64,000 bases of DNA. It comes from a virus. The stretch is from the IMG/VR virus record IMGVR_UViG_3300025395_000007; one strand, written 5' to 3'. The notes below the pieces were generated by a model, which worked only from the letters and a program-made list of their open reading frames with translations, was not told the DNA's origin and did not search any database. How positions within the stretch are numbered: the first letter of the stretch is position 1; each line of letters starts with the position of its first letter. Positions 1 through 64,000 of this stretch are shown here, in pieces. The position numbers and the translations under genes were made by a program.

Positions 1-700
1 TACCAATAATTGTTTCATATTCTTCGGGTGAACCTGAAAGGTGTGATATATGCATTGCAGGATCGTTTAAATTTAAATGAAAATGAATTATATGTCTAAT
101 ATTATCAAGTGGTGCATTTGGATCGCGATCACTTTCTCCCGATGCAAATCCTCTTGCTATTCCTTTAGAATGTGTAGCTGAAATAAATGCAGGTGAATGC
201 ATTTGACCATTTTCATCGATATGTTTTTCTGGGTCAAAACCAACACCTGAATATAAACTTACAGGAACTTGAATTCTATTATTATTTATTGAATTATCTA
301 AAGAGTTAACAGTAGGCTTATGTCTCTCTGCTAAATTATTATCCAATAAACCACCATTTAACAAATGACTTCCTAACCCAGTATATTTCGTAATAACTTT
401 AGCATCATCAGGATTTAAATTTTGTTTACCTGTTATTTTATCTGCTATTTCATCATCATGTTCTTCTGTTCTTGGTTTTTGTTTAGTCAAATGACTGTTA
501 TCGTTTGTTTCATGCCAATCATTTATATGACCGACAACTGGCTTTGCAGGTTGTGTATCTTCTTTTACATGTTTAAAATGTATCGGAGAAGGTGTAACAG
601 CTTTTGTTTTTGGAACTGAGATATGTTTGAAATGAATAACCGCTGGAATAGTTGGCGGTGCTTTTTTAATAGTTTTAATAAATTGTTTAAATTTCTTCAT
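1..700 (-). CDS. Alt/VIP2-like ADP-ribosyltransferase, probable internal head protein; 3' end runs off the window and the ORF is not in the track
   Basis: Manual translation from ATG at 700: MKKFKQFIK...KYTGLGSHLLNGG...LYSGVGFDP...PAFISATHS...HIIHFHL...SGSPEEYETII. This follows the R-S-E ART fold pattern; a late promoter TATAAATA lies at 725-732 (-). Confidence 0.7.
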   Translation of the reverse strand, partial: MKKFKQFIKTIKKAPPTIPAVIHFKHISVPKTKAVTPSPIHFKHVKEDTQPAKPVVGHINDWHETNDNSHLTKQKPRTEEHDDEIADKITGKQNLNPDDAKVITKYTGLGSHLLNGGLLDNNLAERHKPTVNSLDNSINNNRIQVPVSLYSGVGFDPEKHIDENGQMHSPAFISATHSKGIARGFASGESDRDPNAPLDNIRHIIHFHLNLNDPAMHISHLSGSPEEYETIIG

Positions 701-724
701 GACTATTCCTACAGAGATTTTTAA

Positions 725-732
725 TATTTATA
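725..732 (-). promoter_or_regulatory. T4-type late promoter
   Basis: Exact TATAAATA on the minus strand, 25 nt upstream of the ATG at 700. Confidence 0.75.
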
Positions 733-750
733 TAAATGAGAAATGGGGTG

Positions 751-780
751 AAAAAAAAGACGAGCTTTTCAGCTCGTCTT
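751..780 (-). terminator. Rho-independent terminator
   Basis: AAGACGAGCT-GAAA-AGCTCGTCTT followed by a T run on the minus strand. Confidence 0.85.
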
Positions 781-890
781 AACTAACGAAAATACGGTTG
801 AGTGGAACCCCACCATTTGCTCTCAACTATTCCGTGTCTCCTCGACTCGTGCCTCTACGCATTGTAGCGTATACATATTTTCGTTTGATA
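781..890 (-). ncRNA. Putative structured ncRNA of unknown family (multi-stem junction, possible pseudoknot)
   Basis: 12-bp closing stem (AACGAAAATATG/CGTATTTTCGTT) with three internal hairpins, bounded by late-like CTAAATA (894-900) and a terminator; no ORF. Confidence 0.6.
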
Positions 891-905
891 GATTATTTAG
901 TCATC

Positions 906-1103
906 TCATAGAGATTTAAACTGAGATAAATCAACTTTTTTTAAAATAAATTTTGGAGTCCAACCATCAAATGCGCCTCCAAAGTTAAGGCGACGCAGCA
1001 TAGTTTTCGCATCATCTCTGGTCTTGAAAATCTCTATTGTTTGGTTGGTTGGTACTTCATGAACCTCGAATTTACCGTGTTTTTCAATGATTTTGTAATT
1101 CAT
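906..1103 (-). CDS. Hypothetical protein
   Basis: ORF in a tightly packed operon downstream of gp41. Confidence 0.7.
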   Translation of the reverse strand: MNYKIIEKHGKFEVHEVPTNQTIEIFKTRDDAKTMLRRLNFGGAFDGWTPKFILKKVDLSQFKSL

Positions 1104-1336
1104 GAAATGCCAAACCTTTTACCGTTTTTATCAAAGTACTGAGGAAACTCAAGGTAGTGCTCTATTGCAGCTACTGCTTCCTCATAGGTTTCATACTGAC
1201 CTAACATCTCATAATCATCCCAACGATCATATGGCACTGCCTTACGCAGGATATACTTTCTGGTTGTTACGATATTACCAGTATATATTTCAATCTTAAA
1301 AGTAGGGCGTTTTTTCTTTTTCTTAAATGGCCACAT
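1100..1336 (-). CDS. Hypothetical protein
   Basis: Start and stop overlap the neighbouring ORFs. Confidence 0.65.
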   Translation of the reverse strand: MWPFKKKKKRPTFKIEIYTGNIVTTRKYILRKAVPYDRWDDYEMLGQYETYEEAVAAIEHYLEFPQYFDKNGKRFGIS

Positions 1337-1548
1337 TATTTCTTATCCATCATTATAACATTGCCTGGAAACCCACTATAGGTTTCTTCCAGTTTTTTAT
1401 TAGTTTCCTCGATTTTACCCATCAACCCAAACATCTCCATAGTCTGTTGTGTAGATAAATCAGATAAGCTAACTCCGCCGTATTTCACCAGCTTCAGCTG
1501 TTCTAGAACAGCTGCTAGATCTTTTCTATATTGTTCAGCATCATCCAT
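1336..1548 (-). CDS. Hypothetical protein
   Basis: Translationally coupled to the gp41 stop. Confidence 0.65.
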   Translation of the reverse strand: MDDAEQYRKDLAAVLEQLKLVKYGGVSLSDLSTQQTMEMFGLMGKIEETNKKLEETYSGFPGNVIMMDKK

Positions 1549-2951
1549 TATTTAAACTCCGCAAACTTTTTCTTATCGAACTTTGATTTTGGCTTGTTGC
1601 GTTCATAATCTTGTTCGCCAAAATTTGTTTTATCCATAATAGGCTTATCATCTATAATATCATCTTGAGCAGATTGTTCAACGTCGTAAAGTCGCATTTT
1701 TGTACGATCAATACCAACAACGAACCGACGATGATTCCCTGCATCGTTATAGCGATTCTTGAGCTGTTTAACCATAATTTGACCGAGTGCTTCCAACTCT
1801 TCGGACGTTGAGATCCCAAACATAAAATCAGCTGTGGCTGGGAGTCCAAAGGATTCTGATGTATCTTCCAATCCCAAGTCGCTGTTCGAATAGCCGCTTC
1901 GAGTTGTTTGAGTCGCAGAGATGAGAGGTACATCGAACTCCACTGCAAGCCCTCGTAGTTCTTCTGCGATCGCTTTGACAAGGGTATAAGAATTGACGTT
2001 GGCTCCATGTTTTATCCTCGATGACATGCAAATGTTCAAATAATCAATATAGATAACGTCTGGCATAAACTTCTTCTTCAACTTCAATTCATTAATTAAA
2101 TGTCGGAAGTTAGCCGAGCCAGCACAGGCGGTTGGGTATTCTTTAACGATAAGCTTACCAGTTGTTTTACCTTTGATCTTGGCCATCTTTTTATCATACA
2201 AATCTTTTGGGATAATCTCGAGTTCCTGAATAGGAATATCAAGAAGATTTGCATCAATACGCTTGGCAATTTCCTTGTCGGCCATTTCCAAAGTAATGTA
2301 CAGAACATTTTTACCTGTCAAAAGATTAGCAGCCGCCATATGACACATGGTCAATGACTTACCAACACCAGTACCTGCCAAGATGATATTAAGAGTTTTG
2401 TTTGGTAAACCACCATTAGTGATTTTGTTAAAGTAATCGAGGTCGAATGGTAGACGATTTTCTTTCTTGTGATAGAACTCAAACCGATCTTCGGCGTTCT
2501 CAATAAAGTCATGACCAATATGTGTATCAAAGCTGACACCAAGTGCATCGGAAAGAACCTGTGGAATAGATCCTTTCGATTTTACTCCTGTCTTGTCATC
2601 AAGGATTTGAATACTTTCCATGATAGCATTATATACTGCCTTTTCCTGACAGAACTTTTCAGTTTGATCGACCAACCAATCTGTTTGAGTATCTTCTTTT
2701 GTTAGACCTTCAATTGCTTCTACAACGCTCTTGAACGTGTGTTCATTCAACCCCGTTTTATTCGACAAATCAATCGCCATGGCTTCTTTTGACGGAAGGG
2801 CATTGTACTTGGCGACGTATTCATCGATGAGGTTGAATGTAACTCTATCTTTCGGATCAGAAAAATACTCTCCTTTGAGGAATGGAATAACTTTCCGAGC
2901 ATATTCTTCATTAAATATAAGGTTCGAAAAGATAGTGTTCTCAATCGCCAT
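1548..2951 (-). CDS. 41: Replicative DNA helicase (DnaB-like, T4 gp41)
   Basis: Walker A AGTGVGKS, YITLEM, IYIDYLNI, SATQTTR, ESFGLPATADFMF, KQLKNRY motifs. Confidence 0.97.
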   Translation of the reverse strand: MAIENTIFSNLIFNEEYARKVIPFLKGEYFSDPKDRVTFNLIDEYVAKYNALPSKEAMAIDLSNKTGLNEHTFKSVVEAIEGLTKEDTQTDWLVDQTEKFCQEKAVYNAIMESIQILDDKTGVKSKGSIPQVLSDALGVSFDTHIGHDFIENAEDRFEFYHKKENRLPFDLDYFNKITNGGLPNKTLNIILAGTGVGKSLTMCHMAAANLLTGKNVLYITLEMADKEIAKRIDANLLDIPIQELEIIPKDLYDKKMAKIKGKTTGKLIVKEYPTACAGSANFRHLINELKLKKKFMPDVIYIDYLNICMSSRIKHGANVNSYTLVKAIAEELRGLAVEFDVPLISATQTTRSGYSNSDLGLEDTSESFGLPATADFMFGISTSEELEALGQIMVKQLKNRYNDAGNHRRFVVGIDRTKMRLYDVEQSAQDDIIDDKPIMDKTNFGEQDYERNKPKSKFDKKKFAEFK

Positions 2952-3011
2952 TTCCAGTCTTTCTCCATCACGTTCTTACAATATAGTTCTTTAGTCACAA
3001 TCATCTCAAAT

Positions 3012-3230
3012 TTAAACAACTGCAAAATCTCTTACATTACCAAATACGCCAAGAACATAATTTTCAGCAACATCCTGAACGAAATGAATGCTCTTACTTA
3101 CATATTCTGTAGTATGATAATACTCTTCATTTTGATAAAAGTCAACACTAAATGTGTCGTTGTTGACTTTTAATATCGCTACTCTCGATCTATCATTATT
3201 TGCGTATTCGGTTAAAATACTATTCGCCAT
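3012..3230 (-). CDS. Hypothetical protein (start MANSILTEY)
   Basis: ORF between uvsX and 41; the ATG overlaps the uvsX end. Confidence 0.65.
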   Translation of the reverse strand: MANSILTEYANNDRSRVAILKVNNDTFSVDFYQNEEYYHTTEYVSKSIHFVQDVAENYVLGVFGNVRDFAVV

Positions 3231-4263
3231 CTTCTTCCTCCATGATAGAGCCTGTCGCCATCCGATATGTCTTTTCAATATATTGTGAGAAGTCAGTTTC
3301 TTTGAAAATCTTCATCCAGAAATCTTTATTGTCAACAATATCACCTGCTCTCATATTTGGAGCCTTAACCTCGCCAGTTGCACGATCCACAACAGCGTAC
3401 CATCCATTTTTAGGCTTGATAATAAAGCCTCCATCAAGAGCAACGTCAAGCAATCCGCTCCAACGATTAATACCGCCATCAAAAGATACAGTGATAGGGA
3501 TCTTAGATTTTTCTTTAACATAACGAGACTTTTCTACATTGATCACAAAGTGGTATCCATTGATACCATCGGCATCTTTATCCTGCTGACGACCAAGAAT
3601 CCAGATATTGTCCGAACCATAGTAAGAACCAGTACCACCACCAACAATATCCTTTGGATACAGACCAATTTCTTTATAGGTGTGATTGATTACGACCATA
3701 GGAATATCTTTGAGAGATAGATGCGGCGTAATCATTCGGAACAATGACTTCAACTGCTTTGCGCGAGACATATCAGCAACTGACTTACCATCAAGCGCAT
3801 CATCAACTTCCTTCTTGGAAGCCAAGTTACCAATCGAGTCAATAATAATCATAACATGATCGTTACGTTCGATGTTCTTCATCTGCTGCATAATATCGAA
3901 CTTGAGTTCTTCAATATCAGTAATTGGAGTATGAACAACCGAGTCAAAATCAATACCGAATGTCTTGAAATAAGACTGAGGAGTACCAAACTCAGAGTCA
4001 TAGAAAAGAACGATACCGTCTTTGTACTTCTTTAGATATGAGGAAGCAAGTAATAGTGCAAAGCCAGTCTTGAAGTGCTTTGATGGTCCAGCTAACATGG
4101 TTAGTCCTGGAGTAATACCTCCATCAACTGATCCCGACAGTGCGACATTGATCATAGGCACGGAAGTAGGAATCATGTCCTTCTTCATAAAGATTTTACT
4201 ATCTGTAAGGCTCGCTGTTAAATCAATCGTACTGTTCTTGATTAGTTTTTCTTTTAATGACAT
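3220..4263 (-). CDS. uvsX: RecA-like recombinase UvsX
   Basis: AGPSKHFKT, YDSEFG, IDSIGNLASKKE, VGGGTG, VEKSRYVKEKSKIP. Confidence 0.97.
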   Translation of the reverse strand: MSLKEKLIKNSTIDLTASLTDSKIFMKKDMIPTSVPMINVALSGSVDGGITPGLTMLAGPSKHFKTGFALLLASSYLKKYKDGIVLFYDSEFGTPQSYFKTFGIDFDSVVHTPITDIEELKFDIMQQMKNIERNDHVMIIIDSIGNLASKKEVDDALDGKSVADMSRAKQLKSLFRMITPHLSLKDIPMVVINHTYKEIGLYPKDIVGGGTGSYYGSDNIWILGRQQDKDADGINGYHFVINVEKSRYVKEKSKIPITVSFDGGINRWSGLLDVALDGGFIIKPKNGWYAVVDRATGEVKAPNMRAGDIVDNKDFWMKIFKETDFSQYIEKTYRMATGSIMEEEDGE

Positions 4264-4334
4264 TAATATCTCCTAAATCTAAATTATCTATTTTTAGTAT
4301 ACCATAAGTTTAATCGAAAGTCAAGCGTTTTCTA

Positions 4335-6794
4335 TCACCCGAAAAAACTTTCCAATGTTGATATGTGTTCTACTTTCCAATTAATAGCATTAGCAATGGA
4401 CTTTAGCGGCTCCAAATATGATTTACTAAATTGCATATCACGATCAATATATGAATCCAAATTAAATTCTTTTGGTAAATAATCAATCGCTGCAATTACA
4501 GTATCATTGATAGGATTTGGTGTTTTAAGATAAACAAACTTAATCTTATCACCATCCTGAATCATTGGTATACTATCTATTTTATGTTTATTCAATAGAT
4601 GATTAAACAACAGAACACCCTTGACTTGAATTGGTGTTCCCTTACCATAGATAGAATGTTTATCGCGATACTTACTCAAACCTTTAACGCCTCGAGGAAA
4701 TGCTACATCTTCAAATGGAAGATCCATAAACTCGTTACGAAAATCTTCATTGAACTTGATCAGTTCCTCTTCATCGCCATTCATAATAATACTTAGAGCT
4801 GCCTTTAACTTCTCGCGGCATGCATGAGGCGTTGATGAACGAACAGCTTCGATGCCCTGAATCTTCAGCTTTGGCTTATCATACTGCACACCTTCAACGT
4901 TCCAAGCGTTGAGGATATACATCTTCTTTGCTTTCCAAATACCTTTATTGGCAATGGTTTCGCGTTTCATCTTCATTTTCTGCTGATATGCGTTCATCAT
5001 ATCAGCTAGTTCTTCATAACACTTATCCATAAACGGTTGGATTTTACCTTCACAGAAATCATCAATTAGCTTTACAGCTTTAAGCTGATCCGAACCATCA
5101 GGAATAAGATTAGAAAAAGTAATATAGATGGAATCAGTGTCTGAAGCAACAACATAATCAACTCCTTGAGTTCTACACACCTTGTTCATGAACTCGTTCA
5201 TTTTCTTTTCGATCCAACGAATAGAAAGCTGACCTGATGTTGTAATTGATTCGGCATTATTAAAACTAAACCAACGGAAATACTTATTACCCAATGCACC
5301 GTAAGCTGAGTTCAACTGAATTTTACGAGCCAATTGCATATTATGATAACGAGAAACTAACTTAGAATCTTCTGGATTTTTAGTTTCCTCATATCGTTTC
5401 TTAGCTTCAATCATCAGCTTTTTATATTCTGCTCGTTCGTTATACATCTTTTCCATAAGAGCAGGTAGGAAACCTTGTTTGTCCTTACGGTATGTACAAC
5501 CATTAGCAGCATAAGCTACCATTCCATCTTGATATTCCCAAGTACCATCCAATAGAGAATCAATTGAAGGGAAACTTTTCCTTTCAACGAATGTTTCAGG
5601 GCTGATATTATATTGCATGATCAAATGCGGATAAAGACTATTCAAATCGAAAGATACAATCCAATTATGAAGACCTTCCTGAACTTCTTTAACGTGACCA
5701 CCGACCAATTCAAAATCTTCTTTTGATTCTTTGAATTGAGGAATAACAATACCCTGCTCAAGTAGATAGTTATGAATGATAATATCCCATGGACGAACGG
5801 TAGTCATTGTATCATTATAGTTTACCTTGGCATCATAGGCCAGAGCCATGACTTGCTCAAGGAACTTCATCTTGTCATCTAGTCGGTCAACCAGCACACA
5901 GTCATGAATATTATACTCAATAAACTTCTGATAATTATTTTTATATAGATCCAATAGATTACCATACTCTGAGTAATCAATTTTTTTCTCACCAAGTTCG
6001 ACCTGAGAAATATAATCTAGCTTATAGCTTTCTTGATTACCAAACGTAAACTTACGATATAGCTGATAGTAATCCAAAACAGAAATACCTGCAGGAGAAT
6101 AACTTTGATTCTCTTTGCCTCGGAACTCTACTGTTTTTGTATCAAGAATATGCCATGGCGACAGCCGCTTGGTTTCTTTATCGTTGAATAGGTTCTTGAT
6201 ACGATTGGTCAAATATGGAATGTCAAAGAACTCAATATTCCAACCAGTGACAATATCTAGATCAAGAAACTCCCATGTCTTTAGAAACTCTTGAATGAGG
6301 TGATGCTCATCGCGACATTGAACATAAAATGTATTCAGGTCATTTGTCTTAAACTCACCACAACCGAACACATAGTTTCTCGCCCTGACACGAACAGTAA
6401 TCGCAGTCAGAGGCTTATCAGCTTTGGTGATGTCAGGAAATCCTTCATCGGCTGCGCACTCAATATCAAGTGTACCGATGTTTACTAGACGAGGATCGTA
6501 ATCGATGTCGCCTTTAAATGTATCAAAGATATAAAGATAAGGGAAAGTAGTAAGCCCATAGATATCCATATTAGATACATCACTGTACCGTTCAATGAAC
6601 TCTCTTGCATCACTAATACTATCAAAATCAATTTTATCTACAGGCTTACCATCTAGCGTTCGAAACTTACCATTTGTTTTTGGAACGAACATATATGGAG
6701 AATAATTAACTATCTCTTTTGTTCTAAGACCTTTATCGAATCCGCGAACATAAACCTTGTTGCCACGTTGAAATACGTTTGTATAAAAAGCCAT
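4335..6794 (-). CDS. 43: Family B DNA polymerase (T4 gp43), unsplit
   Basis: ExoI DIE, GWNIEFFDIPY, SFDLNSLYPH, KIQLNSAYG, ASDTDS. Likely start MAFYTNV with an AAGGAG RBS. Confidence 0.98.
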   Translation of the reverse strand: MAFYTNVFQRGNKVYVRGFDKGLRTKEIVNYSPYMFVPKTNGKFRTLDGKPVDKIDFDSISDAREFIERYSDVSNMDIYGLTTFPYLYIFDTFKGDIDYDPRLVNIGTLDIECAADEGFPDITKADKPLTAITVRVRARNYVFGCGEFKTNDLNTFYVQCRDEHHLIQEFLKTWEFLDLDIVTGWNIEFFDIPYLTNRIKNLFNDKETKRLSPWHILDTKTVEFRGKENQSYSPAGISVLDYYQLYRKFTFGNQESYKLDYISQVELGEKKIDYSEYGNLLDLYKNNYQKFIEYNIHDCVLVDRLDDKMKFLEQVMALAYDAKVNYNDTMTTVRPWDIIIHNYLLEQGIVIPQFKESKEDFELVGGHVKEVQEGLHNWIVSFDLNSLYPHLIMQYNISPETFVERKSFPSIDSLLDGTWEYQDGMVAYAANGCTYRKDKQGFLPALMEKMYNERAEYKKLMIEAKKRYEETKNPEDSKLVSRYHNMQLARKIQLNSAYGALGNKYFRWFSFNNAESITTSGQLSIRWIEKKMNEFMNKVCRTQGVDYVVASDTDSIYITFSNLIPDGSDQLKAVKLIDDFCEGKIQPFMDKCYEELADMMNAYQQKMKMKRETIANKGIWKAKKMYILNAWNVEGVQYDKPKLKIQGIEAVRSSTPHACREKLKAALSIIMNGDEEELIKFNEDFRNEFMDLPFEDVAFPRGVKGLSKYRDKHSIYGKGTPIQVKGVLLFNHLLNKHKIDSIPMIQDGDKIKFVYLKTPNPINDTVIAAIDYLPKEFNLDSYIDRDMQFSKSYLEPLKSIANAINWKVEHISTLESFFG

Positions 6795-6882
6795 CAAATA
6801 CTCCTTGTATATGTCCCGAGCAAAATGCTTCACAGACACTATTCATTATATTACTATAGATTATATTGAAAGTCAAGTTTTA

Positions 6883-8364
6883 TTAATCAGTTATAGAACG
6901 GCCATAATTTTTATTTGCCATATTGTCATATACCAAATCTCTATCATTAGTTTCTTTTAATTTATCTTCTTTAAATCGATCTAAAGTTTTACCTTTTTGA
7001 TTTTGTCTTATAACTTTTTTCAAGTTTATTCCTCGTTCCGCTGCTAATGCTTGAGCATTTTCTTTGATATAAGGATAAGGATCATGTAATCCAGCTATAA
7101 CATGTCTATCTTTTATGTTTGGATTTGTTAATGCTACGTGTCTAACATAATGATACGAGTCATTCATCATTCTATCAAGTTGTTCTGGTGTTGCTTTTGG
7201 ATGTTGGGCGGCGGCTACTCTCATTCTAGAATCAGGATCTTTCATTGCTTGTTCAATGTGTGCAGGAGTTATATCAGGATGTTTCATCGCCTCTGCTCTT
7301 ACTAAAGAAGAAGGATCACTTAATGCAGTAGAAATATTTTCTCTCGAAAAATTTGGATGATTTACTAAATCTTTTCTTACATGTTCACTATCAAGATTTT
7401 TAAAAAGTGCGTTAATATCTTCTGGTGTAAGATTTGGATGACGAGAAACAGCTGCTCTTACAGCTTGTTTCGGATGATTAATATAATCTATGGGATTAGC
7501 ATCAGCGCCGAATATTACTGAAGGAGCGCCTTTAGGAGCATCATTGTATACATATGGATTTTTTCTATATGCTGCATTTCCACCTGGATAATGAGTCTCT
7601 GCCCATTTTCTTACTGTATGACTAAATGAATTATCCGCAGTACCATATCCTTTTTCTTCAGGTCTTAAAATAGTTTTATCTCCTTTTATTTGTGTATCAT
7701 CTACATTTTCCCAAGGCTTCAACATAATTCTAGAAAGCGGATGTTTAGCTTCATGATCACCTGCTTTGGTAAGATATGCAGCTACAGAACCTTGTTCAAC
7801 ATCATGTTGAAGATAATGATTAAACATACCACCTTCATCGTCTTCATCTTCTGGCATTCTCATGCATGAATTCCAACCACGATCAGTAGATGCACCTGCA
7901 ATATCATGTGGATGACGAGATAAAACTATTTGTAACCCACCAGTAGATGCTTTACTTGCAGCACGTGCAGGATCGTTTTGAAAAGCATTAACAACGTCAG
8001 GCGTTGCTCCTGTTTTTTGCAACAAAGAACCTATTCTTAAGGAGCGTTTAGGATAGTTTGGATCTTCCGCTAATCCTGCAGTATAATCTTTGATTTTGTA
8101 ACCATTAGATTGTAAATGATTAGCAACATCTGGATGGGGTTGTACAGCTTCACCTGAAGCTTCAAGAGGTATTGTAACTCTGTGTTGATCTGGTGGAAAA
8201 ATATTATCTGATACTCTTCCAGATTTTCTACTGATTGTTCCTGAAGGGCCAGAGTTCCAGCTGTCAACAATTGACTTTTGATAATCATTTAATTCTTCAG
8301 TAAGGCGTGCATCTTTATAGCCATACTTAATAGTTTCGTTGAAAAATTTACTAAATGATCTCAT
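6883..8364 (-). CDS. Putative internal head (ejected) protein with C-terminal HEAT-like repeats
   Basis: N-terminus MRSFSKFFNE...LTEE resembles T4-type capsid-targeting and cleavage leaders; about 24-aa repeats of the form VR..A..HP..TPE.I..AL.D. Confidence 0.6.
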   Translation of the reverse strand: MRSFSKFFNETIKYGYKDARLTEELNDYQKSIVDSWNSGPSGTISRKSGRVSDNIFPPDQHRVTIPLEASGEAVQPHPDVANHLQSNGYKIKDYTAGLAEDPNYPKRSLRIGSLLQKTGATPDVVNAFQNDPARAASKASTGGLQIVLSRHPHDIAGASTDRGWNSCMRMPEDEDDEGGMFNHYLQHDVEQGSVAAYLTKAGDHEAKHPLSRIMLKPWENVDDTQIKGDKTILRPEEKGYGTADNSFSHTVRKWAETHYPGGNAAYRKNPYVYNDAPKGAPSVIFGADANPIDYINHPKQAVRAAVSRHPNLTPEDINALFKNLDSEHVRKDLVNHPNFSRENISTALSDPSSLVRAEAMKHPDITPAHIEQAMKDPDSRMRVAAAQHPKATPEQLDRMMNDSYHYVRHVALTNPNIKDRHVIAGLHDPYPYIKENAQALAAERGINLKKVIRQNQKGKTLDRFKEDKLKETNDRDLVYDNMANKNYGRSITD

Positions 8365-8365
8365 T

Positions 8366-8965
8366 TTAGCTTCCAATAACTTCTTGTGCTCTTGCATACA
8401 TTGCAATGCGTTGACTTAAACCAATATCACCACCATTAATACGGCGGCTTACTTTTTCTACATCATCTGAAATAGTATTAATATGATTTGCATCCCAGAA
8501 CCAACCAGCAGACATAATCGCGCCTTCTTCTGTCTTCGTATATTCTACTACTTCTTCTAATGTTTTTTCAACTGACTGTGCAAATTTCTCGTAACTATAT
8601 TTACCAGTAACTTGAATAGCACCGCGACCACGGTAAAGATATCCATCACCGCTTGTTTCATCGCCATTGCCCATACGATTAGCATAAATCAAATTGGCAA
8701 TTTTCTCAGGTTGATGAGCGTAATCATTAGGATCTTTATCTTGAAAATATCTTGGGAAAATACGCATTAACTGTGATGCGGTATAATTTAAATTTTCTTC
8801 TAATTCTCTGAAACCACCTGACTCAACACCAATTTGTGCGATAAACATAGCAGGGTTATTAATACCATAATCTTCTATTGTTTTATTGACAGGTTCAACA
8901 AATATTGCAAGTTTATGGTTATTTCTATGCTGGAATATATCCATCAAGTTTTCTTCAGTAATCAT
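8366..8965 (-). CDS. Glycoside hydrolase family 19 endolysin
   Basis: FIAQIGVESGGF..LEENLNY, YANRMGNG, YRGRGAIQVTGK, SAGWFW, RRINGG. Confidence 0.92.
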   Translation of the reverse strand: MITEENLMDIFQHRNNHKLAIFVEPVNKTIEDYGINNPAMFIAQIGVESGGFRELEENLNYTASQLMRIFPRYFQDKDPNDYAHQPEKIANLIYANRMGNGDETSGDGYLYRGRGAIQVTGKYSYEKFAQSVEKTLEEVVEYTKTEEGAIMSAGWFWDANHINTISDDVEKVSRRINGGDIGLSQRIAMYARAQEVIGS

Positions 8966-8982
8966 TTCATCACCTTTATGTA

Positions 8983-9009
8983 AAAATAGTGGGCGCTAAC
9001 CCACTATTT
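8983..9009 (-). terminator. Hairpin terminator after the hsp20 operon
   Basis: Inverted repeat AAAATAGTGGG/CCCACTATTT with a T tail on the minus strand. Confidence 0.65.
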
Positions 9010-9013
9010 ATTA

Positions 9014-9070
9014 CTATTTGCCAGTACCATTATTAATTAGTACTAATTCATCAACTGTATAGGGCCACAT
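9014..9070 (-). CDS. 18-aa micro-ORF MWPYTVDELVLINNGTGK
   Basis: Manual translation; AGGGAG RBS upstream; last ORF before the terminator. Confidence 0.45.
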   Translation of the reverse strand: MWPYTVDELVLINNGTGK

Positions 9071-9106
9071 GTTACTACTCCCTAATATCAGGCCATCCAG
9101 GAGTAA

Positions 9107-9280
9107 TCATAATATACTCCATGTACGGCTATTCGATTGCTTTAACTCAAATTCTCTAGCATATTGTTCAACCTGAGAAATACTCTGTGGGTTTCTAGAA
9201 ATAATATATTGTTCTTCTGCACTTCTTTGCTTAGATGAATTTTTCTTATTTTTAAAGATCCTAGAAAGAAATTTGGTCAT
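9107..9280 (-). CDS. 57-aa small protein (MTKFLSRIF...EEQYIISRNPQSISQVEQYAREFE)
   Basis: Manual translation; ATGA overlap with the DUF1127 ORF; GGGAG RBS. Confidence 0.65.
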   Translation of the reverse strand: MTKFLSRIFKNKKNSSKQRSAEEQYIISRNPQSISQVEQYAREFELKQSNSRTWSIL

Positions 9281-9435
9281 ATTAATCTCTCCCTTGCAAC
9301 TCTTGGAATATCATAACGCGAAATTCCAATATCATTAAGATCTCTATCTGTAAGAGCATTTAGTTCTCGGACAGTATTTTTTATCTTGGATTGGCGTTTA
9401 CACCATCCAAGTATTCTATTTTTAAATTGTGTCAT
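9277..9435 (-). CDS. DUF1127 (YjiS-like) small protein, 52 aa
   Basis: Manual translation ...TVRELNALTDRDLNDIGISRYDIPRVAR, matching the DUF1127 L..LSD..L.DIGI.R.DI signature. Confidence 0.85.
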   Translation of the reverse strand: MTQFKNRILGWCKRQSKIKNTVRELNALTDRDLNDIGISRYDIPRVARERLI

Positions 9436-9436
9436 T

Positions 9437-9913
9437 TTATTTCTTCTTTACTGTTTCTGCTGTGTCAACGATATCTACTTTTTTTGGCTTTTTATCTTCT
9501 GGGATAATATTCTCAAGCCAAAGCTTTAACATACCATTAATCAATTCAGCATTTTTAACTTCAACAGTATCAGCAAGAGTAAAACGGCGAGTGAAAGCAC
9601 GATCAGCAATACCTTTATAGAGGTATTCTGAAATCGGATTTGTTTCTTCACCTTCAAGTGGATTCGGTTCAAGACTACCCCTTACGACCAAAGTGCTATT
9701 AGCAACTTCGATGTCAAGATTAGATTTAGCGAAACCAGCAACTGCCATTTCAATGACATACTTGTTGTCGTCAACCTTTGCAATATTATATGGGGGATAT
9801 CCTGGGATTGCCTTAGCGGCGGTGTCGTGGACTTTTGCAAGAGCTTGAATCATCTTGTCAGAACCAACGAAAAATTTGTCAAAATTAGACGTGTTGAATA
9901 CCCAATCGTTCAT
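9437..9913 (-). CDS. hsp20: Small heat-shock protein Hsp20 (IbpA-like)
   Basis: YPPYNI, YVIEMAVAGF, YLYKGIADRAFTRRFTLA, AELINGML. Confidence 0.95.
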   Translation of the reverse strand: MNDWVFNTSNFDKFFVGSDKMIQALAKVHDTAAKAIPGYPPYNIAKVDDNKYVIEMAVAGFAKSNLDIEVANSTLVVRGSLEPNPLEGEETNPISEYLYKGIADRAFTRRFTLADTVEVKNAELINGMLKLWLENIIPEDKKPKKVDIVDTAETVKKK

Positions 9914-9970
9914 ATCGTTTCTCCTTTTCAGCGAGTTTAATTTACTGCATCCCATTAGGCGATGCACATA
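9914..9970 (-). promoter_or_regulatory. ROSE-like RNA thermometer in the hsp20 5' UTR
   Basis: Hairpin TGCATC/GATGCA, then CTCGCT-GAAA-AGGAG: a UCGCU motif pairs with the SD leaving a bulged G. Confidence 0.6.
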
Positions 9971-10003
9971 CTATATAGTATTCTTTTTTAGATTAGCAAG
10001 GGG

Positions 10004-10213
10004 TCAATGTAACTTTTTTTGAAATGTTTCTCTTACAATTACAATAACTTCCATTGTATCTGGGTCTAATAGATAAATGGGATTCAAATCTGCTTCCTTG
10101 TATGCTTTAGCAGCACTTAGTAGCTTTGTAAAATTATTGTCGCCCCCAACTGATCTGGCAGACTTCTCAATAATATCTTCTGGAACAATTTGATAATATC
10201 TATCTTCGTACAT
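10004..10213 (-). CDS. Hypothetical protein
   Basis: ORF; likely start MYEDRYY. Confidence 0.6.
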   Translation of the reverse strand: MYEDRYYQIVPEDIIEKSARSVGGDNNFTKLLSAAKAYKEADLNPIYLLDPDTMEVIVIVRETFQKKLH

Positions 10214-10215
10214 TA

Positions 10216-10893
10216 TTAGTCCCATAAAGCACGAAAGTATTTACCAAACAATCTCATACCGTTGGCAATACGTTTTTCCCATTTGTCGTAGCCTTCTTTA
10301 TCAAAGACATGGGTGTCATTTGGTCCACGTTCCATTTCATGACCTACTAATTTACCATCTGCATCTTTGACTTCTTTCCACTTTACATCATGTTCACCTG
10401 AATGGAATTGCATATCGGCCTCATCATCAATTTGCTGAGCGAACGCCCAAATCATTTCGTCGAGAATCCATTCCCAGCGTTTAAAATGATTATCATCAGT
10501 ATCATATTCAAATTCTTTTGAAGAGGCAGCTGTTGACTTTAGTTCATCTGGAACATCTTCATCATCAGTATTTGGTGCACCATGAAGTGCTTCTTTCAAT
10601 TTGACGAGAGTAGGATGAATGATTAATGCAAGAGTATGATCGGCCGACCAAATATCATAACCATCGATACGAATTTTGATCTTACGTTCACACCAGTTGA
10701 AATATCTGTTGAAGGTTAAATTTAATACATCTTGCCATTTATCAATTAACCAGATAACAACTTTATCTAGCTTCGTATAATTTTCTTCGTCAACCTTCCA
10801 ACCAAAATCGACATTATGCATCTTTGCAAGATACCATTCTTCGAAATATCGAGTTGACCAATGTGCTTTATGCGGACCAATATATACTTTCAT
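10216..10893 (-). CDS. Conserved-looking phage hypothetical protein
   Basis: 225-aa ORF with YDIWSADHTLALII and GMRLFGKYFRALWD. Confidence 0.75.
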   Translation of the reverse strand: MKVYIGPHKAHWSTRYFEEWYLAKMHNVDFGWKVDEENYTKLDKVVIWLIDKWQDVLNLTFNRYFNWCERKIKIRIDGYDIWSADHTLALIIHPTLVKLKEALHGAPNTDDEDVPDELKSTAASSKEFEYDTDDNHFKRWEWILDEMIWAFAQQIDDEADMQFHSGEHDVKWKEVKDADGKLVGHEMERGPNDTHVFDKEGYDKWEKRIANGMRLFGKYFRALWD

Positions 10894-10903
10894 TTTCTTT
10901 TCC

Positions 10904-10911
10904 TATAAATA
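10904..10911 (+). promoter_or_regulatory. T4-type late promoter for the spanins
   Basis: Exact TATAAATA upstream of the ATG at 10940. Confidence 0.75.
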
Positions 10912-10939
10912 ATAGCATGACGATATAATGGAGGATCGA

Positions 10940-11299
10940 ATGCCATCTTTTTTAAACAAATTTACCATATATGGTTTTATTTTAGCTGCAATACTAGGTA
11001 TGTTCGGTAGCGCTGTACATATGTGGGTTAATACTATTAAACAAGAAGCGCAACTAGAATTTAATAATAAACAAATTCAATTAGTTCTCGATCAACAAAA
11101 ACAATTCATGGACAACATGCAAAAAGTAAATGAAGATCAGAAAACTGCTATTCAAGATCTCAATACTCAAAATACAGAATTAGAATCACACATTAATGAT
11201 ATACAATCTTATCTAGCCTCAGCGCAAGCGCAGAAAGATAGCAGACCATCTTCACCAGTTATTAAAAATACAATCAAAAAAATGTCGGATGGCCAATAA
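10940..11299 (+). CDS. Inner-membrane spanin (Rz-like)
   Basis: Single N-terminal TM helix followed by a coiled coil; late promoter; next gene is a lipoprotein. Confidence 0.75.
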   Translation: MPSFLNKFTIYGFILAAILGMFGSAVHMWVNTIKQEAQLEFNNKQIQLVLDQQKQFMDNMQKVNEDQKTAIQDLNTQNTELESHINDIQSYLASAQAQKDSRPSSPVIKNTIKKMSDGQ

Positions 11300-11586
11300 T
11301 GAAAAAGCTTTTAATTATACCAATGTTACTTTTAACTGCATGCGCTACAACAGATGATGGTGTAACACCTAATTTAGTTACTACAAAATTACAAGTTATT
11401 CTACCTGATCCTATTATGTATAACTGCCCATTTAATAAAAATCTACCAAAAGCAGAAACATTAACTGATATCGAAGTAGCTAAAACTGTTTTAGAACTTT
11501 ACAAAAATAATAAAACCTGCAAAAACTCAATGGATTCTCTTAAAAAATATTTAGAGCATGCTAAAAAAACTATTGAGAACTCTTAA
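11299..11586 (+). CDS. Outer-membrane spanin lipoprotein (Rz1-like)
   Basis: MKKLLIIPMLLLTAC lipobox; Pro-rich, Cys-containing periplasmic part. Confidence 0.78.
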   Translation: MKKLLIIPMLLLTACATTDDGVTPNLVTTKLQVILPDPIMYNCPFNKNLPKAETLTDIEVAKTVLELYKNNKTCKNSMDSLKKYLEHAKKTIENS

Positions 11587-11710
11587 GGTATATTTCAGCT
11601 TCATGAAGTTGGTATGTTATAAGAATAACAATATTGTTATATAAAACAGTATATTGTCTTCGACCTTTTTTAGTAACTCGTAAATTTATTATATACACAA
11701 TATACCTTTT

Positions 11711-11784
11711 TGGCTGGGGGACTAGGGCTCGAACCTAGATTCTGGGAGTCAAAGTCCCATGTACTACCATTATACGATCCCCCA
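11711..11784 (-). tRNA. tRNA-Gln(UUG)
   Basis: TGGGGGA...TCCCCCA-GCCA acceptor, anticodon loop CTTTGAC, GGTTCGAG T loop, encoded CCA. Confidence 0.95.
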
Positions 11785-11789
11785 ATTAT

Positions 11790-12128
11790 TCAATAACTGT
11801 AGCAATGTTCGCCCTGTTCAGCAAGTTCTTCAGCAATACCTATAGCTTCTTCTTGAGTGTAGTTATTTATATCAGATTCATCAATGATAGTTGGATATTC
11901 TAATTCATCTGATATATTAATGCAATGATAACAAATTTTTGTTTTATTATCTGCTGATATAATAACAGAAATATCGATTATCTTTTTTTCTTTTGCGTAA
12001 GCCGTCCATTTAAACGTTTCGCGAAACCATAATTCACCATTAATTTCTTGTTGTTCCTCTTTCGTTTCACAACGAGTACGAGGAACCCAATAGCGATGAC
12101 CAATTTCATATTTGGTGGATATTTGCAT
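11790..12128 (-). CDS. Hypothetical protein
   Basis: ORF in a coupled operon. Confidence 0.65.
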   Translation of the reverse strand: MQISTKYEIGHRYWVPRTRCETKEEQQEINGELWFRETFKWTAYAKEKKIIDISVIISADNKTKICYHCINISDELEYPTIIDESDINNYTQEEAIGIAEELAEQGEHCYSY

Positions 12129-12418
12129 TACTCAGTTACCACTCGCTTCCACTGACCATCTTTACTCTTTACCCATAGATTACCATCGTCACCGACTGCC
12201 ATCGATACCTGCTTATCAGGATCGTACTGAGGCATTGTATTAAACATAATAGGACCATTACTAAGTCTCATCATCTCACCATCTGGTTTCTTTACACCAA
12301 GAAGTGTTAGGTTTACTGAGTTATGCAATGGTGCACCAGTCACCTCTTCTTTAGCAAAAGCAGCTACAGCCATCAATGGCGAAAGTGCAATTGCTCCAAA
12401 CAAACTACGTCTATTCAT
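12128..12418 (-). CDS. Secreted protein with a twin-arginine-like signal
   Basis: MNRRSLFGAIALSPLMAVAAFA: RRxLF, hydrophobic stretch, AFA cleavage site. Confidence 0.6.
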   Translation of the reverse strand: MNRRSLFGAIALSPLMAVAAFAKEEVTGAPLHNSVNLTLLGVKKPDGEMMRLSNGPIMFNTMPQYDPDKQVSMAVGDDGNLWVKSKDGQWKRVVTE

Positions 12419-12736
12419 TTACCACTCCGTTCCAACCGTATTACCATTATACTCGTAAATGTAAGAAAAGTCAACACCATATGCAGGTACTACCAAAAGT
12501 TTTTCTGGCATATTGTTCTCATTTAGTTTACCTAATGTACTATGAATAAAAATAGTATCAGGAAACTTATCAGGCGTAAGGCGACGAAGGATGTTAGCTT
12601 GTAAATTGCATTTGTCTTTTAAACGATCAATTTCTTTTTCAAGTTCAACTTTATCACTGCAATGATTACAATAATATCCTTCTGAACAGGATTCACCATG
12701 ACCCATCATGTCACCACAACCTAATTTATACGTCAT
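12419..12736 (-). CDS. Hypothetical protein with an N-terminal Cys cluster
   Basis: CGD...C...YCNHC then a coiled coil. Confidence 0.6.
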   Translation of the reverse strand: MTYKLGCGDMMGHGESCSEGYYCNHCSDKVELEKEIDRLKDKCNLQANILRRLTPDKFPDTIFIHSTLGKLNENNMPEKLLVVPAYGVDFSYIYEYNGNTVGTEW

Positions 12737-12813
12737 AAATTATTTCCAAATCATGTATAGAAAAAAGATAATAATAAGTGTGTTACAAATTTGGTTAGCC
12801 GCCATATCACTCA

Positions 12814-13467
12814 TCATTCAGACTCCCGCCAAGCGACCACGTTCTTGGGATCGTCTGGGTAGTTCTTCACGGGGACCCGAGTGCGCTCCATCTTAGTCAC
12901 CACCTCGCCGTCTGCGAGCATGACGTCGATGAGCCTGCCGTTGACTCGGAATTCAGCAGGGCTGTTATGGTCTGTCGAGTGAACCATCGGCCGCCACAAG
13001 CGCTCCTTCTTTGGTGTCAAAGGTTTCTGGGTACCTAGAACCTGATTGTCCTTCATATGCATCTCTGCAACAACACTCTCAAGCCACTTGTATTTGATCT
13101 CGAGATCACTCAACCGTTTCTCTGTATCATTCTTTGGCTTATCTGGCATCTGATCGACCTTGCCATATAGATCTTGCAATTGACTTTCAATAAAAGCTAG
13201 TTTACGTTCTGCGCTATAATCCATCTTCTTGACCTTCCTTAATATAGTACGATGCGGTGTACTTGCGATGACTTCTACCTTGCCGGAAAGAACTTGTCGA
13301 TCTAGCACGCTATCGATAGCATAAAAACTAACATGAACGTCATTTGTATTCAATTCATTAAAGATGACCTCGCGAGTGAATGTCTGATCATCTCGCATCA
13401 TGTCGATCCAGTGCACTACCCGCCGTGCGTTTTCAATTCCCGTGTCCATCACCATCTCCATAATCAA
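12814..13467 (-). CDS. Hypothetical protein
   Basis: 217-aa ORF preceded by a TTGACT/TATAAT promoter (about 13479-13506). Confidence 0.65.
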   Translation of the reverse strand: MIMEMVMDTGIENARRVVHWIDMMRDDQTFTREVIFNELNTNDVHVSFYAIDSVLDRQVLSGKVEVIASTPHRTILRKVKKMDYSAERKLAFIESQLQDLYGKVDQMPDKPKNDTEKRLSDLEIKYKWLESVVAEMHMKDNQVLGTQKPLTPKKERLWRPMVHSTDHNSPAEFRVNGRLIDVMLADGEVVTKMERTRVPVKNYPDDPKNVVAWRESE

Positions 13468-13502
13468 TCAATAAGTCATTATAGCCCTGTTATTGAATTA
13501 AG

Positions 13503-14228
13503 TCAAGCGTTATTTTTCTTCTCATCAGCGATCATCTCGTCGATATCATCCATCAGCATGTCTAGAGCTTTCATGGTCTTATCAGGTGCATTGATTAGAG
13601 ATGCTGTGGCATAGAGCTCCACTGTCATCTCACGCATCTCTTCGAGTGTTTCTAGACGTGGTTGTATGATGATCTTCTGTAGGAGACTCATGCTTTATTC
13701 CCTAATACAGTTCGTGCACGTTCAATACAATAATCTCTGGCGAATACCTTACCGCCTGATCCACCCTGATCGATCTGTGAGATGATCTCTCGGATGACTG
13801 ACTCTAGCTCTTTGATCCTGTCACCATAGACTACATCGTGCATAGCTATGACGGCACGTAGCTCGTGTATGTCCTCTGCAGCACCCATCAGTTACCTACG
13901 ATCTTTTTCTGTTTGATATTTCCATTCTGATCTTGGAGAATGAACATGACATGCATGGGCTTTTCTGGATACTTCCTATCGTATACAGGTATCTCCTTGA
14001 TGATCTTCCACTTAGAGCGAGTGAACAGCAGGTCCCATATCCATCGCAGCATCACTTGACCTCGATGCAGTATTTGTAATTCATTTTCTCGAAGAAATTG
14101 AGAATACTATCATCTAGTTCTTCCCAATCTTCATTGGTAAGAAATTCATGGACCAAGTTGAACGCACCAGCAACATCCTGTGATACGTCCAACTCAATCT
14201 TACTACCTACAAACTTACTCTTTTTCAT
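13503..14228 (-). CDS. Cluster of four small hypothetical ORFs (13503-13691, 13688-13888, 13888-14052, 14052-14228)
   Basis: Overlapping start and stop codons; upstream sigma70-like promoter near 14259-14286. Confidence 0.6.
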
Positions 14229-14379
14229 GACCAATCTCTGTACCAACATCATATTAACATTATACCATATTCTAAGAATAAGTCAAGCCATTTCTTAGAT
14301 GCGTCTACCTTCGTAAGCCACATATCCTAAACATGCAGTAATAATGAAAAGACCAATTAATACAAATTGAATGACCATT

Positions 14380-14658
14380 TTAATCTCCTGTGTAAATTTC
14401 GTACATCTTCTCAAAGATGTCCTTTTTGTTGAACCAATATTCTCCTTCTGGTCCTTTGATGAGGTAATCTCCCTCCGCCGCGACCATTTTGCCTTCCAAT
14501 GTATATATGGATAATTTGTCCGCAGCGTATGAATTAATTGTAATTTGATTTTGAACACGTGCTGTTTCTACCCAGTCAGGATAGTTTCCTTGATTGACCA
14601 ACTCCAACAGATCAATCTGCCAAGCATCGACGGGAATAGGCTTTTTAATATACTTCAT
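14380..14658 (-). CDS. PGDYG-like phage protein
   Basis: MKYIKKPIPVDAWQ...TLEGKMVAAEGDYLIKGPEGEYW...IFEKMYE. Confidence 0.7.
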   Translation of the reverse strand: MKYIKKPIPVDAWQIDLLELVNQGNYPDWVETARVQNQITINSYAADKLSIYTLEGKMVAAEGDYLIKGPEGEYWFNKKDIFEKMYEIYTGD

Positions 14659-14660
14659 GA

Positions 14661-14909
14661 TTAAACTCCAAAGTGTTTTTTAATGTCGTCAACGATACTC
14701 TGTGTGATAATAGAAACGTGCTTCTTACCATCTTCATCGATGTGCACTTGTTCCCATTTAGAAATTTTACCTACTATCTGACCAATAAGTGATTCCGTAT
14801 ACATACGTAGTTCATTGATGTCAGCAGTAAAATACTGATCATCATCCTCAGTCATTACAGGAAGAATGCCAAACTCATAGCCAAGTTCGCGAACAAAAGA
14901 GTTATCCAT
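14661..14909 (-). CDS. Hypothetical protein
   Basis: ORF with an AAAGGA RBS. Confidence 0.6.
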   Translation of the reverse strand: MDNSFVRELGYEFGILPVMTEDDDQYFTADINELRMYTESLIGQIVGKISKWEQVHIDEDGKKHVSIITQSIVDDIKKHFGV

Positions 14910-14911
14910 TA

Positions 14912-15085
14912 TTAAATCCTTTCAACGACAGGTTTACCAACTATCTGACCAACATGTGTGTTCGAGAGTGTACGTACATAACGAACAGCATCAATAAACG
15001 AAGAGAACTTCTTCGTGCGGTCAATGAGTAGCCCACCCTTATCTAATTGCTTGAACGTATACGTTACTTTAAATCCGTCCGACAT
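14912..15085 (-). CDS. Hypothetical protein
   Basis: Start MSDGF with an AAAGGA RBS; promoter at about 15113-15141. Confidence 0.6.
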   Translation of the reverse strand: MSDGFKVTYTFKQLDKGGLLIDRTKKFSSFIDAVRYVRTLSNTHVGQIVGKPVVERI

Positions 15086-15127
15086 GGTAGTTCCTTTCAA
15101 CATCATTTAACAAACATACCTTGATTC

Positions 15128-15223
15128 TTATAAAAAGTCAACACCTTTGATATATATCCAAAGAAAAACACAAAAAGCAACGGAGGTCGCTGCTCCGAAT
15201 AGGAAACCGAGTATGAACATCAT
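15128..15223 (-). CDS. 31-aa single-TM micro-protein MMFILGFLFGAATSVAFCVFLWIYIKGVDFL
   Basis: Manual translation; ATGA overlap with the stop of the ArfA-like ORF. Confidence 0.5.
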   Translation of the reverse strand: MMFILGFLFGAATSVAFCVFLWIYIKGVDFL

Positions 15224-15330
15224 TTGCTCTTACTCTTACGGGTATACGACCCTTTCCCCTTCTTCGGCCGAACAATACGCTGAGCATATTTCCGCGACGA
15301 CAACTCTTTGGCATAGACACTTCTGGACAT
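15220..15330 (-). CDS. ArfA-like alternative ribosome-rescue peptide, 36 aa; not in the ORF track
   Basis: MSRSVYAKELSSRKYAQRIVRPKKGKGSYTRKSKSK contains the ArfA core QR.....KKGKGSY.RK; AAAGGA RBS; own promoter TTGACT-N16-TATAAT at 15361-15388 (-). Confidence 0.75.
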   Translation of the reverse strand: MSRSVYAKELSSRKYAQRIVRPKKGKGSYTRKSKSK

Positions 15331-15478
15331 CGTTTAATCCTTTCCAAGACGACATTACTGATTATACCGTAATGGCCGAGGAAGTCAACACTTTTCTTGG
15401 TCGTTTTTTGGAAGATAGTTGTTGATTTCTTTTTATAATGAGGTATACTTATCTTAAGGTTGAAATGGAGATGAAAAG

Positions 15479-15727
15479 ATGAAAATGTTTGAAATGACTC
15501 AACGAGCATATACCAGAAGCCTTTTGTCCGACGTTTCCGAGGGAATGTTTGACAAAGATAATCTTATCCGTGATCTCCTTAACTGGATGAGCGAAAAAGA
15601 CGTCAAAGAATTCTGTCAGGCCAACGACATCTATTCGGAGTCCGAGGATGAAGACGAAGAAGATGAGGACGAAGGTCGCGATTGGGGTATGGAATGGTAC
15701 GACACGAGCATGGAATTGCAAGCCTGA
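15479..15727 (+). CDS. Early acidic hypothetical protein
   Basis: Own promoter and RBS; E/D-rich tail. Confidence 0.7.
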   Translation: MKMFEMTQRAYTRSLLSDVSEGMFDKDNLIRDLLNWMSEKDVKEFCQANDIYSESEDEDEEDEDEGRDWGMEWYDTSMELQA

Positions 15728-15793
15728 GATAATTGTTGACTTCTTCTGAGAATAAGGTATAATGATACTATGATGAAAACAAAGGAAATCTCC

Positions 15794-16138
15794 ATGAATA
15801 ATATCTCTGATCTTATCGACAAGGCCAACGACCTTGCCATCGACTACGTTGAACAAATGGATTTAGTGACCGCCGACAAGGCTGGACTTGATCCCCGCTG
15901 TGGCAGCATCTGGATCGGCGAGGACTGCATCGCAGTCAAAGGTAGCTACGGCAAACGAATGATCGAATACTACGGTGGGTTTGAATACGTCAATAAAGAC
16001 GAAGTATTCGCCCTCGGTGAATTCACCTTCTACTCCAGCGAGTCAAGTCGTGTTTCCGAATGCATCGATCTGTATTTGGAGATGAAAGAAAAAGGAGAAG
16101 ATGAAGAGGAAAATGAAGAGGAAGAGGTAGCCGCATAA
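15794..16138 (+). CDS. Early hypothetical protein, acidic tail ending VAA
   Basis: Own promoter (15736); AAGGA RBS. Confidence 0.75.
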   Translation: MNNISDLIDKANDLAIDYVEQMDLVTADKAGLDPRCGSIWIGEDCIAVKGSYGKRMIEYYGGFEYVNKDEVFALGEFTFYSSESSRVSECIDLYLEMKEKGEDEEENEEEEVAA

Positions 16139-16199
16139 ATCGTTTGATTTAATTCCAATTGTATGGTATAATGGTAATATGATGGAAAAGGAAAAAGAG

Positions 16200-16415
16200 A
16201 TGACTCTGGTCGAAGCATTAGGATTGATCGCTGCATCGGAATTTAAGCCATTTACAGACGCCGACTGGTATGCATTCAGTGGGTGTGAAACAGCTGATCC
16301 AAAAATAGCCTATGATGAAGACCTCGGTCTTACTATTATTATTGACGGAAATACTATCGATTTCATCGACGATGAAGGTGAATCTGTTAATATTCTTAAA
16401 TTGATAACTAACTGA
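16200..16415 (+). CDS. Early hypothetical protein, paralog of 23612-23878
   Basis: Shares EAL.L.A...F.PF...DWYAF..CET..P.IA...TI.IDG.TI with 23612-23878. Confidence 0.75.
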   Translation: MTLVEALGLIAASEFKPFTDADWYAFSGCETADPKIAYDEDLGLTIIIDGNTIDFIDDEGESVNILKLITN

Positions 16416-16427
16416 GGATTATATATT

Positions 16428-16781
16428 ATGTCAACACGTTCAATGGTCGCTTTCGATAATACTTCTGAAGTAGTTTCTATGCGAGTTCACTTCGATGGAT
16501 ATTTAACTGGAGTAGGTCATACTTTGCTCAATCACTATACTACTGTAGACAAAGTAGAAGATCTGATGGAATGTGGATATGTATCTTCATTGGAAACAGC
16601 GATAGAGTATATGCCAAACAATCCAAATGAACGTCCAGTGGTTCATAGTAACATCAAAGAACTGATTGCTGATTTTGAAACATCTGATGCTGAATATCTT
16701 TACGTATTCGACGGTAATGAATGGGCTTACACCATGAGGGATCATAATCGGCTTATTCCTTTCAGCGAGGCATTCGCGTAA
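16428..16781 (+). CDS. Early protein of the MSTRS...HFDGY...VG..L family
   Basis: Motif pattern MSTRS, HFDGYLTGVG, EYLYVF seen in phage early proteins. Confidence 0.7.
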   Translation: MSTRSMVAFDNTSEVVSMRVHFDGYLTGVGHTLLNHYTTVDKVEDLMECGYVSSLETAIEYMPNNPNERPVVHSNIKELIADFETSDAEYLYVFDGNEWAYTMRDHNRLIPFSEAFA

Positions 16782-16786
16782 TAGGT

Positions 16787-17220
16787 GTTGACTTCTTCTG
16801 AGAATATGGTATAATAATCTTACGGTTGAAAAAGGAAAAACAAATGACTGACATGAATCTCGTTCTCTCGTTCGTAACTCTCGATGCCAATAATGATCAG
16901 CTGAATAACATTATGGAGGCTGTTAAATTTCGTCGGGATAAGCTGGCCCGTCTTAATCGGTTTGCCATCGCTGTCGGTTCCGCCGTCAAATTCTCGCATC
17001 GTGGCGTAGATTACAACGGAACTGTCAAATCAATTAAGGTGAAGAAAGCTGTCGTTGAATGCAAACACCCGAATGCTGTCTGTGCCTACGACTCGAAAAT
17101 GCGTTCGGTTGCTCCTACCATCAATTATACTGTTCCTCTGAATATGTTGGAGGCAGCCTAAGATAGGGGTTGACTTCTTCTGAGAATAAGGTATAATAAT
17201 CTTATGGTTGAAAAAGGAAA
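16787..17220 (+). repeat. 52-bp direct repeat (promoter plus leader) at 16787-16838 and 17169-17220; 29-bp copy at 15735-15763
   Basis: GTTGACTTCTTCTGAGAATAWGGTATAATAATCTTAYGGTTGAAAAAGGAAA, with 2 mismatches between the two long copies. Confidence 0.9.
16844..17161 (+). CDS. Early hypothetical protein (SH3/KOW-like), ending EAA
   Basis: Own promoter; AVGSAVKF...GTVKSIKVKKAVV. Confidence 0.7.
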   Translation: MTDMNLVLSFVTLDANNDQLNNIMEAVKFRRDKLARLNRFAIAVGSAVKFSHRGVDYNGTVKSIKVKKAVVECKHPNAVCAYDSKMRSVAPTINYTVPLNMLEAA

Positions 17221-17224
17221 TGAA

Positions 17225-17755
17225 ATGAATTATCTCGCCTCGTTCCCCACCGAAGATTTGCAGGCTGATCTTGCAGCCGTCCTCGCCGATGTTTCGTACT
17301 ATACCAAGGTTTTCCCCGATCACAATGCCGCTCGTCGTGCAGCTTATCTCGCGGCTGAATTCGAGGCTGAACTCGAGCGGCGCACGCAGGATCCATGGAC
17401 TACTGATGCCGATGTTCGTTATTTCGAAGGAGCCAACTGATATGACTGTTTGGGAATGGAATACTGTCGTTCAATATGATATCGATACGGGTCGAATTTA
17501 TATCGATAACATCGAGGTCTATTATGACTCTGCCAATGAAGTTTACCGTCCACTAGGAAATTGAACATGTTCAAAGAAGTTTGGTTAATCGTAGGCGAAG
17601 TGACGGATGAAACTTTATATGAGGGTGCGGTATTAGGTCAGCCCGAATATCAATTCAGCGATGGCCCCGAGGAAACTCGTACAATGAGTAATGACTATAT
17701 TGATCTGATGCAGGGATTGCAGGATCATGCTGGATACGTGATACATACTGCTTGA
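17225..17755 (+). CDS. Three small early ORFs (17225-17440, 17442-17564, about 17567-17755)
   Basis: Promoter at 17170; RBSs present. Confidence 0.6.
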
Positions 17756-17807
17756 CTTTTTCTTAAAAGTATGGTAGAATATGTCTATGGTTGAAAAAGG
17801 AAAGAAA

Positions 17808-17990
17808 ATGACAGTGAACGAAATCGCGGCTCAGATCCGCAGTGGTTTTTTTGGTGATCGCGAAACTCTTCAAGAAGCGTTTGAATATGCTGAGCAAATT
17901 GCCAGAGCGAGCGATAATCCCGCAGCAGTTATGTCCGCAATAATGGTCGTTGCTAATACAATTTCGAAAAAGCTGAAGGAAGCACAATAA
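17808..17990 (+). CDS. Early hypothetical protein
   Basis: Own promoter (17752). Confidence 0.7.
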   Translation: MTVNEIAAQIRSGFFGDRETLQEAFEYAEQIARASDNPAAVMSAIMVVANTISKKLKEAQ

Positions 17991-18271
17991 TGCGTTTGGA
18001 TTATCACTCTTTTGAACAAACTGCACAAGCTGTTTATATTATGAATCCCTCGGCGCAAGAGCAATATCACTCTTGGGAAGATCTTCGTTCTTTCATGATT
18101 TCTATGGCATATCAATATGCGCGTAATGTAACATCTTTTTCTACTGGTGGGTTTCAGTTGTCGTTTTCTCCGTCGTCAAATGATACTGACAGGAAATATG
18201 TCGTGGCGTCAGTTTCGGCTTATACCGCATTGCGATATGTTCAATCAAAAGAAAAGAAACTAGCTGCATAA
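17990..18271 (+). CDS. Early hypothetical protein ending KKLAA
   Basis: Coupled to the upstream ORF. Confidence 0.7.
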   Translation: MRLDYHSFEQTAQAVYIMNPSAQEQYHSWEDLRSFMISMAYQYARNVTSFSTGGFQLSFSPSSNDTDRKYVVASVSAYTALRYVQSKEKKLAA

Positions 18272-18333
18272 TAAGTGTTGATTTTATTTCAATTACAAAG
18301 TATACTAATCTTACGGTTGAAACGGAGATGAAA

Positions 18334-18558
18334 ATGTTGAATCTTACGAAGCTGAACGAAGTTGAAATTGCTGAAATTCTCGAAGCGAACGGGTATAATT
18401 CCGACGGTATTTTAGACGTAGAATATCTTCGGACAAATGATCGCGATCAGGTTATATACAAAATGCTCTGGCACGACGATATCGTCGACGAATTCGGTTC
18501 CTCTAACATTTTCTTGCATTACATGTCAAATGGCACGATTTGGGCGGACTATCAGTAA
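18334..18558 (+). CDS. Early hypothetical protein
   Basis: Own promoter (18278); GGAG RBS. Confidence 0.65.
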   Translation: MLNLTKLNEVEIAEILEANGYNSDGILDVEYLRTNDRDQVIYKMLWHDDIVDEFGSSNIFLHYMSNGTIWADYQ

Positions 18559-18637
18559 TTGCGGTGTCGCAATTCTTGTTGACTTCTTACTCTTATTGTA
18601 GTAAGATTATCTTATGGTTGGTTGTGGAGAGAAAAAG

Positions 18638-18832
18638 ATGGCTAAATTCGTTGTGAAGATTGAATATACTGGATACAAGGTATTCGAGTTTGATGCCAAT
18701 GATATGGATGAAGCATACGAAACAGCACAGCGAATTGAAAGCATTACTAATCCTTCCGAGGAACGTATGAACGAAGAGATTGTTCATATTGAAAAGAAAT
18801 TTGGCGATGTATTTCGTTCAAATAACGCTTGA
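18638..18832 (+). CDS. Early hypothetical protein
   Basis: Own promoter (18579). Confidence 0.65.
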   Translation: MAKFVVKIEYTGYKVFEFDANDMDEAYETAQRIESITNPSEERMNEEIVHIEKKFGDVFRSNNA

Positions 18833-18891
18833 CTTTCTCTCTATCTTATAGTAAGATAATCTTATAGTTTGTAACAAAGAGGATTTAAATT

Positions 18892-19746
18892 ATGGCGAGA
18901 GGTGTTCCCAAGGCTGGCTTCCGTGCGAAGCGTACTTCCGTTGCTGAAAAGATGTCAGCTATAAAAGTCAATTATGATGTACAGTCCAATGAGACCGACG
19001 CAGAAGTCGAGGCTCGTTTGGCTGAGCGTTTCGACATTCTCGAGGTATTGACCGAGGCTTGTATCGTCGGTAATGCCCGTGCGCTTATCGTTTCTGGTCC
19101 CGCTGGCCTCGGTAAGTCTCACACGGTCGAGGCTGCGCTCAATCACTGGGATCCTAATGCTATCAATCATACGGTCGTTAAGGGTTATGTCCGCGCTACT
19201 GGCTTGGTCAAAATGCTTTATCAGTATCGCGAAGATGGTCAGGTCATTGTATTCGATGACGCCGATGCGATTTTCTTCGACGATATTTCTCTTAACCTTC
19301 TTAAGGCAGTTTGCGATACAACCGAACGTCGTCGCGTTTCTTGGTTGTCCGAGGGCGCTCTTATTGATGAAGAGTCAGCCGAGCGTATTCCACGCACGTT
19401 TGACTTCAACGGTACTATCATCTTCATCACGAACTATGACTTCGATGCCATGATTGATCGCGGTCATAAGCTGGCTCCGCATCTTCAGGCGTTGGTTTCC
19501 CGTAGCCACTATATTGATTTGGCTATGCACACTCGGCGCGATTATCTGATCCGTATTCGTCAGGTAATTAAGCAGGGGTTGCTTTCTGATCTTAAGACCG
19601 ATGAGCGTAATGACGTCATTGCTTTCATTGAGAAGAATCATCCACAGCTTCGCGAATTGTCGCTGCGTATGGCTCTTAAGGTTGGTAACATTCGTAAGAG
19701 CAATAAGAATTGGGAAAAGATTGCGAGGATTACATGTTGCAAATAA
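18892..19746 (+). CDS. AAA+/P-loop ATPase
   Basis: Walker A GPAGLGKS, Walker B VIVFDDAD, sensor IIFITN, ALVSR. Confidence 0.88.
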   Translation: MARGVPKAGFRAKRTSVAEKMSAIKVNYDVQSNETDAEVEARLAERFDILEVLTEACIVGNARALIVSGPAGLGKSHTVEAALNHWDPNAINHTVVKGYVRATGLVKMLYQYREDGQVIVFDDADAIFFDDISLNLLKAVCDTTERRRVSWLSEGALIDEESAERIPRTFDFNGTIIFITNYDFDAMIDRGHKLAPHLQALVSRSHYIDLAMHTRRDYLIRIRQVIKQGLLSDLKTDERNDVIAFIEKNHPQLRELSLRMALKVGNIRKSNKNWEKIARITCCK

Positions 19747-19952
19747 CTGTAAGAGTTAAGAATAGTCTCTGGGAAAAACGAGCACTCTATGGCTCGTATA
19801 TCCCAGAGACTAACACATATACAGGGACAGTAGTTCCTCGTCCGAAGTGGGTCGGTGATGATTCATTTTGTTTATCGACAGGCGAACGGAAGTTTAAATT
19901 CCGTATTATATCGAAGGACGATGTTGTTGATGGGTTGTTATTGTCTGCTTAA
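19734..19952 (+). CDS. Hypothetical protein, possibly C-terminally truncated
   Basis: MLQITVRV...YTGTVVPRPKWV; stop overlaps the convergent gene. Confidence 0.55.
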   Translation: MLQITVRVKNSLWEKRALYGSYIPETNTYTGTVVPRPKWVGDDSFCLSTGERKFKFRIISKDDVVDGLLLSA

Positions 19953-20449
19953 TTACAGATGGAGGACATAAGGGGGATGAAGCTTCGCATAGAATGACAT
20001 GCGATATAGTCGGAAACACCCCATATGATAAGTCCAATCCAAACAAAAGTAGGTAATACTATAAAGATACAGAATAGAGCCCAGAATAGTTCCCACATCT
20101 CTTCTCTTTTTCTTTCTGCTTGTACTCTTAATCTATGCGCTTCCTTTGCAGCCTCTGCTCTTGCTTTATAGAATTCCTGACGCTGGGCTGGGCTCATACG
20201 AGCAATCATTTGGGCTTCTTGTTCAGCCGCGATCTCGCGCATTGCTTGTTCGCGTAATGTATTATTATTACGGACGATTTGATTATTAATTTCAGTGATT
20301 CTATTCTGTGCTAATATCTTTTTGTTATTAGCATCTTTTTGTGCAGGAGCATTTCTTACTACATCTACGATGCCGAATACTGCATCTGTTACGCCTTTAC
20401 CGTAAGACTCGCCGAGTTTTGCAGCTTTATCTGGATCTAATGGAATCAT
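19949..20449 (-). CDS. Coiled-coil membrane protein oriented against the early array
   Basis: AGGAG RBS; coiled coil plus C-terminal TM; late-like CATAAATA near 20522-20529 (-). Confidence 0.7.
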   Translation of the reverse strand: MIPLDPDKAAKLGESYGKGVTDAVFGIVDVVRNAPAQKDANNKKILAQNRITEINNQIVRNNNTLREQAMREIAAEQEAQMIARMSPAQRQEFYKARAEAAKEAHRLRVQAERKREEMWELFWALFCIFIVLPTFVWIGLIIWGVSDYIACHSMRSFIPLMSSICN

Positions 20450-20588
20450 ATCATTCTCCTAACTTAATATTAAACTATGAAAGATAATAAAAGTCAAGTA
20501 GAATAGTATGTGCCAACAGCATATTTATGGTTGATTTTATATCAAAAGAGCGGTATAATATCTTTACGGTTGAAAAAGAGGGATTGAT

Positions 20589-20861
20589 ATGTGGGGTAGT
20601 GAGATTGAAGTGGAAGTCAAAAATCGAATCGATTTGGCGGCTGCAGCCTATGCCTACGAGTATATGAATACGTCCATTATGTCGGATGCTGACTTTGATG
20701 CTTTGTCGTTGAAGATTGACCCTAAGCTGAAAACAGGTAATAAGAAAATGGATAAATTCTTTATGCAGCAATTTGATTTATCGACGGGGATGTGGATTCA
20801 CAAACACCCAGAGAAAGAAAAACTGATTCGTATCATTAAACTCAAACAGAGGAAACGGTAA
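20589..20861 (+). CDS. Small protein resembling NAD-dependent DNA ligase domain Ia
   Basis: AAYAYEY..TSIMSDADFDAL resembles the Y(Y)...P.ISD.EYD.L motif. Confidence 0.6.
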   Translation: MWGSEIEVEVKNRIDLAAAAYAYEYMNTSIMSDADFDALSLKIDPKLKTGNKKMDKFFMQQFDLSTGMWIHKHPEKEKLIRIIKLKQRKR

Positions 20862-21337
20862 TGGAATTTACGCTTACTTCGGGAACATTTCGTGTAACAG
20901 ATCCATGCTATGATGGATTGTATTGGACATCTGGAATCATCGGCATTATTAATAATGCACGGAAGGGTAAGTGGAAGGGTGTCGTTACTTCTCCATGGGG
21001 AATGCAAAGTAGAGTAGCTGAACTGCAGGTAGTGCAGGAGAATTATACTACGGCAAGTAAGATGTGGGAATCAGCTGGTTTTTCCGTTGTGGTTGACTCA
21101 GGTCAGGCTGGTTTCTTCGATGCTGCTCTGTATCCAGAGTGGTCCGAGGAGAATAATTTCTATGATACTATTTGTAAGGGTACTCTCAGCGAGGATCAAT
21201 ATGCAGTAGTTCCATTTGGCATTGCTTCTTCGACAGGCTACGGAGATGGTGAATACAAATGTTACGTTGCAAAGAATATTGAGGGCGAAGTAATCGCCGC
21301 GAAGATTGTCTTCATTGGTGACGAGGACGAAGAATAA
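20861..21337 (+). CDS. DUF4241-like protein
   Basis: SG...VTDPCY, VDSGQAGFFD, STGYGDGEY. Confidence 0.65.
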   Translation: MEFTLTSGTFRVTDPCYDGLYWTSGIIGIINNARKGKWKGVVTSPWGMQSRVAELQVVQENYTTASKMWESAGFSVVVDSGQAGFFDAALYPEWSEENNFYDTICKGTLSEDQYAVVPFGIASSTGYGDGEYKCYVAKNIEGEVIAAKIVFIGDEDEE

Positions 21338-21401
21338 TCTCCTGTTGACTTTTACTTCTTTCTGGGCTATACTATATTATAAATTGAAACGGAGAACGAA
21401 A

Positions 21402-21956
21402 ATGCCAAATTGGGCGTATAATTCAGTAACAATATCCCACACCGATCCAGAGATGATGGAGAAATTCCGTCAGGGCGTTGAGGAAGGTAATCTCCTCGAG
21501 ACATTTATCCCTATCCCCGCTGCATTAGTGAACACTACAGCCCCATCGACGGAAACGAACGAGGATTTACTCCGCCTCTACGGATCCGATAACTGGTATG
21601 ACTGGAATTGGAAGAACTGGGGTACGAAGTGGGATGTATCGAATGGGTCATTTGACCTTGACGAGGATAAGTTATCAGGTAGTGGATACTTCGAGACAGC
21701 ATGGAGTCCTCCAATTCAGGCATATGAAAATTTGAAAAAACTTGGATTTGTTATTGACGCGACTTATACCGAGGAGAGTATGGCATTTGCTGGCCGATAC
21801 CAGAGTATTAGCGGAGATGACTATTATGAGATTGACTTCGACGAGGAGAACTGGCGTGAAGACATTGACGATCCAGAGGTATTGGAGTTGTTAGAGTCGG
21901 AATATGAGTCATGGTTAGAGTTTCGGGAGAATCAAAATGATGAATCGGGTGAGTAA
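21402..21956 (+). CDS. YubB/DUF1281-like ferredoxin-fold protein
   Basis: MPNWAYNSV, WYDWNWKNWGTKWD, FETAWSPP. Confidence 0.8.
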   Translation: MPNWAYNSVTISHTDPEMMEKFRQGVEEGNLLETFIPIPAALVNTTAPSTETNEDLLRLYGSDNWYDWNWKNWGTKWDVSNGSFDLDEDKLSGSGYFETAWSPPIQAYENLKKLGFVIDATYTEESMAFAGRYQSISGDDYYEIDFDEENWREDIDDPEVLELLESEYESWLEFRENQNDESGE

Positions 21957-22753
21957 TTTCTTTAAGGTATTTGCAACTGTATTCTCCATTGTTATGGTAA
22001 TTGCAGGATTTATTGTTGCATTGAAGTATACTATGGATTATGTACATCAGTATGGTGGAGAGGTAGGAGAGTTTTTCCTTTTCGCAGTAGTAGTATCGGG
22101 AGTATTTGCAGTATTTTCTTCTAGGATGTTCTTTGTGGAACCGAATAATGAGTAAGATATTTTCTGCAATTGTTATATTTTGTAGTAGTATGGTAATCAA
22201 TTATCTCTTTGCGAATAATATTGCTGCAATGGTATCATGTTATGGTACGGTAATTATGTTAATGGTTGCTGATCTGTACATTGTATTGAGTCTGCCGAAG
22301 AAGGATCCATGGGACGAATGAAGGTCTGGAATGTAATAGAGACGGAGCAGGAACTACGTTCTATCCCCCTCGATGAGTTTATACATCGGGGGGAAGCATC
22401 ACACCCGATAACATTTCGCCCATATGCATTCTTACAGCATAGAGAGAATAAAGAGCAGTATATATTATTGCCAATGCAGGTAGAGGTTATAGAAAATGAA
22501 GAGTAAATTAATAGAGAAAATCGATTCACTGACGGAAACACAGATAGAAATCCTAGTTAAGATCATAGAGAATAATGATTACTCTATAGTAGAGAACTAC
22601 TACTATCAGAGAGAGAAAGAGAAGAAGTTCTGGGAAGAACATAGCAAGCCATGGAATAATACTACAGAGTATGCTAAGTATGATACAACTAATGCATATA
22701 CAAAGGAAGAAACAAATGGAAGAAACCATCTCCAATCCCGAGACCAACTCTAA
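21937..22753 (+). CDS. Four small ORFs: two membrane proteins (21937-22155, 22148-22321) and two soluble (22318-22506, 22496-22753)
   Basis: Overlapping ORFs; the first two carry two hydrophobic helices each. Confidence 0.55.
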
Positions 22754-22828
22754 TACCAACCCTGAGACCACTACTATCAGCCCTCCGACCACTACTCCGA
22801 CCAACTCCCATGACCAAGCTAGAGACCA
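22742..22828 (+). repeat. Six GACCA pentamers in 87 bp
   Basis: GACCA at 22742, 22766, 22787, 22799, 22812 and 22824. Confidence 0.8.
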
Positions 22829-22834
22829 AATATA

Positions 22835-23056
22835 ATGGCGAGAGTAACAAAAAAGTCAATGATCTCTGGAGTAGTAAGGACTATGGAAATACCTCAGTAT
22901 ACACAGGAAGAATTCGATAATAGGTATATTCTATGGAGAGAAGGTAAAATACTACTACAAGATGCATTCGAAGATACCTCTGCCAATGCAAGAGAGTTTA
23001 TTAAGACTGGTATGACAGTAGAAGAATGGGATCAATACATTACTACTGGAGCATAA
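22835..23056 (+). CDS. Hypothetical protein
   Basis: KKSMISGVVRTMEI...LLQDAF...REFIKTGMTVEEWD. Confidence 0.7.
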   Translation: MARVTKKSMISGVVRTMEIPQYTQEEFDNRYILWREGKILLQDAFEDTSANAREFIKTGMTVEEWDQYITTGA

Positions 23057-23125
23057 CACAATAGTGTTTTCCCCTAGTAACGGAGTGTTTCGTCGTGGTA
23101 TTCACTAAAATGTGGGGGATTTATA

Positions 23126-23150
23126 GGGGGATTTAAATCCCTCTTTTTTT
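23126..23150 (+). terminator. Rho-independent terminator
   Basis: AGGGGGATTTAAATCCCTCT followed by a T run. Confidence 0.7.
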
Positions 23151-23356
23151 AATGTGAGCGTTGTTTGATCGTCATAAATCGACGAAAACGAGGTAGATGC
23201 GGTGTCGATGCTCGTCGATCGGTGTCGATGCTTGTGCTCTACATCGTGTTACTTTGCGTCATCGCACTATTACTACTGTGCTATACTATTCTATACTGTG
23301 CTACACATTAAACTATACATCGATGCTTCGCGGATAGTTTCTGACAACCAAATATA

Positions 23357-23512
23357 AGTATACCCCCAACGAATCAAAAAGTCAACCCCTCATTTTGGGT
23401 TTCCGCTGCGGATTCCGTTACCCATCAAAAGTTCGGGTGCACTTAGAATCTCTTCTACCCGCTCTAATCGGGGAATCACTTATTAATATACCGTATATCC
23501 CCCAAAAGTCAA
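23357..23512 (-). promoter_or_regulatory. Two leftward sigma70-type promoters facing noncoding DNA
   Basis: TTGACT-N17-TATACT (23385 to 23357) and TTGACT-N16-TATATT (23512 to 23485); no convincing downstream ORF. Confidence 0.7.
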
Positions 23513-23611
23513 CAAGAATCTTTGCGAAATTAAATCTTTTTTCGATGAGATATCGCTTGACTTTTCCCGAAAATGCGGTATATTTAATTATAAGTTGAAA
23601 TGGAGAGTTTG

Positions 23612-23878
23612 ATGGAAACCGATTTATCCCGCGCTGAAGCCCTCGTTCTGCTCGCGAAAGCCCAATTTCGCCCGTTCCGTAATGAAGACTGGTACGCATT
23701 CGGGAACTGCGAAACTAAAAAGCCATTGATTGCCGAGGAAGTTTCCTTCGGGGAAAGCGACTCCGACATTTATATCGGCGAGGATTTGTACACGATTGTC
23801 ATTGACGGCGACACAATTCTCTTCGTTCGCGAAAGCGACAAATTTGGCGGTCAGCAATTTAAGTTGAAAGAAATTTAG
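23612..23878 (+). CDS. Early hypothetical protein, paralog of 16200-16415
   Basis: Own promoter (23557); shared DWYAF..CET motif. Confidence 0.75.
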   Translation: METDLSRAEALVLLAKAQFRPFRNEDWYAFGNCETKKPLIAEEVSFGESDSDIYIGEDLYTIVIDGDTILFVRESDKFGGQQFKLKEI

Positions 23879-23937
23879 TTGTTGACTTTTCCCTCGTTTT
23901 GCGGTAGAATATCTTATAAATTGAAACGGAGACTCCT

Positions 23938-24084
23938 ATGCTTTTATCCTCTGCCACTAAAGCTGCCCAATCCGCCTCGGTCGCCGAGATGATTGCTGCG
24001 TTCCAAGCTGCTGGCGGATCGGTCGTGCAGGTCGAAACTGGCGTTGCACACGGTCTGAAGAAAAAGAAGTTCATCCGCAAATAA
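23938..24084 (+). CDS. 48-aa SutA RNAP-binding-domain-like protein; not in the ORF track
   Basis: MLLSSATKAAQSASVAEMIAAFQAAGGSVVQVETGVAHGLKKKKFIRK; own promoter (23882); GGAG RBS. Confidence 0.6.
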   Translation: MLLSSATKAAQSASVAEMIAAFQAAGGSVVQVETGVAHGLKKKKFIRK

Positions 24085-24141
24085 GTGTTGACTTCTCCCG
24101 AATTTGCGGTATACTTAATTATAAATTGGAAAGGAACTGAA

Positions 24142-24630
24142 ATGTCTAAAGCACCTACGAAGACCTCGCTCGCGATCGAAACCATGAACGCGAACGCGAA
24201 GAAGCCAATGGCTGATGTTATCCCGTTGATCGCCGCAGCTTCTGGCGTTGATCTTCGGCTCGCCAAGAACTATTATCTTTGGGCTGTCCGCAAGGGTCTG
24301 GCCAAGGGTACGGTCGAAAAGACCGTGAAGCAAAAGACCGTCAAAATCGCAACGGTCGTCAAGAAAGCTGGCAAGGCATTCGCTGCCAAGAAGGCAAAGG
24401 AAGCCAAGCCAGTAGCGACAAAGACAGACGCTGTGAAAGCCATCAAGGAAGCGAATTTGAAGCGGATGAAAGAGGTCGCTGCGAAGAATAAGCGTTCGTT
24501 CGATGGTGCTCGTGGCGCAAAGTTAGACCCCAAAGTTCAGCGGGAAGAGTTGGCAGCGTATGAAGCCGAGTTGGACTCGTTCGCCGTGCCGAAATTCCTG
24601 AGCAAGGCACAGCTGAACGCACTCGTGTAA
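24142..24630 (+). CDS. Lys/Ala-rich basic, histone-like putative DNA-binding early protein
   Basis: Own promoter (24088); KKAGKAFAAKKAKEAKP low-complexity basic region. Confidence 0.7.
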   Translation: MSKAPTKTSLAIETMNANAKKPMADVIPLIAAASGVDLRLAKNYYLWAVRKGLAKGTVEKTVKQKTVKIATVVKKAGKAFAAKKAKEAKPVATKTDAVKAIKEANLKRMKEVAAKNKRSFDGARGAKLDPKVQREELAAYEAELDSFAVPKFLSKAQLNALV

Positions 24631-24690
24631 TCAGTTGTTGACTTCTTCTGAAAAGAGCGTATACTGGTATTATCGATTAAGGAGAATCAC

Positions 24691-25272
24691 ATGAATCGTT
24701 ACCGCATTGTCTATGATGGCTTCCAGCCTCACATCCCAGGCTGCAACTTCGCCTCGGTCATCTATCACAACCGAACGCATGGTGCGACACCTAGCTCGTG
24801 TCAGTTCTTTATACTCGACATAGACGACCGTTGGAACACTGATCTTCTCTGAGGAGCAACTTATGCTACACGACATCGAGACTGTTACTATGGCCTACCT
24901 ACCAGTGATCAGTCTACTCTTGGGAGCAGGAGTAGTAACTGCAATCTACGAGTGTTTCTTCATGACCAAGGACCAAAACCAATGAACAACATCAGCATCC
25001 TCGTTTCCGACGCACATGGCATCTACGTACCGAAAGTATTCACAGAGAACTACGATCTTTCGCTGTGGAATAACATCGATGAAGACGACATCGCTACGAT
25101 AGCAGATGGTCCAGAGAACGAGTATTACTGGGATGCGTGGCAGAATATCCTGTCGAGTGCAGAGTATAAAGCGGACGGTAAGACGTACACTTTGCATCAG
25201 GACGGAGATCTATTCGCTGTCGCATACGATAATCTCTCGGAGGAGGAGCGACTCTCCTTCTTCGGGGAATAA
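24691..25272 (+). CDS. Three small ORFs (24691-24852, 24863-24985 TM peptide, 24982-25272)
   Basis: Promoter at 24638; AAGGAG, GAGGAG and AAGGA RBSs. Confidence 0.6.
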
Positions 25273-25580
25273 TACTTTGCATTTACTCGGCTGAACTTTG
25301 CCATGGTCGGCATTGTTCTGCCGAGGGGTCCGCCTGTAGAGGTTCCACTGCGGAAGCTAGGGGGACCCGAACGCCTTGCTCCATTCGGCACACATCAGCA
25401 CGTCTTAAAACTCATTGGTAGCCGAAGCCCTATCCCCCCTCCCCCCCTTTTTTCTCGGACAACGTGAATTTAATTTTTTTCTCCGGACAAAAATAATTCT
25501 CTCTAGGTTCAGATAAGTGTTGTCTTATCTGCTAAACAGTAGTATAATCAGTAATGTGATGATTGATAAGGATTATATAA

Positions 25581-25976
25581 ATGGATATTGTAGTGTTTGA
25601 TATTGATGGAACGATTGCTGATAACACACATCGTCAGCACCATCTAATGGGAGATAGGAAGAACTGGGATTCGTACAATGCAGGTAGCTCCAGGAGACTT
25701 TTAATGATTAATGATAAGAATATAATCGACCAAGAAACTCTAGATGCATATAAGAATCATTTGCGAAAGTTACAGCGTGGTCCAGGTGGTATCATGGAGA
25801 TGAAGCAGACGATCTCTAACAAGGAAACTGAGATTGATCGGTTGCAGAAATATAAGGTCTTTGTTGCCATGATAGCAAATGAGCCATGGGAACTCAGTTA
25901 TGAAAAGATTGAGAATCAACGCAATTGGTGGTCAAAACTGGCTCGTAAATTGCTGGATGAAGTGGAAGTTGACTGA
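25581..25976 (+). CDS. Chimeric ORF: truncated HAD phosphatase N-terminus fused to a paralog of 29699-29983
   Basis: MDIVVFDIDGTIAD..HR is HAD motif I only; internal AGGAG RBS before MINDK; GPGGIMEMKQTI shared with 29699. Confidence 0.65.
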   Translation: MDIVVFDIDGTIADNTHRQHHLMGDRKNWDSYNAGSSRRLLMINDKNIIDQETLDAYKNHLRKLQRGPGGIMEMKQTISNKETEIDRLQKYKVFVAMIANEPWELSYEKIENQRNWWSKLARKLLDEVEVD

Positions 25977-26221
25977 TGGGTGAGGTAGTTTCTTTTACTC
26001 GTACGAGAACCATTGAGTATCATGAGGATACAGGGACGATCAATGGTGTCGCAGTTCCGAAACCGAAAACACCTTACGACTATCAGCTGATCATGAAACA
26101 GTTTCTTGATCGTAACGACTATGAAGAGGTTATTCTTGGTATCATGGATAGAGAGTATTATGATGATCTAGATCCCGTGCTAAAGAACTTGGTCGATCAC
26201 TATTTCAATATGGATGCGTAA
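25976..26221 (+). CDS. Hypothetical protein
   Basis: Coupled ORF. Confidence 0.65.
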   Translation: MGEVVSFTRTRTIEYHEDTGTINGVAVPKPKTPYDYQLIMKQFLDRNDYEEVILGIMDREYYDDLDPVLKNLVDHYFNMDA

Positions 26222-26257
26222 AAATCATTAGCGGCTTCGCCGCAGGGAAGGTATTTA

Positions 26258-26461
26258 ATGAGTGTCGTAGGCTTTGATACATTTCTAGATCTTAAGATTG
26301 TATGGGATGGCAGTGAGAAGTTCGATGTGCTATACCAAAGACATACCGATGAATGGGTTGTAGTTGATTCTTTCCTTCGGGATATTAATGATAGTGACGA
26401 AGCGAAGAATGAAGCATATCACTACCTTCGTGTCGTTCAACAAGAAATGATTGCTGCATAA
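26258..26461 (+). CDS. Hypothetical protein ending MIAA
   Basis: ORF with RBS. Confidence 0.65.
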   Translation: MSVVGFDTFLDLKIVWDGSEKFDVLYQRHTDEWVVVDSFLRDINDSDEAKNEAYHYLRVVQQEMIAA

Positions 26462-26479
26462 ATAACTTAAAGGTGACAC

Positions 26480-26767
26480 ATGAAAAAATTACTCCTCATT
26501 ACCACAGCTGTTCTTACTTTTACAACCTCTGCACATGCCGATGAATGGCGTAGATATAATCACCATGGCGGTGGTAATGGCGGAGCTCTTATCGGTGGCC
26601 TAATCGGTGGCATGATTCTTGGAGGTATTCTCGCTCAGCCTCGACAACAATACTATCAGCCTGAACCTCAATATTACCAGCCCGAACCACAATGCTGGCG
26701 TCAGCGTTTCGTTGACAATTATGGACGTGTTTTCGTCCGAGAAGTATGCAATTACGGAGATAACTAA
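26480..26767 (+). CDS. Secreted Gly-zipper, Tyr/Pro-rich protein (rhizobial BA14K-like architecture)
   Basis: Signal peptide ending SAHA; GALIGGLIGGMILGGILA; two YYQPEPQ repeats; C...C pair. Confidence 0.65.
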   Translation: MKKLLLITTAVLTFTTSAHADEWRRYNHHGGGNGGALIGGLIGGMILGGILAQPRQQYYQPEPQYYQPEPQCWRQRFVDNYGRVFVREVCNYGDN

Positions 26768-27153
26768 TGGATTGTGTAGCAATTGGTGATTATATCGCCA
26801 TAGGTGTAGCCACCCCTCTTTCTTGTGAGGTAAGAGCAGTATCAGATTATACTAGCTCTAAGATAACAACAATTGCAGGTGGTAAATTCCACACCTACTG
26901 CGTTGTCTCTGCTGGTACTAATGATCCAAATAGCTCTAAACTAGCCAGTAATTTAGAACACATCCGTAATATGTCTTCATGTAAGGTTTATGTCTGGATC
27001 ATTCCAGTTGACCCTACGGCAGCTAAGACTGTTAAGACATTGGCTACTTCTAACAGTGATAAGAGTGTTACGATTACTACAGGTCCAGATGGTATCCATC
27101 CTGCAAATTATACCGCTCTTGCAGGTTCGATTCAAGCGGTGACTGGTAATTAA
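26767..27153 (+). CDS. SGNH/GDSL-fold hydrolase-like protein
   Basis: IGDYIAIG (block I with Y in place of S), SAGTND (block III), DGIHP (block V). Confidence 0.65.
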   Translation: MDCVAIGDYIAIGVATPLSCEVRAVSDYTSSKITTIAGGKFHTYCVVSAGTNDPNSSKLASNLEHIRNMSSCKVYVWIIPVDPTAAKTVKTLATSNSDKSVTITTGPDGIHPANYTALAGSIQAVTGN

Positions 27154-27243
27154 TTTTTAAAAATAAGTGTTGACTTATTTTTAAAAATAGGGTATTATAT
27201 ATTTGTAGCGTTGGTGCTGCGGTGAAAAAAAGGATTTTATATT

Positions 27244-28203
27244 ATGGCTCACGAAATTGAAGAAGTAAATGGCGTTGCTCAAATGGCTTATGCAGGGGCT
27301 GTTCCTTGGCATGGTCTTGGCACGAAGGTTCCTAATGACCTGACTCCAACTCAGATGCTTGAGGCTGCAGGTCTTAATTGGAACGTATCTAAGGTTCCTG
27401 CATATGCCACTATCGCTGGCAATCAGGTCGCTATCGGCCAGTCTGCGCTGGTTCGCTCTATGGACGACAGCATTCTAGATGTTGTTTCTGATGACTGGAA
27501 TCCAGTTCAGAACGAAGAAGCTTTTGACTTCTTCAATGAGTTTGTTGCTGCAGGTGACATGGAAATGCACACTGCTGGTTCGCTCAAGCAAGGCCAGATC
27601 GTCTGGGGCTTGGCTAAGGTTAAGGAATCCTTCGAACTCTTCAAGGGCGATCAGATCGATTCCTACCTTTTGTTCTCTAACTTCCACAAGTATGGCTTCT
27701 CGACGGACGTTCGGTTCACTCCGATCCGTGTAGTCTGCAATAACACGCTTACTCTTTCGCTTAATTCTAAGGTTGAGCGTATGGCGAAGATCTCTCATCG
27801 TAAGGTTTTCGATCCAGGTAACGTCAAGGAAATGCTTGGCATTGCAACCGATAAGCTCGCCAAGTATAAGGAAATGGCTCAGTTCCTCGGTTCTAAGAAA
27901 GCCAAGGACGAAGATATCGTCGAATACTTCTGCCGTATTTTCCCTGTAACTGGTTCTTCTGAAATTAAGAAGAAGGAAGTTTCTAAGAATGCACAAATCG
28001 CGATGGACATTCTTCATACTCAGCCAGGATCTGAATACGCTGAAGGTACTTGGTGGCAGCCGTTCAATGCCGTTACTTACTTGACCGATCATCTTATCGG
28101 TCGTTCGGCTGACACTCGTCTTACCTCTGCATGGTACGGCTATAACAAGGGTGTTAAAACTAAGGCTCTCGAAGTTGCTATCGAAATGGCTGAAGCAGTA
28201 TAA
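27244..28203 (+). CDS. DUF932 / phage-plasmid TIGR03299-like protein
   Basis: VPWHGLG, AAGLNWNV, PVQNEEAFDFF, TAGSL, FTPIRVVCNNTL, GTWW..FNAVT. Confidence 0.88.
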   Translation: MAHEIEEVNGVAQMAYAGAVPWHGLGTKVPNDLTPTQMLEAAGLNWNVSKVPAYATIAGNQVAIGQSALVRSMDDSILDVVSDDWNPVQNEEAFDFFNEFVAAGDMEMHTAGSLKQGQIVWGLAKVKESFELFKGDQIDSYLLFSNFHKYGFSTDVRFTPIRVVCNNTLTLSLNSKVERMAKISHRKVFDPGNVKEMLGIATDKLAKYKEMAQFLGSKKAKDEDIVEYFCRIFPVTGSSEIKKKEVSKNAQIAMDILHTQPGSEYAEGTWWQPFNAVTYLTDHLIGRSADTRLTSAWYGYNKGVKTKALEVAIEMAEAV

Positions 28204-28223
28204 TAGTAAATAGGGATTTAAAA

Positions 28224-29327
28224 ATGGCACAGCGACCAAAGTTGATTAAGCGCAGCAAGCCGAAGCCTGTTCGCAAAACTCGTAGCGAACAGTATCTTGT
28301 GAATGTGAAGTATCTTGGTGATGAACCTAGTGCTGTGCAGATCGAGAAAAGTACGATTCGATCAATCAACTGGTACAATGCCATGTGCAGCAAGGATGAG
28401 GCTCGCGAGTATCTAGCTTCTTACCTTGCTGCACACAATCGTCCTTCTGAAGTAAAGAAGGTGGCGAAAATCTCCGATACATGGCTACCTCTTTCTGCTT
28501 GCTGGTTGGCGAGAATGTCGATCATTTCTCCAGAAACTGCCAAGAAAAATAACTGGCAATCTTCTATCGATCATTATCTCAAAGAAGCATTTGGTCATCT
28601 AGAGCCTGAGAAGAAAGTAACTACCACTCCAAAACCTTCTATTCAAGACCGTATCAAAGATCGTGGCGATGATATTATCGGCGATATTGAGCAGATGATT
28701 GATACTGAGGAAGAGTTTTCTCTATATGATTGGCTAAAGAAACACGAAATTCCTGCCATGTATTCGTCAAAAATCATTGAATATTATGGTCCATGGCTCA
28801 ATGAATTGATTGAAGCCTATGAAGGCAAGATTGAAGGATATACGAATTTCGCGAAAAAACAGCTGAAGGCTCGTATTACTTTCTTTGCTAAACTGCTAGA
28901 AGATGCAGCAAAATACGGTTCTGTTGCTAAGAAAACTCGAGCCACTCGTAAACCAAAGCCAGTATCAACTGATAAACTAGTTAAAAATGTTAAGTATCAA
29001 AAAGAAAGCAATGAACATAAAATTGCCTCGGTTACACCTAACTCTATCATCGGTGCTCAAAGTCTTTGGACTTTTAATACGAAGTATAATACTCTCAGCG
29101 TTTTTAATGCTATGGGTCCCAGTGGTCTTAATATTCGGGGCACTACCATTGTTGATTTTGACGAGTCAACTTCTCGATCTATTAAAATTGGTCGTAAAAC
29201 TAATGAGCGTTTGGAAACTGTTTTGAAGGGTGGTAAAATCGTTCTTAAGCGATTGGTTGAAGAAATGGAAACACCAGCCAATGGCCGTCTTAATGAAAAT
29301 ATTATTTTGTTGAAGGTGACGAAATGA
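28224..29327 (+). CDS. Conserved T4-like hypothetical protein
   Basis: 367-aa ORF; KPSIQDRI, IIGAQSLWTFNTK, NGRLNENIILLKV. Confidence 0.75.
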   Translation: MAQRPKLIKRSKPKPVRKTRSEQYLVNVKYLGDEPSAVQIEKSTIRSINWYNAMCSKDEAREYLASYLAAHNRPSEVKKVAKISDTWLPLSACWLARMSIISPETAKKNNWQSSIDHYLKEAFGHLEPEKKVTTTPKPSIQDRIKDRGDDIIGDIEQMIDTEEEFSLYDWLKKHEIPAMYSSKIIEYYGPWLNELIEAYEGKIEGYTNFAKKQLKARITFFAKLLEDAAKYGSVAKKTRATRKPKPVSTDKLVKNVKYQKESNEHKIASVTPNSIIGAQSLWTFNTKYNTLSVFNAMGPSGLNIRGTTIVDFDESTSRSIKIGRKTNERLETVLKGGKIVLKRLVEEMETPANGRLNENIILLKVTK

Positions 29328-29551
29328 GAAAAAGTTCAGAGATTATTAAAGATGTTATCGAATCATTAGAAAAACTTATTGATACTCTTGATGATGAATG
29401 GCATCATAATAATGAAGGTGAATGGAGAATGGCAGACAATATCCGTGCTAATGTTTTGCCATTGGCTAAAGAGAACTTTAAATTTCATTTAGATGAATAT
29501 ATTGATCGCCGAATCGAAACGTATGTAAAGGTCAAAAATGAGACTGAGTGA
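29324..29551 (+). CDS. Hypothetical protein
   Basis: Coupled ORF. Confidence 0.6.
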   Translation: MRKSSEIIKDVIESLEKLIDTLDDEWHHNNEGEWRMADNIRANVLPLAKENFKFHLDEYIDRRIETYVKVKNETE

Positions 29552-29698
29552 TAGGTGGTTTGTAAGTTGGATTTGGCCAAGGTATGGCGAAATATTCGTA
29601 TGGAATCGTACTAGATTTAATGGTGGTGGTTATATGTTTGGCGCCGCACCTTATACGTATTGGAGAATTGGTCCTATTTTTGTAAAAAGGTATATGTG

Positions 29699-29983
29699 AT
29701 GACTGATGCTAGAATAAAACTTCTTACTGAAGGTCCAGGCGGCATTATGGAAATGAAGCAGACGATTGCCAATAAGGAAGCTGAGATTGCTCGCCTACAA
29801 AAGTATCGTAACTTCGTAATGTCATTTTACTATGAACCAATGGAGCTAAGTCACCATAAACTACCGAGTCAATATAATCACTGGCAGCAAACTGCTGGTA
29901 AGCTGATATATCAAAATGAACCTGATACTGGATTTACTGATGAAGAGCTAGGGCATAGGAATACTAAAAATGAACAAGCGTAA
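29699..29983 (+). CDS. Hypothetical protein, paralog of the C-terminal part of 25581-25976
   Basis: GPGGIMEMKQTI.NKE.EI.RLQKY..FV...EP.ELS..K. Confidence 0.7.
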   Translation: MTDARIKLLTEGPGGIMEMKQTIANKEAEIARLQKYRNFVMSFYYEPMELSHHKLPSQYNHWQQTAGKLIYQNEPDTGFTDEELGHRNTKNEQA

Positions 29984-30446
29984 GTTAGTTACTGATAGAA
30001 ACAGTTTGACTGTCAATACTAAATCTTCTTTTCTTACTGAAGAAAATATCAAGAACATTGAAAAGCATTACAAGGCTACCTATCTCCTTGAAACGTGCGC
30101 TAAGGATCGTAACGGTGGTTGGGCTAACTTTCCAGCAGCTATCTTCTATACGGAAACAGCTCACCCAGAAGGTTCAAACTATTTTGCATTGTATGTTACC
30201 GAAGATAGGCAGCTGATGATTGCCAATGGTTTGTCTGCAGTAGAGGATGTTGTGTTTAAAGGTTTAGAAACGGAAGGCACTGTTATCTATTCTCGTTACC
30301 GTCATGATTATCGAGATGCTGGTAATGGAGCTTTCGTTGATGGTGGAAGAGATTATTTCCGATATGGTGGTGATCAATTCGATGATTATAACATTGTAGA
30401 GTTTGTGGTTAATAAAGATAAATTGGAGTTTAAAAATGCTGATTGA
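29970..30446 (+). CDS. Hypothetical protein
   Basis: YSRYRHDY...FVDGGRDY motif. Confidence 0.7.
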   Translation: MNKRKLVTDRNSLTVNTKSSFLTEENIKNIEKHYKATYLLETCAKDRNGGWANFPAAIFYTETAHPEGSNYFALYVTEDRQLMIANGLSAVEDVVFKGLETEGTVIYSRYRHDYRDAGNGAFVDGGRDYFRYGGDQFDDYNIVEFVVNKDKLEFKNAD

Positions 30447-30663
30447 TATCGATGCTGAGACAATTGATAAGATTTTTCAAAATACTTTGATTCAAGATTA
30501 TCGTATGCTGTTAAAACAGAAACAAGAGCTTACTGAAAAACTGACAACAGTGTCATTGCACCAATACGAGCTTGAAGATCTTAATGATACAGATCGTTGG
30601 CTTTCAGGTATAGGGATCATGATGGAATATTATATTGGTGCTAATTGGAAAGATAAAGTTTGA
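30436..30663 (+). CDS. Hypothetical protein
   Basis: ORF with a GGAG RBS. Confidence 0.6.
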   Translation: MLIDIDAETIDKIFQNTLIQDYRMLLKQKQELTEKLTTVSLHQYELEDLNDTDRWLSGIGIMMEYYIGANWKDKV

Positions 30664-30694
30664 CTTTTCTCTCTAATAAGGTATAATAAATATA

Positions 30695-30760
30695 TTGCTG
30701 ATGTTGATGACATCTAGTGGAATAGACACTGAGGACGCGGGGGCGGTACCCGCCGCCTCA
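30695..30760 (+). pseudogene. Remnant acceptor piece of a permuted tmRNA
   Basis: GGAC-GCGGG-GGCGGTA-CCCGC-CGCCTCA has the alphaproteobacterial tmRNA T loop but lacks CCACCA; it follows a TTGACT/TATAAT promoter at 30660-30687. Confidence 0.75.
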
Positions 30761-30799
30761 AAATTAATTTTATATAAATAAGTTAAAAAGGACATCTTT

Positions 30800-31351
30800 A
30801 TGGCTTATTATGTATATAAAATTACAAATAAAATAAACAGTAAATGGTATATAGGTAAACGCAAGCATATGTCGCCGCTTAATGATTCTTACATGGGTAG
30901 TGGTAAACTAATTAAAGCTGCTATTGTCAAATATGGTGTAGATAATTTTATTAAAGAAATATTACAAATTTTTGATACTAATGATGAAGCCGCTAATTTA
31001 GAGAAAACATTAGTAACAAAACAAGCTATCAATACTAATATGTCTTATAACATGCATGAAGGTGGACACGGAGGATTTGCGCATTTAAATGATGGCAGTA
31101 AAGCACATAAAGAGCGATCAAAAAAAGGTGCAATGAACTCTACAGGTAAATTACATCCAAATTGGGGTAAATCTTCGTTTGCTAAAGATGATCCAAGAAC
31201 TATTGAAATGTCTAAAAAAGCAAATGAAAATAGGAAAAAAAATGGTCTTACTAATGAGCATAAAGAAAAAATAAAAATTGCTTCAATAAAAAGAGAAGAG
31301 CAAAGAAGATTAACAGGTTATTATCAGAAAATGTCGGCTGATAATTATTAG
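30800..31351 (+). mobile_element. Free-standing GIY-YIG (Seg-like) homing endonuclease
   Basis: YVYKITNKINSKWYIG, YMGSG, KYGVDNF.KEIL, YN...GG.GG; late promoter TATAAATA at 30773-30780. Confidence 0.9.
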
Positions 31352-31576
31352 AAAATATACAAAATAGCTATGGACTCGGCTCTCGGATGCCGACATCTCC
31401 ACCAATTTATACGGGGATGAAAGGGATCGACATGGTATGGAGTATTTTTTTAGACATCGTGTGCAAACTACGTTAACGTAAGATAAAATTATCTGCAAAC
31501 GATAATTCACTTCTTGAGATGCGCCTAGCGGCTTAATCTCTTGGGTATGAGTTCCACCTCGAAACAGAACGGGCTC
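31330..31576 (+). ncRNA. ssrA: Circularly permuted (two-piece) tmRNA
   Basis: Acceptor piece ends CATCTCCACCA (31404); 8-nt spacer; coding piece starts GGGGATG (31413, G3:U70) followed by GAAAGGGATCGAC; tag 31495-31536 reads ANDNSLLEMRLAA*; terminal hairpin GAGTTC...GGGCTC. The 5' boundary is approximate. Confidence 0.92.
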
Positions 31577-31615
31577 ACTTTATAACACACAAAACACACA
31601 CAAAGGAGACTACAA

Positions 31616-31828
31616 ATGAGTACACCATACGATTTAAGATTTAATCTTGTTCATTTCGCAAGAGATCAACTTAACGCTGAATATCAGGCTGCTCTGGAAA
31701 AGATTATATTATCATATCCAGAAGCTTCCGAAGAAAAAACAAAATTAATTTCTGCTCTTAAATATCCAACAAAATCGGATATTATTAATCTTGCTGAAGA
31801 AATTAAAAAGTTTGTCGACAATAAGTAA
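31616..31828 (+). CDS. Small conserved-type phage protein
   Basis: MSTPYDLRF...YPT..DII.LAEEIKKFV; AAGGAG RBS. Confidence 0.75.
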   Translation: MSTPYDLRFNLVHFARDQLNAEYQAALEKIILSYPEASEEKTKLISALKYPTKSDIINLAEEIKKFVDNK

Positions 31829-31840
31829 TATAATTGGTCA

Positions 31841-31890
31841 CCTAGCGGCTTGATCGGAGTTCGGGAGGCACTTGGCAACAGAAGCCTCCC
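31841..31890 (+). pseudogene. Remnant 3' tail of a second tmRNA coding piece
   Basis: CCTAGCGGCTT.ATC repeats the tag end at 31524 (LAA*); hairpin GGGAGGC-ACTTGGCAACAGAA-GCCTCCC parallels CACCTCGAAACAGAA. Confidence 0.6.
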
Positions 31891-31903
31891 ACCTAATTTT
31901 ATT

Positions 31904-31980
31904 GGCCTCGTAGCTCAGCTGGACAGAGCAATGGATTTCTACTCCACAGGTCGGGCGTTCGAATCGCTCCGAGGTCGCCA
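31904..31980 (+). tRNA. tRNA-Arg(UCU)
   Basis: GGCCTCG/CGAGGTC acceptor, loop TTTCTAC, GTTCGAAT, CCA. Confidence 0.93.
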
Positions 31981-31986
31981 ATTTTT

Positions 31987-32078
31987 GGGGGTGGGTGTTG
32001 GTACACAGGGAGTCCTTATAAGGCTTTCAGCGGCAGATTACCGTTCTCGACAGGGTTCAAATCCTTGCACCCCTACCA
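31987..32078 (+). tRNA. Atypical tRNA with UAU anticodon (nominal Ile) and a long variable arm
   Basis: GGGGGTG/CACCCCT-ACCA acceptor; D arm GTGT-TGGT-ACAC; loop CTTATAA; V arm AGCGG/CCGTT; T arm CAGGG-TTCAAAT-CCTTG. Confidence 0.8.
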
Positions 32079-32093
32079 TCAATGGAGATTCAA

Positions 32094-32267
32094 ATGGAAG
32101 AATTATCTCTTAACTATTCTGTAGATATGATGAAAAAATACGCATTTATTGACGAACTGAATAATTATTTGAATATTCTTCCACCTGAAGATAAAGATAA
32201 AAATAATCCCATAATTGAATATATTGAGAAAAGAATTGCACACATTGACAAGAAATATAAAAAGTGA
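32094..32267 (+). CDS. Hypothetical protein
   Basis: GGAG RBS before MEELS. Confidence 0.55.
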   Translation: MEELSLNYSVDMMKKYAFIDELNNYLNILPPEDKDKNNPIIEYIEKRIAHIDKKYKK

Positions 32268-32271
32268 AAAA

Positions 32272-32499
32272 ATGGTTTTAGAATTGAAGACAAATACCTT
32301 TATCGAAGATATCGAAAAGCTTTGTAAAACTAAAAATTTAGAATATATTGATGCTGTTGTTCTTTGGTGTGAGAAAAATAAGTTGGAAGTAGAAACTGCA
32401 GCTTATTGGATTAAGAAAGACCCAGCAATGAAAGCGAAGATTCAAGCAGAAGCCGAGAATCTTAATGTTCTTAAACGTGGTGCTCGATTACCAATCTAG
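32272..32499 (+). CDS. 33: Late transcription coactivator gp33
   Basis: FIEDIE...YIDAVV.WCE...E.E.....K.KI..EAE.LN.L.....LPI; synteny 33-59-32. Confidence 0.88.
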   Translation: MVLELKTNTFIEDIEKLCKTKNLEYIDAVVLWCEKNKLEVETAAYWIKKDPAMKAKIQAEAENLNVLKRGARLPI

Positions 32500-32508
32500 G
32501 AGTATATT

Positions 32509-32736
32509 ATGCCTTATGTGACTACAGATGTTTGGGTGGACGATCTCGATATTGAAGATTGTGATGATGAAGAGTTGATCGATGAACTCAAGAGTCGTGG
32601 GTTTGAAGTTAGTAATCCTGGCGATAAGCTTAATATTGGAAACCTTTACACTACATACATGACAATGTCTCCTGAGTTCTTTGAGAAAGAACTGAAGAAG
32701 TTCTTTAATGAAAATCTAAATGTATATGTGAGATGA
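32509..32736 (+). CDS. Hypothetical protein
   Basis: DDEELIDELKSRG motif; AGGAG RBS. Confidence 0.65.
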   Translation: MPYVTTDVWVDDLDIEDCDDEELIDELKSRGFEVSNPGDKLNIGNLYTTYMTMSPEFFEKELKKFFNENLNVYVR

Positions 32737-33314
32737 TGTCAGCACTTGAATGTTATCAGGAATACCTCGCTCTGAAGAATCACTTCAGTAAACCTTCTTA
32801 TGATTATTTTAAATATAATGGTAAGGTAAGAGTTAATGCAAAAACATTCGATGCTCGTAAAGACAAATTGTTCTTTCAGAAACTAGCCAAACATCCAGAC
32901 GTTCATAGTTTCTTAATTGCTAATCTTTCTGAAAATGAAAAAACATGGATTAAAGAATTAGCATATTCTGAAGTTGCTGAAAAAGTATACAAAGATTGGT
33001 CGAAACGCCAACAGTCTTTGTCTTATGTTTTTAAACAGGATCTAACAAAACTTGACCCTGTATTAAAAAATAACTTCAATTGTAAAGAAGGCGAACATCC
33101 ACTTCTTTTGAGGTTATATCTAGGGAAAGAAATTTCTTTAGAAACACTATGTCTCTTATTAGAATTCTCAGGTGTTAAACAAAAATGGGATTCTAGAATG
33201 GAGTACGATTTGGTTTGGGAATCTCTTAAAACCAAAATTGAAAAATATACCCCTTTCATCAAATATGATAAAGACAAAATAGTTAAAATTGCGCTTGACT
33301 TTTTTGATGAATAA
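32733..33314 (+). CDS. 59: Helicase loader gp59
   Basis: YLALKNHF...YDYFKYNGK, RKDK.FF.KLA, ISLETL, KY.PF. Confidence 0.93.
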   Translation: MMSALECYQEYLALKNHFSKPSYDYFKYNGKVRVNAKTFDARKDKLFFQKLAKHPDVHSFLIANLSENEKTWIKELAYSEVAEKVYKDWSKRQQSLSYVFKQDLTKLDPVLKNNFNCKEGEHPLLLRLYLGKEISLETLCLLLEFSGVKQKWDSRMEYDLVWESLKTKIEKYTPFIKYDKDKIVKIALDFFDE

Positions 33315-33394
33315 CGGTATACTAAATAATGTTGCGAGTGAATATTATCGCTCAATAAACTGTCATACTGATATTAAACATACGGAGAATACAC

Positions 33395-34315
33395 ATGAAC
33401 TTTTCAAGTCTCAAGGCACAATCTGGCAAGAAGTCTCTCGAAGCTCTTAGCGCAGAACTAACTAAGCTTAGTGGAAACCAAGAATCAAAGGGTGCAGACG
33501 ATCGTTTCTGGACACCTACGGTTGATAAAGCTGGCAATGGCTATGCTGTTATCCGTTTTCTCCCTGCTCCCCCAAATGAAGATGTCCCATTTATTCGCAT
33601 GTTCGACCATGGTTTTCAAGGTCCAACTGGTTTGTGGTACATTGAAAATTCTTTGACAACTCTTGGTAAGCAGGATCCTGTTTCTGAGTATAACTCGAAG
33701 TTGTGGAATTCAAGCACTGACGATAAGTCTCCTGAACGTGCTCAGGCTCGTAAGCAGAAACGTCGTCTTCACTTTGTTTCTAACATTTATGTAGTTAGCG
33801 ATCAGGGTAATCCTGCAAATGAAGGTAAGGTATTCTTGTTTAAGTACGGCAAGAAGATCTTCGACAAGCTCAACGAAGCGATGAATCCTCAGTTCGAAGA
33901 TGAACAGGCGATGAACCCATTCGATCTTTGGGCTGGTGCAAACTTTAAGTTGAAGATTCGTCAGGTCGAAGGTTATCGTAATTATGATAAGTCAGAGTTC
34001 GATAAGTCTAAGCCACTTCTTGAAGATGATGAAGATTTGGAAAATGTTTGGAAGGGCGAACACTCTTTGAAGTCGTTCCTTGATCCTTCTAACTTCAAGT
34101 CTTTTGAAGAACTTCAGGGTCGTCTTTTGAAGGTTCTTGATGATGCACAGACACCTAAGAATAAGGTTGCTCGCGCAGAGGAAGAAGATCTTCCATGGGC
34201 TCGCGAAGATGCTGCTCCTAAGTTTAAAGAATCAGCTGCACCAAAGGTCTCTGCATCTACAGATGATGATGAAGATGATGATTTGATGGCCCACTTTAAA
34301 AGTCTGGCACGGTAA
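33395..34315 (+). CDS. 32: Single-stranded DNA-binding protein gp32
   Basis: DDRFW...DKAGNGYAVIRFLP, WYIENSLTTLG, YGKKIFDK, GANFKLKIR, NYDKSEF; acidic tail. Confidence 0.97.
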   Translation: MNFSSLKAQSGKKSLEALSAELTKLSGNQESKGADDRFWTPTVDKAGNGYAVIRFLPAPPNEDVPFIRMFDHGFQGPTGLWYIENSLTTLGKQDPVSEYNSKLWNSSTDDKSPERAQARKQKRRLHFVSNIYVVSDQGNPANEGKVFLFKYGKKIFDKLNEAMNPQFEDEQAMNPFDLWAGANFKLKIRQVEGYRNYDKSEFDKSKPLLEDDEDLENVWKGEHSLKSFLDPSNFKSFEELQGRLLKVLDDAQTPKNKVARAEEEDLPWAREDAAPKFKESAAPKVSASTDDDEDDDLMAHFKSLAR

Positions 34316-34340
34316 TATTTGGACTAATTTTTGGTGATGT

Positions 34341-34368
34341 AAAGGGGGGCTTCCGCTCCCCTTTTTTT
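34341..34368. terminator. Bidirectional terminator between convergent modules
   Basis: AAAGGGGGGC-TTCC-GCTCCCCTTTTTTT. Confidence 0.8.
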
Positions 34369-36556
34369 ATGAGAATTTTACGTTCTTAAGATCGTGTGGA
34401 TATGCACCTTTTAATTCAGCATACCATGATGGAGCAAATTCATTACCAAAGAATTTTTCAGTATTATGATCCATGCCAACTGCAGATCTTGATGGAGGTT
34501 GTCTATAATCATCTGGTGGTCTTGAACCTTCATTACCTCCAGTAGATTTCATAGAAGCTTCTCTAGCAAGTTCAGACATTGCTGTTTGCTCTACACCTCT
34601 TCTTGATAAATTTTCACCACGATCATGGCGGGTATCAACACGATATCCGCTTTCTTCATTATTACCACCACCAAGTAGCGATGAAAGTATATTAACACCA
34701 GCACCTATAAGACCGCCAGCTCCACCTCTACCACCAAGCATACTTTCCATCATACCCATAGGACCAGATTGAGCAAATCCAGCAGTACCTAATACACCGT
34801 GACCTATTTCGCCCTGACTAATTTTTCCTACATTACCAAGTTCTGGGAATGGTCCACCGCCACCGCCACCTTGACCTTGGTTAGCGAATCCAAAACTACC
34901 TTCATTTTGTCTTGGACCATGACCCTCTGAGGCAGCGCCACCGCCACCTCCTGCATACTGCCAATGCCATGGTTCTCTTGGAATATTACTGAATCCGAAT
35001 TTTCCTGCATTTTCTTGTAGCCATTTATTTTGTTTGCTGCCTTCTTGATTTGCACCGCCACCTAAATCAACAGCCAGACCCCAACCATGATTTGATGTTC
35101 CAGGAGTTGCAGCCAATCCGCCTTGAGAATATAAACCTTTTTGTTTTGCAAGTCTGAGTTGCTCATCATAAGTTCTATATGAATCTGTAACACTCCAAGA
35201 TATACCTTCAGATTTGGCAGCATCTAACATTTTCTTATATGCATCAGCGGCTTCTGGTTTTAATCTATGATTACCTTCACCGATAGATACTAATTCCGCA
35301 TCAGGTAAATTACCATTTCCACCTTGATCGCCACCTTGTGATAATTCACCACCACCTCTGCCCATCATAGGATTTGGTGCACTTACTTGTTCTCCACCAC
35401 TTTCTCTATTGTTACCGCCAGAAATAGGAGTTGTATCAGAACCATTAACTGATGGTGTATTGCCACCTTGTTGTGAAGGCGATGGAGGAACAGCTGTATT
35501 AGGTTGAGGTGTTACTGCACTAGCAACTTGAGTTTGCGTGGCGCCACCAGACATCTTTGAGTCTATCGAAGCTAATTTAGAACCATAATCGGGATCTGTA
35601 GCATAACCACTTTTAGATTGAGCAGCTATTGCTTCATCTATACTTTTAGCAGCCAGAACATCTTTATATCTTGGATTCTTCATTAAAAAATCAATATAAT
35701 CTCCAGCTGATTCTGAAGAATCTTTATATGATTTGAAATTTTGTTTTGTGTCAACCATTTTACCGTTGACAAATTCTTGTGTTCCTGCACTAACACTATC
35801 TGTATCATTTTTTCCAGCTTTGATACCAAAAGCATTATTACCAACCATATGTTGGCCATAACCAGTTTCAAGCGAAGTTTGTGTAGCCCCTAATTTGGCA
35901 ATAACTTCTGGATTTGGAACACCTTTTTCTTTTGCTGCTTTCAATAAAGAACTATACATTTTATCATAATATTCTTTTTGTTCTGCAGATGCAGGTTTAT
36001 TAGATTTTGCAGTTTCACCAGCTGGCGCACCACCTTTAGGTATTGTCGCTCCTGGCATGTTTTCGAAGCCAGTTTGCATTTTATTTTCTTTAGCTACCAT
36101 ATCGCCAGCAACTGTGCTAATACCTAAAGCACCTAGACCAACTTTTGCAGTATTAGAAATATTTAATTTACCACCAGTAGCTAAACCACCAATTTTTTGG
36201 AATAAACTGCCACTACTATTTCCTACATTAGAATTTTGATTACCTAATGATTGTATAGCAACAGCAAGATGTTGTAATTGTGTTATTACTTGATATTGCG
36301 CTTGTAAAGAAGCATTCAATATACTATTTGTTTGACTTAATTGTGAAGTAACACCTTGTTGACTATCAGAAAGAGCTTGCTGTATTTGTGGGCCAATACT
36401 TGATATTTGTTGTTTTTGAGAAGCAAATACATTGTGTACGTCTTTAAGAATTCGAGACATATTTTCATTGTGTTCATCTGCAGCTTCTCTGAAATTATTT
36501 GTTGCGGCATTCATACCGCTTGCTGCTTTTGCTATTTGACTTAGTTCATTTGCCAT
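34367..36556 (-). CDS. Baseplate/tail-associated dual peptidoglycan hydrolase (GH73 glucosaminidase plus M15B peptidase)
   Basis: Q..LETGYG...NNAFGIKA...YATDPDY (GH73); SYRTYDEQ...PGTSNHGWGLAVD...EPWHW (M15B); N-terminal coiled coil; next to gp51 and gp26. Confidence 0.85.
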   Translation of the reverse strand: MANELSQIAKAASGMNAATNNFREAADEHNENMSRILKDVHNVFASQKQQISSIGPQIQQALSDSQQGVTSQLSQTNSILNASLQAQYQVITQLQHLAVAIQSLGNQNSNVGNSSGSLFQKIGGLATGGKLNISNTAKVGLGALGISTVAGDMVAKENKMQTGFENMPGATIPKGGAPAGETAKSNKPASAEQKEYYDKMYSSLLKAAKEKGVPNPEVIAKLGATQTSLETGYGQHMVGNNAFGIKAGKNDTDSVSAGTQEFVNGKMVDTKQNFKSYKDSSESAGDYIDFLMKNPRYKDVLAAKSIDEAIAAQSKSGYATDPDYGSKLASIDSKMSGGATQTQVASAVTPQPNTAVPPSPSQQGGNTPSVNGSDTTPISGGNNRESGGEQVSAPNPMMGRGGGELSQGGDQGGNGNLPDAELVSIGEGNHRLKPEAADAYKKMLDAAKSEGISWSVTDSYRTYDEQLRLAKQKGLYSQGGLAATPGTSNHGWGLAVDLGGGANQEGSKQNKWLQENAGKFGFSNIPREPWHWQYAGGGGGAASEGHGPRQNEGSFGFANQGQGGGGGGPFPELGNVGKISQGEIGHGVLGTAGFAQSGPMGMMESMLGGRGGAGGLIGAGVNILSSLLGGGNNEESGYRVDTRHDRGENLSRRGVEQTAMSELAREASMKSTGGNEGSRPPDDYRQPPSRSAVGMDHNTEKFFGNEFAPSWYAELKGAYPHDLKNVKFS

Positions 36557-37086
36557 TAACTGCTACCGTTCATTTTTGCTAGTTTCTCTTGACCTCTAGT
36601 CCAGGCAGCTACACCGAGAATTGCTGCAAACGAAAGATGTATTAATCCACCATTTGATAATGTTAAAGGAACCCATGGCGAATAAGTAAATTGAACACCA
36701 AGTCCTTTATATATTACTGGTAAAAATATTGTAATTCCAGGAAATCCAATAAAATCCATAAAACAAATAGCCATATAAAGCCAGCCCATCGCTGGTCTCC
36801 AATATGCTTTTATCCAATGCTCTTCTGATTCTTTTAATTGTTCATCAACAACTTCTTTATCAATAGAAGTTTGTGCAAGCCCAACAGAAGCTTGAGCTTG
36901 TGCAGTGGCCATCTGCATTGTTTGGTTGTTTTGATTATTGTAGTTATTGTTCCCACCATTATTATTGTTATTATCAATAACTACGACAGAAGGTGGAGGA
37001 GCTACAGGTGTGGGTGTTGGAACAGCCACATTGCTGATATCAGGCGATGATGGAGGAGGAGCGTTAGGGTCTGCTCTAATTACCAT
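36556..37086 (-). CDS. Putative holin (GTA-type 3TM holin-like)
   Basis: WRPAMGWLYMAICFMDFIGFP...GGLIHLSFAAILGVAAWTRGQEK. Confidence 0.7.
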   Translation of the reverse strand: MVIRADPNAPPPSSPDISNVAVPTPTPVAPPPSVVVIDNNNNNGGNNNYNNQNNQTMQMATAQAQASVGLAQTSIDKEVVDEQLKESEEHWIKAYWRPAMGWLYMAICFMDFIGFPGITIFLPVIYKGLGVQFTYSPWVPLTLSNGGLIHLSFAAILGVAAWTRGQEKLAKMNGSS

Positions 37087-37264
37087 TTTGCTGTCTTTGT
37101 TTCGCTTCTTCTACTTCTCTTAGATAATTCATTAACATTTCGATATAAATGTCTCTTTCAAAAGGCATTAAATTTTCAATTTCACTAATGGAATATTTAT
37201 GATGCTGAGCCATTGAAAAAATTGTTGTAAAATAATTCTGTAAAGAATTATGACTCAGCGCCAA
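37076..37264 (-). CDS. 51: Baseplate hub assembly catalyst gp51-like
   Basis: NYF...FSMAQHHKYSISEIENLMPFERDIY. Confidence 0.85.
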   Translation of the reverse strand: MALSHNSLQNYFTTIFSMAQHHKYSISEIENLMPFERDIYIEMLMNYLREVEEAKQRQQNGN

Positions 37265-37962
37265 GTAAAAAAATCATTTAACGAATTTAATACGATTTTT
37301 CTTTCATTACCTTTTTTATTTGTGTAATTGATAGTGTGTTCTAGTTTAGGAACAGATAGTAGAAAATTCTGAATAGATTCAAAAGTTTTCATATCTAGAT
37401 TTTCTAAGAAATCTTCTAATTCTTGCTTCTTATAGTTTTTAGATTCATAAACACTATCACCATAATACATTTTATCAATACATCTGATGATCAATTCAAA
37501 CATATAGTTTTTATCTAATTTAAGAAATTCTTCATCATCATATAAAGATGCTGGAGGATACTTCATAACAATACCAGATTTATCTGTTATTTTAATATTA
37601 TTTTCTAAATTTTTAGGGTATATAATTTCTATATCATTTAAATCTACAGTAAATGTATAAGTTTCTTCGTCTTCAAAATCTTTATATGTTAGCTTTGCTA
37701 TGTTATCTACAGAAACAGCTCTGAGCTTTAGAAAGATATATTCTAAATCAAAAACGGCTAATTTGTTAATGTCTAACTTATCATCTGTGCAGCAATTATT
37801 AACAATCTGTTTGATTGCTGATAAAATCTCAGCTTGACTTTCGCTTTCTCTAGCCATGAGAAGTAGTTTTTCTTCTTTGACTAAAAATGGTCTAAATTTA
37901 TAAACCTTTTTCAGAGAAGGTATTTTGATATTATATAAAGGGTATTCAATTTTAGGTAACAT
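37255..37962 (-). CDS. 26: Baseplate hub subunit gp26
   Basis: MLPKI..P.Y, FRPFLVKEEKLLL, FDLEYIFLKLRAVSV, LNDFF. Confidence 0.92.
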   Translation of the reverse strand: MLPKIEYPLYNIKIPSLKKVYKFRPFLVKEEKLLLMARESESQAEILSAIKQIVNNCCTDDKLDINKLAVFDLEYIFLKLRAVSVDNIAKLTYKDFEDEETYTFTVDLNDIEIIYPKNLENNIKITDKSGIVMKYPPASLYDDEEFLKLDKNYMFELIIRCIDKMYYGDSVYESKNYKKQELEDFLENLDMKTFESIQNFLLSVPKLEHTINYTNKKGNERKIVLNSLNDFFTWR

Positions 37963-37981
37963 ATTGTAACTCCATTATGAA

Positions 37982-38686
37982 TTAATAGTTTATTAAACCT
38001 GTCGAAAGTGATAAATTATCTATTGCTTCTTGTGATATTGATGATTGTTGACTAGCAGAAGGTGTTGTAACCTCCGAACTTTCAATTGTATATTCTGTGT
38101 ATGCAATGCCAAGATTTAATCTTAAAAGATTTCCTTGATCTGCCCAATTTAAATTTACTTCTCTCATTGAAGTCGGGAATGCTTCAAATAGATTAATTTC
38201 TTGAATTTTTTTACCAAAAATATCATACATTATAATTTGAATGGTTGTAGAATATTGATCTTTATATTCTGCAGTATATGATGGTATTTTGTTGGCTCTA
38301 CCGCCAGAACGGGCAGAAGAAGTTCCAGTAAATTCATATATTCCTCTTAACCAATTGTGCCAAAACTGCCACATATTACCGTAGCCGTCAGAGATCAAAG
38401 AAATACTTGTTTCTGAAAATTGAGCATTCATAGGTTGTTTCTGGGTTGGACCAACGCCATAGTGGTTAACGTCTGCATTGATTAATGTTATGCCAGGAGT
38501 TCTTATAGATTCTGCTCTGAATGATATATCTGCTGCTATATTATTGATCGAAGTACTAGATCCAGTATTATTAATAAAGGAATTGAATAGAATCGGCGGT
38601 GGGTTGAGAACAACTTTAAAACGGTTATTTGTTAAATAACCGCTCGCTGAAATATTAGTTTTAAAATTAACTATATTAAATGGCAT
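37982..38686 (-). CDS. 54: Baseplate tail-tube initiator gp54-like
   Basis: Tube-fold pattern N.F.V, PG, EAFP.S.....L.W; synteny. Confidence 0.7.
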   Translation of the reverse strand: MPFNIVNFKTNISASGYLTNNRFKVVLNPPPILFNSFINNTGSSTSINNIAADISFRAESIRTPGITLINADVNHYGVGPTQKQPMNAQFSETSISLISDGYGNMWQFWHNWLRGIYEFTGTSSARSGGRANKIPSYTAEYKDQYSTTIQIIMYDIFGKKIQEINLFEAFPTSMREVNLNWADQGNLLRLNLGIAYTEYTIESSEVTTPSASQQSSISQEAIDNLSLSTGLINY

Positions 38687-38694
38687 TTCTATTC

Positions 38695-39294
38695 CTAGTA
38701 AGGTGGCGATGCTTTAGAAGAATATCTTCTATCTGGATTTATTTTCCACATTTGCATTGGTAATAGCAATGCTTTATCCCAGTCCTTTGGGTTAACATAT
38801 TGAAATGCACTTTTTACATGACCATATAGGTATCTTTTAACACAATTTTCAAACCCAGAGAATTTCGTAGAAGATTGTTTTAGAACATTATACGAAATAT
38901 TAAGTTTGGTCGAATTATTGTATTTATCATTATTTGCGATAGTATGTAAAGCGTTCATCAAACCAGCTCGCGCTTGTGGTGGTAAATAATGAAGGTTAAT
39001 TGCTAGAAATCCACTGGTGGAGAAATCTAATGGAAACACAAGAGGAAACATATCATAAAAAGGTAATGTTGCTTTAAACTTAGGGTCATAAACAAACATA
39101 AACATTTTACCGATTTGAGGGACACCAACATTCTTAAAGATTTTAAATGGGTCGGCGGTTTCCATTATTTGTTCTTGATTAACTTGATCTTTATTGATAT
39201 TCATGGCCTGATCGCGATACCAAGCTTGAGCTTCTTGTGTATCGCTGAAAGAAACGCTTTTAGCAGCCTGATTTATTTGTTGGAAAAGATACAT
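38695..39294 (-). CDS. 2: DNA end protector gp2
   Basis: GKMFMFVYDPKFK..LPFYD.FPL, INLHYLPP, CVKRYL..HV. Confidence 0.92.
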   Translation of the reverse strand: MYLFQQINQAAKSVSFSDTQEAQAWYRDQAMNINKDQVNQEQIMETADPFKIFKNVGVPQIGKMFMFVYDPKFKATLPFYDMFPLVFPLDFSTSGFLAINLHYLPPQARAGLMNALHTIANNDKYNNSTKLNISYNVLKQSSTKFSGFENCVKRYLYGHVKSAFQYVNPKDWDKALLLPMQMWKINPDRRYSSKASPPY

Positions 39295-39746
39295 TAATAC
39301 GTAATTCCTAATTCTTTTTCAGTAAAAATAACAAACTTCCATCCTCTATCTTTACAATATTCGGATGCAGCTTTCCACTTAGCTTCATTAATTCCCCATG
39401 TTTTAACTTCTGTAAGATATCTTTTTGTCATCTTTTGTTGCCTAACAGGGGGGTTTACTTGTTTAGCTGGTTTGACTTCAATTATAACAGTTTCTTTTAC
39501 ACTATCCTTATTTATTTTAGTTACAATAAAATCAGGATAATATCTATGTATTTTTCCATCTATAGGTGATCTATAATGTATAATAATCTCTTCAGATCCC
39601 CATGAAAGGATCTGTTTATCCTCGTCCAATCTCAACATTAATTTAAGTTCCCATCCAGAACGATAAATAATGTTGGTAGGATCACCTTTGTATTTTTGTG
39701 GATTTTTGGGTTTAAAGTACCCTTGATATAATTTCATCTTCACCAT
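39294..39746 (-). CDS. 4: Head completion nuclease gp4
   Basis: YQGYFKPKNP.KYKGD...IIYRSGWE, HRYYPDF, IEVKP, NEAKW.AA. Confidence 0.94.
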   Translation of the reverse strand: MVKMKLYQGYFKPKNPQKYKGDPTNIIYRSGWELKLMLRLDEDKQILSWGSEEIIIHYRSPIDGKIHRYYPDFIVTKINKDSVKETVIIEVKPAKQVNPPVRQQKMTKRYLTEVKTWGINEAKWKAASEYCKDRGWKFVIFTEKELGITY

Positions 39747-39793
39747 TTATAATAAATATTCTTCTAATATTTAGCCGATTCTAAGGAACATAA

Positions 39794-40567
39794 ATGCCAA
39801 TACCATCGAAGCCCTCTGGAGGATTTAAAAGTTATAGTTTTCCAGGAGATCTTGTAACAGCAGATCGAGGTAATGTATTCTACACACAAATTTATTTTAC
39901 ATCATACAGTAATCAATTTAATAGTACTCTTTCTTTAGCGGGTGATATTTTACCTAATTTTTTACAAACTGGTCCTACTATAACTGCTTCTGGTGGATTT
40001 AGTTTGCCATTGCCTAATAAAATTAATGAAGTTCAAACTGTTACATGGGAAGCTGCTGATGCAGTTTCTCAAGCAATGTCTTTGGCTCAAGGTGCGGCTG
40101 GTGCAGTTTCTGCCAGAGCTGGTAATATTCTTAATAATATTGCAAGTGTATCTGGTAGTGTTGGAGAGTTTGGTGGCGCCGAAACAGGCAAAGCTCTTAA
40201 TCCCCAATTGTATATGCTCTTCAAATCTCCTAATTTCAAAGAACATCAATTTTCTTGGACATTTACTCCAAATAATGAAAAAGAATCGAATGAATTAAAT
40301 GATATTATCAATTATCTAAAAAAATATTCTTTACCAAGTAAATCAGGAAATTTTCTTTATAATTACCCTTCAATTGCTATGATACAATTCAAACCAAATG
40401 ATGCATTTGCATTTAAAATTAAACCGTGTGCATTGGTTTCTGTTAACGTTGACTACAGTGGTGGGGGTAGACCTTCGTTTTTTAAAAATGGTGCACCAAC
40501 TGTTGTTAATCTTGGTTTAGCATTTAAAGAGATAGAACTTTGGACTCAAGATAATTATAATAAATAA
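39794..40567 (+). CDS. 48: Baseplate tail-tube cap gp48
   Basis: LPLP, NP....F..P.F..H.FSW.F.P....E, C.L..V.VDY, L.F.E.E. Confidence 0.85.
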   Translation: MPIPSKPSGGFKSYSFPGDLVTADRGNVFYTQIYFTSYSNQFNSTLSLAGDILPNFLQTGPTITASGGFSLPLPNKINEVQTVTWEAADAVSQAMSLAQGAAGAVSARAGNILNNIASVSGSVGEFGGAETGKALNPQLYMLFKSPNFKEHQFSWTFTPNNEKESNELNDIINYLKKYSLPSKSGNFLYNYPSIAMIQFKPNDAFAFKIKPCALVSVNVDYSGGGRPSFFKNGAPTVVNLGLAFKEIELWTQDNYNK

Positions 40568-40575
40568 GGTATTAA

Positions 40576-41469
40576 ATGGCTCAGGATAAATATTTCGATA
40601 AATTTCCAATAGTTCAATATGGCAATTCAGCATCAAATAATACGGTTGTTGATATTACTAAACGTGTGACTTTTTTAGATGTCGTATATAATAATCCATA
40701 TGTATTTTATCCATACGATCTTACAGATTTTGAAAGACCAGATCAGTTCAGTTATCGTTATTATAATGACCAGTATAAAAGTTGGATACTATATCTTTCA
40801 AATAAAATTACTGATCCTTATTATGGGTGGTATTTACCACAAGACGAATTTGATAATTTTGTAATCGCAAAATATGGTTCAGTCGATTTAGCATCTTCTA
40901 AAATAAAATATTATGTTAATAATTGGCCTGACCAAGAAAATATAAGCACATCTAGATATAATTCTTTAACTCCTGGCCAACAAAGTTATTGGCAACCTGT
41001 TTATGGTTTCAATAACAATATAATGTCATACTCTGCAAAACAAATCGATTGGACAGTTACTACCAATCAAATGGTTTCTTATTCTGTAGGAAATACAAAT
41101 TTTAATATCGATGAAATAGTTAATGTTGTATTTGATAATAATGATACTGGTCAAGGACAAGTTGTAGCGGCTGCTAATGGTGTATTGTATATTCAGCATA
41201 CATCAGGTACTACCCTTGCGAACGGTGGTGTGACTATAGCTAACACTAGTTATATTTACGGAACAGAATCAAATGTGAATACTATTTTTACCTCTGCTTC
41301 GTTGATAACAACTACAATTGATCCCGCTGAACAAACTTATTGGGTTCCTGTTACATATTATGATTACGAAAATCAAAAAAATGAATATAATAAAACGATT
41401 CAGGTTTTAGATAGCACTTATTCCACTGTTATAGTAAATAACATAAAAACATTATTGAGTAATACCTAA
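40576..41469 (+). CDS. 53: Baseplate wedge subunit gp53
   Basis: YFDKFP..Y, ERPD......Y......W...L.N.I.DPY..W, YDYE...NE. Confidence 0.88.
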   Translation: MAQDKYFDKFPIVQYGNSASNNTVVDITKRVTFLDVVYNNPYVFYPYDLTDFERPDQFSYRYYNDQYKSWILYLSNKITDPYYGWYLPQDEFDNFVIAKYGSVDLASSKIKYYVNNWPDQENISTSRYNSLTPGQQSYWQPVYGFNNNIMSYSAKQIDWTVTTNQMVSYSVGNTNFNIDEIVNVVFDNNDTGQGQVVAAANGVLYIQHTSGTTLANGGVTIANTSYIYGTESNVNTIFTSASLITTTIDPAEQTYWVPVTYYDYENQKNEYNKTIQVLDSTYSTVIVNNIKTLLSNT

Positions 41470-42704
41470 TGCCAATTGGTGATATTAATTTTCAAACCTT
41501 TACTATAGGCAGTTTAGATGTCAACGATTCAACAGCTATTGGGCTTGTTGGTCTTAACATATATGAAGACATATTAAATCCTTTAGGTCCAGTTGGTGAA
41601 GCTAGATTAAATGACTTCAATGACGCTGTTGGTAAATCTAATATTAATGGTAAAGAAGATGTTACCATTAGTTTTTCATGCGATCAGGGCGGTGGATCTG
41701 CTAGTTTTAAATTTAAACTAATGAAAAATACAAATGGCAATGATGGTTCTATGGAATCAAAAGGTTCTGGCCATAGTAAAAGATCTGACTTTAGATTTGT
41801 AAGCCCAGAACTATTAGCTTCCCAAGGTAATTTTATATCAAAGAGTTATAATACACAAACCAGTGAAATGGTTAAAAATATGTTAACTGATTTTTTAAAA
41901 ACAGATAAATCAGTTGATATTCAAGAGCAAACAAAAGGTAATCGTAGATTAGTATTTCATAATGAACATTTTGCAGACGCTTATAAAAAATTAAATCACG
42001 AGCATGTTTCTTCTTCTCATGAATCTTCATGTTATGTTCTTTTTGTTCAGGGCGGTAGCTCTCCAAAATATGTGTTCTCTACATATGAACAATTATTTGA
42101 ACAAAGTCCAGTTACAAAATTAACACAATCTACAACTTTAGCGACTGGTAATATATCAGATAAAACTAAACAAAATTCAATGATTTGGTTTAAGCCATCA
42201 GATACTTTTTTTACACCAGCTCGTTCGTTAACAAAACCAAATGAAAAAACATATAATTTAACAACTGGTAAAGCCCATTCGGTACCACCGCAACAACCGC
42301 CATCTTTTAAATTTGCAGATGGTCAGGGTGTATTTACTACACCACCTTCAAGCGCAAATGGTGTACCTTCACATACTGTTAATGATCCTTCTAATAATAA
42401 AGATGATCCTTCTGTTTCTACTGCAAGAAAAAATAGAGCTGCTTTTCTAGCTTTCCTTTCTCAAAATTCAGCTGAATTAGAAATACCTGGAAATCCAGAA
42501 ATTACTCTTGGTAGTATGATTGAATTAGATGTTCCTAAAAAAGCCAATCAAGATACAGAACAAGGCGAATCTCAAATTAATGGTAAAGCTTTAGTTGTTT
42601 CTATTAGACACAAAATTAAACCTCTAGGCCAAACACCTAGATATACAATGGTACTAAGAGTAGTTAAAGGTTCTTATAAACAAGGTGGTGGTGGTAATGG
42701 GTGA
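41469..42704 (+). CDS. Baseplate hub protein (gp27-like)
   Basis: IYEDI...., ISKSY, IPG...ITLG.MI, G..LV..IRH; lies between 53 and 5. Confidence 0.65.
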   Translation: MPIGDINFQTFTIGSLDVNDSTAIGLVGLNIYEDILNPLGPVGEARLNDFNDAVGKSNINGKEDVTISFSCDQGGGSASFKFKLMKNTNGNDGSMESKGSGHSKRSDFRFVSPELLASQGNFISKSYNTQTSEMVKNMLTDFLKTDKSVDIQEQTKGNRRLVFHNEHFADAYKKLNHEHVSSSHESSCYVLFVQGGSSPKYVFSTYEQLFEQSPVTKLTQSTTLATGNISDKTKQNSMIWFKPSDTFFTPARSLTKPNEKTYNLTTGKAHSVPPQQPPSFKFADGQGVFTTPPSSANGVPSHTVNDPSNNKDDPSVSTARKNRAAFLAFLSQNSAELEIPGNPEITLGSMIELDVPKKANQDTEQGESQINGKALVVSIRHKIKPLGQTPRYTMVLRVVKGSYKQGGGGNG

Positions 42705-42996
42705 TTTATACGCTGCAGAAGTGAGAAATATCATGGACCCTTTGAAATCGGGTAGAGTTCAAGTAAGAGTATATGGCCATCATGACGATGAAAATTCTGT
42801 TAAAGATGCTGATTTGCCATGGGCATTACCTTTACAGCCAGTAACTTCTGCCGCCACAGGTAAAGTTGGAACTGTACCTGTTGGATTATTAGTAGGTTCG
42901 AGAGTTGTGATTACATATTTACACAGTGATACCGCAGAGCAATATCCAATTATACTTGGATCTTTTGCTCGTGGTGCATTGCCAGCTGGAGGATAA
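42697..42996 (+). CDS. 5: Stand-alone gp5 N-terminal OB-fold
   Basis: DPLKSGRVQVRVYGHH...DLPWA...P...A...G.....G...GSRV......Q.PIILGS. Confidence 0.88.
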   Translation: MGDLYAAEVRNIMDPLKSGRVQVRVYGHHDDENSVKDADLPWALPLQPVTSAATGKVGTVPVGLLVGSRVVITYLHSDTAEQYPIILGSFARGALPAGG

Positions 42997-42997
42997 A

Positions 42998-44497
42998 ATG
43001 TCTATAGATACAGGGCCAGATAAAGGTGCAGGTAAAGCATTATTAGATATTATTAGTTTTGGTATTGATACTTTTGGATCTAAAGAAACGCATAAATTAG
43101 CACCTAATAATCCTAAAGTAGGTGGTAAACCTGTTGATACTAATCCAAAATATAATAATGCACCTGCAGTAAAAAATGATGCAGGTCAACCTGCAGTTTC
43201 GACATCGCGTTCGCAAAATGCACCAAACGCAGATAATCCAACTGTTGCTTCTGCTCCTGCAAATATGAAATTGCCAGACGCTTTAGCAAAGGTCGATCCA
43301 AAATCTGTAGCTGCTTCATTAAAAAATATGATGAGTTTACTTAACCTCGTTAAGAGCGTTATGAATAGTGCAAGTAGTCATTCTCAAACTAAATCTGTAA
43401 CAAAAGGTTTTTCTGGCGCTCTTTCTATTCTTGCGAACAAATATGGTTACAGTAAAGTTATAACAGCTTTTGATATAGCGTTAGAAAATAATGGTATTAA
43501 TCAAATTGAACCTGATTACCAAACTATTGTTAAAGAAGGTATATCTAACTTAATTCAGCAAGTTATGGTTTTCGGCGAAGATAAAATACCAGCTCCAGTT
43601 ATACCTCCAATTGTGTATGGTACAGTATTACCGCCAGCAAATTTGATAGTTTATTTTGCCAAAGTTCCTAACCTATATGTACAGCAATATTATTCATCAA
43701 CCAGCGATCCATATCCTGGGTATATTCAGTGGCTAGGACCAAATGGTGATTATCTATATTCTTTAAGACTATCGTATCAATATCCATATGCTTCTGCAGA
43801 TGAAGAAATATTATCAACTTCCCAGTTAGAAATAGCGGCTGCTTTTGATCCATATATTTTAAATAATAAACCTATTCCTATTTTTATTACACCTACCATA
43901 ATAAATACTGTTTTGGATATAGCAAGCGCGAATGTTCAAAAAAACGGTATGGAAAAAAATATGGGTAATGGCTCATCTGTTAATATAATGAGCTTATTAC
44001 CAGAATTGATGGGTATTGCTGGTACTACTTTAAATGTTTCGCAAACTTTACATTTACCAAACTCTGTTTTAAATCAAAGCACAGTTTCTGATTCGTTACA
44101 GAAATTTGCGACTAATATTTCTATGGCTAAATTAATGCAATCTAAATCTGCAGGAGCTTTTAATATTCCATCAGCGCTGAGTAGCCTTACAAATATTGCA
44201 TCACTGGCAGGAGCTTTAGGTTCATTGGGAATTTCTATACCAAGTTTAGCTGCTGTAGCTGGCCTTACAGATATTAGTAGTTTGGGCGCTGTTGCAGATA
44301 TTACTAAGTTATTAGCTTCTTCTTCGAATGCGCTGAATCAATTGAATTCACTTGGTATATCTCCTTCTGGATTGGCATATGATGCGTATACAGCTGCTGG
44401 AGCTACTTCGGCTTCTATAGCTCTTGGCTTACAACATTCTAATGTTTCTTCAGATGCTATTTTAGTGACTGAAAGCATATTAAATAAGGTATTGTGA
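42998..44497 (+). CDS. Unknown structural protein lying between the two gp5 halves
   Basis: 499-aa ORF coupled to both neighbours; Ala/Ser/Leu/Gly-rich hydrophobic C-terminus. Confidence 0.7.
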   Translation: MSIDTGPDKGAGKALLDIISFGIDTFGSKETHKLAPNNPKVGGKPVDTNPKYNNAPAVKNDAGQPAVSTSRSQNAPNADNPTVASAPANMKLPDALAKVDPKSVAASLKNMMSLLNLVKSVMNSASSHSQTKSVTKGFSGALSILANKYGYSKVITAFDIALENNGINQIEPDYQTIVKEGISNLIQQVMVFGEDKIPAPVIPPIVYGTVLPPANLIVYFAKVPNLYVQQYYSSTSDPYPGYIQWLGPNGDYLYSLRLSYQYPYASADEEILSTSQLEIAAAFDPYILNNKPIPIFITPTIINTVLDIASANVQKNGMEKNMGNGSSVNIMSLLPELMGIAGTTLNVSQTLHLPNSVLNQSTVSDSLQKFATNISMAKLMQSKSAGAFNIPSALSSLTNIASLAGALGSLGISIPSLAAVAGLTDISSLGAVADITKLLASSSNALNQLNSLGISPSGLAYDAYTAAGATSASIALGLQHSNVSSDAILVTESILNKVL

Positions 44498-44498
44498 A

Positions 44499-45347
44499 AT
44501 GGGTTTGTTAGATAATTTTAATAAATTTTTAGAAAAAGCTCCATATGATGATGGAAGATCTTCGCCAGATTATCCATGGATTCATGGTATTGGCGGCTTG
44601 CTTGGTGATAGAAAAATAGTTCATGCTAACCCAGATAAACCTGATGAAGCATATCATGAAAAAATACATCATGATGGCACTTTTGAACATAAAGAAGCTA
44701 ATGGTTTATTGAGCAGAATTTCTAAAGAAGTAAGAGAATATGTTTCTGGTGGTCACAGCCATAATTCTGATAGCCATAAAGCAGATCATACACAGGGTAG
44801 TAAAAATACTGACGCTAAAGGTGATATGGGAACCGCTTCTGGTGGAGATCATTTTAAAGGGCATGGCGGTAAAGAAATAGGTGGTTCTTCAGAAGGTGGC
44901 CACAACCATACAGATGGTGATGATTTTCGTACTTCAAAAGGAAATGTAGTTAGTTCACACGAAGGGGATATGCATACAAATCATGATGGAGATCATGTTT
45001 CAACTGTAAATGGTACAAATTATCATACAACAGTTGGTGACCATGCACTTAATGTGCAAGGTGGTCAATTAGATGTGCAGGTGAATAGTGGTAATACTCG
45101 TATATATTCGGCTAAAAGTATTTTAATACAAAGTGGAACAGAAATAACTTTAAGAGTAGGTAATTCTACATTATACATTAATTCTTCTGCAATGAGTATT
45201 GATATTCCTGGAGTTATTGGTATCGGAGCAAATTCTAATATTGGTGTATTTTCTAATACTAAAATTGGTCTTTTTGCGAATACTTCAGGCTCTGGATATG
45301 TTAAAATTGTTGGCCCAACTGTTACTATTAACCCACCTGGAGGTTGA
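44499..45347 (+). CDS. gp5 C-terminal spike/beta-helix-like protein
   Basis: YPW.H...H.DGTFE followed by about 8-residue V.GD/GN-type repeats; upstream of PAAR. Confidence 0.7.
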   Translation: MGLLDNFNKFLEKAPYDDGRSSPDYPWIHGIGGLLGDRKIVHANPDKPDEAYHEKIHHDGTFEHKEANGLLSRISKEVREYVSGGHSHNSDSHKADHTQGSKNTDAKGDMGTASGGDHFKGHGGKEIGGSSEGGHNHTDGDDFRTSKGNVVSSHEGDMHTNHDGDHVSTVNGTNYHTTVGDHALNVQGGQLDVQVNSGNTRIYSAKSILIQSGTEITLRVGNSTLYINSSAMSIDIPGVIGIGANSNIGVFSNTKIGLFANTSGSGYVKIVGPTVTINPPGG

Positions 45348-45349
45348 TT

Positions 45350-45556
45350 ATGGATCATAAATTTGTAATTTTAAATAATGGAATATTAGAAACTTATACT
45401 AACTATGATGATATACCTTTGTCATTTGATCATGTGATTGAATTTAAACCATGGATTGATGAAGATCATGATCATGTTCATACAGATCATGATCATGAAG
45501 AATTAGCTCAATGGAATATTAAATTACAAGAACTTATGAAAAGGGAAACAAAATAA
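45350..45556 (+). CDS. Small His-rich protein preceding PAAR
   Basis: YDDIP..FDHVIEF.P...HT..DHEE...W..KLQELM.RE. Confidence 0.7.
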   Translation: MDHKFVILNNGILETYTNYDDIPLSFDHVIEFKPWIDEDHDHVHTDHDHEELAQWNIKLQELMKRETK

Positions 45557-45849
45557 TGCCAGCAGCAACTCGAGTAGATGATGCAGACGTAGCACATTGT
45601 TCTGGTATGAAAAGAGCAGTAGGTTCTCCTAATGTTTTTGTCAATGGTAAAGCGTGGTCTAGGCAGGGCGATGTTAATACATCACATTTAACTCCAACAG
45701 ATGATCCATGCCCTTCTCATACTGCTCCGATAACCAAAGGTTCTACTACAGTATTCATTAATGGATTAGGTGCTGGAAGAGTTGGTGATGCTTTAACAAA
45801 TTGTACATCAGTGGCGGTTGGTTCGCCAAACGTATTTGCAGGCGGATAA
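45556..45849 (+). CDS. PAAR spike-tip protein (gp5.4-like)
   Basis: MPAATRVDD, GSPNVFVNG, GS.TVFING..AGRVGD, GSPNVFAGG. Confidence 0.93.
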   Translation: MPAATRVDDADVAHCSGMKRAVGSPNVFVNGKAWSRQGDVNTSHLTPTDDPCPSHTAPITKGSTTVFINGLGAGRVGDALTNCTSVAVGSPNVFAGG

Positions 45850-45850
45850 A

Positions 45851-46276
45851 ATGGCAGTAACAAGAGCGGACGTAATATTAAACACCAGAGGCAAACAAGA
45901 GTTTTTCTCTGATTTCTTAGATAGTTTTGCAATGACTCCAGTTGGTAATCAACTTGGTAGAGTAGTAGATTCAGAATCTGTTAATCAATCTATAAAAAAT
46001 CTAATATTGACGAGTATGGGTGAAAGGTTATTTCAACCATTAATTGGCAGTAATATATACAATTCTTTATTTGAATTGAACAGCACGATAGAAGCTTCTA
46101 CTATTGAATTTTTAATTGAAACAACTATTAAGAATAACGAACCAAGAGCTTCGGTTAATAGTGTTACTGTAATATCAAATCCAGATAATTATACTTTATC
46201 TATCAATATCGTTTATAATCTCATAAATAGTACTGATCCTATAACACTTAATTTTACATTAAAAAGAGTCCGATAA
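45851..46276 (+). CDS. 25: Baseplate wedge subunit gp25
   Basis: SV.QSIKNLILT..GERLFQP.IGS, NEPR, L.RVR. Confidence 0.92.
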   Translation: MAVTRADVILNTRGKQEFFSDFLDSFAMTPVGNQLGRVVDSESVNQSIKNLILTSMGERLFQPLIGSNIYNSLFELNSTIEASTIEFLIETTIKNNEPRASVNSVTVISNPDNYTLSINIVYNLINSTDPITLNFTLKRVR

Positions 46277-48118
46277 ATGGCCAATAGTGCACTTCAGTTA
46301 ACTTCTTTAGATTTTGATACTCTTAAACAGAATTTAAAATCTTTTCTTTCTACACAGTCGATTTTTAAAGATTATAACTTTGAAGGCTCTAACATCAATA
46401 CACTTCTTGATGTTATGTCATATAACTCTTATTTGAATTCTTTCTATTTAAATATGATCGCATCGGAAATGTTTCTTGATTCTGCGCAGAATCTCGAATC
46501 TGTTGTTTCACACGCTAAAGAACTTAATTATCTTCCTCGTTCTTCAAAGTCATCAGAAGCTAATATATCTTTCCAAGTTATAACTTCACCTAATATAACT
46601 ACTCTTACTATCAAAAAGGGTACATTATTTGGTGGTACTAATGCTAATGGTGCATTTAATTTCGTAACAGATCACGATTATTCTTTCACATCTTCTGTTT
46701 CTAATTCATCATCAATAACATATACTGTTCCTAATATATCAGTTTATGAAGGTAAATATATTACAGATACATATGTTAACAATATCAATAATGAAGCTCA
46801 AAGATTTATTCTTACAAATCAAAATGTTGATATTAGCAGTATTGAAGTTATAGTTACTGAAAACAATGTAAATACTAACTTCTCAGTAGCTTCTACATTA
46901 TATAATCTTACTAGCACTTCAAATGTGTTTTTTTTACAGGCTGCTCAAAATAATCAATATGAGATTATTTTCGGCGATAATAATTTTGGTAGAATTCCAA
47001 ATAATTTAGCTGTGATAAACATTTCATATAGAGTAACAAAAGGCACAGATTCTGACGGTGTTGTTTCCTTTATCTGTAATCAAGATTTAGGTGTAATGAA
47101 TAATGGCAGCGCGAGCGTTCAAACGCCGATAACTGTTCTTGCAAATTCTTCGGGTGGCTCTAATGCAGAATCAATTGACTCTATTAAATTTTCAGCCCCA
47201 AGATATTTCGCAACTCAACAAAGAGCTGTTACATCTGATGATTATTCCTCATTGGTTCTTACTAATTATGGTAGTATAATTTCAGATGTTAATGTTTATG
47301 GTGGAGAAACTTTAGAACCAAAACAATATGGTAGAGTTATAGTTGCAATTAAACCTTCTGGTGGCACTGTTGCTCCAGATTATGTTAAAAATGAAATCTC
47401 TCAATTCTTAAAACCATTCATAGCATTACCAAATAGAGTTGTTATAACTGACCCTGATTATCTTTATTGTCAAGTTAATACAACGGTTCAATATAATAAA
47501 ACTATAACAACTAAAACTTCTAGTGAATTACAAACCGTTGTTTTAGCAGCAATTTCACAATATAGTGTAAATAATATCGAGGCATTTGGTTCTGATCTTC
47601 GTTATTCTAAATTTATTTCTACTATTGATAATAGTGATTTAAGTATTACCAGTAATGATACATCTATTAACATCATTAAAAGATTATCACCTGCATTAAA
47701 TTATCCAACATCATTTAGCTTTAGTTTTAATAATCCAGTTGAACAAGAAATGGCTTCTCCTGGATACGTAAAGGGTGGAGCTTTTTCTGACGAGCCTGTA
47801 ATAACTTCTTCTGCTTTTACATACGTAGATAGTTCTGGGGCGCAATGGCCATTATCATATATCAGAGATGACAACAATGGAAATTTAGTTGTATATTCAA
47901 CTGTAAATGGTGTATTTACTATTTTAAATTCTATGATTGGAACAATCGATTATAAGACAGGTAATGTTGTAATTACTAATCTTACAACCTCTTATTACAA
48001 TAATTATATCGCTCTTTATATGGTTCCTATGAATAAAGACATTGTTGTTAGTAGTAATAAAATACTTATAATTGATCCTAATGATGTAACAATCACCATG
48101 ATGCAAACAGTAGTATAA
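46277..48118 (+). CDS. 6: Baseplate wedge subunit gp6
   Basis: LDFD..K.NLK.FL, DYNFEGS, EMFLDSA, YEI.FGD, ESIDSIK..AP....Q.RAVT..DY. Confidence 0.95.
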   Translation: MANSALQLTSLDFDTLKQNLKSFLSTQSIFKDYNFEGSNINTLLDVMSYNSYLNSFYLNMIASEMFLDSAQNLESVVSHAKELNYLPRSSKSSEANISFQVITSPNITTLTIKKGTLFGGTNANGAFNFVTDHDYSFTSSVSNSSSITYTVPNISVYEGKYITDTYVNNINNEAQRFILTNQNVDISSIEVIVTENNVNTNFSVASTLYNLTSTSNVFFLQAAQNNQYEIIFGDNNFGRIPNNLAVINISYRVTKGTDSDGVVSFICNQDLGVMNNGSASVQTPITVLANSSGGSNAESIDSIKFSAPRYFATQQRAVTSDDYSSLVLTNYGSIISDVNVYGGETLEPKQYGRVIVAIKPSGGTVAPDYVKNEISQFLKPFIALPNRVVITDPDYLYCQVNTTVQYNKTITTKTSSELQTVVLAAISQYSVNNIEAFGSDLRYSKFISTIDNSDLSITSNDTSINIIKRLSPALNYPTSFSFSFNNPVEQEMASPGYVKGGAFSDEPVITSSAFTYVDSSGAQWPLSYIRDDNNGNLVVYSTVNGVFTILNSMIGTIDYKTGNVVITNLTTSYYNNYIALYMVPMNKDIVVSSNKILIIDPNDVTITMMQTVV

Positions 48119-48123
48119 TTCAA

Positions 48124-51100
48124 ATGCAATTTTCAATTGAAAAAAAGATATCGAATTTTATTGAAAACCAATTTCCTAGATTTTATCAGGAAGAAGGCGA
48201 TAACTTCATTTTATTTGCTAAAGCATATTATGAGTGGATGGAAAGTAATAATCCATTAGTTGATTCTTCTAATAATGTAATATTAAATTCAGATTATACT
48301 TCTTTAATGCCTCCAATTTATGGAGCTAGAAATCTTTTAGACTATAGAGATATCGATAATACATTAGATGCATTTCTTGATCATTTTCAAAAGAAATATC
48401 TTTATGGAATACCATTCGATGTAATTGTTAATAAAAGATATCTTCTTAAACATATTTTAGACGTTTATCGTTCTAAAGGTTCTATTCAGTGTTATAAGCT
48501 TTTATTTAAATTAATATATGGTCAAGATGTTGACGTATATCTTCCATCTGAAGATATGCTTAAGATTTCTGATGGTACATGGACTCAACCTAGATATCTT
48601 GAAGTCAATGATAACGGCTCTCTTAGTAGCTATGTTGGCCAAACAATTGTTGGTGTTACTTCTGGTACAACAGCAATTATTGAAGACCTTGTAAGAAATG
48701 CTATTAATAGAGGTATCACTTGCAACCTTGCTCTTTCTAATATTTCGCCTGTAGGTGGTTATTTCATTAAAGGCGAAAAGATTATTATTCAAAATCAGAA
48801 TACGCCTGAAGATATTGCAGCAGCTCCTGTTGTTTTAGGATCGCTTGATTATTTAAATATTATCAATGGTGGCCAAAATTATAATGTAGGCGATGTTCTT
48901 AAAATAGCACAGTATGACCCAACAACAAATAAAATTGTTTCTTCTGGAACTAATGGCCGTTTAAGAGTAACAAGTGTTTCAAGACAACAAGGTTCGATTG
49001 CGTTTAATATAATCAGCGGTGGGTTTGGTTATATTGCAAATGCTAATATTTTCTTTTATAAGGGTGATGGAGATACTACTGGTAATGGAGCTTCTTTTCA
49101 ATTAGGTTCATTATCTTATCTACAAAACATTAATTATAATACAGATTTAATTTGTGATTATCTTAGTAAAGCTATTAATTCTTCGACATATGCATTACCA
49201 GGAAATGCAGCTGCTAATTCAACAGCGCAAATTGTACCTTCTTTAAAATATACTACTTCAACGTTTGGTAGTATTGCTACTTTAGCAAATACTTCATCAG
49301 GTAACGGATATACACAAACACCGTATGTTTTTGTTAGATCAACTCAACTTTCAAAAACATTACCTGGAACTGTAAATATTTCTACATCTTCAAATACAAT
49401 TACTGGTACCAGTACTAAATTTAAAACATATTTTGCAAATGGTGATGTTATTGCATTACAAGCTAATAGTACTGTGATCGACTATCAAATCATTCGAACT
49501 GTTACTAGTGATACTAGTATTCTTCTTTATGGTCCTTCAAAATATTCTAATACAGTAGCTACTGTTAAAGCGGCTCCTGTAATTTTACCGTCTAATTTTT
49601 CTATCTATAGCCCATTAATGGCCCGTAGCGATAATACAATTGATGGTAAAAATGAAATTATTTCTGCTAATCCATCAGCTGGTAACAATATTGTTAAAAC
49701 TGTAACAGCTATTGGTTCAGGTAAAGGTTATATAGATAACGAACTTGTAAAAGCATATCGTTATAATGCATTGACTATACCAGTAATTGCCAATGGTGGT
49801 AATAATTATAGTAATAATGATAGCCTATCATTTTCATCTGTAGATAACATAACTGTAGGAAATGGTTATGTTACCACAAATGCAACTGGTGGCATCACAG
49901 CTGTGATTATGAACTCATTAGGTTCTGGATATATTCAGGCTCCAACTGTTACTGTTAATAGCAATAATCGTCTTATAGTTTCTAATGTTACAAATAATAG
50001 TACATCAACTGGATATTCGAATACAGATTATATTACATTTTCAAATAATTCATTAAACGCTCCATACATTACTGCAGCTGGCTCTCATTATAGTAATAAT
50101 GATAGTTTGACGATTTCGGGAACTGCATATGCAACACCTGCATCTGGTCATATTTTAACAAATAACACTGGTGGCGTAACATCTGTTATTTTAGATAACA
50201 TTGGTTCTGGATATTTGGTAGCCCCTAGTATTACTGTCAGCAGTAACACTCAACAATATATTTCAGCACTTGCTATTAATGGTAATACAGTAGGGTATTC
50301 GAATAGTGATTATATCACAATATCAAATACACAGAATCAATTTTATAGCGGCAATGCATCAATAACTACAGATTCAACTGGTAAAATTACAGCGGTTACT
50401 GTTTCTAATACTGGATTGTTTAAAAGTACACAGGCTAATAGTGGTCTTGTATTAACAGTAACTAATTTCTATGGTGGCGAATCATCTGGATTTGGTTTGG
50501 GGTATTCTTCATTTAAAGGTTATATTTCTGCCAATACACTTACAGTTGTAGATATGCAAACGGCTCTTGCCAGTTATTATAGCGATATTGTTATTGGACA
50601 AAGAGTTAGTGGACCAGGAGTAACCTCTAATACATCAATAACTGCTTTTGTTTCTGGTTCTGGTGGTGTTGGAACATATACTTTGAATAAATCACAGACA
50701 GTTGGATCTAGTGGTACACCAATTAATATGATTTCAACTAATCTTACTGCTGGATTATCAAATGCAACTGCGCCATCGGGCGCGAGTATTGGTGTTACTA
50801 TTTCTTCAAATAATCAATTCTATAGTGGTAATGCATCAATAACTACTGATTCAAGTGGTAAAATTACATCTGTTGCAGTTTCTAATACTGGATTGTTTAG
50901 TAATAATCAAAGTATTAGTGGATTAGCAGTAACTATTGCCAATTCAATTGGTGGATCTTCTGCTGGTTCTGGGGCTAATATTTCATTTTCCCTATCGAAT
51001 ACTGCTGGTGGTTCTGGCGCAATATTAACTACATTCGTTCAGGAATATGATACAACTAGCTCGATTCAAGGATTCGTTGTTAAAAATGGTGTTGGTAGAG

Positions 51101-51480
51101 ACGAAGGTAATTGGTCTTCGACTAATGGTTTCTTAAATTCAGATAAATACATTCAAGACAGTTATTTTTATCAAGATTATTCGTATCAAATTCGAGCTGC
51201 TATTACGCTCGATAAATACAAAGATATATTATATAACACATTTCACTCGGCTGGTTCTGAATTATTTGGTGATTTTTATCTCATAGATAATGAAAAATCT
51301 TTGGCTGTATTAGAATTTGAAACTTACAATGCTGTTATAGGTATTACTTCTGATAGCACTTACTATACTTCAGATATGACAGGGATTACCTCTGATATGT
51401 TTGTTAACTATGGATTGACTTCGGATATTTCAACTATTACTTCTGATAGTACTTTGTATACATCAGATAACACATGTTAA
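48124..51480 (+). CDS. 7: Baseplate wedge initiator (gp7-like) with repeated beta modules
   Basis: QFP.F..E...F..F.KAYYEWME, Y.SKGS..., IQDSYFYQDYSY, H.AG...FG; GSGY..AP repeats. Confidence 0.78.
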   Translation: MQFSIEKKISNFIENQFPRFYQEEGDNFILFAKAYYEWMESNNPLVDSSNNVILNSDYTSLMPPIYGARNLLDYRDIDNTLDAFLDHFQKKYLYGIPFDVIVNKRYLLKHILDVYRSKGSIQCYKLLFKLIYGQDVDVYLPSEDMLKISDGTWTQPRYLEVNDNGSLSSYVGQTIVGVTSGTTAIIEDLVRNAINRGITCNLALSNISPVGGYFIKGEKIIIQNQNTPEDIAAAPVVLGSLDYLNIINGGQNYNVGDVLKIAQYDPTTNKIVSSGTNGRLRVTSVSRQQGSIAFNIISGGFGYIANANIFFYKGDGDTTGNGASFQLGSLSYLQNINYNTDLICDYLSKAINSSTYALPGNAAANSTAQIVPSLKYTTSTFGSIATLANTSSGNGYTQTPYVFVRSTQLSKTLPGTVNISTSSNTITGTSTKFKTYFANGDVIALQANSTVIDYQIIRTVTSDTSILLYGPSKYSNTVATVKAAPVILPSNFSIYSPLMARSDNTIDGKNEIISANPSAGNNIVKTVTAIGSGKGYIDNELVKAYRYNALTIPVIANGGNNYSNNDSLSFSSVDNITVGNGYVTTNATGGITAVIMNSLGSGYIQAPTVTVNSNNRLIVSNVTNNSTSTGYSNTDYITFSNNSLNAPYITAAGSHYSNNDSLTISGTAYATPASGHILTNNTGGVTSVILDNIGSGYLVAPSITVSSNTQQYISALAINGNTVGYSNSDYITISNTQNQFYSGNASITTDSTGKITAVTVSNTGLFKSTQANSGLVLTVTNFYGGESSGFGLGYSSFKGYISANTLTVVDMQTALASYYSDIVIGQRVSGPGVTSNTSITAFVSGSGGVGTYTLNKSQTVGSSGTPINMISTNLTAGLSNATAPSGASIGVTISSNNQFYSGNASITTDSSGKITSVAVSNTGLFSNNQSISGLAVTIANSIGGSSAGSGANISFSLSNTAGGSGAILTTFVQEYDTTSSIQGFVVKNGVGRDEGNWSSTNGFLNSDKYIQDSYFYQDYSYQIRAAITLDKYKDILYNTFHSAGSELFGDFYLIDNEKSLAVLEFETYNAVIGITSDSTYYTSDMTGITSDMFVNYGLTSDISTITSDSTLYTSDNTC

Positions 51481-51500
51481 ACTAAGGATATAGGAAAAAG

Positions 51501-53543
51501 ATGGCTCAGGCAAATATTAGTATTGGAACAAATCCAAATGATGGTACAGGTACTCCACTTCGTACTGCAATGGGGTATATTCAAAATAACTTTACTGAAT
51601 TTTATTCAGTAATTACACCTACACCACTTGCTGGTAATAATGCCTCATTTGCTAATAATATTACAGTCGCTGCAAATGTTAATTCCAATAACCTTTTTGC
51701 CAATACTAAACTTCAAGTTGGATCTTCGTCAGGATATAATTTTGGATCTCTTGCTGTTATTGAAATTGACGCCAATCAAAATACTTATGTTCAAAGCGTT
51801 ATTCAAAATGCTAACTCTGGAACACAGGCTTCTGGTGATCTTATAATCACTGCTGATACTGGTAATGATTCATTTGGATATATCGATCTTGGTATTAATA
51901 GTTCTACATATTCTAATGCAAGTTATAATATCGGCGGCGCATTGGATGGTTATCTTTATTCATCAAATAGTAATTTACTTATTGGTACTGCTTCTGCAAA
52001 AGAAGTTGTGTTCCATGCTAATGGTACATTATCGACTAATAGAATTTTTACAATTAATGCAACTGCAGTAACTATCGCCAATGGCGCAGCATTGGTCGCC
52101 AATGGTTCTACTGGTACTGCTGGGTATTATCTTACTTCAAATGGCACTGGCGTTTATTGGTCTTCAGAAGCCTTCCTTGGTGCTAACCAAGCCGCGCAGT
52201 ATACTTGGTCAAACACCCAAACTTTTCAAAATACAATTACATTTAGTAGCATTCTTAATGCCAATACAATTAATGCTACTAATACATTCAATACTGCGTC
52301 AGGTTCTGGTGGAACTACTAGCGGTATTACCATTACGAATACAAATATTTCAATTGGTAATAGCTCAGTAAATACTTCTACTAACTCAACTCACTTCTTC
52401 TCTGGTAACTCAACTGTTTATGGGCTTGGTAATAATACATCAGAGGTTCTTGTAAATCCTACAGGTAATCTTTCCCTTACCGCTGTTTCGATAAATTTAG
52501 TTAATGCTTCAGCAAACGTGTTAGTTGCTAATCTTAGCGGTTTATATGTTAATGCGGCTGTTAATGCCACTTCTCATACCGCTGGTAGTAATGCTGTATT
52601 CAATAGCACAAACCTATTATATACTGGTAATACCACACTTCAACCAACTGTTACCTTGTCTAATACTGGAGCGTTCAGTATTGGTAATAGTAGCACTACT
52701 CAAACTACTTCAATTATTACAGTTGCTAACTCTGTGGGTAATATCGCCATTACTCCTATTTCTATTACATTAGCTAACACAACCCAGCCGTTCTTTGTTG
52801 CTAATAGTACAGCTGCAACTGCATATAATAAAGTGCAAATTGGTAACAATGCGTTAAATCCATACTCATATGGTACTGCAGCGGCTATTGAAATTGATTT
52901 GACTTCTAACGGATTCGTTCAGGTTGTTATTCAAAATGCTAACTCTCAGTTAAATGCCTCTTCTGACCTTGTTGCTGCAGCAGATAGCGGTAACGACGTA
53001 AGTAACTATGTGGATCTTGGTATTAATAGTTCTACATATTCTAATGCAAGTTATAATATCGGTGGTGCATTAGATGCATATCTTTACGCTTCTAACGGTG
53101 CATTAACTATTGGTACTGCTTCTGTCAAAGACGTCGTTATCCATGCTGGTGGTACAACGACTACTAATAGAATTCTTACTGTTAATACAAGCGGTGTTAC
53201 TGTAAATACTTCTTCTAACCTTACTGTTTTATCAAATACATTTAACCTTGGTACTTCAAACGTTTCTGGGCATACAACTTATGGTGCAGGTGGTTATACA
53301 TATCTACCAAACGGTTTGAAAATGATATTTGGAGCAATTACAACTGCTAACTCTACAGCTAACGTCATATCGTTTTCTGCACAAAGTGGTGTTTCATTTA
53401 CATCAAATTGTTACTCGCTAACGCTAACTTCAAACGCTGTGGCTTCTGTTGCAGCTGCATATACAGTTAATGCTACTAGCTTTACATTAATAACAAATAG
53501 TGCTACTTCATCGACTGTATCATTTATGGCGATTGGTATTTAA
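51501..53543 (+). CDS. Baseplate-attached fibre protein (gp9-like N-terminus, duplicated module, C-terminal GYTYLPNG domain)
   Basis: I.IGT.PNDGTG.PLR.A...I..NFTE.Y; internal duplication; LPNG-type C-terminal fibre domain. Confidence 0.72.
   Translation: MAQANISIGTNPNDGTGTPLRTAMGYIQNNFTEFYSVITPTPLAGNNASFANNITVAANVNSNNLFANTKLQVGSSSGYNFGSLAVIEIDANQNTYVQSVIQNANSGTQASGDLIITADTGNDSFGYIDLGINSSTYSNASYNIGGALDGYLYSSNSNLLIGTASAKEVVFHANGTLSTNRIFTINATAVTIANGAALVANGSTGTAGYYLTSNGTGVYWSSEAFLGANQAAQYTWSNTQTFQNTITFSSILNANTINATNTFNTASGSGGTTSGITITNTNISIGNSSVNTSTNSTHFFSGNSTVYGLGNNTSEVLVNPTGNLSLTAVSINLVNASANVLVANLSGLYVNAAVNATSHTAGSNAVFNSTNLLYTGNTTLQPTVTLSNTGAFSIGNSSTTQTTSIITVANSVGNIAITPISITLANTTQPFFVANSTAATAYNKVQIGNNALNPYSYGTAAAIEIDLTSNGFVQVVIQNANSQLNASSDLVAAADSGNDVSNYVDLGINSSTYSNASYNIGGALDAYLYASNGALTIGTASVKDVVIHAGGTTTTNRILTVNTSGVTVNTSSNLTVLSNTFNLGTSNVSGHTTYGAGGYTYLPNGLKMIFGAITTANSTANVISFSAQSGVSFTSNCYSLTLTSNAVASVAAAYTVNATSFTLITNSATSSTVSFMAIGI
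51885..53062 (+). repeat. Identical 50-bp direct repeat (51885-51934 and 53013-53062)
   Basis: GATCTTGGTATTAATAGTTCTACATATTCTAATGCAAGTTATAATATCGG in both copies. Confidence 0.9.
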
Positions 53544-53552
53544 GGAATAATA

Positions 53553-55079
53553 ATGGGTAATCTTTTACCGAATTTTACAAAAAATATTATCGAAGAGATA
53601 AACAATAGTATCTCTTCGAATACATCGCAATATTATGCATTTGCTTCATTTTCTGCCAATACACCATCTTTGACAGAAGATCAAATGTTTGTCAATGAAT
53701 GGCAATTAATATTTGGTAAACAATTAAATTCAGGTAATTTTCTTCCTGTTATATCAAATATAATTTGGACATCTAATACTGTATATTCAATATACGACAA
53801 TCATATTGATTTATCAAATACTAATTTTTATGCAGCCGCACAAACTGTAGGTTATTATCATATCTATAAATGTATGGATAATGCAAATGGAAGCCCATCA
53901 ATTTCTAATCCAAGCGCCATAGCTTTACCTACACAAACCTCTACTTTTCAAACAGCTGATAACTATAAGTGGAAATATATAACTTCCATTACCAATGCAG
54001 TTTATAATAGATTTGCAACTGATGTGCATATGCCGATCTATTCCAATGTTAGTGTGGTTTCTTCAGCTGCTGAAAATAGTGGCGTTGATAATATACTAAT
54101 TTCTAATGGCGGTTTCTATAATACGTACCACAATGGAATTGTACAGGGTGGCAATTCATCAATTATTCAGGTAGCTGCTAGTGCAAATACAACCCTTGGT
54201 TATTATAATAATAACTCTATCTATTTGTATAATTCAGGCTCACCTACTACATCCCAGTTATTTCAAATCGCTAATTACTTTTCCAACAGTTCTGGTAATT
54301 GGGTTGTACCTAATAGCAGTGTTAATTCTGCTTCTGTTACAGCTGGTGTTACAAGTTATAGTATCTCCCCTTCTATCATAATTCAAACAGATGGTACAAT
54401 TCAGCCTCTTGCTTATTCAGTAATTAATGCATCTTCTAATAGTATTTCTAATGCAATTATCATTAATAGTGGATCAAATATAACTTGGGCTAATGTTAGT
54501 GTTTTTGGTAATCCAAGTTATGGTGGTTCGGGTGCTAATCTTCAAGCTATTGTTCCTCCTCCAGGAGGTCATGGTTATGATCCTGTAACAGAATTATATG
54601 CTAAAGGTATAGGTGTATACTTTACATTCTCCAATACAGAATCAGCAACTATACCAACAAATGTTTTATATAATGGCGTAGGTATAGCTAAAAATCCATA
54701 TGGTATGAATACTTCTACAGGCGTAATATCTTCTGTTATAGATACAAATACTTTTAGTGCATATTTAAATGCTAGTTTTGTTACACCATTATCTTCAACA
54801 CTATATACAGTTGGTGATACTGTAACAGGTAATACTTCAGGTGCAGTGGGCACTGTTGTATTTTGTAACACATCGACAATTTATTTAACAGGCGATAAAT
54901 ATTTTGTAAATGGTGAATATATTGTTAACAGTGGGAAAACTTTAGTTGCACAAACTACCATAAATACATTAGGTAGTGTATATACTAAGAATTTTAAACC
55001 TTTCTATGTTCAATCAGTTAGCACAGTTTCGAGATCTAATACTCAAAATGAAGCATTTAAATTGATAATTCAAATTTAA
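53553..55079 (+). CDS. 8: Baseplate wedge subunit gp8-like
   Basis: WTS.TVY..YD, IYKC.DN, TAD.YKWKY, PP.GHG.D...EL, R...Q.E..KLII. Confidence 0.85.
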   Translation: MGNLLPNFTKNIIEEINNSISSNTSQYYAFASFSANTPSLTEDQMFVNEWQLIFGKQLNSGNFLPVISNIIWTSNTVYSIYDNHIDLSNTNFYAAAQTVGYYHIYKCMDNANGSPSISNPSAIALPTQTSTFQTADNYKWKYITSITNAVYNRFATDVHMPIYSNVSVVSSAAENSGVDNILISNGGFYNTYHNGIVQGGNSSIIQVAASANTTLGYYNNNSIYLYNSGSPTTSQLFQIANYFSNSSGNWVVPNSSVNSASVTAGVTSYSISPSIIIQTDGTIQPLAYSVINASSNSISNAIIINSGSNITWANVSVFGNPSYGGSGANLQAIVPPPGGHGYDPVTELYAKGIGVYFTFSNTESATIPTNVLYNGVGIAKNPYGMNTSTGVISSVIDTNTFSAYLNASFVTPLSSTLYTVGDTVTGNTSGAVGTVVFCNTSTIYLTGDKYFVNGEYIVNSGKTLVAQTTINTLGSVYTKNFKPFYVQSVSTVSRSNTQNEAFKLIIQI

Positions 55080-55092
55080 TTAGGGAAAAGAA

Positions 55093-58000
55093 ATGCCAAT
55101 TAATACTAATTTAGATGTAGCACCCTATTATGACGATTTTAATGCAAATAATGAATATTATCGAATTTTGTTTAGACCTTCAACAGCTGTACAAGCTCGC
55201 GAACTAACTCAAATACAATCTATCCTCCAAAATCAAATTGAAAACTTTGGTAACTGGGCATTTAAAAATGGCAACATCGTTTCTGGTTGCGCTATTCATG
55301 ATGACCCAAATGTACCATTCGTTCGCCTTCAAGATTATCAAAGCAATGGTGCGTCTTATGATGCAACGTCTTTTGCTAATTTACAGGTTGTCAGCGCTGT
55401 TTCAAACCTTACAGCTACAATCATCGTAAGTAATTCAGGTTTAACTGCGAACTATCCTAATACCAATGTTATCTATCTAAGATATATTAATACTGGTAAC
55501 AATGGCGCCAAAGTATTTTCTAATAACGAAATTTTAAATTTTTACGTCAATCCAAGAACAGGCAATAACGTAGCTGATATAGTAGCTATTGTTAATACAT
55601 ATGCTAATTCTACATCTGGTCAACTTACAACTGGCGCTGCTCATGGTATCCATGTTGACGCAGGTGTAGTTTTCCTCAATGGTGTTTTTGTTAATGTTCT
55701 TCAACCAACATATGGTCTTGTAAATAATTTTGGAACTTATGCAGGTAACAACGTAGTTGGGTTCCAACTAACAGAATCAATAGTAACTGAAAATCAAGAT
55801 TCATCTTTACTTGATAATGCTCTTGGATATCCAAATGAAAATGCTCCAGGTGCACATCGTTTAAAATTACTTCCAACTCTTGTTTCTTTAGATACATCAA
55901 ATAGCTCGACTAATACTAGCGGCTTCAATCCAATTGTTACATATAATTATGGTGCAATAAGCACCACATCAGTTGCTGGTCAAAATCTATATTCAATTCT
56001 TAACGATTCAATCGCCAAAAGAACTTATGAAACTTCAGGTAACTACGTAGTTAATCCATTCGTCGTTGATACAACTACAAATGGTCCTTCTGCATTAACA
56101 CCTGATTTGGTTTACGGTAGAGTAAATCCAGGTGTTGGATATGCCGAAGGTTATAGAGTAGAACTTCAAAAAACTCAGTACATTACTATGCGTAGAGGTA
56201 ATGATACTAATTCTAAATTAGAACAACAGATCACATTCAATTATGGTAGTTATTTTCTATTAGATGAAGTTGCAGGTGATTTCGGATTTAATACTGCAGG
56301 AACAATTTCTTTATATGATACACCCCAATTTTCTGTTACTAAAAGATTATTTGCATCTGCAACACCAGTAGGCAATGTCATCGGTACTGCTCAAGTTAGA
56401 TGTTTCTCATATAATGATGATAAAACACAAGGGTCCAATACTGCATTATATGCACTTCATGTGTTTAATATTAATATGAACAGTGGCAATGGTTATAACC
56501 TTAGTCAAGTTCAGTCTGTATATTACAATGCAGGTGGCATTAAGGGTATTGGCGACGTTGTTGGTAGCGGTATCAATAATGCTTCTACTAAAGATCAACT
56601 TTTTAGTTTCGGTGATGTTGGCTTACAATCTTTAAGAGATTCAAGTAACAACTTACATTCTGAGTATACATATAGAACTCGTGTAAGCACCCAAATGAAC
56701 ACTGTTGGTGATTCAACAATTACACTTCCTTCTTCTGCAGCTGGTGGTATTGATATTTTACCATATGGTACTGGTATATTAACTGATTTAAATGCAGCTA
56801 ATTTTACTCTTATTGTTACTGGTGCTAATACTGATACTGCAAATTTCTCAGGAACTGTGAGCGTCAACGCTACAAGTAATGTTGTGACAGGTACTAGCAC
56901 TTCTTTCATAATTAACTTTAATATTGGAGATCAAATTAAAGTTAATCAAGGCACAGCAACAGATGTAAGAACTGTTACTTCTATCGTTAATACTACTTCA
57001 TTGTCTGTTGATAATCCATTTTCAACGACCAATGGTACAGCTACATATGCAAAAACATACATAACTGGTAAAATTATACCAATCAATCAGTATCCTGCTG
57101 CGTATGGTGGACCTTCTTCATATATACAAGTAACAAATACTACTTCATTTTCGGTTAATACTTTAGAAGCTCCAAGCACTCCAGTTAATGTTGATGTTGT
57201 ATTTGATGTATTAAGAACATTTGCTACTCCAGCTAAAAAAGTTATCAATAAAAATCGTTTTGTTAAATTAGATACATCATTAAATCCAAATGGACCATGG
57301 TGTTTAGGGTTTAGTGATATACACCAAGTTAGTTTGGTAACAGGTTCATCTACTGCAAGTTATTCTCTTACTAATCAAGATATAACTTCTAATTTCGTAT
57401 TTGATACAGGTCAAAAAGATACTAGATACAGCCTAGGATACCTATACCCTGCAGCTGGTTACAATACATCAGCTAACCCATATCTATTAGTTCAGTTAGA
57501 TTATTTCACAACTAACACCGCTTCAGGTACAGGTTTCTATAGTGTTGAATCATATCCTGTAAATGATGGACTTCCTGGATTTGTTACTGTTTCTTCTGGT
57601 TCTACTGCAGTTGTTGGTAATAATACTACATTTACATCTTCGTTTATTGTTGGTGATTTAATCGAAATAGATTCGACATTTAGAACTGTTGCAAGTATAG
57701 CTAATTCTACATACATGACTATTAATACCCCATTTAATAATAGTTATACAAATGTTTCTTATTATAATGCTACTACTATACAAACTAAAGATATACCTCT
57801 TTATGTTGACGAAGGTGGCAAAAAAATATCACTAAGAGATTATGTAGATTTTAGACTTCCTGCAAATAGTAATGCTACTGATACAGGTAAATGTGACACT
57901 TCAAATTCAGCTCAGTTAACAGCCGCTATTGGTGCTGCTAGTACTAATCCTTCAAATACTGTTGCATATAATGTCTATACAACATTAAATGTACCATCAT

Positions 58001-59070
58001 ATGGTAAAAATTTCCAATCTGATTATACATATTATCTACCAAGAAAAGATTTGATAATGATGACATCAGATAATGTAATTAAGATTAAAGAAGGTCATCC
58101 AAGTGATTCGCCACAAACTCCATTGTATCCAGATAATGCGATGGTTCTTGCCACTATAAATGTACCTCCATATCCTTCATTATCTTCTGACCAACTTGAT
58201 ACATTGTTATCGATAAATCAACTTTCTAAAAATCTAACCAGAGATAATTCTCATGGTATATCTATCAATTTAGTTTCAAATCGTAGATATACTATGAAGG
58301 ATATTGGTAAGTTAGATTCTAGAATTACCAATCTTGAATACTATCAGGCTCTTTCTCTATTGGAGAAAAAAGCTACTGATATGAATGTCACAGATTCAAA
58401 TGGTCTTAATAGATTTAAAAATGGTATTTTCGTTGATGCATTTAATGACTTTACTCAAAGCGACGTAACAAATCCAGAATATTCTATAGCTATCGATACT
58501 ACAAGTGGCTTTGCTAGACCTAGAATTGTTCGTGAAATTGTTAATATTCAATTCAATGGTGGTATATCAAGTGCACAACAAACAGGGCGTGCAGTTTCTC
58601 TACCTTACACTGAAGTAGCATTTATGGCTCAACCGTTTGCTACTAAATATAGAAGTTCCGCCCACGTTTCTATGGCTTGGAACGGTACTTGTTTAGCTAT
58701 TCCTGCATATGATAATCATGTTGATACTAATAATACTGGATCAATTAATATTACTGTTGACCTATCTACTCCATGGAAAGATTTCGCTCAAAGCCCATTT
58801 GGATCTATTTGGAATGATTGGGCTACAACAACTTCAACTACTACTAATACTGTTGTTACTAATAGCGGTGCACCTATTTCTAATGTCAATCTTGGATTTA
58901 TTGGTACATTTACAGGTGGTGGTGGCGGTCAAAACCCAACGACTGAAAAAGAAGCTGAAACTGCTGCATTAGCGTTAATACATGCAAAGTATGGTAATAA
59001 TGTTACTATTGGTGCATTATCGTTAAAGCATGGCAGTGACGCCCCAGTTGTAATTGCCCCACCATTTTAA
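55093..59070 (+). CDS. Large virion structural protein (DUF4815/VrlC-like), N-terminal part
   Basis: NL.V.PYYDDF...YRILFRP..AVQARELTQ.Q.ILQ.QI, APGAHR.K, RT..SGNY.V.PF, RYTMKDIGKL..RI..LEYY, RFKNG.FVD.F. Confidence 0.82.
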   Translation: MPINTNLDVAPYYDDFNANNEYYRILFRPSTAVQARELTQIQSILQNQIENFGNWAFKNGNIVSGCAIHDDPNVPFVRLQDYQSNGASYDATSFANLQVVSAVSNLTATIIVSNSGLTANYPNTNVIYLRYINTGNNGAKVFSNNEILNFYVNPRTGNNVADIVAIVNTYANSTSGQLTTGAAHGIHVDAGVVFLNGVFVNVLQPTYGLVNNFGTYAGNNVVGFQLTESIVTENQDSSLLDNALGYPNENAPGAHRLKLLPTLVSLDTSNSSTNTSGFNPIVTYNYGAISTTSVAGQNLYSILNDSIAKRTYETSGNYVVNPFVVDTTTNGPSALTPDLVYGRVNPGVGYAEGYRVELQKTQYITMRRGNDTNSKLEQQITFNYGSYFLLDEVAGDFGFNTAGTISLYDTPQFSVTKRLFASATPVGNVIGTAQVRCFSYNDDKTQGSNTALYALHVFNINMNSGNGYNLSQVQSVYYNAGGIKGIGDVVGSGINNASTKDQLFSFGDVGLQSLRDSSNNLHSEYTYRTRVSTQMNTVGDSTITLPSSAAGGIDILPYGTGILTDLNAANFTLIVTGANTDTANFSGTVSVNATSNVVTGTSTSFIINFNIGDQIKVNQGTATDVRTVTSIVNTTSLSVDNPFSTTNGTATYAKTYITGKIIPINQYPAAYGGPSSYIQVTNTTSFSVNTLEAPSTPVNVDVVFDVLRTFATPAKKVINKNRFVKLDTSLNPNGPWCLGFSDIHQVSLVTGSSTASYSLTNQDITSNFVFDTGQKDTRYSLGYLYPAAGYNTSANPYLLVQLDYFTTNTASGTGFYSVESYPVNDGLPGFVTVSSGSTAVVGNNTTFTSSFIVGDLIEIDSTFRTVASIANSTYMTINTPFNNSYTNVSYYNATTIQTKDIPLYVDEGGKKISLRDYVDFRLPANSNATDTGKCDTSNSAQLTAAIGAASTNPSNTVAYNVYTTLNVPSYGKNFQSDYTYYLPRKDLIMMTSDNVIKIKEGHPSDSPQTPLYPDNAMVLATINVPPYPSLSSDQLDTLLSINQLSKNLTRDNSHGISINLVSNRRYTMKDIGKLDSRITNLEYYQALSLLEKKATDMNVTDSNGLNRFKNGIFVDAFNDFTQSDVTNPEYSIAIDTTSGFARPRIVREIVNIQFNGGISSAQQTGRAVSLPYTEVAFMAQPFATKYRSSAHVSMAWNGTCLAIPAYDNHVDTNNTGSINITVDLSTPWKDFAQSPFGSIWNDWATTTSTTTNTVVTNSGAPISNVNLGFIGTFTGGGGGQNPTTEKEAETAALALIHAKYGNNVTIGALSLKHGSDAPVVIAPPF

Positions 59071-59098
59071 TAATTTTTATGTTTTTTAGGAGATAATT

Positions 59099-62038
59099 TT
59101 GGCCACAACACCCGTTACACCTGTATTAGCCCCGCCGCAATTATCTGTTGGTAATGGTTATATCGTTACAAATACAACTACAACAATAACTACAACATCT
59201 AATGTTGGTGGCCAGCAAATAGTTGTTACACCTCATGCTAATACTGTCAGTATTGGTAACATTGTTACAGACGTTTCAATGCAACCATATATTGCAAATA
59301 GAATTGTTTCATTCTATGCATATAATATGCGACCAAATCAAAATCTTCATGTATTTTTTGATAATATTTTAGTCGACCAGTATTGCGCTCCAGGTATTGT
59401 CCCTCAATCTATAACTGATTCTTCTGATTATCATTCTATTCAAAAAAATGGTAATTGGGGTGATCCTATTGTTTCTGATCAGTTTGGTCAGGTTGCAGGC
59501 CAGTTTAATATTCCAGGTGGCACATTTAAAACAGGTGATCGTATTCTAGAACTTGCAGACGTAACTGATCTTACACAAGGTTTAGATGCATTAACAACTA
59601 AATCGACTGCGACATTTACAGCTTCTAATCTTAGTGTTACTAAAGAAAATGTAACTTTAACAACCATTAATCCAGAAATATCATACGTTCCTATATCAAA
59701 AAATGTTGTAACTACATCTGTAAATACTAGCATTACAATTAGACCAGATATTGGTACTGTATATGCAAATTGGAACGAACCAATTGCACAGGGATTGACA
59801 ATCAATACTCCATCGGGCGAAGCAGGTATATTTGCAACATCACTTGATATATTTTTCAAACAAAAAGCTCAAATTACCACTTATGGTGTTAGCGTATATC
59901 TTTGCGAAATTAAAAACGGCTATCCAGATGGTAATACAGTACTTCCATTCTCGAAAGTTCATTTACCATACGCTAATATTAATGTAAGTGCAGATTCTTC
60001 TATACCTACGAATTTTAAATTTGAAGCCCCTGTATTCCTAAACAATGGAACTGAATACGCATTTATTGTAAAACCAGATGCTGGTGATCCTGATTATTTT
60101 GTTTATAGCGCAGTTTTAGGTGACATTGATATTCAAACAGGTCAACAAGTATACACCCAGCCTACAGTTGGTGGTACAGCTTTTTATGGAGCAACCGATA
60201 CTGAGTGGACTGCTCTTCAAACTGAATATCTTAAATTTGAATTACATAGAGCTAAATTTACATCACAAAGCGCAGATGCTTATTTCAATAATCAGCCAGC
60301 TGAATTTCTTAAGATTTCTAATGTCGCTATGGTTAATACAACAGTTAGTATTATTCCAGGAGATTATGTTTTCCAAGCTACTAGTAATGTGGTTACAACT
60401 GCTCAAACTGCTGTTAATGCTATCCTCAATTACTATGATGATGTTAAAGATATTATCTACGCTGCAAATTCGTCTGGTACATTTGTTAATAATGGTGTTA
60501 TCCAAATACATAGATTTGCAAATACATTACTTGCAACTTCGCCAGGACCAAATACTACAACATTAATCGCTTCTGCTAATACAGGCGTATTATATGATGC
60601 TAAATTAAATAACATAGTACCTCAATTTGCAACTATTTCTCCTGCAGGTACTGCGCTTTCATTTAAGTATTCTGGTACAAGTAATACATATGCAGCAGAC
60701 ACTTATGAAACACCTATTAATGTAGGCAGATCAAATGAACTTTATGATTATGAAAGAATAGTTGCAAGTAGATCAAATGAAACTGGTCATATGAGCGGAG
60801 CAAGTTCTCTTACTTTACACGCTACTATGGCTACTGATTCTGAATTTCTTTCTCCTATAATCGATACTGTAAGAAATCAAGAACTTTTAGTATCTAATGA
60901 AATCGATCCAATTTCTTTCATATATGAAGAATTTTATACAAACGGTTCTTCAAAGTCAAAATATATTTCTAAAATTGTTACTTTGGCTCAAGGACAAGAT
61001 GCACAAGATCTTCAAGTAATTTTATCTGCTTATAGACCTCCAGGCTCTGATATTCAGGTTTGGACTAGATTTTTAAGTAGTCAAGATTCAGAACCTATGT
61101 CTAATAAAACATGGGTTCCTATGATCAACACGGGTGATTCATTATTCTCTAATCCAGGCAATCCATCTGATCTTCGTGAATTTACATATGTAATACCACA
61201 GTATTATGGTATGATCCCAACAAACGGTACAGCAAATGTTGTTTATAATAGTACAACATTAACAGGCAATGGAACTCAATTTGGCACAGACGTTAAAGTT
61301 GGATGGTGGATCAATTTCCTTGCTAATTCTACATTTAATGAAGCTTCTAGACAGGTTGTATCTATTGCAAATACCACTTCATTGACTTTAAGTAGCGCAT
61401 TTAATAGCAGTACAGGTTATGCAAATGTTCAATATTTTGTCGTTGCACCACCAACTACTCCATGGCTTTCAACACAAGCTTCTGTTCCATTAATCGGAAC
61501 TGTTTCTGTTAATACTACTTCGGCTGCTATTACTGGATTTAGTAATACACAATCGGGAACATTGAATAGTAATACATTAGTAACTAGCTTATCTAATACT
61601 GCTGCTTTAGTAGCTGGTATGATTGTTACTGGTACTGGTTTACCTTCAAATAGTGTAGTATATGTTGCTAACGTTGTTAATGGTACTTCTATTAATCTAA
61701 GTGCTAATGCAACTTCAACTGGTTCGCAAAGCCTTACGTTTACTTCTAACTTTGTTGGACAATTACTTCCAGGAACTATTGTAAATATTGCAAGCGATCA
61801 GCAAGTAATAGTGTCAGTAACAAATGCTATTTCTGCTGTTATTGGTACACCATGGTCATCAACGGTTTCTAATACAGCTGCTAGTATCATAACACCTACT
61901 GGTCTTTCATATTATAATTCATCGTTCAATCAATATTCAACTCTCAACAGATTTCAGATCAAAATTATTTTACAATCAAATGACAGTTCAGCTGTTCCGC
62001 TTGTAGATGATGTTAGAGCTTTGGCGATGCAACTATGA
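59099..62038 (+). CDS. Large virion structural protein (DUF4815/VrlC-like), C-terminal part; TTG start
   Basis: AGGAG RBS; P.AQ......G.F.TS.D.FF..K, T.F.F..PVFL, SKYISK.V.L, F..KI.L......P.V.D.RA.A. Confidence 0.78.
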   Translation: MATTPVTPVLAPPQLSVGNGYIVTNTTTTITTTSNVGGQQIVVTPHANTVSIGNIVTDVSMQPYIANRIVSFYAYNMRPNQNLHVFFDNILVDQYCAPGIVPQSITDSSDYHSIQKNGNWGDPIVSDQFGQVAGQFNIPGGTFKTGDRILELADVTDLTQGLDALTTKSTATFTASNLSVTKENVTLTTINPEISYVPISKNVVTTSVNTSITIRPDIGTVYANWNEPIAQGLTINTPSGEAGIFATSLDIFFKQKAQITTYGVSVYLCEIKNGYPDGNTVLPFSKVHLPYANINVSADSSIPTNFKFEAPVFLNNGTEYAFIVKPDAGDPDYFVYSAVLGDIDIQTGQQVYTQPTVGGTAFYGATDTEWTALQTEYLKFELHRAKFTSQSADAYFNNQPAEFLKISNVAMVNTTVSIIPGDYVFQATSNVVTTAQTAVNAILNYYDDVKDIIYAANSSGTFVNNGVIQIHRFANTLLATSPGPNTTTLIASANTGVLYDAKLNNIVPQFATISPAGTALSFKYSGTSNTYAADTYETPINVGRSNELYDYERIVASRSNETGHMSGASSLTLHATMATDSEFLSPIIDTVRNQELLVSNEIDPISFIYEEFYTNGSSKSKYISKIVTLAQGQDAQDLQVILSAYRPPGSDIQVWTRFLSSQDSEPMSNKTWVPMINTGDSLFSNPGNPSDLREFTYVIPQYYGMIPTNGTANVVYNSTTLTGNGTQFGTDVKVGWWINFLANSTFNEASRQVVSIANTTSLTLSSAFNSSTGYANVQYFVVAPPTTPWLSTQASVPLIGTVSVNTTSAAITGFSNTQSGTLNSNTLVTSLSNTAALVAGMIVTGTGLPSNSVVYVANVVNGTSINLSANATSTGSQSLTFTSNFVGQLLPGTIVNIASDQQVIVSVTNAISAVIGTPWSSTVSNTAASIITPTGLSYYNSSFNQYSTLNRFQIKIILQSNDSSAVPLVDDVRALAMQL

Positions 62039-62247
62039 CGAATAAATATGTGAAGACAGACGTTGAAGGTTTTGTAAAAGACCCTAACAATGGCGCTGTT
62101 TTGAGCGTTGATTATGTAGGTTTAGATGCATATAGAAAACAAAAACAGAATGCTTTGAAAGCTGAACGTGCTAATATTAGATTAGATTCAGTTGAAAAAG
62201 ACTTAGGCGAAATTAAGCAAATGCTTCAACAGTTATTACAGAGATAA
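62035..62247 (+). CDS. Small conserved T4-like protein
   Basis: KDP..GAVL.....Y...K......L...E....EIK.ML..LL. Confidence 0.75.
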   Translation: MTNKYVKTDVEGFVKDPNNGAVLSVDYVGLDAYRKQKQNALKAERANIRLDSVEKDLGEIKQMLQQLLQR

Positions 62248-62252
62248 AATAA

Positions 62253-62942
62253 ATGACTTGGTTAATTACAAATATCGCAAATACAGATACTTTCCAGAAA
62301 TGGCTTGACACAACTAATTATCTCGTCAATGCTGTGTCCACTGCAGCTGTTACTGTCGGTAACGCTGCTGTAGGTTCAGCTGGTGTTACTGCTACGTTTA
62401 CAGCAAACGCTATTACAACAAATAACGTAACTATTAATGCTAATCTTTCAGTTAACGCTATTTCTATTGGCAATAGTAGTATTAATACCATCGCTAATTC
62501 TTCTATATTATTAATCTCTAATACAACTGCTAACATTTCATTGACAATACCAACGGCTGCGCAAATTTCAAATGGCCAATATTATCATAATGCAAATGGT
62601 GCATGGTCTGCAATTGTTTCTCCATATAGTCCTGCTACTAATAATTCTGTTACCACAACAGGTACTAGTGCGCAGGTTATTGACTCTTATCTAATTTCAA
62701 CATATCATGCGGCTGAATATTTGGTAAATGTTATTGATAATCAAACAAGTTATAATAGATATACATCTAAAATAATTGTATCGACCGATGGCGGCAGCAA
62801 TAATTTCATTACAGAATACGCTGAATTTGGCAATAACGCATTAGGTGTATTCACTGTTTCTTCTAATGCTAGTAGTATTATATTAAATTATACACCAGCT
62901 TCCGTAAGTACAACAGTTAGATATGTTAGGACTATCATCTAA
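62253..62942 (+). CDS. Virion structural/fibre-associated protein
   Basis: TDTF..W...TN N-terminus; C-terminal IDS.....Y..AEY.V...EY domain. Confidence 0.7.
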   Translation: MTWLITNIANTDTFQKWLDTTNYLVNAVSTAAVTVGNAAVGSAGVTATFTANAITTNNVTINANLSVNAISIGNSSINTIANSSILLISNTTANISLTIPTAAQISNGQYYHNANGAWSAIVSPYSPATNNSVTTTGTSAQVIDSYLISTYHAAEYLVNVIDNQTSYNRYTSKIIVSTDGGSNNFITEYAEFGNNALGVFTVSSNASSIILNYTPASVSTTVRYVRTII

Positions 62943-63325
62943 TGGCTACAAAAGCTAACTTAGTAATCGATCAAGGCACAACATTTTCCACTGATTTATC
63001 GCTGCAAGATAAAAATGGTGATCCGCTCAGCTTGGGTGGATTTACTGCAAATTCTGTAATCAAAAAATGGTATACTTCTCAAACTTCTGTTCCATTTAAT
63101 GTTTCTATCAATACAGCTTCTGGAACTATTACTTTAGAATTAGATGCTAGTACTTCTGCTAATTTATATGCTGGAAGATATGTTTATGATGTTGATATTA
63201 CAGAAACTGCTACGGGTACGGTTTCTAGAGTAGTTGAAGGTATTATCACTGTTACTCCATCTGTTACTGCTGGAATTTTCTCAACCAATAATACATGGTT
63301 TGCCAATGGTTATACTAATGGTTGA
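62942..63325 (+). CDS. Virion structural protein
   Basis: ANL.IDQG.TF, G.I.L.L....A.L.AGRYVYDV, R.VEGI.TV.P.VT. Confidence 0.75.
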   Translation: MATKANLVIDQGTTFSTDLSLQDKNGDPLSLGGFTANSVIKKWYTSQTSVPFNVSINTASGTITLELDASTSANLYAGRYVYDVDITETATGTVSRVVEGIITVTPSVTAGIFSTNNTWFANGYTNG

Positions 63326-63330
63326 TAATA

Positions 63331-63705
63331 ATGACCATTATATCTAATGTAACAGTATCTAATAAAAACGCAGTTGCAGTTTCTGTTTCGCAAAACGAGG
63401 GTATTACCATATCAAATACTTCCGCTATTACCACAATTACTAATGTAATAGTAGCTGATAAAAGATCAATATCAGTCTCTAGCAATGCTATAGCTGGCAT
63501 TATAAACACTACAACACCTGTTACTTTAATACCGACGCCGACTATGGCTAGTGGCGCTTCGACATTAGAATCTCTTACCGATGTGGTTTCTACTGGTGAA
63601 ACTACTGGTGACACTTTAGTTTATGATTCAAATACAAAAACATGGATTGCGCAACCGCTTGATTTGTCAAATGTTACTGGTGGATTAGACGGTGGGACCT
63701 TTTAA
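63331..63705 (+). CDS. Virion structural protein
   Basis: L..LTDV......G..LVYD.....W...LDGGTF C-terminus. Confidence 0.65.
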   Translation: MTIISNVTVSNKNAVAVSVSQNEGITISNTSAITTITNVIVADKRSISVSSNAIAGIINTTTPVTLIPTPTMASGASTLESLTDVVSTGETTGDTLVYDSNTKTWIAQPLDLSNVTGGLDGGTF

Positions 63706-63740
63706 ATAATAAATAGATAAAATTATAAAGGGACCAAAAC

Positions 63741-64000
63741 ATGGCCAACAATAGAATTCAAATTAAAAGAAGTGCGGCGACTTCTTCGCCAACAACATTA
63801 AATCCAGGCGAACTGGCATTTAGTAACGTAACTGGTGGTTCAGGCGTTCTCTTCATTGGTTCTACTGATGGCGCTACAGTTGTTCCTATCGCTGGTGTTA
63901 GAAATCCAGGAACACTTACTGCAAACCAAGCATTGGTTGCAAACTCGACTTCTGGTATCAATCAGATTATCACTTCCAATGTTACCTTACAATATCTTTC
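63741..64000 (+). CDS. Tail fibre protein, 5' part (runs off the window)
   Basis: MANNRIQIKRS.....P..L..GELAFS.....LFIG; late-like AATAAATA upstream. Confidence 0.75.
   Translation, partial: MANNRIQIKRSAATSSPTTLNPGELAFSNVTGGSGVLFIGSTDGATVVPIAGVRNPGTLTANQALVANSTSGINQIITSNVTLQYL

Follow-up and report, generated by a model that had tools for sequence, protein, structure and literature searches.

The phi29 pRNA is a phage non-coding RNA of about 120-170 nt that is built around a helical junction and acts as a structural part rather than a message. It belongs to small phi29-like podoviruses, and its three-way junction is accompanied by complementary inter-molecular loops. T4 encodes two small stable RNAs of unknown function, species 1 and 2 (rnaC/rnaD), whose genes belong to the tRNA cluster and which are processed out of the precursor of that cluster. 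Y-like RNAs (YrlA), which act with Ro60, are modular structured non-coding RNAs that also occur in phages and work by protein binding. RNAs in which a complex invariant core is combined with strong covariation are usually riboswitches, ribozymes or ribonucleoprotein parts.

We analysed a 64,000-nt stretch of DNA, referred to here as the window, from IMG/VR virus record IMGVR_UViG_3300025395_000007. Positions 900-751, read on the minus strand, hold a late-promoter motif, a four-way junction of helices P1-P4 and a strong intrinsic terminator. A sequence-only reading had proposed that this region is a discrete phage ncRNA, and the promoter, the terminator and covariation in relatives bear out what appears to be a discrete structured RNA gene. 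On the evidence of the sequences, the best reading of the locus is a gene, present once per genome, whose product is a stable structured RNA that does not code for protein; its carriers are an uncultured clade of aquatic T4-like myophages.

The RNA resembles phi29 pRNA in being a phage-encoded, non-coding junction RNA of similar size. It differs in having a four-way junction, in being carried by T4-like myophages, and in showing no conserved loop-loop complementarity (palindromic P2 loops are found in a subset only), and the phi29-type pRNA model did not match it. Like rnaC/rnaD it would be a small stable RNA of a T4-type phage, but it has its own late promoter beside gp41, and a covariance model of the family finds nothing in T4. 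As to YrlA and Ro60, no YrlA or tRNA-like match was obtained, and the TROVE/Ro60 domain (PF05731) is absent from five RNA-bearing records, two of them complete, in a search in which control genomes were positive.

An Infernal scan against Rfam had been suggested as a check on the impression that the RNA is unlike tRNA, SRP RNA, any riboswitch or any ribozyme, and its outcome agrees with that impression. Rfam 15 at gathering thresholds gave no match on the element in the window or in 10 homologous loci, and at E up to 10 the matches were inconsistent and driven by the terminator. Models of self-cleaving ribozymes (hammerhead, twister, twister-sister, pistol, hatchet and HDV-like) likewise gave no match at E up to 10. 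ARAGORN placed three tRNAs elsewhere in the window and none at the element, and the matches to RF00005 were also elsewhere. Fremin, Bhatt and Kyrpides (2023; PMC10690425) reported 10,006 predicted structured RNAs from IMG/VR with covariation evidence. The main text of that paper mentions neither gp41, helicase, late promoters nor T4-like phages, and the present motif may be among its unnamed candidates, for which the paper supplies neither descriptions nor functions. Rfam, GenBank phage records and the full-text literature searched contain no description of the RNA, which appears to be a new RNA family of unplaced class.

Layout and transcription signals

The sequence-only reading had listed CTAAATA, P1, P2, P3, P4, their linkers and a terminator on the minus strand, and all of these are present. 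In the order in which the minus strand is read, the features are:

906-1103, minus strand: gene for c1, a 65-aa protein; upstream neighbour, usually but not always linked to the RNA
894-900, minus strand: late-promoter motif CTAAATA, recognised by sequence
874-885, minus strand: P1 5' strand, pairing with 785-796 (12 bp including one G-U; MFE fold)
872-873, minus strand: UA linker, preceding P2
856-871, minus strand: P2 hairpin, 871-867 with 860-856 (5 bp); loop variable
847-855, minus strand: J2/3 linker GAGGCACGA; its core G.GGCA..G is nearly invariant across the family
836-846, minus strand: P3 hairpin, 846-844 with 838-836 (3 bp in the window copy)
828-835, minus strand: J3/4 linker ACGGAAUA; GGAAUA and the first G of P4 are invariant
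797-827, minus strand: P4 arm, with P4a (822-827 with 797-802, 6 bp), a 6-nt bulge (816-821), P4b and a loop
813-815 with 803-805, minus strand: P4b, a 3-bp helix closing a 7-nt loop
806-812, minus strand: P4 loop UGGGGUU, 7 nt, invariant
785-796, minus strand: P1 3' strand, following P4 with no linker (MFE fold and covariation)
751-780, minus strand: intrinsic terminator, a 10-bp GC-rich hairpin (780-757) with a GAAA loop, and 8 T (758-751)
725-732, minus strand: second late promoter, a perfect TATAAATA, serving the next gene; it lies outside the RNA and marks it as a separate unit

The earlier account of P4 as a stem with a loop holds for the stem, but the "loop" is itself structured and comprises the bulge, P4b and the 7-nt loop. 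The MFE fold consists of the junction and a separate terminator (-44.9 kcal/mol, z = -3.6), and none of 200 shuffled sequences folds as well. Four bases separate P1 from the terminator hairpin in the window copy. The RNA is predicted to be ~135 nt long in the window, and the predicted transcripts of the family range from 123 to 171 nt, with a median of 144 nt. The region had also been described as free of ORFs and richer in GC than its flanks. Both statements are correct: the minus strand within 750-900 contains no ORF of 25 aa or more, and the GC content is 0.45 in the core, compared with 0.29 and 0.35 in the flanks and 0.37 in the whole window. A tiny ORF that begins in some sequences with an AUG at the P4 bulge was considered and rejected, as half of the family has ACG at that position.

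The fold has features in common with tRNA, namely a four-way junction, a strand of 2-3 nt between the first and second helices, and a last helix that passes into the closing helix without a linker. The differences are that P1 of the phage RNA has 12 bp, J2/3 and J3/4 are 8-9 nt long, P3 is variable and has no anticodon-type loop, and P4 is bulged and ends in a loop that is not a T-loop.

T4 late promoters have TATAAATA at about -13 to -6, and T4-type late transcription requires gp55, gp33 and the clamp. A promoter motif stands before P1 in 81 of 84 homologues (TATAAATA in 63, CTAAATA in 17 and CATAAATA in one), and one of the three homologues that lack it has GATAAATA. The distance from the end of the motif to the start of the model is 2-7 nt and in a minority of cases reaches up to 14 nt; the gap between CTAAATA and P1 in the window is about nine bases. 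The sixth nucleotide after the motif is A in 60 of the 81 sequences and the nucleotide before it is a pyrimidine in 68, which corresponds to Y-A at +5/+6. Applied to these loci, the spacing of T4 late promoters would put the 5' end at the foot of P1. By this analogy, we infer a late promoter whose TATAAATA-type motif lies about 6 nt before the start site, as in T4-type late units, and predict that transcription in the window begins at ~886-888, the base of P1.

Late motifs are scarce in the 64-kb window. TATAAATA occurs four times compared with 10.4 expected from dinucleotide shuffles, and CTAAATA five times compared with 20.6. This two- to four-fold depletion is consistent with selection against stray late promoters. 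Two of the nine motif copies flank the RNA gene.

A hairpin and a T-run follow P1 at every homologous locus, and in 47 of 80 homologues another late-promoter motif is found no more than 45 nt past the T-run. P1 and a separate terminator hairpin are kept in the MFE folds of all 83 homologous transcripts, 72 of which have at most two cross pairs, and the terminator is regarded as constitutive. With the motif in 81 of 84 homologues and a terminator in all, the proposal of a free-standing unit with its own late-type promoter and terminator is well supported. In many homologues (L008:2700-2745, L021, L007, L020) GGGAG is repeated in the linker between P1 and the terminator, ahead of a terminator stem that starts with GGGAGA. 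The repeat provides two registers for the same C-rich 3' half and is absent from the window copy.

Conservation and covariation among relatives

Eighty IMG/VR loci were fetched via gp41, and in 21 of these an nhmmer search placed the element downstream of that gene. A covariance model was built from the window and its nearest relative with a hand-drawn structure, and was then rebuilt from 49 hits. IMG/VR was also scanned by motif, independently of gp41, which yielded at least 119 stretches. From the two sources together the model has at least 86 hits, of which at least 84 are distinct, with E values from 1e-24 to 3e-4; all are on T4-like contigs from uncultured phages in IMG/VR.

Collecting homologues downstream of gp41 and examining their covariation had been named as a check on the original proposal. 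Homologues were found, and 28 of the 29 base pairs show compensatory double changes in the 84 distinct sequences, including all 12 pairs of P1, all five of P2 and all three modelled pairs of P3. P4a and P4b are 100% paired, and the outer pair of P4b is CG in 43 sequences, AU in 21, UA in 18 and GC in two. Watson-Crick or G-U combinations fill 93.1% of the pair cells over the 84 sequences; displacing the 3' partners by 1-3 columns lowers this to 31-51%. Shuffled data score 0.22 for covariation, whereas the alignment scores 0.775, and none of 500 shuffles attains any of five measures. The alignment was fitted to the covariance model, which favours the structure; smaller, earlier sets gave the same result. 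Considering the size of the effect and the agreement with those sets, there is little doubt that the sequences describe a conserved RNA rather than a chance fold, with strong purifying selection on the structure of the four-way junction. Many of the pairs are G-U and compatible only with the transcribed strand, and the structure was therefore assigned to the strand that bears the promoter and terminator. When the raw sequences were analysed with MAFFT and RNAalifold only P4 was recovered, because the variable stems were misaligned, and this alignment was replaced by the model-based one.

The invariant positions are all unpaired or helix-closing, and are located in the junction strands and the P4 loop. 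They form three blocks: G.GGCA..G in J2/3, GGAAUAG in J3/4 and the first base of P4, and GGUGGGGUUCC in P4b and its loop. Free variation is seen in the helix sequences, in both the P2 loop and the P3 loop, and in the extent of P3, which ranges from 3 to about 10 bp, and a marine-type subgroup has an additional hairpin inside the P4 bulge. GAGGCA, UGGGG and GGAAUA may resemble a stretch of 16S rRNA, a similarity that carries no weight in the interpretation. In about a third of the homologues the P2 loop contains a UGCA-centred palindrome (CUGCAG, GUGCAC, AUGCAU, UGCGCA), to which the window copy (861-866) is an exception. This palindrome may be a stem extension with a UGCA tetraloop, or a self-complementary kissing loop.

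A pseudoknot between GGAAU of J3/4 and GUUCC had been part of the original proposal, and comparison with the relatives lends it no support. The two sequences are complementary, but the proposed pairs show no compensatory changes, and three of the five never vary. The outermost pair would place G opposite G in six sequences in which the P4b pair at that position has switched from G-C to C-G, and in four further sequences the competing P4b pair has switched to A-U. Since P4b covaries where the outer pseudoknot pair breaks, the CC is assigned to P4b. A shorter tertiary contact of 3-4 bp, joining AAU with GUU, may be present.

An exposed loop together with a terminator that has a long U tail is common to many bacterial sRNAs. 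The present RNA has an invariant, exposed 7-nt loop and a terminator of this kind, and could thus be a base-pairing sRNA in which the G-rich P4 loop or the GGAAUA strand is the seed for C-rich sites in host or phage RNAs. The 64-kb window is not enriched in such sites, however: two complements of the loop were found compared with 4.7 expected, and 11 complements of the GGAAUAG strand compared with 7.3. The whole four-helix architecture is conserved, moreover, which goes beyond the needs of a seed, and we consider a base-pairing sRNA distinctly unlikely. An occurrence of GGAAUAG in the ribosome-binding site of the next gene (709-703) was set aside, as the frequency of this sequence in the window is within chance.

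Genomic context and neighbouring genes

The order of genes on the minus strand of the window is gp41 helicase (2951-1548), three small ORFs of which the last is c1, the RNA, and a gene (2-700 (-), ATG at 700) that encodes an ADP-ribosyltransferase (PF03496, E = 1.6e-8). The stop codon of c1 adjoins the promoter motif CTAAATA. Two genomes of 164-168 kb that are 99-100% complete each have one copy of the RNA gene. Its distance to the 3' end of gp41 is about 0.1-1.3 kb in every locus with enough flank, including both loci found via gp41 and loci found by motif. Freshwater-type loci read uvsX, gp41, (small ORFs), c1, RNA and then late genes. The marine-type subgroup has the RNA gene in the opposite orientation, convergent with c1 or gp41. 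Whichever way it points, the RNA gene always flanks the 3' end of gp41, which argues that it is not a 5' leader.

The RNA starts at the c1 stop codon in most loci, and its terminator is the first after the operon. These facts would suit a passive 3' end module whose main effect is to stabilise the uvsX-gp41-c1 operon at its end, or to insulate it there, with the late promoter being incidental. Such a module is nonetheless a very improbable explanation. A terminator hairpin alone would suffice for the purpose, with no need for invariant junction nucleotides, four covarying helices and a dedicated promoter, and in the convergent subgroup the RNA lies outside the transcript of that operon.

The strict three-block motif was found in 68 further stretches from public metagenomes, including marine ones. 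The late motif is present in 66 of these, and the other two are at contig ends. The same motif had no matches in one genome each of 185,579 prokaryote species. A loose version of the motif gave chance hits only in prokaryote genomes, and the single weak model hit in prokaryotes (L254) was rejected because many of its pairs are broken and it has no GGCA strand. The covariance model, with positive controls that worked, found no copy in nine GenBank T4-like genomes (Melnitz, S-RIM8, DLP_6, P-RSM3, T4, HTVC008M, Syn9, S-SM2 and marine virus AG-345-L05). Searches of GenBank phages by blastn, using the element with its flanks and two homologues, returned only terminator-like snippets, and the nearest cultured gp41 is just 63% identical. 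A cyanophage origin was rejected on the ground that psbA is absent from the two complete RNA-bearing genomes; this absence suggests that the carriers are probably phages of heterotrophs.

The Pelagibacter phage HTVC008M has a 230-nt unannotated gap directly after gp41 (103537-103766; L403:538-767), at the position that the RNA occupies in relatives, and the model has no hit there. Elsewhere in the window, 31278-31579 (+) encodes a permuted, alpha-type two-piece tmRNA of the phage (RF04321, 82 bits; alpha_tmRNA, 60 bits), and tRNA genes are found at 31904-31980, 31987-32078 and 11711-11784 (-).

The c1 protein has no match in Pfam, PHROG or PDB, either by sequence or as a significant fold, and tblastn of c1 against GenBank phages returned nothing. 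Its AlphaFold model (pLDDT 80) has three strands, a helix and a flexible, conserved tail (LNLGGGFDGWTP.FF), and comparison of the model with PDB revealed no recognisable RNA-binding fold. Strong c1 matches always adjoin the RNA, which is defined by motif at 89 of 106 and by model hit or inspection at the other strong c1 loci. Distant c1-like proteins without the conserved tail occur in loci without the RNA, and several lineages have the RNA without c1. An obligate c1-RNA particle was rejected, as c1 is missing from many RNA-bearing loci. The RNA gene of marine-type loci has a divergent neighbour (L103:5198-5506 (-) and relatives, cluster c12) for a stand-alone 103-aa protein similar to the NAD-binding Ia domain of NAD-dependent DNA ligase (PF22745, E = 9e-6).

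The products of the late genes that follow the RNA in freshwater-type loci include a HAD phosphatase, a 435-aa protein and DUF6267. The N-termini of these three and of the ADP-ribosyltransferase resemble T4 capsid-targeting sequences, M.(K/S)FK.(F/Y)(I/L), a pattern borne out in related loci. The capsid-targeting-like late genes are at:

window 2-700, minus strand
L137:2133-2777
L183:3192-4490
L137:4123-5358

Given that these genes lie just downstream, the RNA may have a virion-related role. It might be a substrate, cofactor or cargo of the neighbouring late enzymes (ADP-ribosyltransferase, HAD phosphatase, DUF6267), and be processed, ligated, attached or packaged by them. The freshwater-type RNA gene directly precedes these late genes, and late timing would be common to the RNA and the enzymes. 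Three observations count against a role of this kind, which we regard as quite improbable: Melnitz, S-RIM8 and P-RSM3 have DUF6267 in the same synteny but lack the RNA; the marine-type RNA points away from such genes; and no ribozyme model matches. A still more speculative proposal, to which we give very little credence, is that the RNA is made late, is bound or covalently attached by a capsid-targeted enzyme, is packed in the head, and enters the next host along with the DNA to act as an immediate-early effector. If true, it would be a virion-borne ncRNA in a T4-like phage.

A candidate role in trans

Terminating riboswitches of the four-way-junction classes, for example SAM-I and yybP-ykoY, have in common with the phage RNA that P1 closes a multi-helix junction, that unpaired junction nucleotides are invariant and peripheral stems vary, and that a terminator lies near P1. 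The compact junction, the invariant unpaired purines and the position of the terminator within 3-10 nt form the classic aptamer-plus-terminator layout. A small-molecule aptamer could be a free "sponge", or a sensor that tunes terminator read-through into the late genes or into gp41 antisense. Proteins that use or bind NAD are frequent nearby, among them the ADP-ribosyltransferase of the window and the Nlig-Ia domain protein of marine-type loci, and this would also agree with an aptamer. In transcriptional riboswitches, however, the aptamer and the terminator are mutually exclusive, whereas the 83 homologous transcripts fold both, and none has an alternative pairing of junction and terminator that could serve as an antiterminator. 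Transcriptional riboswitches are located in 5' leaders, whereas this RNA has its own promoter at P1, the next gene has a separate late promoter in 47 of 80 loci, and the convergent subgroup has no downstream gene. No riboswitch model of Rfam matches, even at E up to 10. On balance we judge the aptamer explanation unlikely.

The explanation that we favour, tentatively and with a little less than even confidence, is that the RNA acts in trans and binds a protein as a scaffold, cofactor or decoy. It is favoured because the conserved positions cluster on a tertiary surface and do not form a linear seed, and because layouts that act in cis fail: the convergent subgroup leaves nothing downstream to regulate, and the junction and the terminator fold independently. 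The RNA would be abundant late in infection; it would also form the 3' end of the gp41 operon transcript in the majority of lineages, those with co-oriented loci. Within the four-way junction P4 is stacked directly on P1. Ends that are buried in helices are typical of stable RNAs, and both ends of this RNA are predicted to be protected in this way, the 5' end in P1 and the 3' end in the terminator hairpin. The conserved tertiary surface would then bind a protein in trans, with no cis regulation of the downstream gene. Candidates for this protein are c1, the capsid-targeted enzymes whose genes lie immediately downstream, or a host factor that is itself conserved.

Some observations weigh against protein binding. 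No RNA-binding fold is recognisable in the c1 protein, many loci with the RNA lack c1, and there is no Ro60-like protein. Small-molecule aptamers and ribozymes have invariant junction nucleotides just as typically. That the RNA gene is always next to gp41, whichever way it is oriented, might reflect a local function. The probability that remains after all of these explanations belongs to something not yet conceived.

The RNA is phage-specific and single-copy, is preceded by a late-promoter motif, and is spread over T4-like myophages of marine and fresh waters, none of them cultured. The covariance model provides an annotation marker for a gene that is now invisible in such genomes. Knowing the partner would uncover a new RNA-based step of late T4-type infection, in assembly, takeover of the host or counter-defence, or else a new fold for ligand sensing.

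Follow-up and report, generated by a model that had tools for sequence, protein, structure and literature searches.

Does a 36-codon open reading frame (ORF) at the divergence point of a phage early region encode a ribosome-rescue peptide of the ArfA type, and does it work beside the phage's own tmRNA? Ribosome rescue has proved essential wherever it has been tested in bacteria, and ArfA has been described as a back-up factor of gamma- and betaproteobacteria and a few Bacillus species that is made only upon tmRNA failure. In Escherichia coli, arfA is expressed from a truncated, non-stop mRNA, and its product is tagged by tmRNA. The question was raised by a prediction made from the letters of a 64,000-nt stretch of viral DNA alone (IMG/VR record IMGVR_UViG_3300025395_000007, hereafter the window), according to which an early ArfA-like peptide, a tmRNA and tRNAs form a phage system that recycles stalled ribosomes.

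The window encodes a gp43-type family B DNA polymerase, UvsX, a gp41-like helicase, gp32, gp59 and Hsp20, and the best tblastn matches of the polymerase and gp32 in the phage collection are to cyanomyophages (∼50–55% identity). The source is an uncultured T4-like myophage of marine origin. The ORF in question, which we term mini-ArfA, encodes exactly the 36 residues that had been predicted (MSRSVYAKELSSRKYAQRIVRPKKGKGSYTRKSKSK), and the near-consensus sigma70 promoter, the ribosome-binding site and the real stop codon that had been assigned to it were all found again (Table 1). Because an in-frame TAA lies two codons 5' of the ATG, the open frame is tightly bounded and comprises only 37 codons. 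The stem of the terminator alone spans 15196..15174 (−) and is followed by a T-run; the terminator aside, the fold of the transcript is unremarkable (z = −0.98). Two overlapping ORFs (15138-15509 on the minus strand and 15147-15425 on the plus strand) were considered and rejected as genes: no credible family match was obtained for either, and the promoters and the terminator lie within their span. A megablast search of the phage collection with the mini-ArfA locus yielded no match. In a related IMG/VR contig (L002 = G001), the aligned segments are 96.7–99.5% identical to the window and the ArfA locus is 100% identical.

Table 1. Positions of mini-ArfA, its expression signals and the tmRNA locus in the window.
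Feature	Position	Strand	Basis or remark
mini-ArfA ORF, 36 codons, ATG to TGA	15220..15330	−	ORF call, Pfam ArfA above cut-off, alignment to E. coli ArfA
sigma70-type early promoter of mini-ArfA, TTGACT, 16-nt spacer, TATAAT	15361..15388	−	11/12 matches
Shine-Dalgarno-like GGAAAGGA, 7 nt 5' of the mini-ArfA ATG	15338..15345	−	sequence reading
intrinsic terminator, 9-bp stem, 5-nt loop and T-run	15164..15196	−	begins 26 nt past the mini-ArfA TGA
eighth exact-type promoter, TTGACT-N16-TATAAT	30660..30687	+	∼600 nt 5' of the tmRNA
intact two-piece (permuted) alpha-type tmRNA	31278..31579	+	RF04321 82.2 bits, RF01849 60.5 bits, both full-length

Exact TTGACT-N16/17-TATAAT sequences occur eight times in the window, versus 0.10 expected by chance. 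Four are on the minus strand at 12.4–15.4 kb and three on the plus strand at 15.7–17.2 kb, whereas the eighth is separated from the tmRNA by a tmRNA remnant and a GIY-YIG ORF. Given the four leftward and three rightward promoters, mini-ArfA is the first gene in the leftward arm of a divergent early region; the sign of the GC skew also flips at this site, in agreement with the divergence point named in the original prediction. Three of the eight exact promoters (within 12446-17197 and at 30660-30687) share one spacer (TCTTCTGAGAATA[AT]GG), and the promoter at 14259-14286 resembles it over the second half only (GAATATGG). Each of the small early ORFs seems to have its own promoter, and the G+C content of the early region (12–28 kb) is 41–45%, compared with 32–38% in the rest of the window. 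Mini-ArfA would thus appear to be a single-gene unit comprising promoter, ribosome-binding site, ORF, stop and terminator, transcribed early by the host RNA polymerase and then translated; jointly with the rescue function discussed below, we consider this reading probable.

Sequence comparison places mini-ArfA in the ArfA family as a genuine, shortened member. The profile search against ArfA (DUF331) that had been proposed as a check was positive, with a score of 30.6 bits for Pfam ArfA (PF03889; cut-off, 25.5 bits; E = 2.2e-7), the local match spanning residues 12–35 only. NCBIfam yielded no match, and PHROGs yielded families of unknown function only. Among solved structures, the sole phmmer matches to mini-ArfA are six ArfA chains from ribosome structures (5MGP, 7OJ0, 5U4I, 5MDV, 5MDW and 5H5U; E ∼0.01). 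BLASTP against E. coli ArfA gave 12 identities over 20 positions (E = 9e-7), and hhalign with a profile of 80 family members gave a probability of 96.3% (E = 1.5e-9, 39 columns), pairing mini-ArfA residues 2–36 with ArfA residues 12–46 and thus including the non-basic N-terminal half. The alignment to E. coli ArfA is gapless, residues 1–36 corresponding to ArfA 11–46. The reference was arfA of MG1655 (L181:4432-4650), with which the ArfA motif quoted in the original prediction agrees. The conserved positions are L20, F25 (Tyr in mini-ArfA), Q27, R28, V29 (Ile in mini-ArfA), K33-Y39, R41 and K42 in ArfA numbering. The position of ArfA N14 is Asn in most relatives and Ser in the mini-ArfA of the window, and V20 of mini-ArfA is nearly invariant in the 80-member family alignment.

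In E. coli ArfA, residues 15–24 form a short helix at the decoding centre, residues 27–30 add a strand to domain 2 of RF2, L19, L24 and F25 contact RF2 at Trp319, Val198 and Phe217, and the tail lies in the mRNA channel from approximately residue 31, being ordered only to residues 46–48 (PMC8012679; PMC5378476). Upon RF2 opening, residues 1–10 fold back onto h44 and S12 and Ile11 packs against Ala18; the A18T substitution abolishes the activation of RF2 and not its binding (PMC5378476). At the sequence level, the KKGKGSY.RK tail of mini-ArfA is the same as E. coli ArfA 33–42 except for one position, and its QRIV aligns with the QRVE (Q27–E30) of the RF2 domain 2 strand. The N-terminal minidomain, as defined by residues 1–16, the Ile11/Ala18 core and the L19/L24/F25 patch, is incomplete in mini-ArfA: there is no counterpart of residues 1–10, A18, L19 and L24 are replaced by Lys, Glu and Lys, respectively, and only L20 and F25 (as Tyr) are kept. 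The peptide had been equated with the short active core of ArfA. This description is correct in that it spans the A-site and mRNA-channel segments, but it overlooks that ArfA residues 1–10 are missing and that Ala18 has become Lys.

The family extends well beyond the window. A phmmer search of 1.8 billion representative proteins returned 16 matches, all of 33–69 residues, with the consensus RN..AK.L...KY.QRIV.PKKGKGSY.RK, and 306 viral contigs in IMG/VR encode a relative of mini-ArfA. The family is a large group of stop-terminated genes of 30–50 residues, and it is under purifying selection (pN/pS ∼0.2; pairwise values, 0.16 for viral copies and 0.20 for SAR11 copies). Weak tblastn matches were found in isolated phages of Pelagibacter, Citromicrobium, Roseobacter, Caulobacter, Erythrobacter, Brevundimonas and Microcystis. 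Seven of the eight isolate-phage ORFs tested match Pfam ArfA, six of them at or above the cut-off; gp30 of pelagiphage HTVC027P scored 20.2 bits, which is below it, and the match in Roseobacter phage CRP-212 sits inside a large gene and lay outside the Pfam scan. In GenBank, ArfA is annotated in two isolates, Brevundimonas phage Kikimora and Citromicrobium phage RXM. Phage ArfA has been mentioned briefly in two papers (PMC8953757; PMC12753301), and HTVC027P gp30 is transcribed during infection (PMC12753301).

Two further observations concern the viral relatives. An unannotated ArfA-family ORF with a Pfam score of 29.6 bits is present in Caulobacter phage Cr30 (L212:1501-1596; KF301602.1 11142-11237), where it occupies a gap between genes and is one gene away from that of an RNA ligase. 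In addition, an ArfA-like module occurs inside proteins of 101–142 residues (L020:3661-4089, L032:368-784, L042:3150-3566, L060:440-751 and L070:3206-3616), which share a conserved C-terminal part (...NKAGNYTKP...GQWSARKAQ...GGGY) and, in some cases, a conserved N-terminal part as well; no Pfam family other than ArfA was detected in these proteins.

The search of bacterial genomes gave 259 matching loci; of these, 79 of the 80 best are from Pelagibacterales, many of them on large chromosomal contigs (SAR11 chromosomal copies, L082-L161; e.g. L106:2992-3099 and L089:2992-3108). A six-frame Pfam ArfA search was positive in 65 of 151 Pelagibacterales genomes and in 15 of 401 sampled Alphaproteobacteria; a 2024 survey reported arfA in none of 2,376 Alphaproteobacteria genomes (PMC11633108). 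The SAR11 gene has 34–42 codons, overlapping with the stop of the Trans_reg_C regulator gene that lies upstream, and the gene order YkuD, regulator, mini-ArfA, PfkB, endonuclease III and DapB is conserved, the last three genes being convergent. An ArfB-sized RF-1 domain gene was not found in the 41 Pelagibacterales genomes searched, which contained only RF1- and RF2-sized ones. This absence and the housekeeping synteny fit a real cellular rescue role of the short form. RF2 is present in all of the 61 alphaproteobacterial genomes inspected, with its ArfA-contact residues Val198, Phe217 and Trp319 invariant or nearly so. A recent capture of the gene from SAR11 was considered and rejected: the nucleotide identity to the closest SAR11 copy listed (L085) is 62%, and the phage ORF is much richer in G+C than SAR11 genes; recent transfer is therefore not indicated.

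The SAR11 copies also bear on regulation. With its TGA 26 nt upstream of the terminator stem, the mini-ArfA gene does not have the arrangement that yields a non-stop mRNA. None of the short viral and bacterial family copies scanned showed a terminator ending before the stop; the stop and a terminator-like hairpin overlap in one viral clade, and the same is seen in a single bacterial copy (L132). In the viral clade L014-L019 and L028 (e.g. L017:9998-10114), mini-ArfA has 38 residues and its TAA lies in the loop of a terminator hairpin of 9–10 bp (GGGGATAATTCCCC type); a permuted tmRNA is likewise encoded by both near-complete genomes of this clade (157 and 202 kb). Because the chromosomal SAR11 copies and most viral copies are short and stop-terminated, the true stop is a trait of the subfamily and not a phage escape device. 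The proposal that a real stop allows the phage ORF to escape the control acting on arfA is therefore not upheld, since the cellular SAR11 copies are stop-terminated too. Since the stop is placed well before the terminator, mini-ArfA should be synthesized constitutively, and no tagging by tmRNA would be expected.

The predicted phage tmRNA and the tRNAs beside it are present. The tmRNA matches both Rfam tmRNA_permuted (RF04321) and alpha_tmRNA (RF01849), has a CCACCA acceptor end and contains a tag reading frame that ends with LAA, followed by a stop; it was missed by ARAGORN. Two tRNAs were detected 3' of the tmRNA by ARAGORN, and a distant blastn search of the tmRNA/tRNA region against the phage collection yielded tRNA-Arg matches only. 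An ARAGORN call for tRNA-Ile (anticodon UAU, 92 nt, 31987-32078) was not reported by the Rfam tRNA model at the gathering score, and the adjoining tRNA-Arg was. A SegE-like GIY-YIG endonuclease ORF (30800-31351) is located directly 5' of the tmRNA, and weak, partial tmRNA-like matches flank the intact gene at 30700-30882 (29 bits) and 31754-31893 (33 bits), a pattern suggestive of a homing-endonuclease event in which parts of the tmRNA locus were duplicated or replaced.

The combination of the two genes is found elsewhere. A permuted tmRNA is present in 4 of the 15 IMG/VR contigs of at least 40 kb that encode mini-ArfA, including all 3 that are at least 90% complete (157, 202 and 338 kb), and in 2 of the 8 named phages, Erythrobacter phage XM05 and Kikimora; it was not found in Cr30, RXM, HTVC034P, HTVC027P, CRP-212 and Mwe-JY26. 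Overall, tmRNA occurs in 2.3% of phage genomes (PMC9004378). Against that background, these counts, which are not matched for genome size, indicate a pairing that recurs in several lineages of large phages; a large genome may simply accumulate both genes. The pairing is not obligatory.

The reading that we prefer is that mini-ArfA is probably an always-on, early, ArfA-type rescue peptide whose action depends on a release factor. By analogy with ArfA, its basic tail (residues 21–36, containing KKGKGSY.RK) would enter the empty mRNA entry channel of a ribosome stalled at the 3' end of a truncated mRNA, QRIV (ArfA Q27–E30) would add a beta-strand to domain 2 of RF2, and Leu10 and Tyr15 (ArfA L20 and F25) would touch RF2. 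RF2 would then hydrolyse the peptidyl-tRNA without a stop codon, and the phage would have two arms, one for tagging by its own tmRNA and one, always on, for release. Ribosome binding, the recruitment and activation of RF2 and a benefit during host mRNA decay or RNase-type defence are what this analogy would predict; with ArfA residues 1–10 missing, the activation of RF2 is a step that we infer. A counterpoint is that the ribosomes acted on by an unregulated ArfA are also the substrate of the phage's own tmRNA-SmpB, and the two would compete for them.

Because the N-terminal segment is missing, two other functions have to be weighed. The peptide may bind the channel without activating a release factor, perhaps holding RF2 in a compact, inactive state as ArfA-A18T does, and may thereby be a modulator or inhibitor that, for example, blocks the host SmpB-tmRNA or parks host ribosomes. 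The loss of the 10 N-terminal residues and the change of Ala18 to Lys point in this direction; RF2 opening is coupled to an ordered minidomain in E. coli, where ArfA-A18T binds without release (PMC8012679; PMC5378476). However, the short form is also the SAR11 chromosomal form, with housekeeping synteny, purifying selection and no visible partner antitoxin; moreover, a phage with its own tmRNA would block its own system, and the 40 residues of ArfT, a rescue peptide of Francisella tularensis, are enough for rescue. We regard such a channel binder as quite unlikely. It is unlikely, too, that mini-ArfA senses the empty channel and works with another partner or in another mode, using RF1 as well as RF2 or another hydrolase. 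ArfT, which is active with RF1 or RF2, provides a precedent in 40 residues (PMC6299226), and the minidomain that gives RF2 specificity is incomplete in mini-ArfA, in which the hydrophobic patch is partly kept and the fold-back segment missing. On the other hand, family members retain the QR[IV]V strand and have an aromatic residue in place of F25. Whereas no homology is detectable for ArfT, that of mini-ArfA to ArfA is clear.

That the ORF is spurious or decaying, or encodes a generic basic nucleic-acid-binding peptide without a role at the ribosome, is very improbable. The peptide is very short and rich in lysine and arginine, its single-sequence E-values against solved structures are weak, and some viral relatives carry the module in the 101–142-residue proteins of unknown function mentioned above. 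However, the Pfam cut-off was passed, the profile-profile probability was 96% over 39 columns, pN/pS is ∼0.2, the gene has a dedicated promoter, ribosome-binding site and terminator, and the locus is 100% identical in a strain that is otherwise 96.7–99.5% identical over the aligned segments. It is this conservation, the selection signal and the dedicated expression signals that disfavour a spurious ORF. A more far-reaching proposal, which we put forward tentatively and with considerable doubt, is that the mini-ArfA subfamily activates release factors in a way unlike that of E. coli ArfA, possibly both RF1 and RF2, because the fold-back half of the minidomain is missing and the peptide is never made from a non-stop mRNA. 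Expressed early, together with tmRNA, in large alphaproteobacterial phages, it may constitute an always-on ribosome-freeing module against host mRNA decay or RNase-type abortive infection.

If mini-ArfA is active, a constitutive release pathway would be supplied by many marine phages themselves, in some cases together with a tmRNA of their own, and a back-up factor would exist after all in SAR11 bacteria, of which 41 genomes revealed no ArfB. The full ArfA minidomain would then not be needed for the activation of a release factor. At 36 residues, mini-ArfA is within reach of chemical synthesis, so its activity is directly testable. Short phage ArfA genes are already known as annotations, and the HTVC027P homologue is known to be transcribed. 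What is modestly new is an overlooked, stop-terminated ArfA lineage in SAR11 and alphaproteobacterial phages and its recurrent pairing with a two-piece tmRNA.

Compared with E. coli ArfA (YhdL), a factor of gamma- and betaproteobacteria, mini-ArfA retains the channel tail, the Q-R-V/I strand, Leu20 and Phe25 (here Tyr), and its last residue coincides with the end of the ordered part seen in ArfA structures (residues 46–48). It differs in the absence of residues 1–10 and of the hydrophobic C-terminal extension and in having Lys in place of Ala18. In addition, it has no hairpin or terminator before the stop and hence no control through non-stop mRNA and tmRNA, and it is phage-borne, with relatives in Alphaproteobacteria and their phages. 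The SAR11 mini-ArfA shares with the phage gene ∼55–64% identity, a length of 34–42 residues, the motifs, a true stop and a score above the Pfam cut-off, but it overlaps the stop of the regulator gene and has no promoter-terminator cassette of its own. The genes of RXM (g10), Kikimora (KIKIMORA_04590) and HTVC027P (gp30) are likewise short and stop-terminated, with Pfam ArfA scores of 20–37 bits, and that of Kikimora also encodes 36 residues in a phage that has a permuted tmRNA. However, these three genes show ∼48–70% identity over partial matches with weak single-sequence E-values and belong to other phage backbones, and RXM and HTVC027P, unlike the window, contain no permuted tmRNA. ArfT of F. 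tularensis, known from Francisella only, has no detectable homology to mini-ArfA and can act with either RF1 or RF2, but it is similarly a stop-terminated, constitutive rescue peptide of ∼40 residues with a KGKGS-like basic tail (PMC6299226). As an unregulated peptide of 40 residues that is a working rescue factor, ArfT demonstrates that a small, always-on design can work (PMC6299226).

Follow-up and report, generated by a model that had tools for sequence, protein, structure and literature searches.

How can a phage supply a tRNA that reads AUA as isoleucine to a host whose enzymes may not accept it? Telling AUA from AUG is a well-known weakness of the genetic code, and the known ways of reading AUA as isoleucine without also reading AUG are lysidine, agmatidine, pseudouridine, and a changed isoleucyl-tRNA synthetase (IleRS) together with a changed ribosome. 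In this regard, we studied a tRNA gene with a plain UAU anticodon and a long extra arm in a 64,000-nt stretch of viral DNA, here called the window (IMG/VR record IMGVR_UViG_3300025395_000007). A UAU anticodon poses two problems, since E. coli-type IleRS charges tRNA-Ile(UAU) poorly and UAU tRNAs on E. coli ribosomes read AUG as well as AUA (PMC3575796). We consider it probable, though well short of certain, that the gene specifies a working, TilS-independent, AUA-reading isoleucine tRNA with a retained second arm like the anticodon arm of tRNA-Ile(GAU), which may be kept for IleRS.

Gene, fold and family of the tRNA(UAU)

ARAGORN identified a 92-nt tRNA at 31987-32078 (+), with the anticodon TAT at position 31 of the gene. 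Its acceptor stem has 7 bp (1-7/82-88), the 5' strand at 31987-31993 (+) pairing with 32068-32074 in the minimum-energy fold and including a G1:U72 pair; 6 of the 7 pairs carry changes on both sides across the family described below. A single connector, G8 (31994, +), follows without U8 and without position 9, and is invariant in 50 distinct members. The compact D arm (31995-32006, +), supported by the fold and by the family alignment, consists of the 4-bp stem GUGU/ACAC and the 4-nt loop UGGU, after which A21 is unpaired in the minimum-energy fold. The decoding arm (32008-32028, +; ARAGORN and fold) has a 7-bp stem and the loop CUUAUAA, with UAU at 32017-32019. Behind it stands a second anticodon-like arm in the place of the variable arm (32029-32045, +), with a 5-bp stem and the 7-nt loop CAGAUUA, in which GAU occupies 32036-32038. 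The 5-nt junction CUCGA (32046-32050, +), invariant across the family alignment and as long as the variable loop in class I tRNAs, leads into the T arm (32051-32067, +), which has a 5-bp stem with changes on both sides at 5/5 pairs and the loop UUCAAAU. The 3' strand of the acceptor stem, the discriminator A73 (32075) and the encoded CCA (32076-32078) complete the gene (32068-32078, +), and both A73 and CCA are invariant. A first-pass annotation made from the letters had described the same structure (92 nt, G8, GUGU-UGGU-ACAC, an anticodon stem extendable to 7 bp, a 5-bp variable stem and A73), and ARAGORN, the fold and covariation agree that this description was accurate.

The body mixes canonical and unusual traits. 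Its acceptor and T stems have the canonical 7 and 5 bp, its T loop conforms to UUCRANY and its D loop contains GG; U8 and position 9, the 7-11-nt D loop with A14, and the 5-bp anticodon stem are absent. The Rfam tRNA model RF00005 and the tRNA-Sec models gave no match to 31987-32078 at the gathering score (29 bits for RF00005) or at E<=10, and the sole overlapping Rfam match came from the tRNA-like mascRNA model with 22 bits. One subfamily of these tRNA(UAU) genes escapes ARAGORN.

Exact-pattern scans of IMG/VR revealed the same gene in 119 uncultured viral contigs of up to 242 kb, as 55 distinct sequences. Since the patterns fixed some letters, the invariance of any part was judged only from scans that left that part free. 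Among 50 distinct members, standard pairs filled 99.4% of the pair cells, compared with 83.8% in shuffles, and changes on both sides occurred at 17 of the 28 pairs; 0/500 shuffles came up to these values, and pairing fell to 39-59% when the 3' partners were shifted. In the decoding stem, the pairs with changes on both sides were 22:42, 25:39, 27:37 and 28:36 (numbered along the gene), and in the extra arm 46:56 and 47:55 covaried. The top pairs of the anticodon stem are maintained, 22:42 as GC, AU or GU and 23:41 as GU or GC, and therefore the 7-bp stem is real. RNAfold gave this arm a slightly different register, with 8 pairs, a bulged U27 and a 4-nt loop; covariation favours a 7-nt loop on the 7-bp stem. 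Taken alone, the sequence folds with unexceptional energy (z = -1.2), and it is the covariation among relatives that makes this tRNA(UAU) more than a chance structure. It is a real, strongly conserved tRNA gene under strong selection.

When the decoding loop was left free and members were recruited through the D arm and the extra arm, the anticodon was UAU in 84/84 matches, and all loops read N-U-UAU-A-N with U33 and A37 invariant. The D stem did not vary within the family, even in the set recruited through the extra arm with the D stem free, and it covaries to GACU/AGUC in copies resembling the window form in two metagenome-assembled bacterial genomes (L180 and L221). We refer to the window form as type B. 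The strict type B scaffold was absent from 185,579 prokaryote species genomes, and blastn of the window tRNA against cultured phages returned only T-arm matches, to tRNA-Ile genes of Streptomyces phages.

We also compared this body with other tRNAs that carry a long extra arm. The first-pass annotation had called it tRNA-Sec-like, and the 4-nt D loop, the long extra arm and the longer anticodon stem do recall tRNA-Sec. The rest of the likeness fails: tRNA-Sec has an 8/5 branch (13 bp), a 6-bp D stem, the anticodon UCA and G73, whereas the phage tRNA has a 7/5 branch, a 4-bp D stem, UAU and A73, and no tRNA-Sec model matches it. An 8/4 or 9/3 fold, as in allo-tRNAs, was rejected, for G8 faces G81 and the pair 65:81 covaries as a T-stem pair (CG 37, GC 10, AU 2, UA 1); the T stem therefore has 5 pairs and the acceptor/T branch is 7/5, not 8/4. 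An origin from tRNA-Leu(UAG) was rejected as well: in cyanophage S-CAM4 that gene occupies the same place, after Arg(UCU), but the two sequences are unlike outside the T arm. Likewise, the clusters' own Ser, Tyr and Leu tRNAs showed no sequence likeness to the tRNA(UAU).

A second arm with a GAU-centred loop

The loop of the extra arm shows an invariant GAU in anticodon position, a feature that the first-pass annotation had overlooked. GAU was central in 30/30 distinct sequences recruited without constraining the extra arm, in which the 7-nt loop reads C/U-N-G-A-U-N-A, with U absent from position 2 and A from position 6. In the set recruited through the D arm and the anticodon loop, the extra loop and the CUCGA junction were both invariant. 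Among the loci that we fetched, a GAU-centred 7-nt loop was present in 51/54 long-armed tRNA(UAU) genes and in 0/87 other long-armed tRNAs, a comparison set that includes Ser, Tyr, Leu, Lys and Thr tRNAs. The window gene has what defines this two-arm class, namely a UAU decoding arm, a second hairpin with a GAU-centred 7-nt loop, and A73.

The arm resembles a genuine anticodon arm. Its stem pairs are A:U, G:U, C:G, G:C and S:S, the C:G of the third pair being invariant, and the nearest isoacceptor group, by a small margin in the mean, is formed by the anticodon stems of phage tRNA-Ile(GAU), some of which match at 8/8 compared stem positions. Two contigs of the same phage population (L042 and L104) carry class I tRNA-Ile(GAU) genes that have G1:U72, the loop CUGAUUA on a near-identical stem, and a similar variable loop, also of 5 nt. 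Given the near-identical stem, the GAU loop and the 5-nt junction, the layout of hairpin plus junction is therefore that of a class I anticodon arm followed by its variable loop. The whole gene can be read as a tRNA-Ile(GAU) into which a 21-nt UAU hairpin has been inserted after position 26, which yields a five-arm tRNA. A weak 1:72 pair together with A73 occurs in 48/51 members and in 20/21 phage tRNA-Ile(GAU) genes, while Ser tRNAs have G73 and Tyr tRNAs G1:C72.

Two internal contacts of the GAU loop were considered by eye and rejected. Pairing with the T loop is contradicted by a T loop that varies while GAU stays constant, and pairing with the UAU loop by the lack of complementarity between the two loops.

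Meaning of AUA and routes to charging

The ORFs of the window encode gp41, UvsX, gp43, gp32, gp59-like and gp6-like proteins. Window gp43 shares 45-49% identity with T4-like cyanophages and ~32% with phages of the T4 group, and the source is therefore an uncultured T4-like phage. Three tRNAs are encoded, Gln-UUG, Arg-UCU and UAU, which correspond to the codons CAA, AGA and AUA. The tRNA-Arg(UCU) gene (31904-31980, +; ARAGORN; RF00005, 60 bits) ends 6 nt upstream of the tRNA(UAU) and is probably co-transcribed with it, decoding AGA, the other late-gene codon. This pair of genes recurs in many loci, and upstream of the tRNA(UAU) the window also carries a permuted tmRNA of alphaproteobacterial type. 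Among the 20 larger ORFs of the window, searches with Pfam and PHROGs found no phage synthetase or tRNA-modifying enzyme, in a window outside which most of the genome lies; those 20 ORFs comprise only replication and baseplate proteins, one homing endonuclease and proteins with no assigned function.

ATA accounts for 289 of the 17,519 codons in the window. Its share of isoleucine codons is 0-8% in gp41, UvsX, gp43 and gp32 and 30-57% in most baseplate and late genes, and AGA is split in the same way, rare in replication genes and frequent in most baseplate and late genes. These codon counts agree with the earlier remark that ATA and AGA abound in the late genes, matching the tRNA(UAU) and its Arg(UCU) neighbour.

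For the meaning of ATA, we aligned the window ORFs by tblastn to 35 related loci (3 cultured cyanophages and 32 viral contigs recruited through gp6) and counted the residues opposite each window codon, leaving out identical codons or subject ATA codons. The 179 ATA sites aligned to I at.26, V at.20 and L at.17, much as ATT (I/V/L.27/.24/.15) and ATC (.33/.24/.16) sites did, while sites of Leu codons aligned to L at.35-.41. The log-likelihood of the ATA sites was best under the Ile profile (-355.5), followed by Val (-371.9), Leu (-383.9), Met (-399.5), Tyr (-526) and Ser (-540). In a two-component fit, the ATA sites had 22% Leu-like character (CI 10-37%), compared with 0-4% for ATT and ATC, an excess that we attribute to ATA lying one mutation from TTA and CTA and to the asymmetric exclusion of subject ATA codons, but that might be a real signal. 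A first codon test restricted to replication genes had given a non-Ile picture; it was misleading because it was based on ~7 ATA codons, and it was superseded by the 150-179 late-gene sites. Judged by these alignments, ATA serves as an isoleucine codon in this phage. A systematic reading as Ser or Tyr is excluded on the same comparison, and a reading mainly as Leu is very unlikely.

With ATA read as isoleucine, the tRNA would work as follows. The cluster of tmRNA, Arg-UCU and tRNA(UAU) would be transcribed together and processed by RNase P, and the mature tRNA would carry isoleucine and decode AUA through a UAU anticodon of the unmodified type, thereby supplying the AT-rich late genes with a codon that the host may read poorly. 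A UAU anticodon reads AUA without lysidine and is therefore TilS-independent by construction, and the first-pass proposal of a TilS-independent AUA decoder gains support from the fixed UAU anticodon and the ATA-rich late genes. Expression and charging with isoleucine are what we infer for the tRNA itself.

The harder step is recognition by IleRS. The bacterial Ile determinants are G34 or lysidine-34, A35, U36, A37, A38, C29:G41, C4:G69, U12:A23 and A73 (PMC9976931). A73 is present in 50/50 members, and the decoding loop provides A35, U36 and A37, all invariant, and A38 in 90% or more of the members. Position 34 of the decoding arm is U, and the only equivalent of G34 lies in the extra arm; similarly, G29:C41 replaces C29:G41 in the decoding arm, and the third pair of the extra arm is C:G. 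C4:G69 is not kept, as the window has G:C there and the family varies, nor is U12:A23, the D stem placing G:C at 12:23. The extra arm thus offers G34', A35', U36', A38' and C29':G41', in a mimic that lacks U33 and A37.

We therefore looked on the GAU arm as a possible handle for IleRS, a proposal that we advance only tentatively. Since host IleRS reads G34-A35-U36, the hairpin may have been retained to compensate for the poor acceptance of UAU, and the missing U33 and A37 would stop the mimic from decoding. If the tRNA takes the L shape of class II, the loop of its 5-bp side arm lies far from the anticodon site of IleRS, so that a handle needs alternative stacking; IleRS may engage a conformer in which the GAU arm, not the UAU arm, is stacked under the D stem. 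Identity might then be split from decoding, with IleRS reading the GAU arm, the ribosome reading the UAU arm and the two states perhaps differing in stacking, which we regard as possible but rather doubtful. Anticodon-arm mimics that bind their own synthetase have precedents, e.g. the E. coli thrS operator, where they lie in mRNAs and repress translation (PMC9976931). The phage hairpin is similar in showing synthetase-read letters outside the decoding anticodon; it differs in lying inside a tRNA, where it would promote charging.

The tRNA may instead be a real AUA-reading Ile tRNA whose GAU hairpin is kept for another sequence-specific partner or purpose, which we think unlikely but deserving of serious weight. 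In place of a handle, the arm could serve a modification enzyme, act as an anti-determinant against MetRS or a tRNA-cutting defence nuclease, help the five-way junction to fold correctly, or limit U:G wobble on AUG. The extra loop is invariant while its stem covaries, and therefore has some sequence-specific role, which suits any such partner. The side-arm geometry suits IleRS poorly, and the misreading of AUG by UAU tRNAs on E. coli ribosomes (PMC3575796) is a second problem besides charging. However, the conserved letters are the Ile anticodon at 34-36, A38 and the third C:G pair, which are IleRS determinants (PMC9976931), and together with its junction the arm looks like an entire anticodon arm of a phage tRNA-Ile(GAU). 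Against the handle, in turn, the host of one cultured carrier, Lactobacillus phage LpeD, falls in a group for which titles cited in PMC9976931 report an IleRS that accepts UAU, which would leave little apparent need for a handle in that host. Reading the hairpin as kept for something other than IleRS meets a further objection. We know of no other protein that reads GAU in a 7-nt loop.

It is highly improbable that LeuRS (or SerRS or TyrRS) charges the long-armed body, so that AUA would partly mean another amino acid. Such a missense tRNA has a precedent in the nematode nev-tRNA-Ile(UAU), a class II tRNA of tRNA-Leu origin that receives only Leu and whose scaffold also bears several other anticodons (PMC3333845). 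The long extra arm, A73, the class II look combined with UAU, and the small Leu-like excess at ATA sites in the mixture fit would all be expected of a relative in kind. However, the phage arm copies an Ile anticodon arm, and the ATA sites match Ile profiles although ATA makes up as much as 57% of late-gene Ile codons. The anticodon is fixed, whereas the anticodon-blind scaffolds of nev-tRNAs and allo-tRNAs carry many. Nor does the body suit these synthetases: the D arm is without tRNA-Leu features, A73 in place of G argues against Ser, and the weak 1:72 pair against Tyr. Class II tRNAs are characterized by a short variable-arm loop, 1-2 nt before the T stem and a Leu, Ser or Tyr anticodon; here we found a 7-nt loop, a 5-nt junction and UAU. 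In the Ser, Tyr and Leu tRNAs that share these clusters, the variable-arm loops are mostly shorter and never GAU-centred, and the arms differ from this one both in the loop and in the 5 nt that follow. The first-pass suggestion of a tRNA charged with a non-Ile amino acid is thus disfavoured, the ATA sites being unlike Leu, Ser and Tyr sites and the anticodon being fixed on its scaffold.

The two-arm design on other tRNA bodies

The GAU-centred second arm is not confined to the type B body. In two viral contigs (L159 and L160), a second form, type A, joins a canonical D arm to a UAU arm of 5 bp, an extra stem of 4 bp and the junction ACGAU. Type A extra loops read CAGAUUA, CAGAUAA or UAGAUGG, and AGAU is thus conserved on this body as well. 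The CAGAUUA loop, identical to that of the window, occurs on type A tRNA(UAU) genes in these two contigs, in L019 and in Lactobacillus phage LpeD. In L019 and L057, a gene for an HNH homing endonuclease splits the type B gene directly after the anticodon loop, and its cassette brings a complete type A tRNA(UAU) as replacement, also with a GAU loop, which argues that the two types are interchangeable and that their function is needed. The LpeD gene is unannotated and was found with a type A query (MF787246.1, 138772-138862).

Bacteria carry related genes. A loose pattern scan of prokaryote genomes gave 27 true long-armed tRNA(UAU) genes among 80 fetched matches, distributed over Acidobacteria (allo-tRNA-like), Acidithiobacillus, Polynucleobacter, Aquiluna, Nostoc and Hyphomicrobiales assemblies. 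The CAGAUUA extra loop occurs in these 27 bacterial genes, acidobacterial copies included. Allo-tRNAs have an 8/4 or 9/3 branch and 35 anticodons, lie near toxin-antitoxin and transposon genes, and were considered mostly untranslated (PMC5389517). The (8/4) allo-tRNA(UAU) of Acidobacteria are similar to the phage tRNA in their long extra arm, lengthened anticodon stem, small D arm and predominance of UAU (PMC5389517). Unlike them, the phage tRNA has a 7/5 branch supported by covariation, carries UAU only (84/84) and lies in phage tRNA clusters.

A role outside decoding has been proposed for many allo-tRNA(UAU) (PMC5389517), and the phage gene might likewise encode a tRNA-like RNA with a regulatory task, or one that engages IleRS, TilS or a defence nuclease as a decoy. 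We give this a slightly smaller chance still than misacylation by LeuRS. It would fit allo-tRNA(UAU) variants that were inactive in translation tests (PMC5389517), the CAGAUUA loop shared with acidobacterial copies, and the unusual core missed by Rfam. However, the anticodon loop is perfect, with U33 and A37 invariant, and the T arm, the GG of the D loop, A73 and CCA are canonical. The gene also sits in a tRNA cluster beside Arg(UCU), the late genes rely heavily on ATA, and the homing endonuclease cassette supplies a functional-looking replacement copy. A degenerate pseudo-tRNA or a chance ARAGORN call, to which the missing Rfam tRNA match and the unremarkable folding energy might point, is refuted by 55 distinct sequences on 119 contigs with compensatory changes in all variable stems and invariant functional positions.

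An AUA-reading isoleucine tRNA, which remains our preferred reading, can be set beside known decoders. T4-type tRNA sets serve rare codons (in T4, Arg-UCU, Gln-UUG and Ile), and the present gene is likewise phage-encoded, clustered, here with Arg(UCU) and Gln(UUG), and matched to codons enriched in late genes. It differs from the Ile tRNA of T4, which is a class I tRNA with a CAU-derived anticodon and requires host TilS. Closer in decoding is tRNA-Ile2 of Mycoplasma mobile, a TilS-independent UAU decoder on a class I body that needs a changed IleRS (Arg865) and a changed ribosome (PMC3575796). Both tRNAs would read AUA through UAU without lysidine and face the same two problems, the acceptance of U34 by IleRS and the misreading of AUG, but the phage tRNA has to function in a host that is left unchanged. 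Its GAU hairpin, 7-bp anticodon stem, 4-nt D loop and single connector have no counterpart in the M. mobile tRNA. We found no description of a long-armed or two-armed phage tRNA(UAU) in the searchable literature, and the two-arm tRNA design appears new to the literature searched.

If the IleRS handle is true, AUA decoding would have one more solution, a mobile tRNA that brings its own synthetase handle, and a phage or a mobile tRNA array could import an AUA decoder into any host, with no need for TilS or for an adapted IleRS. Such a tRNA would also be a natural example of identity that lies away from the decoding anticodon, relevant to tRNA biology and to the engineering of orthogonal tRNAs. 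Since the Rfam tRNA model misses the gene and one subfamily escapes ARAGORN, inventories of phage tRNAs and analyses of codon supply under-count AUA decoders. The cultured carrier LpeD makes the question directly testable. Of 6 bacterial tRNA(UAU) genes examined, 4 belong to arrays that comprise 13 to 38 tRNA genes.

A tRNA(UAU) subfamily with an altered elbow, and a two-arm tRNA(UAU) in a cultured phage

Among the genes that resemble the tRNA(UAU) of the window, one subfamily carries a D loop of only 3 nt, AAG, which lacks GG, together with a T loop of AGCGUUA, which lacks UUC. The D loop and the T loop, the two partners of the elbow contact, are thus altered jointly in this subfamily. Its members include L058:1410-1500, L059:7439-7529 and L088:804-894, with about 35 further loci, and ARAGORN made no call for the tRNA(UAU) genes of this subfamily.

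A two-arm tRNA(UAU), having a UAU arm plus a second hairpin with a GAU-centred loop, was also found unannotated in a cultured member of the Herelleviridae, Lactobacillus phage LpeD (L281:1500-1591, corresponding to MF787246.1 138772-138862). Its extra loop is CAGAUUA, its junction is ACGAU, and CCA is not encoded. The gene belongs to a tRNA cluster, and a gene for an HNH endonuclease lies close by; at L281:2778-2849, ARAGORN also called a tRNA with the 4-letter anticodon tttg.

Homing endonuclease insertion and a possible source of the extra arm

In the L019 locus (region 4735-5544), a type B tRNA(UAU) gene, the type with the compact D arm of the window's tRNA, breaks off just past its anticodon loop, so that only its 5' half is left (5544-5510, minus strand). 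An HNH homing endonuclease ORF (4814-5515, plus strand) occupies the position directly behind the loop. After the ORF stands a complete tRNA(UAU) of type A, the type with a canonical D arm (4826-4735, minus strand), which differs from the split type B gene; in this design the cassette supplies a replacement for the gene that it splits. The arrangement at L057 is identical, with split type B gene, HNH ORF and complete type A copy.

Two class I tRNA-Ile(GAU) genes, L042:13318-13393 (minus strand) and L104:6588-6662 (plus strand), both have the loop CUGAUUA, with U rather than A at position 37, and both have G1:U72. tRNA-Ile(GAU) of this kind may be the stock behind the extra arm of tRNA(UAU).

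tmRNA and codon use in the window

Positions 31278-31579 and 31838-31895 of the window cover a permuted tmRNA (tag ANDNSLLEMRLAA) and a further copy of its 3' end, which comes after a 70-aa ORF. The match of the sister record G001 to the window begins at 31838 and exists only from there onward. Across all ORFs, a sharp codon-use divide separates the early/replication genes (39-51% GC), in which ATA and AGA are nearly avoided, from the late genes (26-39% GC), in which ATA makes up as much as 57% of Ile codons and AGA most Arg codons.

Other irregular tRNAs in the clusters

A long variable arm is a normal feature of bacterial tRNA-Leu. Leu-anticodon tRNAs (UAG, CAA, UAA) of just 76-78 nt, without this arm, are frequent in the examined phage clusters and bacterial tRNA arrays (L011:1726-1802 and L011:1320-1397, both minus strand; many other loci; the Acidithiobacillus array L225). 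ARAGORN also called a 75-nt tRNA with the anticodon UUA, which reads the stop codon UAA, within a tRNA cluster on a 154-kb viral contig (L109:2446-2520, minus strand); it may be a suppressor tRNA. Additional irregular tRNAs in the L042 phage cluster are tRNA-Thr(UGU) (84 nt; L042:10463-10546, minus strand) and tRNA-Lys(UUU) (87 nt; L042:10855-10941, minus strand), both with an enlarged variable region; the predicted drawing of tRNA-Lys(UUU) shows an additional hairpin.
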